DNA of 64,000 bases. Source: Eledone cirrhosa (lineage: Eukaryota). The stretch covers positions 202,368,001-202,432,000 of the forward strand of contig OZ024743.1 of assembly GCA_964016885.1 (NCBI GenBank). The letters are read 5' to 3'. This document shows positions 1 through 64,000 of the stretch, one piece after another. The notes under the pieces were generated by a model that was given only the letters and a program-made list of their open reading frames with translations, was not told the origin of the DNA and made no database searches. How positions within the stretch are numbered: position 1 is the stretch's first letter; the number at the start of each line of letters is the position of its first letter. Both the position numbers and the translations under genes were made by a program.

Positions 1-719
1 ATGCTCCATTTTATTTTTGTGAGACTGACCCTGTACCCATCTTTCTTTACCATTCTTTTGGCTTCTTCTAATTCTTCCTGAGTTACCTGGATCGCTTCGC
101 ACGTTTTTACTACTCTCGCAAAAGACAGGGTAGTTTTCTTAATTTCATTGTTGCTGTTGTTGTCATCGTTATTTTTGTTATTGTTAATTTTAGTTTCAGT
201 TGTGGTGGTGGTGGCGTCAGTGGTATTCGGTGTGGAAGAGTTCATTTTGGTTGAATTCATTTCAATATCACGAGTTAATTTATTTTTTCTTTTGTTTCTG
301 TTGTCGCTATGGTGGTGGTGGGGGTGGCGGCTTTAACACCTGCAGTCATTGGTAATGGCGGGAAATTAATGTCTGCCTGAGACAAATTTATAATATTGCT
401 ACTGCTTATATGTTTAGTGTTGGCAAACGTAGTAATATTTACAATGGTGGTGTCGGTGTGAGGTGTTAGTTTGTGAGGAAGGTGTGACTCTGAGTCGGCC
501 ATGATTTTTCAAACAAAATTTTTTTTGTTTGATATTTATAAAAAGTTTAAATTTTGTGCTCCAGGTCCCAATCTTTTTGAGTGTTCTTTTCAGAAATCAA
601 TGTATGTGCACTTATATACGGTTAACAATAAAAATTTCCCATAAATGGCAATTTTAAACAACTGAAAGTAACATACATTTGCGGAGCTCACGATGAATCG
701 ATTTACTACGTAGGTCGCC
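1..719 (-). mobile_element. 5' end (5'UTR + low-complexity ORF1 N-terminus) of a probable Tx1/L1-clade LINE running off the window
   Basis: ATG at 502 begins a T/N-rich reading (MADSESHLPH...KKTTLSFARVV) resembling the N/T-rich ORF1 start of the element at 28005-33916 (...KKNTFAAAA); 5' end abuts (AAT)n at 720-737. Confidence 0.55.
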
Positions 720-737
720 AATAATAATAATAATAAT

Positions 738-2460
738 ACTTTCTTTATTATCCACAAGGGTTTACATAAAGTAGATATTAAGGACAGTACAGGACAATAC
801 ACGACGGTAGAAAAGGGCATTTCTGCGTGTAAAACAAAACAAGAAACAGAGGATGTAATAATGGAACAATGAAAAAATTCCCCAATAGGGGGGAGGCCTC
901 CGAGGGACATTCGTGGAGAAAGCCAATTAAAAAGCCACAGTGACCCTGACTACCAGGGCAAGTGGCCTCTCCCAGTTTTCCTCCTTTAAAATACAGACAC
1001 ATACACAGAGTAGGCCCATTCACTCGGACTATTCTTGCTTCTCTCACCCATCTTTCAACAAAATGCTGGGAAGAGAGCACTTCCCCCTCTACCCTGATTT
1101 TCCTTTTCAAATGAAATTTGAAAAGGTTAATCAGAGCATCACCGAAGAGGTAAATGCTCGTCTTCAGCCCTTTCAAACGTGTCCACCATACTATCTCTTT
1201 CGCCATGGCCACCAGACAGATAAAAACTGCCTGCCCTTCCCGATAAAGAAAGAGGGCGGTGCAATCCTCACGATGGACTCAGCTGATAGCCGAATCCGTC
1301 CTACACGCGACAGCAGGTGTTCGACATAAAACCACAAGTCAGCAATGCTCGCACACTGGACGAGTGCCTGCAGGACGGTTTCGTCGCCCTGCGCGCATCT
1401 CGGACATGCCCGGCTGACGGCACGTCTCAAAGCCCTCCCTCTCGGTCTCCGCTTGACCCAGGACTGCAGCTCCGTCAAGGAGACGAGCTGGGGAAAGACG
1501 CGTCTAGCAAACGGCGACCACACCTGATCACCGTCGAGGAAGAGGTGGAGATGTCGTAGCCTGAGCGCGTGTCTGCGCATCATCAGCCACGGCATGCCCA
1601 GCCATCCACGTAGCGGGTGTTGACAGCAGATGGACCGCCTGACCATCGAAGCGCGTCCCTTCCAGAAAAAGCGAAAGAGCAAACGCTCCAGCGCAGTCAG
1701 GCGGGGCTTAGGACAAGGTACGACGGTCAGGCGGTAGTAGATGACGGACGCGATGTACGCGTTAGCCACCTCCGCTCGACCTTTCAGGGATAGCTTCCTC
1801 TCCGCCCATTTCTGGGTGAGAGAAGCCACCTTGCTCGTCACCTCGTCCCAGTTTTTGTCCGTCTGGAGGTCCGGACTGAACCAGACCCCGAGCAATTTAA
1901 CAGGCCCGTCCGACCAGCGCCCGACAACGCTGTTGGACGGCATGGACCTGCACCTCCAGGTGCCGAGCTGCAGGCCCCCTAACTTTTCCTGGTTGATCAT
2001 TGTTCCTGTCACCGCTTCGTATTCTCTTAGTGTAGTACCGATCGCCTCGATGTGTTTGGCGTTTGACACCACTACGGTGACGTCGTTCGCATATGCTGAC
2101 ACGGATCTTCCGCAACCTAGTTCGCGCGGGACCCACCTCAACGTCTCCAGTTTGTGCAGTAATCGCTCGAGAGTCAATACGTACAAGAGGGACGAGAGGG
2201 GACATCCATGGCGGGGCGAGCACATGATGTTGAACGGTTCCGAAAGGTGTCCGTTCACTCTCACCACAGAGCAGATGTCGCTGTGCATGGCAGCGATCCA
2301 GCCTTTGAAGACGGGCCCAAAGCCAGCCGACCTCAGGACTGCCGCTAGGTAACAATGGTCGACCCTATCGAAAGCTTTCGACTGATCTAAATTGATCAAG
2401 AACCCACCCGTGCTAGGCTGCTTAGCTAGCCTATCCACGATGTATCGCATGATGTGGAGG
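738..2460 (-). mobile_element. 5'-truncated Tx1/L1-clade LINE (RT C-terminal half, Cys/His motif, 3'UTR, (ATT)n tail)
   Basis: ORF 1191-2498 has LDQSKAFDRVDH, GCPLSSLLY, AYANDV, LLGVWF and CPRC...ETVLQALVQC; minus strand ends AATAAAGAAAGT(ATT)n; clearly homologous to 28005-30030 with an internal deletion near 1425. Confidence 0.93.
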
Positions 2461-2465
2461 TAACC

Positions 2466-2560
2466 AATAATAATAATAATTGTTTCTACTTTTGGCACAA
2501 GATCAACAATTATCAGTGTATTACTGGTACTTTATTTTATCGAACCCGTAAGGATGAAAG
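2466..2560 (-). mobile_element. 3' fragment of tRNA-derived SINE (octopus OK-like) with (ATT)n tail
   Basis: tgtttctacttttggcacaag...ggtactttattttatcga..cccgtaaggatgaaag shared with 3160, 6345, 37000 and 53743 copies. Confidence 0.75.
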
Positions 2561-3159
2561 ATAGAATTCGATTCCAGTCCGTGCCGCCTATGGCAGTAAA
2601 TGCGACAGGCGACACAGTAGTACATTAGTATCTGAAATCTGTACGCGTCATCAAAATACCGTCAACCGATTGGCCACTGGTTCAGAAATGTACGTGATGA
2701 TTAGGAGTCAAGATTGTATGTTTCGACCCGTCCATATGAACTGAACCAACATATCTCAAATCAAACAAAAATTAACAAGTGGGTGAAAAAATCGGTTATT
2801 AGAGAAAATCTCTCTTTAATCACTGTACTATAGAATGGTAGCATTCGGCTCTGGTATCCAAGTACCATGGCGAATACCGTGCGACAGTAAATAATGGTAG
2901 TACCTAAAACCTTTCCGAACATTAAATGCCAATAGGCAATTAGATAGTGATACAGAATTAGCGCTGGTTAGAATTCGAATTCGGGATATTTCGACCAGTA
3001 ATGTGCGTAAAACCGAACGATTTCACAACTTATACGAGTCAATAGTTGAGTGAGAGAGAAAGATAGAACAGGTGTTAGAGTGTATATTAAACAAAACAAT
3101 ACAAAATGTGGAAAATTGCTCAACTTACTCTCATTGTGAATCTGCGAGTTGGGAGAAAA

Positions 3160-3385
3160 TAATTATTTCTACTATAGGAACAAGGCCAGTAATTTTTTTT
3201 TTTTTGGGGGGGGGGAGTCGATTAAATCATCCCACTACGTTACTCGTGTATTTTATCGACCCCGTAAGGATGACAGGCAAAGTTAACCTCGGCGGGATTT
3301 GAACACAGGCAATAAATGGCCGTAACTCTATGCGGCAAAGCATAATGTCCGACTCACTACCGATACTGCCAAGACGCCGCCTTGT
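3160..3385 (-). mobile_element. tRNA-derived SINE (OK-like)
   Basis: Minus strand ggcggcgtcttggcagtatcggtag (A box) ... gttcaaatcccgccgaggttaactttgcc (B box + core). Confidence 0.8.
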
Positions 3386-3821
3386 TGGGAGAAAATAATA
3401 ATAAGTTGATAGGACTAACAAAAGGTTTCCCTGCTAGTACCGGTTGCAACTCACCGTACTCAATAGGTAAGGTTATGTAAAAATACCAGAGTGGCCACAA
3501 AATTATTTGCCTCAATACAACACACGTAAATGGGTAAAACAAACAAAACGAGATATAGCGTAGAAGAAATGTAAGCGCGCCGATAAATGATGTATGGGCA
3601 AGTACGGAAGCATTTACATGTTTCTATTCAAATATATGATATGCAATCACAATTTAATAAATAAATAATAGAAAATGTTGCCGGTTGCTAATGTTTAAAT
3701 CTGATTGTCAATTACAGATGTTAATACTCAAATTACTATACAAGGAAATTTAGAACAAATCTAAACTGTGTCCTGCTCACTTTCTCACCGCGGACTGAAT
3801 GTATATATATAAATATATGAT

Positions 3822-3958
3822 GACTGCCCCCTCGTCATCGAGTATGGCCATTGCACGATATAACATCATTAATAATTATAAATTAATTCTATCGTGCAAT
3901 GCCTGTGCGTGAAGATATTATTTAAAGTGAGGAAAGACTGTGCAATGAGCCAATCCCA
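3822..3958 (-). repeat. 3' fragment of the interspersed repeat also at 63360-63710
   Basis: ccccctcgtcatcgagtatggccattgcacgat...gagccaatccca is near-identical to 63368-63500. Confidence 0.8.
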
Positions 3959-3989
3959 ATACATTTATATATATATATAGTAATACTAA

Positions 3990-4051
3990 TAAATTAAGGG
4001 TGAAAGCAGTGATTCTTTGCTTAAACTTTAATCTGTTATTTTAATAAATAA

Positions 4052-4097
<46 letters not shown>

Positions 4098-4265
4098 ATA
4101 ATAATAATTGTAATAATAATAAATTTGAAGACTAAACTCCAATGAGGGCTCGATAAGGATAAATATATATCAAATATATAAGAACCGTAGAGCAAATATT
4201 TATTAAAATAACAGATTAAAGTTTAAGCAGCGATTGTTGCTTAAACTTTAATTTTAATAAATAAA
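3990..4265. repeat. TA-embedded fragments of a short repeat family, partly fold-back (also 51670-51905, 61790-61915)
   Basis: Shared aaataacagattaaagtttaagca and its reverse complement. Confidence 0.7.
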
Positions 4266-4301
<36 letters not shown>

Positions 4302-4534
4302 AAATACGTAGTTTAGAAAGCCTCAACAATGCAGAGGGAAATGTTTTGTTTTCATCTTTGTCTCTCTCAATTTTCACTTTCTCCTATTTCTCCTATCTAT
4401 CATTCACTTCCTACCTCGAGATTTCCCTCTGCATTGTTGTGGCTTTCTAAACTATATATATGTATATATATATATATATATAAATTAATAAAATAATGAA
4501 TAAACAAAGAAACAGTTCCTTATATTAAAAAAAT

Positions 4535-4676
4535 TCATCATTTTACGATCGTTTCTAGGATATATATGTGTTAGAGTTGGTATGCATATTCTATAGACCT
4601 ATGTACAATATTTATACAAACTATCAGAGGGAATATACATACCTACACATATATATGCTGTCCTCAGAAATAATGA
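4535..4676 (-). ncRNA. Type I hammerhead ribozyme motif, long stem II
   Basis: Reverse complement of the 5478-5619 motif. Confidence 0.7.
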
Positions 4677-5477
4677 TATTTGTTTATTGAAAAAAACAAA
4701 GATTCAATACAATAGGTCTGTTTGGGAACAGGTTTTCAATTGACCAATAGAGAAATAGTGAGGGTCAGGATAGTAATATATGTGTATATAATGTGTATAT
4801 ATATGTATATATATATATATGTATGAGTATATATATATATATTATTTTTACATTCTTTTAATTTCCCCTCATCTTTAACAGCACTTTTCAACTGCATCTA
4901 ACTCTTATTTATCATATCTATATGTATTAGTATAATTTTATCAATATAAATATACCCATCAATTAAATTAATTTATATTCTTTTCATAGATGTATTTTTT
5001 TCACTAACATACTTATCTTAAAACTTTAGTCACCTTAGATATTTGTATTGGCATTACTATTTTATAACAGCAACTGCTTGTATACCTTTTACTGACCACC
5101 TGACCTATTTTCACCCCTAAAATAAGCTTCAATTACTACTATTTTACCATTTGGCCAATTATTAACTCTCTATTGGTTAATTCTAAACCTCTTACCAAAC
5201 AGACATAATATATTAGATCTTTGTTGGTTTTATTCATTGAAAAAATAAAATTATTTCTGAGGTCAGCATAAGACCTATTTCTTCCCTAAAATAATCCTTC
5301 ATTCATAATATTCTTTTCCATCCAAAAATGAAATCTACCTTCCTCTACCCATAATTTAAGATTCTTCTACTATTATATTACTATCCTGACCCTCACTATC
5401 TCTCTATTGGTCAATTGAAAACCTGTTCCCAAACAGACCTATTGTATTGAATCTTTGTTTTTTTCAATAAACAAATA

Positions 5478-5619
5478 TCATTATTTCTGAGGACAGCATA
5501 TATATGTGTAGGTATGTATATTCCCTCTGATAGTTTGTATAAATATTGTACATAGATCTATAGAATATGCATACCAACTCTAACACATATATATCCTAGA
5601 AACGATCGTAAAATGATGA
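5478..5619 (+). ncRNA. Type I hammerhead ribozyme motif, long stem II
   Basis: tcattattt-CTGAGGA-(~105 nt hairpin: atatatatgtgt/acacatatatat, ggtatgtatattc/gaatatgcatacc)-GAAA-cgatcg-TA-aaatgatga; 9-bp stem I, palindromic stem III. Confidence 0.75.
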
Positions 5620-5803
5620 ATTTTTTTAATATAAGGAACAGTTTCTTTGTTTATTCATTATTTTATTAATTTATCTTGACTCTGTTTTCCGTTTATTTTT
5701 CACCGAAAGTAGTTTTTGAATGCATCTTCTCTTTTCATGATATCCGCATTACATTGAGTTCTTCATACGGATTGGACACTACCGAAAACTTTTGGTAGAT
5801 TTA

Positions 5804-5864
<61 letters not shown>

Positions 5865-5917
5865 GTATATATATATATATGTATATACATATATATATAT
5901 ATATATATACATATATG

Positions 5918-5967
<50 letters not shown>

Positions 5968-6004
5968 CATATACATATGTATATACATATACATATATAT
6001 ATAT

Positions 6005-6123
6005 GAAGGCGTGTGGCTGAGGGGTTACAGAATTAGATTCGTAATCGTTAGGTTGTGAGTTCAACTCCTGGACCGAGCGATGCGTTATGTCCTTGAGCAA
6101 GACATTTTATTTCACGTTGCTCC
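6005..6123 (+). mobile_element. tRNA-derived SINE 5' part (octopus OR-like)
   Basis: gaaggcgtgtggctgagggg...gtgagttcaactcc...tgtccttgagcaagacattttatttcacgttgctcc; homologue at 60865-60960. Confidence 0.7.
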
Positions 6124-6344
6124 TTCTACCTGGAGTTGCGACCGATAGATAGTATAAGCAACTGGAAAGACCAACGGAAACATTGTTTCCTCGGTCCGAT
6201 TTGATGAAAGTCGATCGTTCCTTTATTATATAGATATATATATACAATTAGGTTTGATGGTTCACCACTGGATAGAACTGGTCTTCCGCATAGTCAACTG
6301 TGATGTAATATTAGGGAAAGCACTATATATATATATATATATTT

Positions 6345-6529
6345 ATTGTTTCTACTTTAGGGACAAGGCCAGCAAATACCCAGTGCATTACTGGTACATT
6401 ATTTTATCGACCACGTAAGGATGAAAGGCAAAGTCAACCTCGGCGGGATTTGAACTCAGATCGTAAAGGGACGTAACTATGGTGGAAAGCATGGCGTCCG
6501 ACCCTCTACCGATACTGCCAATCCACCGC

Positions 6530-6533
<4 letters not shown>
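6345..6533 (-). mobile_element. tRNA-derived SINE (OK-like), full length
   Basis: Minus strand gggcggtggattggcagtatcggtag...gagttcaaatcccgccgaggttgactttgcctttcatcc...agtagaaacaataa. Confidence 0.85.
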
Positions 6534-6580
<47 letters not shown>

Positions 6581-6751
6581 TACATGGAAAATATATTTAT
6601 AAAACCATAATTATCTTATTATATATATATATATATTTCAAGGGCAACCAAGGCAGTTTTGGTGCGCTTTCATCAGATAAAATACAACATTTGTTTCATA
6701 AATGTTGACATACCCGTAGAAAAACAACCTTGACGGTTGAAGGTTCGCTGG

Positions 6752-7113
6752 ATAGCGAATGTATGTATAGTATATTTAGCAATATACCGTATGTTTAATT
6801 AAACACATTTTGAAGACCATACGCTATCGGTTTTAAAGTAGTGGCTATGTCACCTACTTCTTTTCGACGAAAGAAGGGAGATAAGCTGACACTCTCTTTC
6901 ACGCTTTTGACGTTCATCAGAGCCACGCACTCCCCGCTTTCACCGAAAATTATAGATGCAGGATTCTTATAGAATTCCACTAATAATCAGGAGCTGATTA
7001 TACAGAGCGATTGCCGGTCCAGCAAAAATTAGGTATTAGGATTGGTGCTCTGAAATAGCGATGTATAGATGAATGTACGTATAGTATATTTGGTAAATAC
7101 CATATGTTTAATT
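6752..7113 (-). mobile_element. Retrozyme-like HHR repeat family A, ~1.15 units (period ~314 bp)
   Basis: atagtatattt...atgtttaatt occurs at 6767 and again at 7081; contains HHR 6884-6924; homologous to 7126-7432 and 17843-18471. Confidence 0.75.
6884..6924 (-). ncRNA. Minimal type I hammerhead ribozyme (stem III degenerate)
   Basis: ggct-CTGATGA-acgt caaaa gcgt-GAAA-gagagtg-TC-agct. Confidence 0.7.
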
Positions 7114-7125
7114 TGTTTTTGTTTT

Positions 7126-7432
7126 TTTTTGCTGAACCGGCAATCGCTCTGTATAATCAGCTCCTGATGATTAGTGAATTTCTATAAGAATCCAGCTTCT
7201 ATAATTTTCGGCGAATGCGGGATGTGCGCGGTTCTGATGATCGCCAAGAGCGTGAAACAGACTATTAGCTTCTCTGCGTTCTTTAGCCGAAAAGATGTAA
7301 GGGACATAGTCACTTCTTTAAAACCGATAGCGTATGGTCTTCAAAATGTTTTAATTAAACATACTGTATATTGCCAAATATACTATACATACTTTCATGT
7401 ATACATCGCTATTTCAGAGCACCAATCCTAAT
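7126..7432 (+). mobile_element. Family A unit, inverted and circularly permuted relative to 6752-7113
   Basis: One ~307 bp unit opened between gcaaaaa and attaggattgg, which are contiguous inside the neighbouring copy (~7022-7045). Confidence 0.75.
7230..7270 (+). ncRNA. Minimal type I hammerhead ribozyme
   Basis: ggtt-CTGATGA-tcgc caaga gcgt-GAAA-cagacta-TT-agct. Confidence 0.65.
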
Positions 7433-7450
7433 ATATATATATATATATAA

Positions 7451-7496
<46 letters not shown>

Positions 7497-7497
7497 T

Positions 7498-7531
<34 letters not shown>

Positions 7532-7666
7532 AAGAGAGAGGAGAGATCTGTAGATATACATATAGATATATATTTGGAGGTACATGCTGCCAGTGCAGAA
7601 AACACTCCCCACGTGAGTTATACCTATGTTTTAACATAGATTTTGTTATAGCCAAACATATTTAAG

Positions 7667-7704
<38 letters not shown>

Positions 7705-8136
7705 TAAGGCAATTATATCTATCAATCAACAACTAAATTTGACGTTAGAATGGAGGAAATCACGCTGGAATTGTCCCAAATTTACGCTTTAAACTTTAAT
7801 TGCAATACAAAATTGCTTCATAAGTTAATCAATTGCAGTGTTTCAATGGCATGAAAACATGGCGGCCAATTCCGTTGCTCTAGATCAATTCTGCCCAATA
7901 CAAAATGCAGTAGTTAAGGCAAAGATTGAAAGAAGAGACTTTCTATAATCAGTGGCTGTCAAACATGAGAACTATAATATTAGTTACATAACATATTAAA
8001 TAACGAGGTTAGTATGTGGCAAATGCTGAAATAACAGGTTTAATCTATGTCGATGATGCTACATTAAATGTTAAACAAAATGTTTAGGTGAGCGTATATC
8101 TATATATCAATTAATGATTCTATCTATCTATCTATG

Positions 8137-8202
<66 letters not shown>

Positions 8203-9170
8203 GGCAATCTACAAAAGGTGCAATGTCATCCGCAAAGTCAAGGTCAGTGAGATGTTTAGAGGGGGTGCCTAGAGCTGATGCGGGGTTTGATGGTTATACC
8301 TTTGTTATTGGTTTTGTCAATTGAGAGTCTCAGGGCGTAGTCTAGTGCAACGATAAGGAGGAATGGGGCATGAGCGTCACCTTGCATCATTCCTGCTGAG
8401 ATGTCAGAGGTAATGATAGTGGCACTTGTTTTGAGATACATAGCCTTAATTGCTTCCACAAGTCTTGCTCGTATGCCATACAAGGGTAGGTTTTCAAACA
8501 GAGTGTCTCTGTTTATGCTGTCAAAAGGTTTTTCTCAACGAGGGTAAAACAGAGTACATATCAAATTGTACAGGCAACAGCATGAAAGCAATCAACGGTA
8601 GTGATATCAGGCAAGTCGAGGTTTTCAGTATCTTGGGTCCTTGATCATGGAGTCTGAGAAGTATTTCGCCACCAGAAAGGACCCAGCATGATCATCTTGC
8701 AACAAGACGGATCGAGTTGGGTGCTCACATTTTTTCTAAACACACCAGGATCAGACTCTTCCAAGTAAGAATTCAACCAATATTGTTATATGGAAGTGAA
8801 ACATGGACGCTTTCATCCAAACAACAAAATCACCTTGATGGCACTTACACTCACATACTTCAACGGGTTCAGAACATAAGCTGGCGACATCTGTCGTTGA
8901 GAGGGATATATGCCGGACTGCCATTTATATCTGTCGTTGTACGTAACAGGAGAGTAAGATTTGCTGGTCACTGCCATCGTGCCACCTACGAGGCTGATCC
9001 CCATTAGTGCTTTGGAAATCACAAGCAGTCACTAATTACAGGTGGCGCAAGCTCTCTTACCCCGATGCCATCTCCATAGATTCTGGTATTGAAATCCAGG
9101 ACTTGGCAACGGGGGGAGCAATTGTTGAGTACATTTCGGCTGATGCCCCCGGATGATGATGAAGATGATG
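8203..9170 (+). mobile_element. Decayed RTE-like LINE with 5' inversion (8203-8483 minus, ~8484-9170 plus), (GAT)n tail, inserted in (ATCT)n
   Basis: Minus part: QGDAHAPFLL...DLDFADDIA; plus part: LNEGKTEY...PILLYGSETWTL...RRVRFAGHC. Confidence 0.85.
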
Positions 9171-9349
9171 ATCTATCTATTTGTCAATCTATCCATCACC
9201 ATTAATACTTTTGTACGAAATCAAACAAACGTTAATTTCAGCATTGGCCTTAAACAAGTGAATAAATTGTTCCTGTCCTGTATAATAATTGTCAGTTTTA
9301 CTTTTCTCTCGTGATTTAAACACACAAAAACACGCGGACCCCCCCCCCC

Positions 9350-9444
<95 letters not shown>

Positions 9445-9881
9445 CATATTTACCACACACATTTGTCAAAACTCCCTTCACCGTCCACTCTAAGCCCGTA
9501 AATCTCATACCAGTATCTCCCAATTAATCTCTAATTTATTACATTTTCTTTCTTTTTTTTATCTGTCACTACATCAGACTCTCTACACGTCTCTAGGTAT
9601 ATTTCGAATATGACTTTTCATGTTACCACTAAAACCACCATAGAATCCTTATACGAACACTTACTCACAAACACCACTATCACAGTCTGTACTAACATGC
9701 TCTCACTTATCCTTATTTCTTTATTTCTTACATTTTACTGTATTTTTTCTTATCTTTTAATTTTTACTTTGTACATCTGTAACTTCTCTACATATTTATC
9801 ATATATATTTTATTATTGATGTTATTGTTTTGATTATACGCTGTTTCTCTATATATAACTTGCCTTGAGCGAGTTATGTTT

Positions 9882-9992
9882 GTATTATGATGTGTTGGTC
9901 AGAGGTAAATGATGTAATGGAGATTGAGTAACACAACTTAGAGTGATTAGCGACCTCTAGACTCACCTGATCAATGAAACAATTGTCAATAC
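9882..9992 (+). ncRNA. Degenerate hammerhead motif (core mutated to ATGATGT)
   Basis: gtatt-ATGATGT-gttggtcag...ctgatcaat-GAAA-caattg-TC-aatac; all three stems intact. Confidence 0.5.
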
Positions 9993-10064
9993 CTGAAATA
10001 AAGCCCGTTATGCTACAGTCAACCATGTTATTCTTCATTCTTTCACTATATATATATACATTAA

Positions 10065-10117
<53 letters not shown>

Positions 10118-10124
<7 letters not shown>

Positions 10125-10480
10125 AAAAAGAGATGAAATCGAAAATGCAACTGAAGTCTTATTTTTTTTTTAAATATATATATTTATTTGGTTCCTTTAC
10201 CGGTTTCGCAGTTCTTCTGCTTTTCAAAAGGTGACTTGAGATGGAGGGTCTGTGGTTTTTCTCACAGAGATGGAGGGTCTGTGGTTTTTCTCACAGAGAA
10301 AAACCACAGACCCTCCATCTCAACTCACCTTTTGAAAAGCAGAAGAACTGCGAAACCGGTAAAGGAACCAAATAAATATATATATTTTTTTTAAAAATAA
10401 GACTTCAGTTGCATTTTCGATTTCATCTCTTTTTCTTTATACTTTCACTCGTCTAGGACACCTCGGTTATTTTTCATTTT
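10118..10480. repeat. Fold-back element in (TA)n with an HHR in each arm
   Basis: 10118-10265 is the reverse complement of ~10297-10440. Confidence 0.8.
10328..10365 (+). ncRNA. Minimal type I hammerhead, U3-A8 core variant (inverted copy at 10194-10231)
   Basis: cctt-TTGAAAA-gcag aagaa ctgc-GAAA-ccgg-TA-aagg. Confidence 0.7.
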
Positions 10481-10484
10481 GTAA

Positions 10485-11145
10485 GAAAATGCTGACAATT
10501 TTTTCCCAGTGAAAAATAGTTTAATTAGGAATAAGTATAAATCAGTAATATGTATTGGTTAGTATTCAGTTTTAGTTTTAAGTTTTTACCGGTTGCGCAT
10601 TTCTAATGCTTGTCAAAAATATGTTTAAGATAGACCGCCCGTGATGTTTGCTCTAATCTGATCAGTTTTGGAAATTCTTCCCGTTTTACGTGAAAAAAGT
10701 GGCTCCAATAAGTTTTAATAAACTTATTTTTCAGTGACTTCTCAATAAGGCGAAAAAGGAAACTCTTCGACAAACCTTCATATGGCGCAAAATCAATTTT
10801 TAACATTCACTTGACCTCTACCGACCAATGGAAATTGTTTTGACTACAAGAATTTTTGCAACACGAATTGGCGTGAAATTTATAGTGACATTCAACAACC
10901 AACCAAACCTTAATACCTCTGGAGCCACTTTATTCACATAAAACAGGAAGAATTTCCAAAACTGATCAAATTAGAGCAAACATCACGGGCGCTCTATCTC
11001 AACATTATTTTTGAAAAGCATTAGAAATGCGCAACCGGTAAAAACTTAAAACTAAAACTGAATACTAACCAATACTTATTACTAATTTATACTTATTCCT
11101 AATTAAACTATTTTTCACTGGGAAAAATTTGTCAGCATTTTCTTT
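10485..11145. mobile_element. Inverted pair of repeat family B (probable Penelope-like 3' ends) with HHR-like motif
   Basis: 10485-10707 is the reverse complement of ~10920-11143; same family at 59110-60460. Confidence 0.7.
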
Positions 11146-11884
11146 TCCTTTTACTAATATGTATATATATATATATATATATTCCCTTCCCCGTCTCTGC
11201 CTATCCTTCGCACTCACTCCTTCGTTCAACCCCCCCCGCTTCACACACCTGCTCCCCCCCCCTGCTTTCACCCAATGCCCAGCATGCTCAGCCTGAGATC
11301 CTTTCTCCACCAACTACACACTAGCCTCAAACTTTTCCTCACCAAGCTATCTCCCCTCTGCCCTTCAACTCTCCTACCTTCTCTTCGCCAAAACCCGGCA
11401 CTCCAGCCACATCCATTTCCTCAGCCACTGCCTCCATCTCCACCTTATCCCCTTCGGCTTCCGTCTACACTTCCACACTTCCCCCGCCGCTTCCCCCTCC
11501 AAGCAATGTATCCTCACCCTATCCTCACGCCTCCTAATGCGGAACTCCATCCGCGCCTCCCGTTCCACCCTCCGCAAACTTGACCACCAACAGACCCCCA
11601 TCCTCCTCCGCCTTAACTCCACCTGCCACCCCCTCCTCGCCCAAGCCATCCACCCCTTCATCCAAAACCTCAAACACGACCTCTTCTCCTTCCTCACCTC
11701 CACCAAAGCCCGCAAGCTACACTCACTCCTCCCAACGACCCCATTCACCACCACCACCCGCCCATCCCTATGAGCCCACCACTCTCCACCCCTCCCTCGA
11801 CCCACACCCCTATCCAATCTCCACCCTCCACCTAACCCCTCACCACACCCACCCTTCCCCCCTCACATACACAAACCTCACCAC

Positions 11885-14045
11885 TTGTTGTCACCATACC
11901 CGCTCACATCCCCCTCTCCGCACCTGAGCGCTCACTCCTTAGTAGAAGCCTTCGCTTCATACCCCACACTCCGCACAGCGACGAGTTCCGCACTCGAACG
12001 GAAGTCGAGCGATTCGTGCGACGCACGAAGCAACAGGCACATTTCGGCCGAACGCCACCGGCTCCGAACGCCACCGGCTCCGAACGCCCCAGACCCGTTT
12101 CTCGCCCTGGGCCGACGACCATTTTCTTGGACGCCGGCCCCAGGGCAATTTAGCACCCTGGACGCGTTCGTCGATGCCAGCCGTAGCGCCGTAAATCGTT
12201 TCGACTTCCGCCACCGTTCCAAACGGAATAACATCACAAGGGGCGAACTCTTCGCTCTCTGCTCCCTCCGTACCCGAGATGACATCGTCATCAAACCGGC
12301 GGACAAGGGAGGCGCCGTGGTGGTGTGGCGCGCGGACCTCTACACGGCCGAAGCCCTCAGGCAGCTCCGTAACCCCTCTTCTACCGCCCTCTACCCTCCG
12401 ATCCTACACTCCTCTACCCACAACAAGTTTCCTCCACAATCCAACACCTTTTCTCCCCCCCCCGCTTCCCACCTCATCCTCCGCACCCCCCCGCACCCCC
12501 ACCATCTACTTCCTCCCCAAAAACCACAAACCCGACAACCCCGGCCGCCCCATCGTCTCCGCTTGCAACTGCCCCACCGTACTCATCTTCGCCTTTCTAG
12601 ACTCCATCGTCGCTCCCCTTGTCACCACCCTCCTCTCCCGCATCTCCGACACCAACCACGCCCTGCGCCTTCACACTACCCACCCGGCCCACAGCCCTTC
12701 CTATTCACCCTAGACATCAAGTCCTTCTATACCGTCATCCCCCACGCCGACGGCCTACGCGCCCTCAAACACTACCTCGACCTTCGCCCCTCCCGCATTC
12801 CATACACCCCCACCCCCCTTCGCCTCGCTGAGCTGGTCCTCACCCTCAACTGTTTCTGCTTCTCGGGTGAGTTTTACCAACAGGTCAAAGGGGTAGCCAT
12901 GGATACAAGAATGGGCCCAAACTATGCCAACCTTTTTGTTGGCCATGTTGAGACCCAAATCTTTGCCCAAATCTTTTCCCAGTACACCGGCCCCACGCCC
13001 GTACTGTACGGTCGTTACATCGACGACTGTATCGGAGCCACGACCCTCACCCGAGAACAGCTCGACTCCTTTCTCTCCTTCTTCTGCTCCTTCCTCCCTC
13101 CACTTCACCACCTCTTTCTCCACCACCCACGTCCACTTCTTAGACGTCTCCGTCGCCTTCGACCCCTCCCACCTCTCCCTCGTTACCTCCGCCTCCTTCA
13201 ACCCCACCGACTCCCACTCCTACCTCGACTTCACCTCTTCCCACCCCACACACTCTAAACACTCTATTCCCTACTCCCAACTCCTCAGGATCCGCCGCCT
13301 CTGTAGCCGAGATGCTGACTTTGAGTCCCAGGCCCTTTCCCTAGTCAGCCATTTCATCCGCAGAGGTTACCCCACTCTCTCGTCCACACTGCTCTCACCC
13401 GCGCCCATGCTGTCGACTGCTCCACTACCCGCACCCCACGCCACCGCACACCCACCCACCGTCTCCCCTTCCCCATAGTATACCACCCCTCCACCATACC
13501 CCTCCACCGCACCATCCTCCGCCTCTTCCGACGCCTCCACATCCCAATCTTCCCATCCCCACCACTCCCCTCCTTCAAACGCGCACGCAATCTCCGCACC
13601 CTAGTCGTCCACAGCTCACTACCCTCCAACCCACGCTTCCCCCTCCCGGCTCCTTTCCTTGTTCTAGGCCCCGCTGCAACACCTGTCCCCACATCACCAA
13701 CACCACCACCTTCCAGGGTCCCAACGGCCACTCTCTCTCTGTCCGGCATGCCTTCCGCTGCACCTCCTCCAACCTAGTCTACGGAATTTGACTTACGTCG
13801 GACAGACTGGACGTCGCCTGGCGGACAGATTTACTGAGCACCTCCGGGATATTCGTGTCGGTGGTAGTTCCCCCATCGCCCGCCACTTTGGTGCCCCTGG
13901 ACATTCCGCACACCATCTCACAGTCTGTGGCCTACGCCAATGCCACGGAACACCCGCCAATCTCCTAAGAGTCGAACAACGAACCATCTTCATCTTACAG
14001 ACCCACACTCCCCCCGGCCTGAACTCCCCACCCTTATTCTTTTAG
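11885..14045 (+). pseudogene. Disrupted Penelope RT-GIY-YIG ORF
   Basis: Motifs spread over ORFs 11885-13258, 12279-12713, 12924-13478 and 13788-14045 in different frames. Confidence 0.85.
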
Positions 14046-15573
14046 CCTTCCACCGCCCCCTCCCTCCACACATATCCCCCACTAACACCACTAACACACC
14101 CCTCCTTTTCACCGCCCACTCCACAACTAACAATACTAACACCTCCACCCCACACACGACCACTCCTCCCCAACTAACATACTAACATCCCTCCCTTCTT
14201 CTCCCCCCCCTCATTATCACACACACACACCCACCGGTACATATATACACGCGCTCACACTAAACACACACCCTACTACCACCACTAACCCTCACCCCAC
14301 ACATCCACCCCACCACCCCGCAACTAACATTACTAACACCCCCTGACCCCAAGCACACGAACGCACCCACCCACTTACACCACCCACCCTACACGCAACT
14401 AACATCACTAACACCCCCAACCCTACGCACACGTACACACACACCCTCTTACACCACCCACTCTACACACCCTACCACCACTGACCCCCACTCACACCCG
14501 CATTCAACCCTTTCTCCACCCCCTGTATACTAACACCCACTAACACCCCCTTCACCACACACACACACCCGTACACTACACTCCCTCTATCGGCCCCCAC
14601 ACCTTTCTCTCCCCGCTCCTCCCACACCCTTTCTCAAACACTCACTCATCCAACTAACACCTCTACTAATACACACACACCCCCTCCTCACTCCAACTTT
14701 CACACCTACCCATCCTCTCCCCTGTCCACCGCACACACTGACACACCATCACTTACCATTATACCCTACTGCTGCTATGCCCTCTGACCACCTTCCCGCA
14801 CACACAGACACACAACACACCTTCACTTACCATTCTACCATACTGCTGCTATGCCCTCTGACCACCTCCCCGCACACACAGACACACAACACTCCTCCTG
14901 CCTTGACCCTCTGACCACTTCCTGTTGCGCGCGCACCCCGTTTCCCCCCCTTCCGACCAATCTCTTCACGGATTACACATATGTGAACCTTGATCCCGAG
15001 AATCCACCGGAATCCCAGGATTTTACTCAGCATTCCACATCTTTTTACGGAATTACCTTTATGACTCACCCCACACACACACCCCAAAAACATTTTTTTC
15101 CCACACGCCACCTACATCCACAACACGCATAAACACCACACACACACGTGCGTACCACCACATATTTACACATTCAGCCTCCGGAATGCTCTCCCCCCAC
15201 CCCTCTATCCACACACGCACACACACTCCGACCTACACCGCACCCCACACTCACCTCTTCCAGAACATACAACCCCGTTCTTCCCCCAACCCTTGCTTTC
15301 ACATACACACACACACACACACGTACACCTACACACACACACCACCTTTAGCCCTCCCCGCTCGGACACCCCGTCTCCCTTTCCCCACTCCACCCGCCAC
15401 CACCCCTACACGCGCCACACCCTGTCAGCACCTGCTTTACCCCATTTTAATTTTATTTTGATCATGCCTTTATTTTTAATTTCATTTGCACCGTTTCCTC
15501 TCACCCCTTTTTGCTATATGTCTCTCCACCACTCCCCTACACACCCTTTTAACTCTCTTCCCACACACTTTTC

Positions 15574-15605
15574 ACCTGAAGAAGGGCTTATGCCCGAAAC
15601 GTCGT
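15574..15605 (+). ncRNA. Minimal hammerhead motif in the Penelope 3' terminus
   Basis: ac-CTGAAGA-a-gggc ttat gccc-GAAA-cg-TC-gt; stem I only 2 bp in this copy. Confidence 0.65.
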
Positions 15606-15689
15606 TCCCCATCACCACCCACTCTCAAGAGCGTGAAATTAATGAACCTTTGTTTGTACTGCCTCTCTGTTTTGTTCCCGTTCAATTTT

Positions 15690-15775
<86 letters not shown>

Positions 15776-15820
15776 AATACACCCGTATGCATAAATGTAA
15801 GCATGTATGTTTGTATGCAA

Positions 15821-15941
<121 letters not shown>

Positions 15942-16102
15942 ATAATATTAATATTTATACTTAAATATGAGTTATATATAATTATAAATATGGAGGGTAG
16001 TTTGAAGATTGTGTATGCAACGATGGTTCCAGACATTCGTCAGGAAGAAACAATTGTCACCAATTAAATGTATTAAACTAAGATTTGATTGTTTTATATA
16101 TT

Positions 16103-16167
<65 letters not shown>

Positions 16168-16358
16168 ATGTGTGTGTATGTATATATATATAACTTTAAT
16201 AGGTTTCGACCAGTATTGGATCATCCACCGAATTAGGGAGTTACTGTTTACGGAGACTTTTCCGGGCGTAACAGGACCATACTGGATTTCTTGGAGGAAT
16301 ATATATATATATATACAGAGTGAGAGAGATAGAGTGTGTGAGATAAAGATAGATATAG

Positions 16359-16389
<31 letters not shown>

Positions 16390-16410
16390 GAGAGAGCGAG
16401 ATACATGTTT

Positions 16411-16570
16411 TTATGTGACTTTTATACCAGACATACTCTTAAAAAGCCGTACAAACAAATTACACATTAAATTTGGTGCAGATTGAATAGTTGGCATATA
16501 TTGATGAACTTTGAAATATCTCTTTAGATCTCCTTGAGATTTACAGATCTTGTAGCATATGTGGACGTGA
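16411..16570 (-). pseudogene. Decayed C2H2-like zinc-finger remnant, probably a LINE (RTE-type) C-terminus
   Basis: ICYKICKSQGDLKRYFKVH and CNLFVRLFKSMSGIK; similar to 55730-55800. Confidence 0.4.
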
Positions 16571-17966
16571 TAAGGGTAGACTGGTATGTGTACACTATAG
16601 TCAATAGGAAGTGCCCTATTCTGTGTGTTCATATAAGTGTTTTTATTTTATTTTTTCTGTGTATGCATGTAAATCTGCAATCAAGAAGCATGTTTTATGC
16701 AGTATGATATTTGTTTGCAAAACAAAAAACAAGAGAAAAGGGAAACATGTATTTTGTAGGAATATTTCATCTGAAATGTACAACGACAATAAAATCTGAA
16801 ATAAAAAAAATGAAATATATATTTTTTTGTCATTTTTTCTTTCTCACTCTAATTCTCTAACTCTCTTTCACTATTACTCTCTCCCACTCTCTCTCTCTTC
16901 ATCTTTCTTGCTCTCCCTCTTTTGCTGGACCAACAATAAAAAGAAAATGATGAAATAGAGTAGATCATTCGTCCAGCTAATGTAAACGTCACATCAAACA
17001 TGATATGTCAGTTTAAAAAGTTGATGTCTACACACAACTTATACCCAAGTGATATATCTTACTCAGATTATTGCTATATATACTTAGATAAGACTTTTAT
17101 TGATATTCTTGCTTAAGTTAGCAAATGTATCTTTATTCAAAAATTTGTAATTTTTTTTTTTTTTTTTTTTTAAACAAATCATTTTTTTTTTTACTGATCA
17201 TTGGTAAATATGGAAGAATATCTCCGAAGCATTTCGGGAAAAATAATGACATCAACAATTTCTCTTGTGCCATTTTTTTAGAAAAGAAATAAGGAAAGCA
17301 TTGCAGGAATTTTTGTTTAACTCTAGATCAGCAATGGATGTAGATGCCTATGATTCAAGTCATCCAAATCCCTCAAATTTCCCACGTATTCCAGATTCAG
17401 GACTTTCCCTTTTCAGGACAGCGGTTTGTTACTTGAAGGAGAGTAAAAGGGTTAGCGTGTCGTATTCAATGCCTGGTTATGTGTTACCGTCTCACTGCGC
17501 TCTGATCTTTGCTTACGTCCGTTCAAGCTTTGATAGGAAAAATACCACTCCACGGACGGAGAATTTGCGAAAATGTTGATGATTTGGACGGGCAGCTTTG
17601 AGTTATCTGACCCGGGTCTCTCTGTTCTGATTTCAAATTTCCATTTCTACTACCAGAAGTATCGATCAGCTGATAATATCTGCAATGGAGCGTCCAATAT
17701 CACTTGGAAGCGCATTTCACTTGGAGCAATATGACGATCTGCCTATTTACTTTTATTTCGTTTTCTTTTTATTAGTACGCCAGGAAACCAATAATGCCTT
17801 AGAAATCTTGTGTGAATGGAGTATATAAATATATATATGTATATATATACATAGAATATTCGAAAATATTCTGTATGTTTATAATAAACATTTTGAAGAC
17901 CTAATCGCTATAGAATAGAATACGTCACGTATTACAATTAGATTCTCGATAAAAGCAAGGGAAGTA

Positions 17967-18005
17967 AGTCTACGCGTTTCATTCTTGTTAGAATTCATCA
18001 GGACT
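17967..18005 (-). ncRNA. Canonical minimal type I hammerhead ribozyme
   Basis: agtc-CTGATGA-attct aaca agaat-GAAA-cgcg-TA-gact. Confidence 0.88.
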
Positions 18006-18277
18006 ACATATCCAGTGCTTTTATCGAGAATGACACAGCTAGAGACTTATAGAATACTTAGCTGTGTACAGGAACTGGTTTGAAAGAGCGGTTGCCGGTC
18101 CGGCAGAAATTAGAAATTGGAATAAATGCTCTGAAATAGCGATATATATGTGAATATATACATAGAATATTCGAAAATATTCTGTATGTTTATAATAAAC
18201 ATTTTGAAGACCTAATCGCTATAGAATAGAATACGTCACGTATTACAATTAGATTCTCGATAAAAGCAAGGGAAGTA

Positions 18278-18316
18278 AGTCTACGCGTTTCATTCTTGTT
18301 AGAATTCATCAGGACT
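18278..18316 (-). ncRNA. Canonical minimal type I hammerhead ribozyme (second tandem copy)
   Basis: Same sequence as 17967-18005. Confidence 0.88.
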
Positions 18317-18484
18317 ACATATCCAGTGCTTTTATCGAGAATGACACAGCTAGAGACTTATAGAATACTTAGCTGTGTACAGGAACTGGTTTGAAAGAGC
18401 GGTTGCCGGTCCGGCAGAAATTAGAAATTGGAATAAATGCTCTGAAATAGCGATATATATGTGAATATATAGGGAAATAAATAA

Positions 18485-19270
<786 letters not shown>

Positions 19271-19516
19271 ATATAGGTTTATAAATGCATCGAAGTATGG
19301 AACGATGTATGTTAGGAATCAATATAAAGAATAGATAAACATACAAATGTATAAGAAAGCAAATGAAATAACACGATATCATAAAACGCATTAATAAATA
19401 ATACAATTGCATGGAGGGTGTATGTAGCAGAGATAAATAACAGTGCTATGTACATTATGTAGACCGGGTGTTACATTGAAGTAAGCTGCACAATATAGGA
19501 ACAATTAACACCGACA

Positions 19517-19792
19517 TGGTGATGATAATGATGATGATGATGATGATGATGATATGGATGAATATAAAAAGGAGAAGGTGGTAGATGAGGAATGGGAGGA
19601 GGGGAAGAGAAAGTTGATGAGGACGATGATGATGATAATGTTGACGATGATGATGATGATGGCGATGGTGATGATATTGATGACGGTGTTGATGATAGTG
19701 ACGATGATGATTATGACGATGATGATTATGATGATGATGATGATGATGATGATGATAATGGCAACGGGTATGATGATGATGATAATGTTGAC

Positions 19793-19829
<37 letters not shown>

Positions 19830-19900
19830 GTGATGATATTGATGCTGCTGTTGCTGATGATAATGATGATGATGATGAGGATGATAACAATAATGATGAA
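19517..19900. repeat. Degenerate (GAT)n microsatellite
   Basis: Direct reading. Confidence 0.9.
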
Positions 19901-20273
19901 AAACAACGACTATAAACCCACAGTGAAAAAGAACCCTCCATCATTTGTTATCTTGTAACATATAAAAATATACTACCAGCATATTGAAGTACAATTCAAT
20001 AATAAATATCACCAGGAATTATTTGTGATACTTATCAAAAGCCTGTCCGAAACTAAAAGGATTTAAAACTACAGAAATATTAAAGACGTTAACTATCTAT
20101 ACAGGGTTAAATTCTATTGCTATAAAGCTCTAAATATTGCAGTATTCAGTTACTATGTCACCAGCAAAGTTTACAATGTAAAGTTGATAAAATATCCTCC
20201 AATATATGTATATATAGAGAGAGATATATGTGTGTGTGTGTGGAGGGGGGGGGCGTATGTGTGTGTCTGTGTG

Positions 20274-20307
<34 letters not shown>

Positions 20308-20364
20308 CACATACACACCCACCCACACACACATAAATATAAACATATATATATATATAAGTAT

Positions 20365-20560
20365 ATAACGAAGGAAATGTGGTAGGGAACCAGGTGGACC
20401 ATAACGCACCAAAGTACTCAATACTCGAGGTAGTAGAGTGGGTAATAGGAACCAGTAAGACCCCGACAGCTGAGCTCAAACCGTTTCGACGGCTAATTCT
20501 GGACTCAATTAGCCGTCGAAACGGCTTGAGCTCAGCTGTCGGGGTCTTACTGGTTCCTAT
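20365..20560. repeat. Repeat family D fold-back fragment (also 20960-21278, 22950-23155, 39966-40110, 49740-49790)
   Basis: aacgaaggaaatgtggta.ggaaccaggtggaccataacgcaccaaagtactcaatact...gagctcaa.ccgtttcgacggctaattctggact, then an inverted partial copy. Confidence 0.85.
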
Positions 20561-20564
20561 ATAA

Positions 20565-20630
<66 letters not shown>

Positions 20631-21273
20631 GGGCGTGTCTATTTCACCTCGTCAATTTGATATGTAGTGCTTAAGCCCACAGGATACATTGACTGGTCTC
20701 TATTTCCCTCTCTTTATGTTGCATACCACCATGTGTTTGTTTCCTTCCCTCTGTTTTCCCACTGTCCCGATAACTTAATTGAGTCATCGCTCGCACTGAT
20801 TTTAGGTATCTAGTCTTTAATAATTTTAGGTATCTAGTCTTTAATAATCAGCAGACTACTGAAGAGGACATTTTACCCCTTGCCTATTTTTATTCATATG
20901 TTCATGTTCGCAAGAACGTAGCACGCCATTCTTCGTTCATTTATATATATATATATATATATAACGAAGGAAATGTGGTAAGGAACCAGGTGGACCATAA
21001 CGCACCAAAGTACTCAATACTTAGGGTAGTAGAGTGGGTAATAGGAACGAGTAGGACCCCGGCGGCTGAGCTCAAGCCGTTTCGACGGCTAATTCTGGAC
21101 TAATTAGTCCATAATTTAACCTTAAAACCCCTCCTGTGTCGCGTACTGGTCAATTTTTTTATTTTCCATGCCCTTGAGAAGCCTGTTCCAGGCGAAACGG
21201 CTAATTCTGGACTAATTAGTCCAGAATTAGCCGTCGAAACGGCTTGAGCTCAGCCGTCGAGGTCCTACTCGTT

Positions 21274-21321
<48 letters not shown>

Positions 21322-21564
21322 ATTATATATGTATATATAGAGAGAGAGAGAGAATATTTAAGTATCGAGAGAGAGAGAAAAAAGGAAAGGTAAGCGATAC
21401 ATGTATTTAGTTGCCTGTAGTTTGTGCAAATGTGCTCAATACTTGTGCCTACAGGGTTAAATGTTTAGAAGCGTTAATATTTAGTGGGCGAGAAAATATG
21501 CAGAGCGGTTACAAAAGAAATTAATACAAAGGAGTATATACCGTTAAAACATGTTTATATAACA

Positions 21565-21609
21565 ATACACCTACGTACGTTTCGCCTAGAACAGGCTTCT
21601 CAAGTGCAT
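21565..21609 (-). ncRNA. Type I hammerhead, U3-A8 core variant (truncated inverted copy at 21168-21199)
   Basis: atgcac-TTGAGAA-gcct gttct aggc-GAAA-cgtacg-TA-ggtgtat; stem I needs one bulge. Confidence 0.6.
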
Positions 21610-21697
21610 GGAAAACAAAAAAAATGACCAGTACGCGACCCTGGAGGGGTTTTAAGGTTAAATTCACATCAGTGTTCATTCTTCGCTTAAGAATATA

Positions 21698-21764
<67 letters not shown>

Positions 21765-21819
21765 CATATATGTTTATATATATATATGTATATATATGTA
21801 AATACATATATGTTTATAT

Positions 21820-22215
21820 ATATTGTTATACTTGGGGAGAGACATATTGTTGTAATAATATTGCCGGAAATAATAACAGAACACACTCACTCTTTGGTTG
21901 GTTTTCGCTTCTGTATCTTTTATATTTCCACAGTTAATTTATTCGGTCCTCAATGTTTACCATTGACTGACCAACGGTCAAAAATACAGATACAATATAG
22001 ATATAAATACTTATAGACCATATATATATGTTTATATCTATATTATATCTGTATTTTTGACCGTTGGTCAGTTACTGGTAAACATTGAGGACTGAATAAA
22101 TTAACTGTGGAAATATAAAAGATACAGAAACGAAAACCAACCAAAGAGTGAGTGTGTTATGTTATTATTTCCGGCAATATTATTATAACAATATGCCCCT
22201 CCCCAATATAACAAT
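21820..22215. repeat. ~190 bp inverted repeat pair around a short TA spacer
   Basis: 21820-22008 is the reverse complement of 22030-22215. Confidence 0.85.
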
Positions 22216-22255
22216 AACACACGATTTCATATCAAAAACCTCGCAATACAAATGT

Positions 22256-22399
<144 letters not shown>

Positions 22400-22406
22400 T
22401 ATAGAG

Positions 22407-22546
22407 ATTATTTCTGAAGACAGCATATATATGTGTAGGTATGTATATTCCCTCTGATAGTTTGTATAAATATTTTACATAGATCTATAGAATATGCATA
22501 CCAACACTAACACATATATATCCTAGAAACGATCGTAAAATGATGA
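22407..22546 (+). ncRNA. Long-stem II hammerhead, third copy of the 5478 family
   Basis: attattt-CTGAAGA-...-GAAA-cgatcg-TA-aaatgat; core differs from the 5478 copy only at variable position 7. Confidence 0.72.
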
Positions 22547-22609
22547 TTTTTTTTTTTATATAAGGAACTGTTTCTTTGTTTATTCATTACTTTATTAATT
22601 TTTTATATA

Positions 22610-22650
<41 letters not shown>

Positions 22651-23160
22651 ATGTAGGCGGTAAAAGCTCGTTAGACCATTACTCCCCAGAGTACTCCATA
22701 CTTGGGCAGTAGAGTGGCTAATATGAAAAGAATTCAGGACACCGACGGTTGATCTCCGGCCGTTTCAATAGCTAGATCCGACCTAACGGGCCGGTATTCG
22801 AGTGGCGGAATCCAGCTGATCTCCACAGTGGGTATAAGTTATCAGCATATATAAGAGGAGACAATAGATACTCGCCACTCGAATGCCGGTGCTTCAGTTC
22901 GGATCGGAGCTCAGTTGTCGGGGTCCTAAATTGTTTCATATATATATAGGATAGGAACAAGTATGACCCCGACGGCAGAGCTCAAGCAGTTTCGACGGCT
23001 AATTCTAAGAGTCCAGAATTAGCCGTCGAAACGGCTTGACCTCTGCCGTCGGGGTCATACTTGTTCCTATTACCCACTCTACTACCCTATAAGTATTGAG
23101 TTCTTTGGTACGTTATGGTCCATCTGGTTCCTTACCACATTTCCTTCGTTATATATATGG

Positions 23161-23205
<45 letters not shown>

Positions 23206-23409
23206 TCTGTGTGGTGTATGAGTGTGTACTTGTATGTGTACATTTGGGAGTTTGTATATATATATATAGATATATATACTTGTGTATATGTCTATACATA
23301 TATGTATATAAAAGCTGAAATTGAAAAACATTTCAGTTACCCAGGCGCCGTCGAAACGGTAAGAGCTCCGCCGTCGGTCAGTAGCTCTGTACAAGCTCTC
23401 TCTCTCTTC

Positions 23410-23442
<33 letters not shown>

Positions 23443-23449
23443 TTCTATT

Positions 23450-23524
<75 letters not shown>

Positions 23525-24132
23525 AGAGAGAGAGGGGGAGAAGAAGATGGAGAACAAGAGGGAGACATTTATGACGAGTGTGAAATATCACTGATGTCAA
23601 TATAATTGGCTAAAATTATTGAAGACCACACACCACAATATTCTTCGCACTCAATTCAATGATATTACTATATGTTGTTTTTTCTTTTTTTTTCTCCTTT
23701 AATTCTTTTGCTCGTTTCATTCATTCCACTGCAACATTGTTGCGGCACAAAGTTGAAAGGATTTTAATCAATCATTTCGGAAAAGAAATGTTCATATCTG
23801 ATACTTTATGGATTTCAGTCATACTTAAACACACACACACGCGCACACACACAAACTTCCACATTTACGCTCTCAGACATATATATGTGTGTAATGGTTG
23901 AATGAATAGGCACTTGTGGCTCTTTTTATACTCAGTTTTTTTCCATTGGTTCTACTTCTGATTCATATTTGATCTTTCATTTCTCATTCTATTTTCTGAT
24001 GAAGGACTAGTGCGTTAATACTCTTTACCTATTACTTCAAGCGTTAAACTAATATATTTCTTCATCGTACTGTTTCGTTTGCCCAGTTATTTCGTTATAT
24101 CGGTTTAATGTTTACACACACACACACACACT

Positions 24133-24163
<31 letters not shown>

Positions 24164-26343
24164 TATGGGTCGAGAAGGTACTTTGATCGGGTAATATTAT
24201 ATGATGATTTGTTCCGACTAGCTAACGAAGTAGACCTGACTTTTAACTTTGATATTAACTTTGAGTTCTATTTTGTAGTTTCCAATTCATATTTAATTGT
24301 TAAGGCTATTTTCTAGATGCTTTGGTTGAATGGTGAATTTAACGTGTAGTGGGATATTGCTTTCATAATGATGGTATTGGTGGAGGTATTTACTCTTAAA
24401 TATCATCGTTTTCTAATTTAATATGTTTGCTTAAGTACTAATTCTGTATTTAAGGATATATTTCAAATTTGGTTTTCAACTTTATCATTATTATATTGGT
24501 GTTTGGGACATAACTGAACAAAGGTTCTTATATATAATTATTATGGAAGGTTTTTAGATAAATATAAACACTGTAAACCTTTCGTTACCATATTGCTAAT
24601 AAAATTATGGCATCGTTTATTTGCTGTTTAGTGTAGGTTTTTGTTAATTTTTGGTTTTCATTTCTTGGATAGGAGCTCTAAATATTTGCGGGTTCCAAGT
24701 ATAATTGTTTAGTATCCCTATTTTCCTTTCTATTGTTTGCATATTTATTTCCCTATTCTAATGTAAAAGTTTAATTTTTTAATTCGTAAGTTTTTTTTTA
24801 TGGTGAATGTTAACGAGTATTAAACAATGTTTTCTAGATTATGGTGATTAACGCAGTCTATGACTGTGAATATTATTGAAATTTGGTTTCATTTGCATAA
24901 ATTACGTCCTAATTCTGAATTTAATGAATTATTCTAAATAATATTTTTTCGCTAATTTATAGACTGGTTAATTTAGACTTCAGTTAATTTTAGTTTTAAT
25001 TCTGTTTAATTTTAATTTCAATTTCTCATAACATTCACTGACCTTTGGGTCATTAATTCAGAGTTTTGTGGGGTTGCTTTAGCAACAGTCAGCGAGTATA
25101 ACTTTTGTATGCTTGTTAGTTTAGTAGTATAATTTATGTAAGTACACTACAGTGTATATGGCACAGATGTATCAGTTAACCCCAACTCGATAGACATAGT
25201 GAGGGCAGATGTAGCCTGGTAAAATAGTTCCAGTATAGAGTGAGTTTTAACTTCAATTTTATTCGGTCATATTGTTGATTGTTTTGGTGTTATGATCTTG
25301 TTTTAGATATATTATTTAGTTATATGTCGTATCATTATTGATTATACAGTAAGCACCGGGTGGGTGGTTTTTCTTGTAGTGGAGTGCTTTGGGTGTCATC
25401 ATAATATACGGCGTGTCATGAACCTCAGAACCTAGTAGAACCCATCCCACAGAATATCCGAACACAATCGATTACTACAAGGGAAAGAGAACGCTCACGA
25501 GAGAGAAAGCGGGAAAAACCCAAAGATATTGAGATTTTTACGATATTTATCAACATTGGATGGGAAAAGGCAAAGTTGGTCTCAGCAAGTTTTGAACTCA
25601 GAGCACAGAGATTCAGAAATAATAGCGCAAAATATTCTATCAGAGGTTCTATGGATTCTGCCTAATCCTCTGCCTTTCTACACCCTAATACTCTTTAAAA
25701 TCAGGAAGGAAGCTTTGATTACACAGCCGTAGACAGGAAAAAAAGGCTAGCAGAAATCGAAGTCCTTTGATCATAGATCTGTTTGATATGGAATGACCTG
25801 GAGATTAAACATCATCACTATTAACATCACCACCACCACCAACAACAACAACAATAATAAAACAACGTGACATAAACATTCATAAACGCACTGTATTCTC
25901 CCATTTCCCTCCCTTCCTCTCTTCTTTCTCTCTCTTTTTTCATATCATTTCCATCTCTCTCTTTTTGTCTATATTGCTCTCTTCTCTTTCTTTCTCTCCT
26001 TAGATATATATATATATATATATATATATTTGTGTGTGTGAGTGTGTGTGTGTGTATGTGCGTGTGCTGTGTGTGTGTATGTATATGTGTGTTTGTTTTC
26101 AATAACTACGAAAAAGAAAAAAGGTCTTATATTTGATAGTAAATGAGAAATTAAAGGATCAAGTTACGCACAAAGACAGACACACTCACAAATACATACA
26201 TACATACAGACAAACAAATAGACAGACAATTAGAAAGGCATATATATATATATATACATATTTATATATATATATCAATAAATATATATATATATACACA
26301 CACACACATACATACACACACACACGCATACACACACACACAC

Positions 26344-26379
<36 letters not shown>

Positions 26380-26771
26380 ACTCATCCATATATCTATGTT
26401 ATATATATACACATACACTACATGGAGGCGATCTAGTAAATACCAAAATTATATTATTGTTACTTGAATGGACATCTGTTCATCCTTAGCAATAATTTTC
26501 ATATTTTCTCGTCTTCAAAAATCGATGTATGTGTTATAGCATGCCAAGAATTCCGCAGCAAACAATAACTATCATTATTGATCCGATTTCGTGACTCTTC
26601 GTTCCAATAATGGTTTCGTTATTGACCAATATTTGAAGAATTTTACATAGCAATATATTTTGCTAACTTTATGTACAATAGCAGTGGTATATATATTAAT
26701 CAAATTATGGCTATCCGTATCTTCATGTGTTTCAATGTGTATGCATATATGTATTTATTTATACATATACA

Positions 26772-26867
<96 letters not shown>

Positions 26868-27029
26868 TATATATATGTGTGAGTGTGTGTGTGTGTATGA
26901 TTATGTGTGTGTGTGTATGTGTGTGTTTGTGTCTCACATGTTTCTCTCTGTGTCAACCAACACCTCTCTCTTTATACATTTACATAGTTAAATATGTATA
27001 TATATATATGTATATATGTATATATATAC

Positions 27030-27111
<82 letters not shown>

Positions 27112-27112
27112 G

Positions 27113-27156
<44 letters not shown>

Positions 27157-27908
27157 CGACGTGTGTACATATATAAATTTGCATATATACGCGTGCATGT
27201 ATGCGATGTTTTGATTCCAGGATCAATCAATCATAATTAATAATATTGGATATCGAGACATCGACACTCTTCACATTTTGTGTATCTTGGTGTGAATAAT
27301 AGCTAAGGTTGAGAAATATTTAATCGACAACTATTATTATACTTTATTCATTGTTTATCGATAGAATATTGGAAATGGAGTATAAATGTACTTACACATC
27401 TATACATGTGATCGGACACTGACACGCCGCCACACATGTTTAACGGTTTCCGTGCATGATATGTAAGTACATGTGATTATGTGTGTGTGTGTATGTGTGT
27501 GCATGTGTTTCTGCATGTGTGTGCCTGCGTTTGTTTGTGCTTGTTTGATGTGTGTCTGCGATTGTTTGTGCTTATTTATGTGTGTTAGTGTATAAGTGTG
27601 TGTGAGTGTGTGTGTTTGTGACTGTGTGTGTGTGGCACATTTATGTCGTCTAGCCTATGTACAGCTTGCTTCCATTATTCAGCGGTTAATAACCCAACAA
27701 TGGAGCAACCATCAATGTATTCGATCGACCTGCAAGAAATAGAAGGCAAATATCGTTTATACGACCCTTTTGTTTCCTAAAAAAAATAAGATACTTTATG
27801 TAATCTATTATATATGGAAAAAAAGGTAAGGTTTGCTCATGGAAGCAATCCATTCATGTATTCTATCAGGGCTCACACGGGGTTTAAATAAATTCATCGA
27901 ACACGACG

Positions 27909-27913
<5 letters not shown>

Positions 27914-28004
<91 letters not shown>
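27914..28004. repeat. (CTA)n-(TAA)n microsatellite / LINE tail
   Basis: Direct reading. Confidence 0.95.
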
Positions 28005-28006
<2 letters not shown>

Positions 28007-31000
28007 TTTCATTTATTGGCCACAAGGGCCGACATATAGGGGACAATACAAAAGACTGGGACAGTGGGGTTTACAGAAAAAAATCGAGTAAACAATATGA
28101 ATAAACAAAGTAACAATAACAAAGTAACAATAAAGTAACAATAAAATTACACCAAGAAAAAATTCCCCAATAGAGGGGATGACCACCTAGGGTTCGCTCA
28201 GGTACCCCACCAGTCCTGAACGAACGACGCTTCGAGAGCATCCTGGAAGGGCACGCCTCTCTTCTTCAAATTTACCTACCTACAGCCGCATGACCAGAGT
28301 AGGCCCTCTCACACGTGCCATTCTCGCCACATTCACCCACCTTTCAGCAATGTACTGGGGGGGGGGGGGCAGCACTTCTCTCTAACCCTCACGTTCCTTT
28401 CCAAGTGAAACTTGAAAAAGTTGATGAGGGATTGGCCGAAGAGAAAAGTGTCTGTCTTCAGTCGTTTCAACCTCGTCCACCATGCAACCTCTTTCGCTAC
28501 TGCCACCAGACAGAGGAAAATTGCCTGCCCTTTCTGGCCAAAAGAAGGCGGCGGGTCGATCTTCACTATGGAGTCGGCCGATAGCCGGATCCGTTCTACG
28601 CGCAACAACAGCTGTTCAACATAACTCCACAAATCAGTAATGCACGGACACTGGACGAGTGCGTGCAGAACGGTTTCGTCGCTCTGCGCGCATCTCGGGC
28701 AGGTCCGTCTGACAGCACTTCCGTACCTGTAGAGTTTATCTCGAACCGGCAGTGCCCCCCGGTAGCACTGCCAAGCGAGGGATTTTTGGAAATGATCCAT
28801 CGTCCACGGCTCGAAAGTCCTCCGGTACAGACTGGTTAGTTCGACTTCGTTGACTCCCAGAGCCTCTCCGAGTCCGTCGTCGATTTGCCCACCACTAATC
28901 CTCTATAGAACTCGAGAGTGGAAGTTCCACTGACCGCATTACCCGCCTGGTAGAGGGCAGCGAGTGCCTGGCAACATTCCAGATGTCAGTCACCCAGTCT
29001 CGGTCTCTTCTTGATCCAGGACTGCAGCTCAGTCAAAGAAACGAGCTGCGGAAAGGCCCGTCTGACAAACGGCGACCACAACTATTCACCGTTTAGGCAG
29101 AATATCTGGAGATGCCGCAGGCTCAGCGCGTGCATCATTAGCCACGGCATGCCCAGCCCTCCACGTAGAGGGTGCTGGCAGCAGATGGACCGCCTCACCA
29201 GCGGAACCTGACCCCTCCACAAGAATTTGAAGAGGAGCCGCTCCAAGATGTCGAGGCGCGAACGGGAGCAAGCGACGACAGTCAGACGGTAGTAGATGAC
29301 GGACGCGATGTACGCGTTCGCCACCTCCGCCCGACCTTTCAGTGATAGCTTCATCCCAACCCATATCTGGATGAGACTGGCTATCCTGCCCGTCACCTCG
29401 TCCCAATTCTTATCCACATGGAGGTCTGGCCCTAACCAAACCCCTAGCAACTTTACCGGTCCGTCTGCACAGCGCCTAACGACGCCGTTGGACGGCATGG
29501 ACTTGCCTCCCCAGGTGCCGAGTTGCAAGCCCACTGACTTTTCCGGGTTCAGTTTTGCTCGCGTCAACCTTTCAGATTTCTCCAATAAGTTGCCGACCAC
29601 CTCGATTTCTGAGGTGTCCGACACCATCACGGTGATGTCGTCCGTGATGTCATCCGCATAAGCCGACACAGCTTTTCCGCGTCCCAGTTCGAGCGGGATG
29701 CCCTGCAACAGCTCTGCAGTAAAGGCTCGAGAGTCAATACGTACAGAAGGGAGGAGAGAGGGCACCCTTGACGGACCGATCGGGAGACCTGAAACGGTTG
29801 CGAGAGGTGGACATTAATTTTGACCATCGAGCAGATGCCGCTGTGCATTGCAGCGATCCAGCTTCTGAAGACGGGGCCGAAGCCAGCCGCCTTGAGGACA
29901 GCCTCCAGGTACCGATGGTCGACACTATCGAATGCTTTCGATTGATCTAAATTGATCAGAGCCCCACCGAAGCCAAGTTTACACCCTCCCCTCTCTATGA
30001 TGTATCGCATTAGGTGGAGGTTATCGTGTATGGACCTGGTTGGGATTGCGCAAGTTTGCGTCTCCCCAACCAAATCCCCGACAACAAGCGTCAGCCTCTT
30101 CGCTAACACCCTGACCAAAATCTTAAACTCTGTGTTGAGAAGAGTTATGGGCCTGAAATTGTCTAATGTGTCCCTCTTGTTCTCGTCTTTCCTTATCAGC
30201 GTCACTACACCCCGGCTCACAGAACTGAGAATACTCCCGTGTTGCTGCCAGTTGCAGTAGAGTGCTTCGAGGAGATTGGAGAACAAGTCTGGCATATTTA
30301 CGTAAAGCTCGTAGGGCAGACCATTCAAACCGGGTAACTTGCGCCTCATGCAGCCGACAAGGGCATCCTGAACCTCGGCTGAAGTAATCGGCCTTTCACA
30401 GCGGCCAGCATCAGCCGTCAAGAGGTGCAGCAAGCCATCGATGTAGGGACTGAAGTCCGCCACCATGTCTGACCCGCCACTTCCCCCGAACAACCGAGCA
30501 AAATGTTGGCGAAAGGCCTCACACATCCTCTTGGAATCGTTCAGCTCTTGCCCGTCTCAGTCCGTCAAAGACCGAATTGTGGTTTTATTACCACGCTGCG
30601 CCTCTGCCACGCGGGCCCATCGAACAGCTTTGGTTCCCTCCTTTCTCAGAGCACGCGCCTTAGCTCTGACAATGCAGCCTTCGTGTTTCGCATTGAAGAA
30701 ATGGTCTAATGCCATTCTCGCCGCTAGCACGTCAGTTGCAATGCCACTACCAATAGCCTCGTCTAAATTATCTACGAACACCCCATCCTTTCTATTTTAC
30801 TCTAACGCTACTTCTTTGCTAAACTCTATCGAGATTACTCTAATCTCTCTTTTGAGAGCCCCGCACTATCTATTGTTTACGACATCCCCTGTCAACTTCT
30901 TCTTAACTAAATTGTTGACCTGGTCCCTGTAAGCCGTACGTGCCACAAATGACATGTTTAGCTTCCAGTAACCAGGTCCTAACCTAAGCATCTTATCTAG

Positions 31001-33916
31001 GTCGACCATACAGATCACAAACTTGTGATCTGAATAGGCGACCGTTTCAAAACGTGGACAGCTTACACTGTTTCTGTCTATTTTCCTAATGAATATCCTG
31101 TCTATATATGATCTAGATGACCCTATGCGGTTAGCCCAGGTCCACACTGGCGCATTAGAAAAATCTAGTCGGTACCTGTCAGACAGTTGGAACTGGCTGA
31201 TCAGGTTCCTGAGACTTTTGCACCCCCCGCTCCTATCGGATACTCCCACACAGTCCCAGCGTGCGTCTAACATGCGGTTCCAGTCCCCCGCTAACAGTAA
31301 AGGGCGAGACGTACCCAGAAAGACTTCTAGGCGTCTAAAGAAGTCCGGCCGTCCTTCCCCAGTAGGAGCATAGGCGGCCACCAGTCTAAAGGCACTACCG
31401 TCGTTATTGTTCACGTGCAGGGCCACCAACCTCCCGTCTGGGTCCCGGAAGATCGACCTTACCTCGAGATCCAGGCCTTTCCTAAACATCACTGCCACCC
31501 CGCCTCCCATTCCCGTCCGGCTTACAGATGCAAAGATCTGATAATCGTCGAAAATGGGGGCTACTACGAGCGTGTTTGAAATCCTGGTCTCGCTGACGGC
31601 AATTACATCCATTTCTATAGACCTGAGGTCGTTGAACAGGTGACCCTGCTCCAGGACGATCCCAGGCCTCGAATATTTAAACATCCTACTCTTAATACGG
31701 CCATGTTGGCAGGTTAAAAATAGAGAGAGGAAGGTTTACTTACCTTCTGGGCTCTTGTGAAAGTCGGATTGTTCGACCACCATAGTTGGTGGGGTTTCTT
31801 TTGGGAACCTTTTTAAAAGTCTTGAAGTGGGTTTTACATTCGGGGTTCCCACGTCCCGAGGAAAGCTGTCTCGTATTTCTTTGAATATATCGAGCGACGT
31901 TCGCACCAGAACCAAATCTTCCGGCACGCGAAATGTGCTCGATTTAACAATTTTCCCCTCTTTTTGTATAGTTTCACTTCGTGCTACGAGGGCCATCAGA
32001 TCCTGTTGGCCCTCCTGACGAGCACGAAGTTTTGTATGTTTTGTTGGTGTGAATTTATTTGTTTGCGTGGCTGTGGTGGTGATAGTTTTGGTGGGGTTTT
32101 TCGGTTGTGTCTGTGTTTGTTGTGAGTGCGGTGTCTGTGGTTTCAGATGTTTGTGTGTATATTTGTTCTTGCGTCTATTTAGGTTGTTTGCGTTTGTGGG
32201 ATTCTGGTGATGGTGATGGTGGTGTTGATGTTGGTGTTATTGGAGAGATGTTTGCGTGGGTGGTGTCTGCGTTTTTTTTTTGTGGGTGATTATGTGCTTT
32301 GTTGAGTTTTTTTTTCTTTTTGTGTTTCCTTTTTTGTATTTTGGGTGATTTTGGTTTTCCCTCATCTTTACTACTGGTAGATGAGCGGTCTGTGTCTGTA
32401 AGTGTGCCTGTATGTATGTTTATGGTTTTATTGGTGTGTGTATTTTTTGAGGGGGAGGGGGAATTTGACAGCTTTCCTCGTTTCCCCCCTGGGTGGTCAA
32501 TGTTGGTGGAGTTCTTTCTATTGGTGTTGTTGTTGGTGGTTTTGCCGGTTCTGGTGTTGTTTGTGGTCCTCACCCAGGCGTCGGCAGCAGTGGAGCTTTT
32601 CTACCCCTTGCCTCTTTCACCAGTTGAGGGCAGAAGGCTCGCAAATGGGGTTTTTCACCACAAACAAATCACTGCGGCCTTTTGCCTTCGGTCATAATGT
32701 GAATGACCGTCCCATTCTGAAGGCGAATGTGGTCCGGGATTGTCTTCACATTCTCGGGCCTGATCTAGAGAAGGATCTCCAGGTCAACCCCGTACCAGTC
32801 CTCTCTGGCCGTTCTGGTCACTTCTATAGGGATGGTATCCGTCCCCTCCACAATCACACATCCCAGAAGCCACCACATGTCAAGTCCTGGTTGGTTTCTG
32901 GAAATGCGGAGACGGGGCGTTATTTTTCCCATGTGGGAGGGGTACATTATGACCTTGCTGGTTGTGCAAGGAGTCATAGCGTGTTTCATAGCGAGGGCTT
33001 CTGAGTTGAACAACACCGAAATGGTGCCGTACTGTCTGCCCATCTCTGTATTCGGTGTCTTCTCTGATGCACCTAAGCTGACTTAGACATCTGCTTGTGG
33101 GATTAAAGCTACCCTTTTGGTTTGTGCTGAGATGCATCTATAATGCACCGTTCTGCGCTCCGTTGCCTCAATAGCTTCTACCGGAACAGTTAAGTTGGCC
33201 CAGGTTAGCTCTTGCTTGATGAGCTTCCATGCCTGGGCCAACTTTTCATCTTTGTTTGAAAGGTCCATGTTGAAGCATGGCCTCTTTTTTGCTGCTGCCG
33301 CAGCGAAAGTGTTCTTCTTGTTTTCGTTGGGGGTTTTGTTGTCATTGTCGTTGTTCTTGTTGTTGTTGTTGTTATCCCTGTTGCTGTTATGATTGTTATC
33401 TTTGTTGCCAGCGTTGTTCTCGGTGCAGTTGGTAATGGTGGTGTTGGTGTTGTCGCTATTTGTTTTCATGTTAGTGGTGTTGATATTGTTGCATTTGTCA
33501 TTTATTTTTTTTTGTTATCTGTATTTTCGTAGTCGCTGTTACTGTCATGTTTTTCAAAATTAGAGTTCTCATTGGTATCATTGGTGTCTTTGTTTACATT
33601 GTTTGTGGTGGTGTTTGTGTTATCAATGTGTGTTAATAACGCTGTAGCGCTCCTCTCAACTTCTACGTCGTTGTCGCACGACAGCAGACATATTGCTTAG
33701 TGGCTCAGCCATGTTTTTTTTCTTCGTAAATTTTTTAACATGTAAAAAAAGTTCTAATATTCGGGCCAAAAGGCCCAAATATTATACTTTCCATTTCACG
33801 GATCAAAATCTAAGGGCTTGTATCCCTTACACAACAAGAAATATTTAACAACAAATAATTTTAACAGGCAAATAAAGCGACTTACTGGGAGCGAGCAAAA
33901 TACGTCCGCTTAGATC
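28005..33916 (-). mobile_element. Near full-length Tx1/L1-clade LINE (ORF1 with CCHC knuckle; ORF2 APE-RT-Cys), multiple frameshifts and stops
   Basis: ORF1 ATG ~33712, knuckle *FVCGEK.HLRAFCP ~32620-32672; ORF2 ATG ~31704 (LNIRGL, SETR, GDWN, IDRIF, SDH, PGYWKLN, NFRPITLLN, SKAFDSVDH, QGCPLS, YADDIT, CPRC..ETVLH..C); AATAAA + (ATT)n tail; (AAT)n at both ends. Confidence 0.95.
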
Positions 33917-33971
<55 letters not shown>

Positions 33972-33972
<1 letters not shown>

Positions 33973-34714
33973 GGCTACAGAAGGAATGCTAATGGCTGCG
34001 CAGGAGCAGGCCCTCAAAACGAAGTGGTTGAAGCACCATATCTACAAGGAGGAGGCTAGCCCACTGTGCAGGATCTCTGGAGAGAGAGAGGAGACTGTGG
34101 CTCACATTGTGTCCGAGTGTAAACACCTAGCCCAGACCCACTATAAGGGCTGGAGACACGATGTGATGGGCAGGGTGATCCACTGGCACCTGTGCAAAGT
34201 AAACAATCTACCACATTCTGAGAAATGGTATGAGCATAGGCCAGAGGCGGTAATGGAGAACAGTCAGGTGAAGGTGCTGTGGGATTTTAGGATACAGACG
34301 GACAAAAAACTGGAACACAATAGACCTGACCTGGTGGTTGTGGACAAAGAAAAAAGATCGTGCCTGATTGTGGATGTGGCCTGCCCGTTCGACACGAGAG
34401 TGCAAGAGAAGGAGAGGGAGAAAATTAACCGATACCAGGACCTAAAGTGGGAGGTGAAAAGGATTTGGAACTGCCATGAAGTCAAAGTGATCCCGATTGT
34501 CATAGGCGCACTGGGGACTATCTCCAAAGGTTTCCAGGGATGGTTAAAGAAAATCGGCTCCTTCACGCTTTTTGGAACGCTTCAAAAGGCATGCTTGCTT
34601 GGAACAGCAAGAACCCTCCGATACGTCCTGAATATCTGAGGCTGCAGGTAGTGGCTTGATATTCAATCCAGCGGACTTTCCAGTTAACCAACATCAATGA
34701 CTGAGATTCAAGGA
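33972..34714 (+). mobile_element. 5'-truncated R4/Dong-like LINE (zinc knuckle + PD-(D/E)xK endonuclease) with (TAA)n tail
   Basis: AAQEQAL, CRI...ETVAHIVSEC, RHD, RPDLVVVD, IVDVACP, KINRYQDL, PIVIGALG; (TAA)n on both sides. Confidence 0.9.
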
Positions 34715-34725
34715 ATAACAATAAC

Positions 34726-34780
<55 letters not shown>

Positions 34781-34789
34781 GTAATAATA

Positions 34790-35312
34790 AAAAAGATCAC
34801 ATCTCAATCTTGTGGAACTTTAGCATCCAAACAGACCGAAAAATAGATGCAAACAGACCTGATATAATATTGAAAGACTTTCAAAAGAGGGTATGGCTGC
34901 TAATTGATATGTCTGTTCCAATAGACAAGAATGTATCTATAAAAACATTTGAAAAATTGAGCAAGTATAAGGACCTGGAGATAGAAATTGGAAAAATGTG
35001 GAAATTGAGAACTAAAACAATACCAGTGGTTGTAGGCGCTCTGGGAATGATACCTAAGGGGTCTAATGATTACATATCGCAAATCCCAGGAAACCCGCGT
35101 ATAGGAGAAATACAAAAGATAGTACTAATGGGAACTGCCCATATACTAAGGAAGATTCTGTCAATATAAGTACATCACAAGTCTAAACACTAAAGATGCA
35201 TGTGTGAATATGTATGTTCTTTCTTGAACATGGCGGACCTTGTTGTCTCTTGAGGTCACTGGTCGTGACTTGGTGATAACTCGTATGAACATAAAGGAAG
35301 ATAAATGCAACT
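34790..35312 (+). mobile_element. Second, different 5'-truncated R4/Dong-like LINE
   Basis: WNFSIQTDR, RPDIILKD, LIDMSVP, KLSKYKDL, PVVVGALG; (TAA)n on both sides. Confidence 0.88.
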
Positions 35313-35918
35313 ATAATAATAATAATAATAATACATTTACTAGAGCTGGTTTGTTTTCATTTTGGCGTAAATTGAAACCAAACATTTTGAGATACTCAAA
35401 TTCATTTTATTTTTATTCTAATACAAGGAAACGGTGAATGATCAAACTCTAGTTATATGGAAATTAGCCTATTGTTAAGTTTCTATGTGAGTCTTATTGA
35501 AGCATGATATAGATGGAATTGAATGATAACACGTACATTGTTCTGAGTTTATCTACTTTATAACGTATATTATGTGTAAGCTTCAACCTTGAATACTATG
35601 ACCTTTTCTACAGAAAACTTTGTGATTAAGAACTTGAAAATCTATCTCTAAAGGGTATTTTCTGTTAGAACCGTATTTTTGCTGGCAAGCAGTTAAATTG
35701 ATTACATCAAACATCCTCCTTGGCCTTAGATAAACTGGAAACCACCAATATAGCGTTTCTATACGTTGATAATTCAGGCGTTATAGGGGATGGGCATTGG
35801 TACTTGTTTAACAATTTCAAACTCAGTTATGGGACATAAAGGCACACATCCACACACACACAGGTATACACACACATGCACACACACACACAGACACACA
35901 CATATATATGTATATATT

Positions 35919-35965
<47 letters not shown>

Positions 35966-36025
35966 GTTATTCCGGGTTGAATCGGAGGTAACCACAGTAA
36001 GTAAGGTAGTCAATACATAGCAGAG

Positions 36026-36070
<45 letters not shown>

Positions 36071-36074
<4 letters not shown>

Positions 36075-36194
36075 GACAGGGGGGAAGAAAAAATGGCTTC
36101 ACTTGTGCTTTCAACAAATTTATTTTCTTCACGTGAAGAAAATAAATTTGTTGAAAGCACAAGTGAAGCCATTTTTTCTTCCCCCCTGTCCTAA
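36071..36194. repeat. Near-perfect loopless palindrome (~62 bp arms)
   Basis: ...ttattttcttcac|gtgaagaaaataa...; centre at 36132/36133. Confidence 0.9.
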
Positions 36195-36231
36195 TATACC
36201 TAACTGTACCAAGGATTACACACATTTTCCA

Positions 36232-36316
<85 letters not shown>

Positions 36317-37014
36317 ATTCATATATATATGATGTCTTTCTGCTTTTTCCTTCCACTAAATTCTTCCAAAATTCCTGTCAAAAAGCATTGGTCAACATGG
36401 GACTATAGTAGAAGACTCTTGATCAAGATATCGTGCACTGTGGCTGAATCCAGAACCACGTGTTTACAAATCCATCTATTTAACTACATGTTAGGCCATT
36501 CATGTGCCTAATAAGACCAGAACAAAACTGTAAGACTCCTGAATGTCTAATTCCTACGAGAGAGAATGATGCAATCATCAGCATAAATTGTCGCATACAC
36601 AAATACAGCACAAAATAGGAACGATGTACAAATAGTTTTGAAAGACAGAGTCGTTGTTATTACGGTTTCACATCAGGTCAGATGTTATTTTGCCCAACAT
36701 ATCACCAACAGAATTACAGATGTGTCATCACATAATTCAACAGGCAAAATCAATGACATTAACGTGTTGTTCTTTCAGAACCCGGCAGAATATGATGTGA
36801 TAGAGAGTTAGCTGCTATTTCCAGTAATCTGCGAGGCCGTGATGAGGTGCCTAGGCAAAATCAAGATGTTTATAGGATAATAATGAACAGATGATCTGCA
36901 TTTTCTTCTTTTTTTTTTCTTTTCATGAAAAAACTATTCTGTTCTATCAAGGATTATTTGGTTGTATGTGGATTGTATCAGACACCATGCTTTGACTCAT
37001 AAAGTCATAGTCCT

Positions 37015-37140
37015 TGCCAGTCTGAGTTCAAATCCCGCCGAGGTCAACTATGCCTTACATCCTTACGGGGTCGGAAAAATTAAGAACTAGTAATGCACTG
37101 GGTAATTAGTGGCCTTGTGCCAAAAAGTAGAAACAATTAT
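37015..37140 (+). mobile_element. OK-like SINE, 3' two-thirds
   Basis: tctgagttcaaatcccgccgaggtcaac...ggccttgtgccaaaaagtagaaacaatta. Confidence 0.8.
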
Positions 37141-38119
37141 TTCGTTGTATACAGAGAAACTTCAAAGAAAAATGAGTGCGAATATTAAGGCATAATGTAT
37201 TTCGAACGAGAAATCCTATGTGCATTGTTGATAAATCTGCACACATAGATTAATAATTCAAGATTATACATGTTAGGTATATGTTAACTTGAAGGTATAT
37301 TTAATATTGTTCTTGGTCTGAAACGAATGTCCACATAAATAATTTCATATTCGGTGAGGAAACTATTTGAAAGATAATCACATACTATGTACATACGTAT
37401 AGTAACAAGTGTAGTATTCTATGAAAAGTAGGCAATATATAGATATATACACACACAAAAATGTACACACAGATGTACATGCAGATAAACTCGCACATAT
37501 AGGTGCCTGCGTACAATTAGACGCATACATATGTGAGGGTGTATGTGTGTGGTGTGTATTCCTATATATATTCAAAAGAAAAAATGCATTTATGAATTCA
37601 AAATCAAAGAGATTCTTCAGACAATAGTGGCGTTCTAATTTAAACACTTATGCTTCTAGAAAACTTCACACATTACGTTTAATGGTGTTATACAAGTTAT
37701 ATTGTACGTTGATCCTATCGAGAATGACGAAGACTTCTACAAATCTGAATCTAATCATCGATTTTTTACTTCGAGACAAACGAGAACAAGATTCCAATTT
37801 AATTTTAGTCAAGGACAGCGTATTTTATATTGACTGAATTCTACTGATACTTAATACAACCAATTAAGTAGATATCTTATTTAAAAATATAACAATTGAT
37901 TTTATGATTGTGATTCAACTCTGCATAAGCTTCACCAGCCTACAAGAGGTTGCCCATCGTAGAAGTTTTCTTGGGTGTTTTAAAGTCTTAAGACAGACCA
38001 AAAGCCTACGTTTGTAATGTGTAAACATATCTCATAAACATGCATCTATAATCCAAAATAATTATATAATTATGCACACACATTGTCACAGACACAAACA
38101 CACATACACATTACATTGA

Positions 38120-38740
38120 CTAGCTGACGTACCCAGCTTCGCCAGGGTAAACAGATGATAAGAGAAGACAGGTAAAAGAGGTCGTTTTTCTTCATTCCTG
38201 GCTGCACGCCGTCGCCGCTGCAGTTCACTGTTTGATGAAGTCGAATTGCTTTTATTATCAGTATTCATTTCGAGCGATTGTGGAACGCCGCACGGGCACA
38301 CACATACACGCATAGAAACGCGCACACGCACGCACATTTACACACGCACCCGTGCACTTACACACACGCACACACTCAAACATGTGGATAGTTTTTACTT
38401 TCTGTGGAACGCTGCACGCACGCACACACACAAAAACATACGCGCATGTACATACACACGCACACATGTTAATAGTTATTGCTTTCCTTCCCCTCTTATT
38501 TGCACACACATCACACACACACATGTCTATACACTGACACATATACATAGTGTATCCAACACAACGTTCACTTTGCCTCTCTGTTTCTTACTCCCCCCTC
38601 TCACTCCCTCATTGGGATTATGCATATTAATTTCAGTTTGGCGCCGTTGAGGTGGGCGGAGTCGTTTGAAAGCTATGAACCAATGATAATCGAGAATTAT
38701 GACACACGGAATACTGACGTTTTTCAAATTAATATATAGA
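38120..38740 (-). mobile_element. Non-autonomous Helitron
   Basis: Minus strand starts TCTATATATT and ends with hairpin accctgg-cgaag-ctgggt then acgtcagCTAG followed by T. Confidence 0.7.
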
Positions 38741-39100
38741 CTAGCTGACGTACCCAGCTTCGCCCGGGTAAACAGATAATAAGAGAAGACAGGAAAAAGA
38801 GAAAATGACTGTATTGGATGTTTGTCTGGTTACAGTATGAGGCGAGACGTGGTGTCTGTGTAATACAGAAAATAGTAAAAATAATTCTTCCAGATATACC
38901 ACATTCTTCGTTGTACTGTTTGTGCATAGTATATGAACAATTCTAGGTACTCCCACCTAGAATAGTGACCACTAGGAGATGGTTCATCTTCTGCCTGACT
39001 GGAAAACGTTTTACCATTTCATAGATGTGGTTCTTCCACGTTTCTCAAAAGAATGATGGAAGTTCCAATCTTTTATAATATATGTAGATATAGATATAGA
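38741..39100 (-). mobile_element. Non-autonomous Helitron joined head-to-tail to the previous one
   Basis: A|TCTATATC...attataaaag start; acccgg-gcgaag-ctgggt-acgtcagCTAG end. Confidence 0.7.
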
Positions 39101-39269
39101 TAATTAATATAACAGATGATGCTCAGCCAGTTCGTCTTCAACCATCGCAGCACGGCGTCGCTGCTTGGCTCCAGTGTTTCTTTAGCGTTGTTCAGCCAGC
39201 TCCTCTTCATTCATGGCGGCACTTCTTCGCCTCTGAAGTTCGGCGTTCCGATGGCGCTGTTCAGCCCGT

Positions 39270-39872
39270 TTTTCTTTATTGCTGGCTGCACGCCGTCGCC
39301 GCTGTAGTTCACTGTTTGATAAAGTCGAATAGCTTTTATTATCAGTATACATTTCGTACAATTGTCAAAAAATGACACAATAATAAATATAAAAGATGTC
39401 CGTCAATGTAAAAAAAAGTCCCTATTTACTCGCTTCACAAGTCTGTGTATGTTAGACTGACAGACAGGCACACAGACAGATAAACTGCGTGGCGATTGTG
39501 GAACGTCCCACATATACACACATACACGCAAGGAAACGCGCACATGCACGCGCAAACTTACACACGCACCTGTGTACTTACACACACTTACACACTCACA
39601 CATGTTGAGAGATTTTACTTTCTGTGGAACGCTGCACGCACGCACGCACACATAAGCATACGCGCACGTACATACACACGCACACATGGTAATAGTTATA
39701 GCGTTCACTTTGCCTCTCTGTTTCTTACTCTCCCCTCTCACTCCCTCATTGGCATTATGCGTATTAATTTATGTTTGGCGTCGTTGAGGTGGGCGGAGTC
39801 GTTTGAAATCTATGAACCAATGATAATCTAGAATTATTATGACACACGGAATACTGACGTTGTTGAAATTAA

Positions 39873-39878
<6 letters not shown>
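39270..39878 (-). mobile_element. Second copy of the 38190-38735 Helitron body
   Basis: Direct homology (gctgcacgccgtcgccgctg...gacacacggaatactgacgtt). Confidence 0.7.
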
Positions 39879-39969
<91 letters not shown>

Positions 39970-40106
39970 CGAAGGAAATGTGGTAAGGAACCAAGTGGAC
40001 CATAACGCACCAAAGTACTCAATACTTAGGGTAGTAGAGTGGGTAATAGGAACGAGTAGGACCGCGACGGCTGAGCTCAAGCCGTTTCGACGGGGTCCTA
40101 CTCGTT

Positions 40107-40156
<50 letters not shown>

Positions 40157-40654
40157 CGTGTGTGTATGCGTGTGTATGTGTAACTGTATGTGTGTATAAA
40201 AAGATCCCCCTTCCGTCAAGAATGACTAACGGATTTGTACCTTGAAAGTTCGCTTCATTGGCACATGTCCGGGCAATGCTATCTATGGAAGACTAACAGT
40301 CGCCCATGCATACCAGGCTCTCCGCTCCAAGCCACCGAGGTTGACCAAGGATTAGCTAAGGTTTTTACTACGTTGAACGTGAGAGGTCACAACTCATTTC
40401 TATAGATGAGTGAAAGGCAGCCCACTGAGGAAATCGAACTCACAACCTAAGGATTGTAAGCCCAACTCTTAAACCAAAAGAACAAGTGCCTTCACGGATA
40501 CACATACACACACACACACACTTACACCCACAAACACCTACACAATCACACCCAAACACACACCCACACCCACACAGATATATATATGTTTTTTTTATAT
40601 ATTCAATCCAGAGACTTTTCAGTCCACCCGGATGAACACCTCCCTGATTGACCT

Positions 40655-40740
40655 CCAACGTTTTCTGTTTTGGTTTTGGTCATGTGATGTATGTAGCAGA
40701 ACTCACCACGCGTGGTCAATTGCGATTTGGTGAAGCATAT
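40655..40740 (+). pseudogene. Highly decayed Penelope GIY-YIG fragment
   Basis: SNVFCF...MYVAELTTRGQLRFGE resembles SNLVY...YVGQTGRRLADRFTEH. Confidence 0.4.
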
Positions 40741-40898
40741 ATATATATATTGAAATATCCAAGACACCGAGGAGATAACTGACGAGGAAAACTCCCCGTT
40801 CTTGCTTTCTTCTTACTCTCATTCCATTTTTAAACCAAACTTAACTAGCAACTACACAGCCGCCATATTCTCTGCCTGCCCCCCTCTCTCTCTCTCTA

Positions 40899-40958
<60 letters not shown>

Positions 40959-41028
40959 CATATTTATATATATATGTAATATATATATATATATATATAT
41001 ACATATGTACATATATATACATATATAC

Positions 41029-41079
<51 letters not shown>

Positions 41080-41082
<3 letters not shown>

Positions 41083-41762
41083 AAATGGGGAGAATAATAC
41101 TGCTGGTTGCACATGGATAACATGTAATAAAATAAGTCCCTCATCAGTGATTTGCCGACGATCATAGATATTTCATTGCATTAAAAATCATATACCTCAC
41201 GTCGGTGCAATAATAACTAAATTAAGTTATTAGGACAATTAAAACGGGTAAAGCGAGTGAAACAAGATAACAACAAAGAGGAGAGCTAACCGTAGAAGGA
41301 AGGGAACAAGCTTCATAGTTATTCTGTTAGCATAAGCTAGGTGAATATATGAGCGCTTAGAAAAAAGACCTTTCAGGAGCGAATTCAAATGTGAGAAGAG
41401 AGAAAATGATTTCGTCGCGAACGGGGTGAAGTGAGAAGAGGAGAAATAGTGAGTGAGTGAGTGGAAGTGTGAGGAAGAGTTAACTGACATGACAGAGGGG
41501 GCGAAAGAAAGTAGGAGAAACAGAGAGAGCGAGGGAGCAGAAAGAGAGAGAGAGAAAAAAACAGAATCGCAGTTTAGGTAAATATATGTGAAAACATGGG
41601 GAGAAGAATACTGCTGGTTGCACATGGATAACATGTAATAAAATAAGTCCCTCATCAGTGATTTGCCGACGATCATAAATATTTCATTGCATTAAAAATC
41701 ATATACCTCACGTCGGTGCAATAATAACTAAATTAAGTTATTAGGACAATTAAAACGCGTAA
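41080..41762 (-). repeat. ~170 bp direct repeats (period 511) with a CTGATGA half-hammerhead; related fragment at 57405-57475
   Basis: tgctggttgcacatggataacatg at 41101 and 41612. Confidence 0.75.
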
Positions 41763-41935
41763 AATATATATATATATATATATATATAAGTATATATATA
41801 TAATTTTATCCCAGGGATCAATCGGGGGTAACGCCAATAAGTAAGGTACTCAAACATAGCAGAGTAGATATGGCTTCTACAGGACTAGAACAGAATGAGA
41901 CAGTTCTAGTCCTGTAGAAGCCATTTCTATATTAA

Positions 41936-41999
<64 letters not shown>

Positions 42000-44797
42000 G
42001 TGTGAGTATTGGAAAGTATAAATACACACACAAACACACACATATATATATATACATATATACATGTGTGTGTATGTACTTTACACTATGCACAGAAAAT
42101 ATTTGTTCTTCTCTTGTGATTTTAGGTAATGTCGAGATTCTTCTGAAGTGTCAAATTGAAACCCATTTACCGGGATTTAGTAAACTACAAACGACAAATC
42201 AACGATTCAACGTTGATTTTCAATGTCTCTACATTGTAAAATAACACCCACCATCTATTACTTTAGTGAGGATAGCTTTCTCTTTCTTTCTCTCTCTCTC
42301 TCTCTCTCCCGCTATTATCACTTACAAAGTATCTCACTCTGTGGATAAATATGCATGAATATATAACACTACACTTTCTATTTATATATTTCATATATAT
42401 ATATGTATATATATATGTGCGTGTGTGTCTGTGTGTATGTGTGTGTGTGTGTGTGTGTGCGCGTGTGTGTGTGCGTGTGTGGGGGTGTAAGATTGTATAC
42501 TTATAACTGTAACTGACGATACCGGAAGTCGTGTCCTACAGACTACTCACATTGATTTTGAAGCATCCATTTTAAGTGAGAAAGCCGATAACTCTACAGA
42601 ACTTGGCTTTGGATTATTCTTTGGCAAATGGTTTTTCCCATTTCTTCTTAGATCATATGATGCAGTTTTCTTGGTAAGCACACGGAAACATACACGCGTG
42701 TACATATAGATGTCTTACACACACATATATACATACATGAAACATAAACTGAAAATAACTCACACACACACACACAAACACGCCAGTACAGTTACACACA
42801 GTCATACACACACTCATATATATATATATATATGTACATATATATGTGTGTGCGTGTGTGTGTGTATATGTGTATGGGTGTATGTGTGTGTGTGTGTGTT
42901 TGTGTGCTCTTATAATCTTTTTTGTGCTTTAGTCCAGTAAATTGACTGCCGCCATGCTGTTGGAATGTATGTGTGTGTGTGTGCGTGTCTGCGTGTGTGT
43001 GTGTGTAATTATTGGTGAACAAATGTATGCTAGTCCGTTTGTATGTTTAAATTTGTGTTTGTGTCTATAATTACGTCCTGTAACTTAGCACTTCAACACA
43101 AAATATTTCGATAAAAATGTATTAGATTTAGAAAAATGATTACAAGGATTGGTGTGATCGACTGAATCAAGACAGTGTCCCAACATTGCCGTAATCTAAA
43201 CAGAAAACGAGCAGAATTGTAAAATATTGACAGATGCGTGAAAGCGAATGGGTTTGTTTGTGTAGGTGATTTCAGCGTAAATGTATTAGCTGGTGTGTAT
43301 GTGTAAGGGAGATTGTTGATGTTTGAAGGCATATTGTAGCGAGATATGAAGGCGTTGTGTAAAAGAAATCTAAATATGTTGATGTTCATTCAATTTTCAT
43401 CATTATTGATGACTACATGAATGAATAGAGAATTATGGGAATTGGCGCTAGATAATTTAGATTCTTTAGAATTCTTTGAAAAATAGCGACATCGGATTTA
43501 CAGCAGAGGATTATCATAGTTATTCAATGTTTGTGTTAAAATGTCGACCAAACAGAATGGAGATTATTTAACAAATGCTTAAGTGTCGTTACCATGGAGA
43601 GTACTCTGTGTCAGCTAAAGAGGAAAAAAGTAATGGTTCACGTGACATATTGTCTGCAGAAATTTAATGAATTTCTAATCTTTGCCTGTCCATAAGAATT
43701 AATATAGTTTTCCCAACTTACGATGATAAATCGTAGCTTGAGTTGGGGATTTCTTAGTTAATTCTATCAAGAGATTTAACAACATAGATACACTTTGTCT
43801 CGTGGAGGTCACCAAATAACTAGACTGCCATTTTTAGCTCATGTGATAAACAACCGTATATGAAACGAACCAACGAGGTAGACAGGAAGACATTTCCTCG
43901 CCGTATGATATCCAAGAGATAGCGGCCAAAACTCATTCCAATCACAGCTCTCTTCCCTAAGCAATGCCGCATTAAACCATGTGGTCTAGTTTACCCCACC
44001 TATAGGAGACGGGCTAGACAAAAACGGAATCTCTTTAATTATAGACCAAGACTGGTATGGTACTAAACAACTACAACAACAGCCAGAACGTCAGAAGTTG
44101 AACTGTGGTCCTCTATAAGATGATTAAATTGGTCTACTTGAATCATAGATCAGTGGTTCGCAAATAATCATTTAAACGATTTACTTTGACATATATACGT
44201 TCAATTTAGTTTGACAGAAAGTGAAATTATTGATAAAATCATTTCAGAGAAATTTCCCAGTTTTCCATTTTTAGGGTCGAGTTCTCCACAATCATGTCAC
44301 ACTTTAAACGACAGATACATTTTCGAGGAAAATGCAACTTCCAGTTAAATAGTTCAATAAATACATTCTCATCAGCCATATAAACCCGATCAAGCATGAG
44401 CAATCTTCGGCGCTAGGGTCACAGGTAAATCTCTATGACTTTTTTTACGCGTATAACCGTCCTTTAAATCTGAAGCATTGCGCCTAGGGTAGAAATTAAT
44501 GTTACAATAATATTTAATTTATGTTTATTTGAATTAATGCAATCATGAGACATATGCCTGTTCATCGTTAAAACTTTACAAATCGTAATAATTCCGTAGA
44601 CACATATCACCCTATACCATGAGACAGAACATTTCCTAGATAGATTTACAATAAAGAGAATAAGAAAGCGAACTAAGAAGATTACGAAAAGTAATAACAA
44701 TTGGACATTTCAGAGAAAAACACACTAACAATGTCAAGAGATTTATTGTCCATTAAGTACTCTCCCACTACACATACACACACACACACACACACAT

Positions 44798-44875
<78 letters not shown>

Positions 44876-45134
44876 TCAAACAAACACAAACACACATAGA
44901 CACACAAATATAATTGGGTGACAATGTGTGTGTGTTTTTGTCTGTTTTTGTATGCTAGTGTGCAGCGATGCAAATGTTTCCAGATTTGTATTAATTCTAC
45001 ACCAAGCAATCTTTTCAACAGCATACTGGAGTCACAAAAGCTTAATATAATAGAAATATAAAAACAAATAAAATAAAATCATAATTAAGTAAATAGAAAT
45101 ATTATAGAAAAAGGAAATTTTATTTCTTATTATT

Positions 45135-45365
45135 GGGAAGTCGGCAAATTGGCAGTGTCGGTAGGGCGTCGGGCAACAGGCTTCGTATGTAGCTTATGGT
45201 TTATAACTCTTTAGGTTCTGTGTTCAAATCCCACCGAGGTTAGCTCTGCCATTTATCGATACGGTGTCAATGAAATAGAGTACCAATAACGCAGAGGGTC
45301 GTTTTAATCAACTTTGCCTTCCCCAAAAATTGTTGGCTTTTTGCCCAAATCAGAAGCTATTATTA
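45135..45365 (+). mobile_element. Diverged OK-like SINE
   Basis: ttggcagtgtcggtag...gttcaaatcccaccgaggttag. Confidence 0.65.
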
Positions 45366-45461
45366 TCTCGTTCATTAGCTTTGTTGGTTCTGTCTGTGTA
45401 CGGGAAAGTCCCAAAGAGTCGTTACATATTCTCCCTCACTTACATCCTGAGGGTGATGCTT

Positions 45462-45820
45462 TTACCATCTGTCAGCAGTTTTGATTTTATAATGCTTACA
45501 TATTAACCAGTGTAGAAAATAGTCAAATCTGGCATACCGTGACTTATACTCTACTGGTACTAAAATTGTACATCCATAGATTAAGTTTTCCAATTTTTCA
45601 ATCTCATCATTGCAGAATCGGTACTTTGCATCAACTCCATTTCTCATCACACTGATTTGATAGTTCCATGTTTATAAGCTTTGATCTTGAGCAGCTATGA
45701 TGAAGCTTTCACTCACTGCCTTTAACTATGCGCCTTGAGCTAAGTAGCCACTGATTGGTTTGCTTCAGATCAATAACAGCTTGTTTGCTACAAGTCATAT
45801 ATTTGCTATGCAGAGGTTTC
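45462..45820 (-). mobile_element. Decayed R4/Dong-like LINE fragment
   Basis: LHSKY...NQWL...FIIAAQDQSL...RFCNDEIE...GC...HWLICKHY. Confidence 0.7.
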
Positions 45821-45844
45821 TCTTCCAACCCTAAGCCGCCTTGA

Positions 45845-46085
45845 ATGGGAGGCTTATCGGTAGTGCTGTTTAAGAATGGCCTGGATATTGAGGTAAGAAC
45901 GATCTTCTTGGAATCAGATGATAAGCTGGTGGCGCTGGAGGTGAGCAATAATGCGGATGTTTCCTTTAGTTTGGTGGTCCTCTGCACTCCAACCGGGGCT
46001 GTATGGTCGGATATCTTAAAGCGTCATGAAGCCTTTCTAGGAATGTCTTGCACTTTACTGTTAGTGGGGGGATGGAACGGCCCCT
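45845..46085 (+). mobile_element. Tx1-type AP-endonuclease fragment
   Basis: LFKNGLDIEVRTIF...LVALEV...FLG...LLLVGGWN aligns with ORF 30866-31684. Confidence 0.75.
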
Positions 46086-48157
46086 AATGATCAAAAGGCA
46101 TTCCAGTCTTTTGTTTGTTTTTATATAAAATTACAAATGTAATAAACCATGTCTCCTTTTCCTTTTTACAACGATATGGGAGTATCTATGATCGATAGGA
46201 CAAATATTACTATCAGGTAAAATGACCACATTGTGCTTCCTGAATTTGCTCGTAATCTTTACATATTGATTCGTGGAAAAAAATATCTACTTACCAGATG
46301 CGATCTTAACTCCCTTATTTGTGGTTCAAAACACGTAATATCTGTATTAAGTTTCTTCGACCAATGTGTCATTTTCATAGTATAGTCCACTAAATTAGAC
46401 TACCGTTCTATGTAGGGAACACATATGTTTGTTTGTTGTTGTTTTTTTCCAACTGTTTAACGCTACTGAAAAGGAAATTATCTTACATTCCTAAAGGAGA
46501 TGTTGATACGTGAAAACGATTAACGTTTGAGTTTGGAAAGCTGAAGTGTGATTACCAATTCCTATTTAATTAGACGTTCTTATAAATTAATTACGGATCG
46601 ATTTATGTAATTAAATACCAATTTAATCAAATTATTTGACGGCGGGAGAATAACTGGTAATTACGCAGCTGGTTTACTCTGGAGACTTTCCCTATTCTTT
46701 GCCAAACGCTGAATAATTTCTCATAATACAATTAAAACACTTAAGATCTTTAATTCGTCAGCAGGTTTTAAGTGTTAATAGTTAGCTTTGTTTTCTCAGC
46801 ATTAGGTGACGGAGAGATAAATGATATTCTGGATAAGAAGCCACCTATTTATATGTAATATTCACAGGTGATCTGGTACCGATTTTTACTATGACATTTT
46901 AAAGTGAGTTGTCTAGGTTTACTGGCCAACAGCCCAGTTCAGCTCGCTGAAAGGATGTAATGTAGATTAGAATACCTCATCAGTTGTAGCAGCCGCAGTA
47001 GCAGTAGCAATGATGAGGAACCCATTGATACATATTTACCTCACAGTTTAGTTTCCTCTATGAACAGTACACGGGGATCATATTTTAATTCTAAAGGCGG
47101 TCGTTTTGCTATAGATATTTGATCCCTACGTCTGCATTCTGAGTACAAATCTCGCTGAACTTCACTTTTACTTTTATCCTTTTGGTGTCGCTAAATAAAG
47201 TACGACCGTGTGTGTGTGTGTGTGTGTGTGTGTTTCGTGAAGTAAATTGACCTTAGTATTTGAGACCATGGAAAATAACCTTGCGACTTGGTATATGAAA
47301 TTTTAAAAAACTGCTTATGACTTTTAAATACGGATAGGATTTCCATCCAATCACCACATACAAAAACTAATTCATCAACGAAGTTTTTCTAGAAGGATTT
47401 GAACTTAGTAACGAAAATCCACGGCAATATTTAAATATATAAGAATCTTACAAGAATCACCAATATTCTGCTCATAGTAACTAGAAACCACACCGAAACT
47501 GACCGGGAAAATAATTTATTAAATGTATTTTAGTTTTGACGCCTCTGAACAACAACATTTTCGGACAATTTTTTTGAAAAAAGTTGGTAGTTTAAGTCAT
47601 CATTCTCGTTAGAGCTTATAGATCTATCTATTCATTTATTTATTCAACTATCTATGTCTCTGCCGTTCTATCGGCTAATTATATTCCATCGATCAAATTA
47701 AAAATTGAGAAAAGCAATTATATTTCGATAAATATAAAGATAGGTTACAAGCGATACTTATAGCATAGATCAATGATAATTTCAAAACAAATAATGTCAA
47801 ATTAATCAGTAGAGACAATTATCAAACAAGTTGAAAAGGTTAACAACTTACAAAGCGGACTGCGTTTAAAATTTCATTCATTTCATTTCGATAAATAATG
47901 AACGATATGAAACTAATTATGACAGTTATCAATATTGCTAAGCAAAATGGAAATTTGTAATCTAAAGAAGACTTAAATGAGGTAATTTTTAGAGGAGTTT
48001 GTTGATCACTTGATAGCATAGTCTGTTAGAGCAGCTTCCACAATTACAGACAGAAATACAATGGAGAAGGGAGAGATTAGGAGAGAGGGATGGAGAGAGA
48101 AGTTCGGAGAAATGTATAGAATTTGCAAGTTCGCTAGTGTGAAATCACGTCAGAGAC

Positions 48158-48250
<93 letters not shown>

Positions 48251-48261
48251 TATATATATGA

Positions 48262-48410
48262 AAGTCGGGATGTTTGTTTACAAGCTCACCGAGCATTATA
48301 ATAAATGTTCGGTGAATCCATACGTACATATATATATATGTGTGCATGTATGTATATATATACATACTACTGTACGTCTGTATACATATATGTATGTACG
48401 TGTACATACT
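48262..48410. repeat. Partial copy of family H (see 54599-55325)
   Basis: accgagcattataataaatgttcggt...catactactgtacgtctgtatac. Confidence 0.75.
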
Positions 48411-48552
<142 letters not shown>

Positions 48553-49906
48553 AAGAAAGAAAGAGAGAGAGAGAGAAAGAGAGTGAGTGAGAGAAAGAGA
48601 GAGAGAGAGTGTGAGTGTATAAGAAAATTAACCTATAGTTAGAAGCTTTAACGCAGTCTCATATTTTTCTATGAAAGTTTGTCTAACAAACTGGGTGTAA
48701 AACCAACTGAACGGAATCAAGATGACAGAGTCGCCCATAGGGCACAAACTCACAAAGATCCATTTTTAGTGACGAAGGAAGTGGCGGTACTGAGGCTACA
48801 AGAGCCCGATGGGCTGCTCAGTGTAAGCGAAAGAGGAAAAAGGAAAAGGAAGAGGAATGGGAGTGGGAGGAAGTGAGAAGAAGAGATAAAGGGAAAACAG
48901 AAAAGAGGTACAACTACCTATGTATGCTGGGGTTTCCCTTATCTTGTTTGGCAAGATGGGAAAAGAAGGTTGTTACAGCCATTGTCTACCCACCACCCAG
49001 GTCATGAGGGGATTTGAGGGTGAGCTAAGTCCTACACAATCGGTGTTTACATGCGGTTACAAGTTCGTCTTTTTTGTTTAGGAGTTGGTCCTTCGTAAAC
49101 AGCATTTGTATTGTTTTCTCCGAGATTTAAGTTACACGGACAGCGTCCTCCCGTGCAGGAGGTACCCTGGAAAGTAAGCCCCAGGTAAGATGGCATGTGA
49201 TCCTCTTTCGCTTACCCTGAGGCAGCCTATCAAGCTCCTGTAGCCTCAGTACGTCCACCCAACTAAATATTGTATATTATTGGCAGAAAACGCAATACAG
49301 CTAAAAACATAGCAGCTGTTTTAGACTTTAATTGTTTTTTATTATTATACAATTTTTATATATTATTTTTTATTTTTTTTATTTTTATTTCAATTTATTA
49401 ACTTTTACATTTTTTAATTTTATAACTTCCCACTCTCAGATTCCTCCAGAATTCCTTTTTCGCCTGCTTTCTAGCTAGCCTAATTTCATCCACACACCTT
49501 AGAATTTGCTGTATAGAATTCACTTTCAATGCTTGATCGGTGGCACCCACTCCTTCATTGTTTTACAGGCAAGTTCAGCCACCATTCACCCCACCCTAAC
49601 GCCTCAACCACCGCCATGAAAGATTTAATTGTGTTTACAAGAAATGTTGACCAATTCTTTTGACAACTATATTCTTCCTATATATGGAATTACCCCATCA
49701 ACAGTTGGGCTATTTATTACCACGCTAAAAATCTAATCTAGTCCAGAAATAGCCGTCGAAAAGGCTTGAGCTCTGCCATCGGGGTCTTGAATATTTTCCT
49801 AAATATATTTATATATATATATATATATATAAGTATTGATGTTTCCGTTGAAAATTGAAAAAGTCATAGGAGTGAAGAGTGCTCTATGTAAGTACCAGAG
49901 CTAAAT

Positions 49907-50009
<103 letters not shown>

Positions 50010-50016
50010 TATATAT

Positions 50017-50679
50017 ATACATTATGAAGAGAGAAGAAACATTTAGATATAATTAGTAATAAAATGTATCATACCTAAACTGCTCCTAAATTCCTCGACT
50101 ACGTAGTTTCGTGGCATAAACAAAAACAATATATCATAAAGATATAGTGTCCCTGCGAGGTCTGCCGACTTATCAAGAGGATACCTCATTTTACTAGTCT
50201 CAAGAACGCGTCTACACGACGTGAGAAAGAATCCCAAAAGGCGGAGGGGGAGATAGTCACGCGATATAACGGTCGAGAAACAGAGCTAAGCCTCTTATAA
50301 CCTCGAAGAAAATACCACGGAGGCGGAGGGGGTATTTATATCGAGGCCGCAGAAGAGGTGGTGAAGAAGGCGAGAAGTATGAGTAATGGAAGCTTTCCAG
50401 CTGTCCCCACACTTCAAAGATTGCTCGACCAGAGGGGGTTATTAACAATATATTTAGAAACACACAGATACATGCGGACACACACATATATACATGAATG
50501 CATCCGCACCCAACTGTGAGTTTAGGGTGCCAACTTCACCGATGTTGCTCAATGAATGACTGGGACAGACCAATTCAGTTGAACTAGACTGAACCAGTAT
50601 CAGAGTTAAAAATACATTATGAAGAGAGAAGAAACATTTAGATATAATTAGTAATAAAATGTATCATACCTAAACTGCT

Positions 50680-50683
<4 letters not shown>
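50017..50683 (-). mobile_element. Terminally redundant 595-bp unit with hammerhead (retrozyme/pLTR-like)
   Basis: attatgaagagagaagaaac...tgctccta at 50021 and 50616; flanked by (TA)n. Confidence 0.75.
50092..50181 (-). ncRNA. Type I hammerhead, U3-A8 core variant, extended stem II
   Basis: tcctc-TTGATAA-gtcggca...tgccac-GAAA-ctacgtag-TC-gagga. Confidence 0.72.
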
Positions 50684-50731
<48 letters not shown>

Positions 50732-50804
50732 TATATATATATATATAGATATATATATACGTTTTGGAATAACCAAAGAGTGCTTAGAAATACATTGTTT
50801 TATT

Positions 50805-50851
50805 AGCTAACAATGTTTCATCCGTACCCTAAGGCAGGAATCATCAGAGCC
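50805..50851 (-). ncRNA. Type I hammerhead ribozyme
   Basis: ggct-CTGATGA-ttcctgcc ttag ggtacggat-GAAA-cattg-TT-agct. Confidence 0.7.
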
Positions 50852-50954
50852 TATAAACAAGAGTCTATCAATAGTTGCATGCTCCGTCAAGCTGCATCAC
50901 CAGAACAAGGGCAATACATCTGCGTGTCTGGGCACATTGATATATTTGTCATCG

Positions 50955-51045
<91 letters not shown>

Positions 51046-51365
51046 AGGGCGTATAAGGCAGAGTTACTGTATAATCATTTTTTTCATTACCACTGAAAGG
51101 ATCTGATTGATACAAATGGAACCTTGAGCTGATCGGTGGCAAAACGCACGTCACGAAGGAGTAACGACTCATCCTTGTTTTATTTTATTTTATGTTTTAT
51201 TTTATTTTATTTTATATATATATACTTGCAGAATGACCCGGCGCTGCTCTGGATTTGCTCTAGGGTTCTTATATATTTGATATATATTTATACATATCGA
51301 GCCTCGTGAAATAAATACGTTTGATTATATTTTGTTGTTGTGTAAGCAATAATATCTGTACACGA

Positions 51366-51441
<76 letters not shown>

Positions 51442-51633
51442 TATATATATATAACAGCAGAGAGAAGTACGGAATACATCGGCCTCGTGATGATGTCTAC
51501 GTTTTGTGCTTATAAAAAGAATTCTGCGTAGTTTACCAGGGTTATATTCCATGTGAAAAAAATCAATACTTTATCGCAAAATAAATATTTTTGTTTATAT
51601 TGTATTATTGTGTATGCAAAAATATCTGTACAC

Positions 51634-51671
<38 letters not shown>

Positions 51672-51797
51672 TAAAATAACAGATTAAAGTTTAAGCAAAA
51701 AATTGATGCTTTCACCCTTAAGGGGATCTTCTGAAACTAAAATAAAAACATCAATCTGTGAACGCAGAAGTAAATATTTATTTCGAAAAACGTTACA

Positions 51798-51854
<57 letters not shown>

Positions 51855-51914
51855 ATATATACACTATTCTTTGCTTAAACTTTAATCTGTTATTTTAATA
51901 AATATATATATATA

Positions 51915-51957
<43 letters not shown>

Positions 51958-52159
51958 ATATATATATGTGTGTAGGAGGTGAGTTTTATTGTAGTACAAT
52001 AAAGCAATGCAGATATGGGATAAGTAGCACTCTACAGTTTGTAGGACTGGAGTATAAATAATAATATATAAGAACAAAAGATGGTTAAAAGAATTCCATG
52101 TATTTTATTATGCGCATTTCAAAAACAAATATCATTAAGCTTCATATCATGTCTCCCTA

Positions 52160-52226
52160 TTTTATCTGACGAAAACGCAAATGTTATTGCATGATGATAT
52201 TTGTTTATGAAATGCGCATAAGAAAA
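52160..52226 (+). ncRNA. Type I hammerhead in a fold-back element (~52070-52258)
   Basis: ttttat-CTGACGA-aaacgcaaatgttatt...gatgatatttgtttat-GAAA-tgcgca-TA-agaaaa; the inverted arm shows ataaaa, restoring stem I. Confidence 0.65.
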
Positions 52227-52258
52227 TACATGGAGCTCTTTTAACCATCTTTTGATCC

Positions 52259-52337
<79 letters not shown>

Positions 52338-52410
52338 TATATATATATATAGTGTATATATATATATATATATATACATTATGTGTATATATATATAAAT
52401 ATACAATGTG

Positions 52411-52508
<98 letters not shown>

Positions 52509-53024
52509 CACACACACAGAGCTACGTCATAATGTCGTAATACAGACAGCCAGGCATACAGAGCGATATTATAAGGGCGCAACGTTATATCTATGTAACT
52601 ATCTAAAAAGAGAAAGATTAAGAGAAAGAGAAAAACAGATCGCTAAATCGCCTAATGTGGTCCATAGGACATTAAACATTTGAAATTTCTTTTGGTCAAA
52701 ACACTCACAGGAACATAAGTATTACATGTGTAAAGCAGTGGCGAAGGGTAACCTGAAAAGCAGGGCATGCAGTCCAATCGCTATGGCGGAAATTGGGGCT
52801 GTGCAGCCTGTCTTACCCCCCACCTCCCCACCCAATTCACTCTAAATGACCCTCCTGGTCAAAGCCGCATGTAGTGTTATCTAATGTGGGTGGGTGTTAT
52901 CTTTTTATGTGTCTACGATACAGTAAGCAGCCAAAATTATGCTTGCTTCAACCGACGCAATCGATCAACTCATGATTCCATAACGCATGCACTGCATGGG
53001 TTGCATGCACGCACCTTTCGCCCC

Positions 53025-53207
<183 letters not shown>

Positions 53208-53219
53208 AAACCGATATTG

Positions 53220-53498
53220 TTATACCTTGGGAGGGTCATGTTGCCAATAAGAAACACCCGCACCATGGGCTTTCACTCCAATTTATTATAAATTTAAGAA
53301 TTTATAAATTTCCGGTTGGATGGTTGGTTCATTTAATCGTTACCCTATACTACGAGAACTTTGACAATATATGAACAACCGTCCGGTTGTGGTACCAACC
53401 AAACAACCGGGAATTTATAAATTTAATTTATAATAAATTGGAGTGAATGCAACTGGTGTGTGTGTTTCTTATTGGCAACATGACCCTCCCAAAGTATA

Positions 53499-53500
<2 letters not shown>
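53220..53500. repeat. Fold-back element in microsatellites (fragment also at 61215-61250)
   Basis: gggagggtcatgttgccaataagaaacac vs gtgtttcttattggcaacatgaccctccc. Confidence 0.8.
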
Positions 53501-53565
<65 letters not shown>

Positions 53566-53584
53566 TTGATGTATGCATATATAC

Positions 53585-53635
<51 letters not shown>

Positions 53636-53742
53636 GAGAGAGAGAGAGTGAGAGAGAGCAAGATAGAGAGAGAGAGGGCGAGAGAGAAAGAAAGAAAGAG
53701 TGAGAGAGAGAAAAAAAAATATATATATATAATTCCACCCAA

Positions 53743-53910
53743 TAATTGTTTCTACTTTTGGCACAAGGCCAGCAATTACCCAGTACATTACTGGTACTTT
53801 ATTTTATCGACCCCATAAGGATGAAAGGCAAAGTTAACCTCGACGGGATTTGAACTCAGACTGTAAAGGGACGTAACTATGCTAGAAAGCATGGCGTCCA
53901 ACCCTCTACT
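53743..53910 (-). mobile_element. OK-like SINE
   Basis: Homologous to 6345-6533. Confidence 0.85.
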
Positions 53911-54598
53911 GCTACTTCCACCCAATAATGCCAACACTACCACCATCACTGACAGAAACGACTACTCCAGTAAAACACGCTAAGATGTTTTATGTTGTTG
54001 TTGTTTAACTGCAGGTCAGCCTTGATCTTGTAGGGCCATAACAAAAGGCATTACTGCCATCACTATCCAATTTTTTAAGGGAATCAAACACCTAATTTTA
54101 ATATTTAAGATGGTAGTATGTCTCGTTAAGAGGTGTAGATGCTATTTCTGGTAAATAGTGACCATATTGAGGCTGCCGTGTTGGCTAATGAAAGCTGGTA
54201 ATTGTTCCTAGGTAACACAACGATAGACATTAACACAAATGGTCTCCTCATTCTTGACTCTAGTACAAATATGAAAACATGCAAAGAAATGTATTTATTA
54301 ATGGATTAATGGATCATAGATAACACAGGAAGTAATAGCGTTATAAGAATAAAGTAGATAGAGACCGAGGGTGAGGGAGCGGAAATAATGAAGGTGAGTT
54401 AGAGTGAAAAAGCGATACAATGAGACAGGTGATAGAGGATGAGTTAGAAAACATCTTTAAACTTCACTACTATATATGCGCGTAGACATACACACACGTT
54501 CAATTACATGTAAGCATCTAACTGTATAGACACAAATATATGCATACACATACATACTCATATATGTGTATACATATTATATATATATATATATATAT

Positions 54599-55325
54599 AA
54601 GTATGTATACGTACATACATATATGTATACAGACGTACAGTAGTATGTATATATATATACATACATGCACATATATATATATATATATGTACGTATGGGT
54701 TTACCGAGCATTTATTATAATGTTCGGTTTGTTTGTAAACAAACAGTCCGAATTAAGCCGTACAATGTTCGGCAACCATCGTTGCCCTTTTGTTCAACAC
54801 TGACAAAGGAACGATGAACTAGTTTCTAGCTTATTGGCTGTCATCAGCATTATATACCTTCCTGTCAGTCGATTGAACATTTGAAAGCATATACTTTCCT
54901 TATGCATATTAACAGCTGCGCAGCCTAATTTGCATGTCGAGTGAGCTAGTCGGCCGTGCGTACCGAAAACCATAAATGGAAAAATTGAAATTTCATTTTT
55001 CATTTTTTAGTACGGCTAATACTTAAAAATAAGTATATATACATACATACATATATGTATACAGATGTACAGTAGTATGTATATACATACAAAAGGGCAA
55101 CTATGGTTGCCGAACACAGTAAGGCTTAATACGGGCTTTTTATTTACATACAAGCCGAACATTATAATAAATGTTCGGTAAACCCATACGTACATATATA
55201 TATGTGTGCATGTATGTATATACATACTACTGTACGTCTGTATACATATATATATGTACGTATACATACGTATATTTAAGTACCAGCCGTACTAAGAGCG
55301 ACAAATGAAATTTCATTTTTTCCAT
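54599..55325. mobile_element. Retrozyme-like family H: ~1.1 units (period 432) plus an inverted copy spanning the unit junction
   Basis: aagtat.tatac.tacatacatatatgtatacaga.gtacagtagtatg at 54599 and 55031; 55090-55325 inverted. Confidence 0.75.
54814..54850 (-). ncRNA. Minimal type I hammerhead ribozyme
   Basis: atg-CTGATGA-cagc caataa gcta-GAAA-ctag-TT-cat, nested in a longer flanking stem. Confidence 0.7.
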
Positions 55326-55494
55326 ATATATATATACACCGAAGTGAACCTAAATATCGAGTGCTCACCCGAGTTGGAATTCCTCTTATTAATATAATCT
55401 TCTATACACAATCATATACAGGGCTGGTGACGTCAGAATGAGACGAATGTCTGTTTACACGAAACAACAGTCAAATATATAGTCATATATAACA

Positions 55495-55605
<111 letters not shown>

Positions 55606-55664
55606 CTGAGTATTTCTATATATTAATACACAAATTCAAACATGCATGTATATATAAATACAGA

Positions 55665-55890
55665 TATGCATGATGGCTGCAAACTCTGCTAAGGGTATTG
55701 CAATGGCTTGCCAGATTCGGATGCGTGACGCTTGGATATGGTTTTTCAAGCCTGCTAGAGACTTGCACTCCTTTGCACATTGACGACAACTATGGATCCC
55801 CCTGGCCACAGGTCTTGCATCAGGTTGCTTGTGAACCTTCACAATACTGAGGAGATCATGGTTCATTGGTTTTGTTCGACTGTGGCTCCT
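55665..55890 (-). mobile_element. 3' end of RTE-like LINE (C-terminal zinc-finger motif)
   Basis: CRQCAKECKSLAGLKNHI followed by a short 3' tail. Confidence 0.5.
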
Positions 55891-56945
55891 GATACACACA
55901 AACATACTTACATACATAACATACGTACATATATATATATGTATATGTATGTTATAACTCCGGAAAGTCAGTTTTTTTTAGCCGTAGAGTGCTTCCAATC
56001 TACTGTAAAACTCATTTTTTGATATACTCATTGAATTTTTGTTTAACTCTTCAATATACATATATGTATACATACATATATAGATACATACTTACATAAT
56101 TCCATGCATATATATACAATGCGTGTGCATGTGCATCTGTGTATGTGTGCACGCGCACATATATATGTGTATACTAAGATCAAGAGAGAAAAAGATACCA
56201 TGGAAGAAGAATATCAATCGATTTTGCCATAAAATTCGATCTGAATATTGAATCTAATTCTCTTTACGTTTGATCATATTTTTATTCAGTGGCATCTTTG
56301 TAACTTATTTTCATTTTTCAATCCTTTTATTTTAAATAATTCCCCCGATTAAAATAAAATCTTCCTTGCCGTCATCGCACATTGGCTATCATCATAACTA
56401 CAATCAGGACTATCATCATTATGATCAACATCATCATAATCCTCACTTTCCTCATAACCACCATCAACGCCATCAACAGCATGATCATGATGACCATCAT
56501 CATCATCATCATAATTCCTACATCCACAATCACTAGACCGTTATCATAATTAATGGTGTTAATATTATTTTTTATAATGTTATTATTATTATTGTTTTTT
56601 TTGTTTTGTTTAATTGTGATTTATATATATTTTGTTGGGGGAGGGGGCTTATCATCTTCACCGCTATTATTATAATTATAAGTATTATTATTATTATTAT
56701 TATTGTTCATATAATTAGTAGTCGTATTATAGTTGTTGTGGTTGTTGCTGTTGTTCTTATCATTTTAATTAATGGTATTTTATTATTAATGTTACTAAGA
56801 AAGGTGTTTAAACTGAGTGCATGTCAGTGTACATCCACTACAAGCAAAATGGAAAAAATAAATAGAATAAAATGTATCCGCCTCCGCAAACCTTTCATGA
56901 CGTACTTGCATCACCTACACATAGAAACATAGAGATACACAAACA

Positions 56946-57129
<184 letters not shown>

Positions 57130-57755
57130 GAAAGGTATAGAAATTGTTTTAGCGAGAAGCTAACAGTATTCAATAACATATATGTGACTATGGCATCAAG
57201 ATATATATGTATATAGTTGACAGCTGGAAGAGAGGAGTACTCACCACCAAGTTAGTGTTTTAATATTCATTTTAGTAAGATTGAATAGCTGGTCATGTTA
57301 CTCCGTCTCGCGAAACTGTGATAAACATGCGAAACTCCAGAGTAACAAGACTCACTTCTCAGTCTTAAAATAAATATATATATATATATATATATATGTA
57401 TAAATATGATAATAATGGAGCTGCGGCGTTGCAAATGGGTTACATATAAAAAAGTGAGTCCTTCATCAGTGACCCTCCTGGGCATTTCATCGCTTTAAGG
57501 GCCATATACCTCAGGTTGGTGCGAACAACGGCTAAAAAAAGTCGTTGGGACACGTAAATAAAGAGAACGTTAGGGTGAACAAACAAAATGGTTTAAGCAA
57601 CAGAAAGTGAGAAGAAAGAGACAAGTCCCAGATTTCTATGAATATAAACTCGATAAAATCGTGAACTAGAGAATAAAGACCATCAGACCTGGTTGAAATG
57701 TGAGCAAGGAAGGAATTTCGCACAGGTCTAACGGGAGGAAGAAGAAGGGGTCTGG

Positions 57756-57858
<103 letters not shown>

Positions 57859-58400
57859 TTTACATATATATATACATACACATACATATACGTGTTTTGC
57901 AACTGGTCACTTTTTGGCTCAATGAAAAATTAATAAATTAAACAATCAGAGCTATATATCATAAAACATGTCTATAGAATCCCAAGTTAAAATATATACT
58001 ATTTCCTCTCCCAATTAGCATAATTAACTATATAAAAAATCGAATAGACCAAGCTATACGAATGAGGCTTCTATGAAGGAATCTCCAACAAATACCCAAA
58101 TCTAGGGCTTCGCGTCGGCCGTAGTGGAATATTTATCGAATATTTCGACAGCGTAATCGCCTAGATACAGTCAACTAAGCAGAATTAGGTTTAAAATAAA
58201 CTAGGAGAAAATAGAATATATCAAGGGTACCAACACTTTGGTACGCACTCATCTGATGAAATACAATGTTTGTTTTATAAATATAGTTTCCGTTTCTTTA
58301 ATATCATTGATATTATAATCCAGAAAAAATGTCGAGTGCTTCGAATCAGTTATAAACATGTATATTTGTTGAATTACCAACAAATTAAATGTCCCTTTTG

Positions 58401-58437
<37 letters not shown>

Positions 58438-58451
58438 CCACGCACACACAA

Positions 58452-58500
<49 letters not shown>

Positions 58501-58889
58501 CATATATGTATATAAAAAAAATACCTACACACGTGCGTGCGTGTCCATGTGAATGTATGTGAGTATGTGTGTGTTTTCATGAAACTCTTCACATCCTCAA
58601 CGCATAGATCAAACAAAGTATGCAAAATGCTCATAGAATTAAGCTTGAACATCTCACCTTCTTAATATCAATACACCTTTGAACGTTAGGTAATTTGAGG
58701 TGAATCAGTGTAATATATATGTAATAGCCTATTTCAGAGAGAGATGTGTTTTAACATGTGATTATATTTATGAGAGTGCATGACGGGGCGTAACTCCGTG
58801 TTTTATGTGACTGGCCTGCAACCATAAAGGTGGGATATGCCGCATCGATTCCTGAAACACATATGCGAGCACACACATTCACATGTATT

Positions 58890-59008
<119 letters not shown>

Positions 59009-59023
59009 GTGTGTGTGTGTGTG

Positions 59024-59071
<48 letters not shown>

Positions 59072-59109
59072 GTTAAAAGAATAGAGGTGTAACACACAAG
59101 TTATTATAT

Positions 59110-59635
59110 ATTGGTAAACGGAATAGAAAATGCTGACAAATTGTTCACAGTTGAAAAATGGTTTAATTAGGAATAAAAGAGTATTAGTGATTGTATGGGT
59201 TAGTATTCAGTTGTGGTTTTAAGTTTTTAAGTTTTTACCGGTTGCGCATTTCTAAATGCTTTTCAAAAATAATTTTGAGATAGAGTGTCCGTGCTGTTTG
59301 CTCTGATCTGATTAGTTTTGGGAATTCTACCTGTTTTTATGTTAAAAAAGTGGCTCCAGCAAAAATTCTTGGTCAAAACAATTTTGATTGGTCGGTAGAG
59401 GTCATGTGGATAAAAAATTGTGGATATATGTATGTGTGTATATATATATAGTGAATATCATTTCACACCTTTTATTGTTAAGATTTTTGATGTTCTATTA
59501 AGAGAACCGATTTTACTGAAAAAATCGAATAATGTACACCATTTTACCAGGGGGAAAAAAATACTGGTCCACACACACACACACACACATATACACAAAC
59601 ACATACACATGCGTACATCAATATACAAAGAGACT

Positions 59636-59673
<38 letters not shown>

Positions 59674-59772
59674 CACACACACACACACACGCACGCACTT
59701 CTCCGTATAAGACAAAAGCTGAAAAATATCTTTTGACCTTCAAATGACTCTGCTACACACACACACACACAC

Positions 59773-59818
<46 letters not shown>

Positions 59819-59884
59819 ATCTTAATAGCCATTTGACACACATCGCTGCTGGCCATTGTCGCAGCATCGAACACCTTACTACTA

Positions 59885-59972
<88 letters not shown>

Positions 59973-60460
59973 ACACACACACATATTTGTTGTGAAAGAG
60001 TCATTTCTCAATCTTGGCGCAAAACCAATATTTTATCCACATGACCTCTACCGACCAATCCAAATTGTTTTGACCAAGAATTTTTGCTGGAGCCACTTTT
60101 TTAACATAAAAACAGTCTTGGCGCAAAATCAACTTTTTACATTCACATGACCTCTACCGACCAATCAAAATTGTTTTGACCACAAGCATTTTTGCAACAC
60201 AAAAATAACGCTGGAGCCACTTTTTTAACATAAAAACAGGTAGAATTCCCAAAACTAATCAGATCAGAGCAAACAGCACGGACACTCTATCTCAAAATTA
60301 TTTTTGAAAAGCATTTAGAAATGCGCAACCGGTAAAAACTTAAAGACTTAAAACCACAACTGAATACTAACCCATACAATCACTAATACTCTTTTATTCC
60401 TAATTAAACCATTTTTCAACTGTGAACAATTTGTCAGCATTTTCTATTCCGTTTACCAAT
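59110..60460. mobile_element. Inverted pair of family B (59110-59418 vs ~60030-60460) around (CA)n tracts
   Basis: Reverse-complement arms; homologous to 10485-11145. Confidence 0.8.
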
Positions 60461-60864
60461 ATATATATATGTGGTGTGTGTGTGTGTCTGTGTGTGTCTG
60501 TGTGTATATAAATATATACATATATATAATAGAAAAAGGGAGGAAGTTTCGTTTACATATGAAATATATTACTTACTTATCGACCCGATACGCGTGTTTC
60601 GCAGATGATTGGCTCAGCCATAGGAGTCATGGACCCGACACCCCGTATCGATCTGCTCCTAAGATTGGTGATGTGATGCGGCAAAAGATATATTTCACCG
60701 TACTACCTACACTATATATATATATCACCTTGATCACCTTGACCGACCAGTCTGTTGGGCGCTAATCGGCGCCGCTGGTCACAGCACGTCATGCTGTATT
60801 AACCATAAGATAACGCCATCCCACTGGGAGGGCGGGCAGGCCGGTACACATTTCTACAACTGAA

Positions 60865-60960
60865 TAAACTGGAGCAACGTGAAATAAAGTGTCCGAGAAT
60901 TGAACTCACAACCTTTCGATTGCAAGCGCTATGGTCTAACCACTAAGCCATGCGCCTTCA
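60865..60960 (-). mobile_element. OR-like tRNA-derived SINE head
   Basis: tgaaggcgcatggcttagtggttag...gtgagttcaattc...actttatttcacgttgctccag. Confidence 0.7.
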
Positions 60961-60987
60961 CACACACACACGCACACACACACACAT

Positions 60988-61019
<32 letters not shown>

Positions 61020-61030
61020 GTGTGTGTGTG

Positions 61031-61079
<49 letters not shown>

Positions 61080-61082
61080 ATA

Positions 61083-61131
<49 letters not shown>

Positions 61132-61170
61132 GTATATATGTATATATGTATATGCATATATATATATATA

Positions 61171-61219
<49 letters not shown>

Positions 61220-61473
61220 ATACTTTGTGAGGGTCATGTTGCCAACAAATTCAGAAACGAAATATATATATATATATATATTTAAATGAAAATAGAGAAA
61301 TTAATGTGAGCAAGAAGCCAACAGTATTTCATAATATATAAGTGACTATAGCGTGAAAATGGAAAATATTTAACGTAAGTTATGGGAAAATAATTCAAAC
61401 ACAATTAAAAAAAAAAAATCGACAGATTTTTATCCACAGATTTTGTGAAATCCAGGGAAAAAACCAATAGAGT

Positions 61474-61506
<33 letters not shown>

Positions 61507-61664
61507 CATCTTCTACCTCAGTCGGTCGCCTTCAAGTATATATTTATATATATACTTGACGGCGACCGCCTGAGGTAGAAGATGGTAGATGGTCGGTCGT
61601 CCTCTTGTCTATGATTTTCAGCTCCATGTATTTTATCTATTATATTCCTTTGTTATATTTCAAT

Positions 61665-61720
61665 TACCTGATGATATCACCGGATTCATATGGAGCCCGG
61701 TCATTGAAATGATCATAGTA
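61665..61720 (+). ncRNA. Type I hammerhead ribozyme
   Basis: tac-CTGATGA-tatcaccgg...ccggtcatt-GAAA-tgatca-TA-gta. Confidence 0.65.
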
Positions 61721-61907
61721 TAATAAACCTTTCAAGGATTTACACCAGTCCAGCCTCCCGTTATTTTATTATATATATATATATAAAAATAAAACCGTAG
61801 AGCAAATATTTATTGAAATAACTGATTAAAGTTTAAGCATAGAATCGCTGCTTCAGAAGATCCCGTTCAGGGAGAAAGAAGCGATTCTTTGCTTAAACTT
61901 TAATCTG

Positions 61908-61976
<69 letters not shown>

Positions 61977-63010
61977 TTTAAAATACAGCCTTATTTGAAA
62001 TTACTCGTATTAATTTTCCCCAAATGAGGATCAGACTCACGGGTATGCCGTGCCATATTTGGTCTTTTTCTTCCAAAATACAACACGTATATGCAAGAAA
62101 TTATTTGATTACACCTTAATCATTGTATGATTTACATTTAATGAATCTTTGACATTAGGATAATTCTTAAACACTGTGATTATACCAGCATTGCAGAAGT
62201 CTTTTGTAATGGTGAAATGTTAAGTGATTTTACGATAAAAATGTAGATAGCCACATAAAAAATTTACCGCCTTTCTAACAATAATTTTTATAGTTATTTA
62301 TTCAATTTAATTATTTCATTATTTTATAAAATTTCTATAATCTTGTAGACTTTTATAGCATATGCAACGGTGTATTTGTGATCCTATAGAATACGAAGGA
62401 GTATCGTTATACGAATGAATCTTAAGGCAGAGTTGAGTTTTTTGATAATTTTATTTATTTCTATTATACTTCATTAGGTGAGCATTTTGAATTTAAGTCT
62501 AAATTACACAAGATATGTTATAAAGTGGTTGATTTGGTTTAACTTGAGACGTAAGTCCCTTATAGATTATGTCCGATATGTCTCACTTTCAACTATATAA
62601 ACAACTTCAGCATTTTTCTTGCGTAACTTCTTCAGCTGAAGCTATGATTGCGTACCAACAACGCGATGCCATTGTGGAAATGCTCATAACAGAAATATAA
62701 AAGTGTTTAATTACCGACCGGTCGGTGATTAAACACTTTTTAATTTTTTGTATATAATTGATCCAGGCGATCTCTCTACAATTGTATTGCAAAGGATATC
62801 TTTAGAGAATGAAACATGTGTAGATCAAATAAATAATGTGAACTACGAAAAAGGACGATATTCGTTTACGTAATGTATGTTTATAATATATAATTCTACA
62901 ACTGATTATACAACTCTCTCTTCACTTGTTGTCTATTATACAACACACACGCATACAAACACACATATATATATAAAGAGAGAAAGAGTATATATATATA
63001 TATATATATC

Positions 63011-63048
<38 letters not shown>

Positions 63049-63226
63049 TACACACACGCATAAATGCATTCAGATATATTTATATAACTATATATACACA
63101 CATACATACATACATACATTTATACACATATACACATATACATACAAACATGCATTCATTTATACATACATACATACATAATAGCTGACCCCTCGTTTTC
63201 GAGTATGGCCATAAATAATATCCCAA

Positions 63227-63297
63227 TCTCGTGCGGGGAATCGAACCCAGGCCACCTGGGTAAAAGCCAGGAATCTTAACCACTAAACCGAATGGGA
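63227..63297 (-). pseudogene. tRNA-Glu-derived pseudogene / SINE head (anticodon reads TTT)
   Basis: tcccattcggtttagtggttaagattcctggcttttacccaggtggcctgggttcgattcccc resembles eukaryotic tRNA-Glu(TTC); acceptor stem broken. Confidence 0.7.
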
Positions 63298-63359
63298 CTA
63301 CATACACACACACATACATACATACATACATACATACATACATACATACATACATACAT

Positions 63360-63710
63360 GGCGGCTACCCCCTCGTTATCGAGTATGGCCATTGCACGAT
63401 ATCCCATTATTAATAATTATTAATTAATTCTATCGTGCAATGCCTGTGCGTGAAGATATTTTTTAAAGCGAGGAAAGACTGTGCACTGAGCCAATCCCAC
63501 TCTCTAAGCAACAGTAGCTATAACCCGAAAAAAAGAACTGATCAACATCATCGGTAACTACTGAGGCACAGGTTCTATATCGGAGTTATCCAAGTTTCCT
63601 GAGTTGCCTTTTCGTAGAAGAATGCCCTGACAAAGGCTAGGCGTCTTTCACTCCCAGTGGTTTAACCGCGCGATCGGGTGTCTAGCCGACTATTTCTATG
63701 TCCCCGCCAA
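63360..63710 (-). repeat. Interspersed repeat with (ATGT)n tail, unclassified retroposon
   Basis: 3' end shared with 3822-3958 and 63183-63225. Confidence 0.55.
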
Positions 63711-64000
63711 TATACATACACATGCACCCATGTATATTCCCATATACATATACATACAAATGTACATGTGTATATACATATTTACACACTTGTGGATGGC
63801 CGTTGACTCTCACGAGTTCTTCCGCCCTTTGTCTGGTTTTGTTTTTTGTCTTCCAGGGTGTCCAAAATCACCCTCCTCACCAAGTAAACTTGGTGGGGTG
63901 GCCGGTTTAGTCGCCGACGACCCGACCATACATACATACATACATACATACATACATACATACATACATACATACATACATACATACATACATACATACA

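What the first reader, a model, noticed from the sequence alone, without database searches (positions are those of the whole stretch)
6752..7432. Family A copies are circularly permuted and show compensatory changes in the ribozyme stems
Seen: this locus is a diverged homologue of the 311-bp unit (shared acattttgaagacc, ttgccggtcc.gca.aaattag, tgctctgaaatagcgat). One copy is ~1.15 units (period ~314). The adjacent inverted copy is one unit opened at a different point. Between subfamilies CTGATGA/GAAA are invariant, while stem I (agtc/gact vs ggct/agct), stem II (attct/agaat vs acgt/gcgt) and the flanking stem (ttctcgataaaagc/gcttttatcgagaa vs tttcgacgaaag/ctttcaccgaaa) change and keep pairing. 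Inference: selection acts on RNA structure, and copies arise by reverse transcription of a circular or multimeric template.
Basis: partly seen in the sequence, partly recalled or inferred. Interest (0 to 1): 0.85.

Follow-up and report, generated by a model that had tools for sequence, protein, structure and literature searches.

The report
Penelope-copied hammerhead retrozyme with covarying subfamilies
This is one old, decayed copy of a 314-base non-coding repeat whose self-cutting-RNA fold is kept across several diverged subfamilies, and whose two mirror-image arms stop at two fixed points, as if a Penelope jumping-gene enzyme had copied a likely circular RNA from both sides of a DNA break.

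Summary
The repeat and the covariation are real; free circular permutation is not. The locus (6757-7433) is one head-to-head, two-armed insertion of a type I hammerhead unit that has thousands of relatives in this 3-Gb animal genome. On the ribozyme strand, 181 of 199 outer ends fall at two sites about 34 nt apart, mostly followed by (TA)n; only the 5' ends scatter. In 56 of 61 pairs with both ends at these sites, each arm uses a different one. A coding Penelope-like element in this genome shows the same footprint. Arms cross the cleavage site and reach 12.6 units, so the template was a circle or an uncut multimer. Across four subfamilies, 18 of 20 variable stem pairs change on both sides. The core is not invariant: C3-G8 becomes U3-A8 in one subfamily, and stem III stays self-complementary, which suits dimer cleavage. 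Both window arms have a broken stem III. Verdict: a metazoan non-LTR retrozyme behaving as a non-autonomous Penelope element. The scan reported the two-arm footprint before on other DNA of this genome; the cross-subfamily covariation and the coding-PLE control are added here. Cleavage, expression, circles and the partner enzyme are untested.

The parts
6757..7113 (-). Arm 1, subfamily A, 1.14 units (unit positions u271-314 then u1-314); outer end 2-4 nt short of site 1, abutting a younger repeat
7114..7125 (.). 12-nt T-rich filler at the head-to-head junction of the two 5' ends
   Evidence: sequence; arm limits
7126..7433 (+). Arm 2, subfamily A, 0.98 unit (u43-314, u1-37), ending at site 2
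6884..6924 (-). Type I hammerhead of arm 1 (core starts at 6920); C15.2 changed to G, so stem III is broken and it is probably inactive
6861..6949 (-). Ribozyme domain of arm 1 closed by the 13-bp flanking stem
7230..7270 (+). Type I hammerhead of arm 2 (core starts at 7234); G16.2 changed to A, probably inactive
7205..7293 (+). Ribozyme domain of arm 2 with the flanking stem
7346..7383 (+). Two covarying hairpins just upstream of the two end sites; candidate recognition region for the reverse transcriptase (inferred)
7399..7433 (+). About 34-nt tail between end site 1 and end site 2, present on this arm's end only
7434..7450 (.). (TA)n tract, the inferred target site
   Evidence: 157 of 186 arm ends have (TA)4 beside them
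17832..18471 (-). Young subfamily B dimer (311-nt units) with intact hammerheads starting at 18312 and 18001
6578..6756 (-). Not family A: 5'-truncated copy of a separate, younger repeat (97-98% to its relatives, 2,162 first-look candidates); left limit approximate

Best explanation
The locus is one decayed two-armed insertion of a non-coding hammerhead repeat (a metazoan non-LTR retrozyme) that was likely written into DNA by a Penelope-like element's reverse transcriptase and GIY-YIG endonuclease, working from both strands of a cut in (TA)n on a probably circular RNA. Steps: (1) tandem units are transcribed (inferred). (2) Two hammerheads pair through the self-complementary stem III and cut out monomers (structure and covariation shown; cleavage untested). 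(3) Monomers are ligated into circles (by analogy with PMC7229834; untested). (4) The PLE protein binds the conserved hairpins upstream of two start sites about 34 nt apart and 133-167 nt downstream of the cleavage site (ends shown; binding inferred). (5) Each cut DNA strand primes at one site and copying runs through the cleavage junction for a variable length (shown by the copies). (6) The two cDNAs are joined at their truncated 5' ends, giving head-to-head arms with the tail on one side (structure shown, joining inferred). (7) Copies then decay neutrally, while subfamily masters keep the fold.
For: Ends: 181 of 199 outer 3' ends in two windows covering 10% of the unit; 79 head-to-head, 42 one-arm, 1 tail-to-tail among 122 insertions; 56 of 61 pairs use one site each, p 3e-12; subfamily D 25 of 29 arm ends at the two sites; (TA)4 beside 157 of 186 ends. 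Internal control: a PLE family with a 938-aa RT plus GIY-YIG frame has two fixed ends about 64 nt apart in (TA)n, one per arm in 4 of 4 two-armed loci seen, and its site 2 ends in the same short motif as subfamilies C and D. Literature: tail at one end, inverted 5'-truncated copy, (TA)n bias (PMC8557442, passages); two RT start sites and both strands cut and extended (PMC11167929, parts 1-2 of 4). Template: 3 of 186 5' ends near the cleavage site against 4.1 expected; 28 of 39 arms in the short-probe sample span it and 8 exceed one unit; B arms reach 12.6 units; 14 of 14 within-locus B arm pairs show no difference against 22 of 366 identical between loci. Structure.
Against: No autonomous partner with sequence homology was found in 50 GIY-YIG loci, of 10,597 first-look candidates; the control PLE's tail is about 64 nt, not 34. 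At L135 units read T T C T C T and T T C T at one position, which a single monomeric circle does not explain. In old subfamily A the two arms share few minor alleles (7.5 per kb against 2.6 between loci, with 60 per kb unshared), and the window's arms share 1 of 21 differences each. In the anole PLE uncut RNA was the dominant template in vitro (PMC11167929). Most A copies have a GUU cleavage triplet (53 of 74). Circular folds are as stable on the opposite strand. No Rfam hammerhead match at gathering score.
Confidence: 0.8

Rival explanations
1. Same PLE mobilisation, but the template is an uncut linear multimeric transcript from a genomic array, with no circle needed.
For: L135 needs a multi-unit template or gene conversion; uncut RNA is the main substrate for the anole PLE (PMC11167929); homogeneous B arrays of more than 12 units exist as possible sources.
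Against: The catalytic 3-8 pair and the stem III self-complementarity are kept under change, so long multimers should cut themselves; A>G changes on the ribozyme strand are fixed through all units of both arms (L139: four in 14 units); no long arrays seen for A, C or D among the loci fetched. Both routes may operate.
Confidence: 0.25
2. Freely permuted copies from random opening of an RNA circle, mobilised by any RT or by DNA-level rolling circle.
For: 5' ends are spread round the whole unit; arms exceed one unit.
Against: 181 of 199 3' ends at two sites; 56 of 61 pairs use one site each.
Confidence: 0.02
3. The copies are 5'-truncated ends (pLTR plus tail) of a full-length coding PLE, not an independent non-coding element.
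For: Same footprint as coding PLEs; retrozymes derive from pLTRs in Xenopus (10.64898/2026.07.22.740005).
Against: Past site 2 and at 5' ends the arms continue into the next unit, into the other arm or into microsatellite, never into a shared longer sequence in the loci read; no homology to 50 PLE loci.
Confidence: 0.04
4. Satellite DNA spread by unequal crossing over, with inversions from DNA hairpin repair; the structure is incidental.
For: B forms homogeneous tandem arrays; inverted arms can convert each other.
Against: Dispersed short insertions with fixed, site-alternating ends in (TA)n; covariation of a tertiary catalytic pair; strand-biased A>G in B (6 of 82 A sites against 0 of 98 T sites, p 0.008).
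Confidence: 0.02

Closest known systems
Metazoan non-LTR retrozymes (Cervera and de la Pena 2020, PMC7229834; passages and parts 3-4 of 6 read)
   Same: About 310-nt low-GC non-coding units, one type I hammerhead each, tandem and dispersed; U.U at the base of helix II as in axolotl HHR_Amex2; palindromic helix III; PLEs proposed as mobilisers.
   Different: That paper shows circles and cleavage by experiment (not tested here); in the parts read it does not describe two fixed ends, a tail or head-to-head arms.
Non-LTR retrozymes as non-autonomous PLE derivatives (Li, Clavereau, Pollet 2026, 10.64898/2026.07.22.740005; parts 1-3 of 5 read, supplements closed)
   Same: Same conclusion on origin and mobiliser.
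   Different: Their evidence is co-occurrence and pLTR homology, mainly in vertebrates; here it is the insertion footprint, and no pLTR homologue was found.
EN+ Penelope-like elements (PMC8557442 passages; PMC11167929 parts 1-2 of 4; PMC4209133 passages)
   Same: 5' truncation, partial tandems, inverted 5'-truncated copy, 30-40 nt tail at one end from two RT start sites, (TA)n targets, dimer-type hammerheads including a U3-A8 variant.
   Different: No ORF; the unit is a closed repeat that can be copied for many turns.
U3-A8 hammerhead variants (PMC3088659, passage)
   Same: C3-G8 to U3-A8 covariation, reported there as active in vitro.
   Different: Here it arises inside one retrozyme family and marks an amplified subfamily (199 exact 28-nt cores).

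Membership tests
Metazoan non-LTR retrozyme | Type I hammerhead in each unit | tested here: met
   Core, stems I-III and covariation in A-D; the two window arms are decayed; no Rfam match at gathering score
Metazoan non-LTR retrozyme | Short (about 150-400 nt), low-GC units in tandem and dispersed copies | tested here: met
   310-317 nt, about 40% GC in A (base counts), arrays to 12.6 units, 24,477 exact 17-mer matches
Metazoan non-LTR retrozyme | Non-coding | tested here: met
   No stop-to-stop frame of 150 aa or more overlaps the locus
Metazoan non-LTR retrozyme | Self-cleavage | not testable with these tools
   Needs in vitro transcription
Metazoan non-LTR retrozyme | Expressed as circular RNA | not testable with these tools
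   No RNA holder listed
Metazoan non-LTR retrozyme | Target-site duplication | tested here: inconclusive
   Ends lie in (TA)n, so a duplication cannot be resolved
Non-autonomous Penelope-like element | Two 3' ends 30-40 nt apart, tail at one end | tested here: met
   181 of 199 ends; 56 of 61 pairs
Non-autonomous Penelope-like element | 5' truncation with an inverted 5'-truncated copy | tested here: met
   79 head-to-head against 1 tail-to-tail of 122 insertions
Non-autonomous Penelope-like element | Microsatellite or AT-rich target | tested here: met
   157 of 186 ends
Non-autonomous Penelope-like element | Sequence homology to the pLTR or 3' end of an autonomous PLE | tested here: inconclusive
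   None in 50 GIY-YIG loci of 10,597 candidates; only a short shared end motif with the L198 family
Autonomous PLE | RT plus GIY-YIG ORF | tested here: not met
   such ORFs exist elsewhere in the genome
Viroid-like self-replicating circular RNA | RNA-to-RNA replication | not testable with these tools
   No RNA data; the motif scan found the core on one polarity only

The most novel reading that the evidence does not exclude
A single small RNA circle, cut by a dimeric hammerhead whose pairing palindrome and catalytic 3-8 pair have been re-coded in successive subfamilies, is edited A-to-I and then copied round and round by two Penelope reverse transcriptases primed from the two strands of one break; the genome thus holds a dated series of viroid-like RNA lineages evolving under selection as RNA, with subfamily-specific stem III palindromes that would keep them from cleaving each other.
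Probability: 0.4. Interest if true: 0.75.

Novelty: new member of a known kind. Interest (0 to 1): 0.52.

Why it matters
How animal retrozymes get back into DNA has been proposed (circular RNA, PLE enzymes) but, in the papers read and searched here, not shown from insertion anatomy. These copies give exact predictions: two RT start sites, one per cut strand, a recognition region of covarying hairpins, and read-through of the cleavage junction. An intact-looking PLE frame in the same genome makes a reconstitution assay feasible. The covariation series (C3-G8 to U3-A8, four different self-complementary stems III) shows selection for cleavage chemistry in a selfish non-coding RNA. The particular locus is only a decayed example.

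Tried and rejected
Rfam scan found no hammerhead at gathering score. The repeat finder was swamped by microsatellites. No RNA holder listed; laying two contig sets of unknown kind, one sample, added nothing usable. A strict dimer-circle reading of L135 was tried and dropped once all units were read. A pile-up of 5' ends at the cleavage site (linear monomer template) was tested and not found. The partner search in 50 GIY-YIG loci by blastn and nhmmer found only true family copies and other short hammerhead families. The left neighbour was considered as a template-switch partner; it is a separate younger family with no match to the unit. The window's RT frames go with AP-endonuclease and zf-RVT domains (28333-31732) or RT alone (1191-2528), with no GIY-YIG hit. 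No A>G strand bias in old subfamily A (66 against 68) and none significant in C (21 against 12, p 0.16). The B DNA search gave only 10 candidates because common words are skipped, so it is no copy number. R-scape was not available. Literature searches with no paper describing this footprint in retrozymes: 0 papers; listings; the library lacks most subscription papers and bioRxiv supplements were closed. The host taxon is not established; 'octopus' and 'cephalopod' were used only as guesses in paper searches.

Full report
Observation. The window holds two inverted copies of a 314-nt unit at 6757-7113 (minus strand, 1.14 units) and 7126-7433 (plus strand, 0.98 unit), 88% alike, and a related 311-nt dimer at 17832-18471. 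The hammerhead core reads on the minus strand in arm 1 (6920) and in the dimer (18001, 18312), and on the plus strand in arm 2 (7234). Unit positions u below are on the ribozyme strand; the core starts at u151 and the predicted cut follows u183. Bases 6752-6756 belong to a separate, younger repeat that abuts arm 1.

Family size. A 17-mer shared by the subfamilies has 24,477 exact matches, array units included, and 0 for the reversed control. First-look candidates, which are not copy numbers and may overlap, were 3,486 for A, 1,416 for C and 1,881 for D. Subfamilies are 12-36% apart. A is old, C and D younger, B very young with arrays up to 12.6 units per arm. A fifth type, E, is represented by one copy.

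Ends are fixed, not permuted. I scored 117 distinct fetched loci (repeat fetches of one place dropped; the 20 D loci scored apart), giving 122 insertions and 199 uncut outer 3' ends. Of these 98 fall at site 1 and 83 at site 2, windows that together cover 10% of the unit; 18 fall elsewhere. There were 79 head-to-head, 42 one-armed and 1 tail-to-tail insertions. Of 78 pairs with both ends scored, 56 use one site each, 5 use the same site and 17 have one end elsewhere. Two samples were biased to full-length copies and one to copies carrying the 17-mer; the short-probe sample, which leaves the 3' end free, gave 36 of 39 ends at the two sites and 7 of 11 mixed pairs. For D, 25 of 29 arm ends lie at the sites. 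(TA)4 lies beside 157 of 186 ends. The sites are about 34 nt apart. In the window, arm 2 ends at site 2 in (TA)n and arm 1 ends 2-4 nt short of site 1.

This is the Penelope footprint. PMC8557442 (passages) describes 5' truncation, an inverted truncated copy, a 30-40 nt tail often at one end only and (TA)n targets. PMC11167929 (parts 1-2 of 4) shows that a PLE protein cuts and extends both strands, starts at two internal RNA sites that define the tail, and does not need hammerhead cleavage in vitro. As an internal control, a PLE family of this genome with a 938-aa RT and GIY-YIG frame (RT match just under Pfam's cut-off) carries a U3-A8 hammerhead and has two fixed ends about 64 nt apart in (TA)n, one per arm in 4 of 4 two-armed loci seen. 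No sequence homology to the unit was found in 50 GIY-YIG loci, so the partner is not identified.

Template. A cut linear monomer would give arms of at most about 133 or 167 nt and 5' ends at the cut. Instead 3 of 186 5' ends lie within 3 nt of the cut, against 4.1 expected; 28 of 39 arms in the short-probe sample span the cut and 8 exceed one unit (cut set one base off). In B, all 14 within-locus arm pairs (13 loci) show no difference, against 22 of 366 identical pairs between loci, with 10 haplotypes among the loci read. Against a single monomeric circle, L135 has a mixed pattern in both arms, and in old A the arms share few minor alleles. Circle or uncut multimer therefore remains open; I put about 70:30 on circles as the main route.

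Covariation. On 22 real copies RNAalifold recovered the flanking stem, stems I and II and two downstream hairpins without being given a structure. For 41 pairs drawn by hand, the majority states of A, B, C and D (4-5 copies each) leave 21 invariant and 20 variable; 18 have a two-sided change, 17 stay paired in all four, 3 have a U.U in some subfamily. Fifteen are paired throughout and two-sided, against a mean of 1.2 and a maximum of 7 in 20,000 random partner draws. The tool's count gave 95.6% paired cells and 20 two-sided pairs against 2-4 for slid partners; 9 of 500 shuffles reached 20. The structure was drawn with the sequences in view and there are only four or five lineages, so this is not an R-scape result. 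Position 3 and 8 change together: T3 and A8 in 37 of 37 C arms, C3 in 67 of 69 and G8 in 68 of 70 A arms; 199 exact C cores. U3-A8 is a known active variant (PMC3088659, passage) also seen in PLEs (PMC4209133, passage). Stem III differs in length and sequence in each subfamily but stays self-complementary, perfectly in B and C and with central mismatches in A and D; homodimers are -6.9 to -20.1 kcal/mol while the hairpin is unstable in A and B, which fits dimeric cleavage as described in PMC4209133. Circular monomers fold better than shuffles (z -4.2 to -7.6), equally on the other strand.

This locus. Each arm differs from the A majority at 21 places, one shared. Arm 1 has G for C15.2 (C in 72 of 75 arms) and arm 2 has A for G16.2 (G in 73 of 74), so both ribozymes are probably dead. 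Substitutions among A copies are strand-symmetric and dominated by C>T and G>A, that is, decay after insertion.

Comparison and verdict. The element meets every testable feature of metazoan non-LTR retrozymes (PMC7229834, passages and parts 3-4 of 6) and of a non-autonomous PLE except pLTR homology. The PLE link has been argued from phylogeny (10.64898/2026.07.22.740005, parts 1-3 of 5; supplements closed). A search for retrozyme with target-primed, inverted and rolling gave no paper. Earlier scan notes on this genome reached the two-arm reading for the 310-nt arrays and other families; a word search found none on the covariation. New member of a known kind; interest 0.52.

Noticed in passing
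window 6578-6756 (-): Separate young repeat family (2,162 first-look candidates, 97-98% alike) with a hammerhead-like core, 5' truncation and inverted pairs; it abuts arm 1 and probably removed its last bases.
   Followed up: partly
L198 (G000:C1:145868500-145877500), also L199, L203, L206, L207, L209, L217: Intact-looking PLE family: 938-aa RT plus GIY-YIG frame, U3-A8 hammerhead in repeats 4,979 bp apart, two fixed ends about 64 nt apart in (TA)n.
   Followed up: yes
L200, L201, L204, L208, L213: Several further RT-encoding families beside GIY-YIG matches (21-55% protein identity between families), one with a 1,096-aa open frame.
   Followed up: partly
window 15576 (+): Minimal hammerhead near the end of a C-rich, strongly skewed stretch (about 10400-15693) that ends in (TA)n; the same motif occurs in L069; probably the 3' end of another PLE-type repeat.
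   Followed up: no
window 54847 (-); L208 8032-8692: Another hammerhead repeat family, two copies 511 bp apart in L208, with a palindromic stem III and a similar loop 2.
   Followed up: no
L124, L207 7566-7705, L210 3191-3334 and 9702-9838: Short palindromic two-armed hammerhead family whose stem II resembles that of subfamily B.
   Followed up: partly
L135 (G000:C3:16114000-16123900): B array with a T/C variant in pattern T T C T C T on one arm and T T C T on the other; suggests a multi-unit template or gene conversion.
   Followed up: yes
L104, L133: Further diverged copies with a U3-A8 core, outside subfamily C; whether the change arose more than once was not tested.
   Followed up: no
window 1191-2528 (-) and 28333-31732 (-): LINE-type remains: RT; AP endonuclease, RT and zf-RVT matches in broken frames.
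   Followed up: partly
window 63234-63289 (-): Partial tRNA match (33.7 bits), perhaps a tRNA-derived SINE.
   Followed up: no
window 4480-5674, 10483-11144, 21832-22206, 59105-60465: Other long inverted repeats (184-301 nt arms, 93-100% complementary), possibly more two-armed insertions or DNA transposon ends.
   Followed up: no

Follow-up and report, generated by a model that had tools for sequence, protein, structure and literature searches.

The hammerhead-bearing repeats of Eledone cirrhosa form what their sequences indicate is a young family of ~19,000 ribozyme-carrying units, inserted mostly as two head-to-head tandem arms with a tail on one side. These are very probably retrozymes moved by Penelope-type machinery, and a monomer circle was probably their usual template. 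Joined into one account, in which a circle-templated non-LTR retrozyme is copied by a Penelope-like enzyme at both sides of a break, this is the explanation we favour, with slightly more reserve than for either part. Published work already covers retrozymes as a class, the idea of a circular template and the connection with Penelope. The two-armed, tailed, clonal retrozyme footprint was not found in the literature searched, which covered few subscription journals and included the main texts of PMC7229834 and of the Li et al. 2026 preprint.

A hammerhead dimer in the window

The window is a 64,000-nucleotide stretch of contig OZ024743.1, and on its minus strand, at 17843..18471, lies a single-armed retrozyme insertion of 2.02 units. 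An earlier note on this DNA had described a head-to-tail 311-bp dimer, and the repeat is exact: at a period of 311, positions 17843-18160 match 18154-18471 with zero mismatches over 318 bp (TRF calls the block as 17831-18471, 2.1 copies). Counting unit positions from the predicted cut site, as is done throughout, the 5′ end falls at about 122 and the 3′ end at about 128. The units are non-coding, as claimed, all frames inside 17843-18471 being shorter than 60 amino acids. Each carries a type I hammerhead on the minus strand, where the note had placed it, with CTGATGA starting at 18312 and 18001 and followed by ATTCT-AACA-AGAAT, GAAA, CGCG and TA; the full ribozyme string is GTAGTC-CTGATGA-ATTCT AACA AGAAT-GAAA-CGCG-TA-GAC. 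The first hammerhead and its enclosing 14-bp stem occupy 18254..18341 (minus strand; core 18312-18282, predicted cut after 18282), and the second with its stem 17943..18030 (minus strand; core 18001-17971, predicted cut after 17971). The 14-bp arms of the proposed outer stem are present at 18328-18341/18254-18267 and 18017-18030/17943-17956. The description of the ribozyme as minimal did not stand: in the predicted fold, stem I instead runs through an internal loop into a long stem. The predicted cuts lie 311 nt apart, in line with the exact 311-nt product that had been proposed, and bound a monomer at 17971..18281 (minus strand) with 34% GC.

Several further elements recur in both units. The palindrome ACGCGT, at 18283..18288 and again at 17972-17977, is predicted to form stem III by pairing between units. 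A hairpin at 18186..18202 (second copy 17875-17891; minus strand) lies upstream of the start sites described below, is conserved in two sister families, B and C, and is a candidate protein-binding element. A 35-nt segment, unit positions 132-166, is found internally at 18116..18150 (minus strand); it is the terminal 'tail' on one arm of typical insertions and non-terminal in the window copy.

The surroundings were said to be (TA)n, and TA does occur on both sides, but the left tract is short, and in the right one the flank is repeated in inverted orientation. At the 3′ (short-type) end, the TA-rich target at 17821..17850 merges with the unit's own TA-like stretch. At the 5′ junction (18469..18552), positions 18469-18509 are the reverse complement of the flank at 18512-18552, an inverted target duplication around (TA)n that replaces the second arm. 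A similar junction was seen in one of six other single-armed copies (L105). In the window copy the second target end apparently primed on itself, looping onto its own (TA)n so that ~40 nt of flank were copied in place of RNA. The window copy is an atypical single short-ended arm and a minor member of its family. Holding two complete hammerheads, it would give one 311-nt monomer on minus-strand read-through, although no promoter was identified; that it was mobilised is clearer than that it serves as a source of RNA.

A motif scan of the whole window returned the two dimer hammerheads and one weak TA-rich chance match; it overlooked a Penelope-type hammerhead at ~15575 that was found later. Rfam gave no gathering-level match on the dimer, and on both units only a sub-threshold HH9 hit (17.8 bits vs 52). 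A chance origin of the motif is excluded by the 1,146 exact genome-wide copies of its 37-nt form, against 0 for the reversed control.

A family of two-armed insertions

A genome-wide check of copy number, which the earlier note had called for, showed that the dimer is not alone. The 15-nt hammerhead end occurs 19,121 times in the 3.0-Gb genome (control 1), and unit position 166 is joined exactly to (TA)n at 1,041 junctions (control 0). These counts were made by sequence-pattern matching, since word-based DNA search skips common words. Units measure 310-311 bp and stand in arrays of 1 to >35 copies.

Most insertions consist of two arms set head to head. Among 94 consecutive tail ends examined from the first 100 listed, 88 belonged to such two-armed insertions, four showed one orientation, and two lay at a gap or ran beyond the DNA examined. 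Because this set was chosen on one end, sets picked on the hammerhead alone were added; in these, 8 of 8 loci in one set and 13 of the first 17 in another were two-armed (the latter with three single and one at a gap). No convergent arrangement of arms was seen among the insertions examined. The arms carry a mean of 4-5 hammerheads each, and both are usually multi-unit. Fold-back copying of one arm was rejected, since either arm can be the longer one (30 vs 38 of 83).

The outer ends are fixed and the inner ones are not. The tail-type end falls at unit positions 161-173, with a mode of 166, and the short-type end at 130-132, extending up to 140 where the TA-like stretch blends into the target. 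These two 3′ ends lie 26-36 nt apart, and neither coincides with the cut site. Inner junctions occur at scattered unit positions, some of them at an internal inverted repeat. L1-type twin priming was rejected as the rule on account of this scatter.

The Penelope-type footprint and its probable helper

The insertion ends resemble those of endonuclease-bearing Penelope-like elements (Craig et al. 2021, PMC8557442; Frangieh et al. 2024, PMC11167929). The hallmarks described for those elements are an inverted 5′-truncated copy, a 30-40-bp tail at one end and a (TA)n target (PMC8557442). The purified Penelope protein is reported to nick AT-rich DNA and to extend both strands, with cDNA starting at two internal sites downstream of the hammerhead and the tail being the stretch between them (PMC11167929). 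Eledone insertions likewise have internal starts 3′ of the hammerhead, TA-joined ends at 130-132 (to 140) and 166, and, in the 88 of 94 noted above, the inverted copy that the window copy is missing. They differ in having units without a reading frame and many full units per arm.

We infer the Penelope-like helper from this footprint. The genome is rich in Penelope families that have long open frames and ends joined to TA. Among the families sampled, a sampling that was not exhaustive, no autonomous element shared real sequence with the unit, and variant-motif searches returned only sister families B and C. The hairpin and the tail motif around the start sites are kept in the present family (A) as well as in B and C; across the three, 92% of hairpin cells are paired and one pair shows a compensatory change, a weak covariation; one row of the alignment (B180) runs over a junction. 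The two motifs are candidates for the binding site of a Penelope-like protein.

Two Penelope elements were observed along the way. One very abundant family (L121-L150) has 710-745-aa frames, a (TA)n target, inverted copies, a short end and a tail of ~85 nt; it has only a 9-nt word and TA-rich filler in common with the unit. The window itself contains a decayed Penelope-like element at 11500-15720 (plus strand) with a DKG motif, a Cys-rich linker and a GIY-YIG tail. Its hammerhead lies at ~15575-15605, and from the cut site it continues for ~90 nt, to a 3′ end at 15694 within (TA)n; its motifs suggest a Neptune-like element.

Predicted folding and constraint on the ribozyme

The ribozyme had been described as a dimer type with a palindromic stem III, and the predicted fold of a two-unit RNA bears this out. 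A 401-nt RNA spanning both ribozymes folds, unprompted, as a double hammerhead in which the two ACGCGU segments pair together and both cores are open. Predicted pair probabilities in the inter-unit stem III are 0.91-1.0 for the window dimer and 0.86-0.95 for the common 310-nt haplotype. The two-hammerhead RNA folds better than 100 of 100 shuffles, with a folding z-score of -7.6 that is inflated because the repeat itself raises it. Within one unit, stem III is a single pair closed by a CGCG loop (GAAA-CGCG-UA). In the predicted fold of the monomer circle (MFE -69.8 kcal/mol), the stem III bases are mostly unpaired. With the palindromes predicted to pair between units, a tandem transcript would be expected to release a monomer hardly able to cut itself.

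Sequence variation points to constraint on the same structure. The hammerhead is intact at 916 of 928 anchored sites, and 3 of the 12 others are chance matches to the anchor. None of the 9 hammerhead positions that vary array-wide falls on the 15 core positions (p 0.014), single-unit mutations damaging the core or stem II number 9, and stem I covaries. This apparent selection on the hammerhead agrees with the predicted double-hammerhead function. Published precedents point in both directions. The axolotl HHR_Amex1 also has a stem III of one pair and a palindromic tetraloop, and cleaves efficiently only as dimers (PMC7229834); mutant rescue supports C3-G8 pairing (PMC11167929); and 8 of 9 Xenopus dimers were reported uncleaved in vitro (Li, Clavereau and Pollet 2026 preprint, bioRxiv 10.64898/2026.07.22.740005). 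Self-cleavage and circular RNA of the Eledone family are predictions from these folds.

Clonality and the nature of the template

Most insertions appear to have been copied from one sequence. The same majority haplotype occupied both arms in 59 of the 64 arrays with full units on each side, against a shuffle mean of 6.8 and maximum of 19; of the five arm-discordant arrays, three involve single-unit changes and two are chimeras. There are 30 haplotypes among 77 arrays. In 6 of 42 arrays, private variants (those seen nowhere else in the arrays sampled) run through all units of the two arms, as many as 22, and a one-monomer bottleneck is needed because these variants are fixed throughout. Minor variants are mirrored between arms in only 7 of 72 cases, of which six are one block in array L107 and one is a threshold artefact. 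As the single monomer, a covalent circle and a nicked one kept together by stem I would leave the same pattern.

A>G changes account for 7 of 25 array-wide substitutions and 3 of 68 single-unit ones (p 0.003), and they recur at stem positions 21, 260 and 277 on several haplotype backgrounds. All-or-none copying of an edited circle would give such an enrichment; stems also tolerate A>G. No ADAR-type 5′ neighbour bias was found at the A>G sites (4/7, p 0.28), and no mutation hot spot at the ligation point. Selection of some loci on position 301 exaggerates the variability there.

Clonality is no proof of a circle, because exchange after insertion also occurs: array L075 contains a 7-unit block repeat, and arrays L074 and L094 have scattered variants shared between units. 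The same element and the same Penelope-type enzyme could also have worked mainly from uncleaved linear read-through multimers of a homogeneous source array, with cDNAs starting near the 3′ end and circles as by-products. In array L107 the units follow the order Y,Y,X inward from either outer end; this mirror-symmetric chimera of two haplotypes needs either one heterogeneous multimer template or DNA-level copying. Array L084, with its two haplotypes in blocks, is compatible both with twin priming on linear RNA and with an edited circle. Autonomous Penelope copies yield equal inverted, tailed insertions, and the enzyme in vitro used mainly unprocessed RNA, hammerhead cleavage being dispensable (PMC11167929). 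Linear templates would nonetheless leave unexplained the 30 array-wide haplotypes, the private variants fixed in young arrays and the near-absence of mirrored minor variants. The conserved catalytic core would destroy such templates, and the inner ends of the tail arms show no concentration around the second start site. We regard linear multimers as an unlikely usual template, though the most serious of the alternatives.

The remaining alternatives dispense with tandem copying during insertion, with the unit as an element of its own, or with the dimer itself. Short Penelope-type insertions might later have expanded locally by unequal exchange, as in the satellite model of Li et al. 2026; in the window copy, one unit would have been duplicated in place, which is possible because both ends (positions 122-128) fall in a TA-like stretch. 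The units of this copy share a private base, at position 123, that is absent from the other arrays examined, and the L075 block is itself a duplication. As a general account, local expansion is quite improbable, given multi-unit and near-identical inverted arms, dispersed at >1,000 sites with scattered inner junctions. It is still harder to credit that the units are 5′-truncated ends (pseudo-LTRs) of an autonomous Penelope element, with hammerheads as passengers. Their ends are of Penelope type and homology between retrozymes and pseudo-LTRs is published for Xenopus (Li et al. 2026 preprint), but no RT plus GIY-YIG frame lies inside or joined to the units in ~100 insertions, Penelope matches near arrays are at least 337 bases from the nearest hammerhead, and the 3′ regions of the Penelope families seen have no real similarity to the unit. 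Least probable of all, at the edge of what is worth entertaining, is an assembly artefact; the two units are identical and no long read was seen across the locus, yet arrays of 1 to >35 copies occur genome-wide with locus-specific haplotypes and precise ends.

The favoured account, copying of a circle by a Penelope-like enzyme, would proceed as follows. Read-through RNA would be cut as double hammerheads into monomers, which would circularise and, with stem III predicted to be open, resist self-cutting. A Penelope-like RT/GIY-YIG protein, acting in trans, would prime from both sides of one break in (TA)n, and both cDNAs would begin on the same monomer, one at each start site, whether that circle was covalently closed or nicked. 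Reverse transcription going round and round the small circle would generate the tandem units. The cDNAs would stop at random positions and be joined at the inner junctions through microhomology of 0-5 nt or by a few filler bases.

Comparison with known retrozymes and Penelope passengers

The classification as a non-LTR retrozyme, proposed in the earlier note, is borne out by every sequence-level feature that could be examined. Retrozymes are expected as multiple tandem units of ~150-450 bp with GC below 50% and a highly self-paired monomer; the Eledone units, at 310-311 bp, have the composition given above, no terminal repeats beyond the units themselves, and a highly self-paired monomer. They are like the metazoan non-LTR retrozymes of coral, mussel and axolotl (Cervera and de la Pena 2020, PMC7229834) in having GC-poor, non-coding units that stand in tandem, measure a few hundred bp and carry one type I hammerhead each. 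To these features the Eledone family adds the head-to-head clonal arms, the one-sided tail and (TA)n. That paper proposes circRNA templates with Penelope as helper. By description, the family also resembles the axolotl HHR_Amex1 and newt satellite hammerheads, with which it has in common the one-pair stem III and palindromic tetraloop, dimer cleavage being documented there in units of ~330 bp; the commonest Eledone haplotype has a U-U at the base of stem II, as in HHR_Amex2 (PMC7229834). A plant LTR retrozyme, with a type III hammerhead in two LTRs, was rejected on the type I topology and tandem units, and an autonomous Penelope-like element on the lack of an RT plus GIY-YIG frame.

Li et al. 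2026 likewise see animal retrozymes as non-autonomous Penelope derivatives. Their basis is co-occurrence and pseudo-LTR homology, and they invoke local amplification, whereas the present argument draws on insertion ends and haplotypes. Non-autonomous Chlamys elements such as MRC1 are similar as non-coding Penelope passengers with multicopy head-to-tail insertions; they differ in resembling the 3′ end of their helper, and PMC8557442 reports no canonical hammerhead for that clade.

Sister families and neighbouring repeats

Two older families are related to the unit. Family B (L072:1104; L109-L120; L151-L180) has a 318-bp unit that is 69% identical, with 342 tail junctions, and is likewise inverted and tailed. 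The hammerhead core is of the U3-A8 kind at 41 of 45 sites, and the 12-nt palindromic stem III exists in two sequence forms and is perfect in 23 of 45. Family C (L183-L210; L258-L287), with a unit of ~335-340 bp, retains ACGCGT along with the module of hairpin and tail. Tandem hammerheads of yet another family, with a period of ~460-470 bp, were observed at L104:2590,3051 and L114:2447,2917. A TAGC..GG motif at unit positions ~60-71 (18211-18222, minus strand) is kept in families A, B and C, and we take it to resemble a Pol III A box. The unit has no clear B box and contains T4 runs.

Other repeats lie close by. Directly to the right of the dimer, window positions 18543-19270 form a large inverted repeat with (TC)n(TA)n(GA)n in the middle, probably two tail-to-tail copies of another TA-targeting element. 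A short palindromic repeat family in (TA)n occupies 20346-20564 and 20942-21103, and is a neighbour of many arrays as well (L034, L120). Calling of tRNA genes returned none; a tRNA-like fragment at 63234-63289 (minus strand; Rfam 33.7 bits, uncalled by ARAGORN) is probably the head of a SINE.

The unit in sequencing runs of other organisms

Words of the unit also appear in sequencing runs from other organisms, in 20 rows from 17 studies that contain 53-83% of the words. RNA runs did not figure among these rows, which says nothing for or against transcription. Six of the 20 runs were inspected. One (X1) contains the family at depth together with its flanking repeats. The other five (X4, X5, X6, X7 and X9) each contain one clean contig of 331-340 nt with a single haplotype, a 310-nt loop that is 99% identical; of the other repeats in the window they contain nothing beyond (CT)-rich or short stretches. 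Raw reads from other samples of the organism in X9 (X23, X24) included 0 reads on the unit, two runs of the sample in X6 had none of the unit words, and a search of viral and metagenome contigs did not find the motif. Transfer, contamination and a single long read would look alike in these runs, which were kept out of the evidence.

Conclusions and outlook

The mover of animal retrozymes and the role of circRNA as template have been proposed since 2020 and not shown. The Eledone family now offers start positions (130-132 and 166), a (TA)n target, a 310-nt substrate and >1,000 young insertions. The template question can thereby be taken up with the Penelope assay already published and by counting clonal versus mirrored arrays across the genome. 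If the predicted folds hold, the missing partner palindrome would explain simply why a circle does not cut itself. A wider picture can be drawn tentatively, and we hold it at somewhat less than even chances: the arrays may be a fossil record of rolling-circle retrotransposition by a Penelope dimer at two fixed sites, in which A-to-I edits on the circle were written to every unit, the circle was safe for want of a partner palindrome, and the 310-nt loop found in other organisms could reflect horizontal spread.

Follow-up and report, generated by a model that had tools for sequence, protein, structure and literature searches.

Architecture of the insertion

The window, a 64,000-nucleotide stretch of the Eledone cirrhosa genome (contig OZ024743.1 of assembly GCA_964016885.1, positions 202,368,001 to 202,432,000, forward strand), carries an aged two-armed insertion of an abundant non-coding hammerhead repeat, seated in a TA microsatellite (Table 1). 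The sense strand of the element is the minus strand of the window, and its two arms belong to the same subfamily and are joined 5'-to-5'. As a sequence-only reading of the locus had proposed, more than one unit is followed by an inverted copy that runs across the unit junction: segment 54599-54657 recurs at 55031-55089 with a period of 432 and 55 of 59 letters alike, and the inverted copy (55089-55329) shows 87% identity to the direct arm across 54592-54793 and reaches the equivalent of 54972, past the junction as that reading had drawn it. A target-site duplication, which in non-LTR retrozymes exceeds 4 bp when present, is unreadable here and in the family loci, since the element ends merge into (TA)n. 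No frame of at least 150 amino acids lies over the insertion.

Table 1. Features of the two-armed insertion and of a related insertion in the window (window coordinates)
Feature	Position	Strand	Remarks or basis
Arm A	54596/54599..55089	-	491 bp, 1.13 units of 432 bp; 5'-truncated at 55089
Arm A 3' end	54596/54599	-	fixed site A, passes into (TA)n
Arm B	55089..55329	+	inverted; 3' end at fixed site B, passes into (TA)n
Internal "tail" copy (~56 nt between sites A and B)	54972..55027	-	subfamily/end mapping
TA/CA-rich self-complementary hairpin, just 5' of site A	54599..54699	-	folding
Type I hammerhead motif with distal stem	54807..54863	-	core C3 at 54847, position 17 at 54817
Long stem extending hammerhead stem I	54792..54878	-	folding, alignment
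Hairpin with octamer-like motif (54928-54935)	54903..54935	-	motif kept in sister families
(TA)n target, left flank	54577..54598	.	sequence
(TA)n target, right flank	55323..55336	.	sequence
Separate short insertion, GUA subfamily	48262..48418	+	ends at site A, between (TA)n runs

The sole hammerhead of the insertion is in arm A; arm B begins about 24 nt past the predicted cut and is therefore without one, so that two consecutive hammerheads, by which 10.64898/2026.07.22.740005 defines an active retrozyme copy, are not found in this copy. Its single hammerhead carries extra mismatches, and the copy is likely inactive as a source, and a dead end. A further fragment, previously placed at 48262-48410, does exist and extends somewhat further, but is an insertion in its own right, being 95% alike to a GUA-type unit versus 83-84% for the two arms of 54599-55329.

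Elsewhere in the window, a 311-bp tandem called family A (17831-18471) has two hammerheads (18001 and 18312, minus strand) with a GUA triplet and a palindromic loop; it had been described as having no evident similarity to the present unit, and the comparison indeed yielded only microsatellite-like words (best E 0.02). Hammerhead-like motifs of other families lie at 6920, 7234, 15576, 50847 and 61668, and a tRNA-like match at 63234-63289 is probably the head of a SINE. Two RT frames (1191-2531 and 28333-31735) were considered as those of a Penelope-like element (PLE) and rejected, being broken frames of LINE type (endonuclease, RT, zf-RVT).

The hammerhead and the fold of the unit

In the window copy, stem III of the hammerhead is a single A-U pair closing the palindromic loop CTAG, and the triplet is GUU, with the predicted cut between 54817 and 54816. 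A one-pair stem III with a palindromic tetraloop is also described for axolotl Amex1 (PMC7229834, 10.64898/2026.07.22.740005), and the minimal PLE hammerheads of PMC4209133 likewise have a weak, palindromic stem III for which dimerisation is predicted to be necessary, whereas the present motif differs from them by its long distal stem I and by the absence of the G-C pair (G10.1-C11.1) given there as usual at the base of stem II. The GUU subfamily of the window has a C.A pair at that position and the main subfamily a U.U, the latter as in axolotl Amex2 (PMC7229834, 10.64898/2026.07.22.740005); further mismatches in stems I and II are specific to the window copy. Within the unit the hammerhead occurs on the minus strand only, with none on the other polarity. 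Rfam returned no hammerhead match at the gathering threshold. A 35-nt pattern of the family's hammerhead core has 11,039 exact matches genome-wide and 0 in a reversed control, so the match is not due to chance.

The long stem and the hairpins at 54703/54719, 54771/54781 and 54903-54934 all lie where they had been located from the letters. The whole unit folds more stably than shuffles (z = -8.3), and removal of its microsatellite part leaves z = -5.1 (sense strand) and z = -6.0 (antisense strand), values similar enough that folding alone does not pick the strand. Across an alignment of 10 copies, both partners change in 11 of the 34 named pairs versus 3.8 expected, a count reached in 0 of 500 shuffles, although the structure was drawn from the same ten related rows and most of the both-side changes come from two diverged sisters. 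Among the covarying pairs are those of stems I and II and of a helix of seven pairs tying the tail to a region 55 nt past the cut; in the window this helix pairs 55011-55017 of the tail copy with 54756-54762, and it covaries across sister families. The hammerhead core is invariant, and core and stems are kept across diverged sisters. We regard the covariation as support for, not proof of, a structured RNA. The octamer-like motif we provisionally take to be a possible internal promoter.

Family size and subfamilies

Searching the same genome at the DNA level yielded 4,082 candidates; 40 were scored, and the top ones were 91-93% alike. Pattern counts across the genome, each with 0 matches in the reversed control, were 731 for the GUU subfamily of the window, 18,618 for a 25-mer lying close to the unit's 3' end (exact matches) and 39,184 for a looser hammerhead pattern that includes sister families. 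Clustering resolved four subfamilies, whose members differ by 2.3-3.3% from the subfamily majority, together with nine small clusters. With a non-coding unit of 420-434 nt and a GC content of 34-36%, the family lies within the bounds given for retrozymes (150-450 bp, GC below 50%), and tandems with at least two consecutive hammerheads exist in it, as in the five-hammerhead array L151.

The element thereby resembles the metazoan non-LTR retrozymes as described in PMC7229834 and 10.64898/2026.07.22.740005, with which it shares a type I hammerhead, a low-GC unit of 150-450 bp, the absence of an ORF, tandem as well as single copies, and co-occurring PLEs. In contrast to those accounts, most copies here are 0.3-1.6 units in two inverted arms rather than long arrays, there are two fixed 3' ends and a strict (TA)n target, and the window subfamily combines GUU with C.A.

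We considered whether a weak ribozyme accounts for short arrays and rejected the idea. A count from the match list had pointed that way (1 of 99 GUU arms versus 8 of 83 arms, p 0.012), but was not upheld by direct mapping, in which tandem arms numbered 3 of 44 for GUU and 6 of 48 for GUA (p 0.49; five overlapping loci were excluded from these counts and from those on fresh loci below). Arm length beyond the cut gave p 0.48 for the same two subfamilies, and the GUU triplet also occurs in sister families, one of them with a run of about 31 units. At G000:C1:5738324-5752446, about 31 hammerheads with GUU and a canonical stem II base follow one another at a spacing of about 466 bp, with one more opposed. 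A young sister family of 465 nt has a canonical GUC hammerhead with the usual G10.1-C11.1 pair; its loci (L189 and L211-L226; G000:C4:52768316 and others) have arms of up to 10.5 units. Another hammerhead family (L070:674-1003 and L073:2533-2818) is weakly similar (E ~0.001) to the unit upstream of the ribozyme.

Two fixed 3' ends and one-A-one-B pairing

Counted from the predicted cut, site A lies at about 219-220 nt and site B at about 275 nt, some 56 nt apart. Among 64 loci picked by position, site A accounts for 46 and site B for 51 of the 105 outer 3' ends (97 together), so the copies are not freely permuted, and nearly all of the A and B ends displayed are followed by (TA)n. The 5' ends are scattered, with a median arm of 337 nt and 32 of 99 arms longer than one unit. 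The repeated part consequently ranges from less than 30 nt to several hundred nt between copies, and the 59-bp "terminal repeat" earlier attributed to the element is nothing other than the 5' truncation point of the window copy. Its length is similar to that of the A-to-B tail by coincidence, and it is because of this similarity that the inverted arm crosses the junction. A purely local duplication had been named as the outcome that would overturn the first interpretation; many other copies cross the junction as well.

Back-to-back arms almost always pair one A end with one B end. In the position-picked loci all 26 classifiable pairs (31 in all) were A+B, as were 9 of 12 in the best-hit loci, where 8 more were unclassifiable and the 3 exceptions were AA or BB in multi-piece loci; together this makes 35 of 38 (p 3e-8), duplicate overlapping loci (L116, L119, L121, L124, L135 and L136) having been left out before counting. 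Sixty fresh loci gave 18 of 19 classifiable pairs (37 in all; one AA or BB), and the 465-nt sister family gave 15 of 15 (16 in all), read by eye. Also by eye, several seemingly single arms carry a very short partner arm. In 47 of 49 comparisons the two arms of a pair fell into one subfamily, the exceptions being L011 and L020; at L011:1852-2276 the assignment of the arms to different subfamilies suggests two template molecules.

Such a layout might be produced if the inverted arm arose by fold-back or self-priming, with the first arm or an antisense template being copied, as has been proposed for rotifer Penelopes (PMC3846280). The unit is rich in palindromes, a junction overlap of at least 10 nt occurs in 2 of 35 pairs, and the arms share variants, all of which would be in keeping with such copying. 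In 13 of 35 A+B pairs, however, including that of the window, neither arm holds the other as a contiguous stretch, L011 and L020 join different subfamilies, and fold-back copying leaves the pairing of an A end with a B end unexplained. We therefore consider it very improbable. Less probable still in our estimation is a viroid-like replicon, copied from RNA to RNA and reaching DNA only by occasional capture, or a satellite propagated through DNA recombination: strong folding and the existence of tandem arrays speak for either, and some arrays are indeed explained by duplication after insertion (for example, the ABAB pattern of L151), but the hammerhead is on a single strand, the ends are fixed rather than permuted, and the insertions are dispersed and bear a PLE footprint. 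Of the earlier description as a structured, viroid-like, non-coding retro-RNA, the parts that remain are retrozyme-like, structured, non-coding and retro-transposed; "viroid-like" does not, given the one-strand hammerhead and that footprint.

Relation to Penelope-like elements

The footprint in question comprises fixed 3' ends with an optional tail, ragged 5' ends, partial tandems, an inverted 5' copy and a microsatellite target, and all of these were found in the family. Insertions of EN+ PLEs are described as having partial tandems, an inverted 5' copy, a tail at one end and a (TA)n bias (PMC8557442), and PLEs as having two internal RT start sites with both DNA strands cut and extended (PMC11167929). 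The retrozyme insertions match the accounts in PMC8557442, PMC3846280 and PMC11167929 in 5' truncation, partial tandem, inverted 5' copy, one-end tail, two start sites downstream of the hammerhead and microsatellite target; they differ in that the tail is about 56 nt, versus 30-40 nt in PLEs, and in that neither an RT nor a GIY-YIG frame is present in the element.

The genome itself holds 10,597 candidates for RT and GIY-YIG frames. In one autonomous PLE family, read by eye, 28 of 30 copies terminate at either of two sites about 43 nt apart, beside (TA)n, and of 20 loci fetched, chosen partly for opposed frames, all 11 with both ends called were A+B, a pattern identical to that of the retrozyme. 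This young family (L317-L336) has two-armed A+B insertions and open frames some 900 aa long, and is a candidate source of PLE protein for work in vitro. The common A+B footprint ties the retrozyme insertions to PLE machinery, and the element behaves like a non-autonomous PLE while displaying the sequence-level features of a non-LTR retrozyme. A 49-nt segment of the window (55371-55419) shows 98% identity to the 3' end of the L064 PLE family; the hammerhead of that family likewise carries U at position 17, and the base of its stem II is a U.U.

The copies might alternatively be nothing but truncated terminal repeats of an autonomous PLE yet to be found, since most hammerheads of animal genomes trace to truncated PLEs according to PMC4209133, and frog retrozymes resemble PLE terminal repeats (10.64898/2026.07.22.740005). 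Against this, where an arm exceeds one unit, what follows is more of the unit itself, and arrays of up to five units contain no coding sequence from one hammerhead to the next. We judge this origin highly improbable. Counting against the reading that we favour, a PLE with the retrozyme unit as its own terminal repeat was not seen among the 80 top-scoring loci inspected (50 with GIY-YIG, 30 of one PLE family) out of many thousands of candidates, a sample of top scorers beyond which most PLE families may lie. Copies of the unit in PLE loci L055, L071 and L072 look like separate neighbouring insertions, and copies are also present in L292, L307, L310 and L316.

The probable RNA template

The predicted cut is read through in 62 of the 65 arms that reach it, indicating that cleaved linear monomers are not the main template. 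In the position-picked set 5' ends at the cut show no excess (3 versus 2.05 expected), while the best-hit set has a small excess, with 4 arms stopping in the first 10 nt past the cut versus 0.89 expected (p 0.013). Shared non-CpG variants number 6.3 per kb within an arm and 6.9 per kb between the arms of an insertion, versus 0.58 per kb between insertions, rates that are inflated by copies of small subfamilies forced into the four clusters (L141, L161 and L169); L151 was left out of this analysis and of that of 5' ends. Unshared differences within insertions (44-52 per kb) equal the control (44 per kb). In the sister family some variants recur in every pass of an insertion, for example in all 5 passes of L223 and in both arms of L219, which fits a monomer read repeatedly; gene conversion could also account for variants shared between arms. 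Adjacent units of sister arrays L214, L220, L225 and L223 have variants in only some of them, and one sister array repeats variants with a period of five units. Variants marking only some adjacent units fit multimeric templates or later duplication, not a single monomer circle.

Circular retrozyme RNAs are reported in coral, mussel and axolotl (PMC7229834), and circles have already been proposed as templates for more-than-unit PLE copies (PMC4209133). For the window element we infer a circular RNA from these patterns in genomic DNA; two sequencing runs of unknown kind behaved as genomic data, with very deep cover of repeats. The same two-ended PLE insertion might instead have used an uncut linear multimer from a tandem parent, with the hammerhead a passenger or acting later. 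Read-through of the cut fits this equally well, as do the nested variants and the five-unit period of the sister arrays and the atypical core-flanking pairs of the window's GUU subfamily. For an anole PLE in vitro, unprocessed RNA is described as the main substrate (PMC11167929), which fits as well. Against the two-ended reading with circles that we favour, the anole PLE is described as needing no hammerhead cleavage and as showing no strand difference in start site (PMC11167929), and 8 of 9 frog retrozyme dimers are reported without cleavage in vitro (10.64898/2026.07.22.740005). Uncut multimers would, however, require recent amplification of a single unit to explain insertion-specific variants in every pass and both arms, 5' truncation would presumably shorten the arrays in each generation without a route of regrowth, and diverged sisters have retained the core and stems of the hammerhead. 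Taken alone, this reading is unlikely, although a serious contender. From the sequence patterns, we hold a circular template to be about twice as probable as uncut linear multimers, and both may act.

A proposed two-ended model of insertion

The window copy is genuine and unexceptional, a decayed representative of an abundant retrozyme family that bears a PLE footprint. The explanation that we favour, and hold to be probable by a modest measure, is that it is a two-armed insertion of a non-LTR retrozyme, likely written into the TA microsatellite by a PLE enzyme and likely from circular RNA. Under this model, tandem source loci would be transcribed, and hammerheads, probably dimeric via the palindromic loop, would cut out monomers of about 425 nt, which would be ligated to circles while some multimers remain. 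A PLE RT/GIY-YIG protein would then cut (TA)n on both strands, one DNA end would prime at A and the other at B, and both cDNAs would stop at random and be joined with little microhomology.

More tentatively, and with slightly less than even confidence, we propose that PLE integration is obligatorily asymmetric, with one of the two cut DNA ends invariably primed at A and the other at B, probably through a dimeric protein, and that the same machine rolls round ribozyme-made circles, writing the retrozyme superfamily of 39,000 motifs. The PLE tail is described in the literature as optional or as often at one end only, and neither strict A+B pairing nor its extension to retrozymes was found in the main texts of the literature searched, on which the supplements of PMC11167929 and PMC8557442 may bear. 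The route by which PLEs give rise to tandem and inverted insertions is open in the literature, as is whether animal retrozymes travel as PLE-copied circles. A near-strict one-A-one-B rule, common to coding and non-coding families of one genome, yields a sharp prediction for the in vitro PLE system, for which the short structured unit offers a ready substrate. If the proposal is true, this genome records a step of integration that has so far only been proposed in papers.
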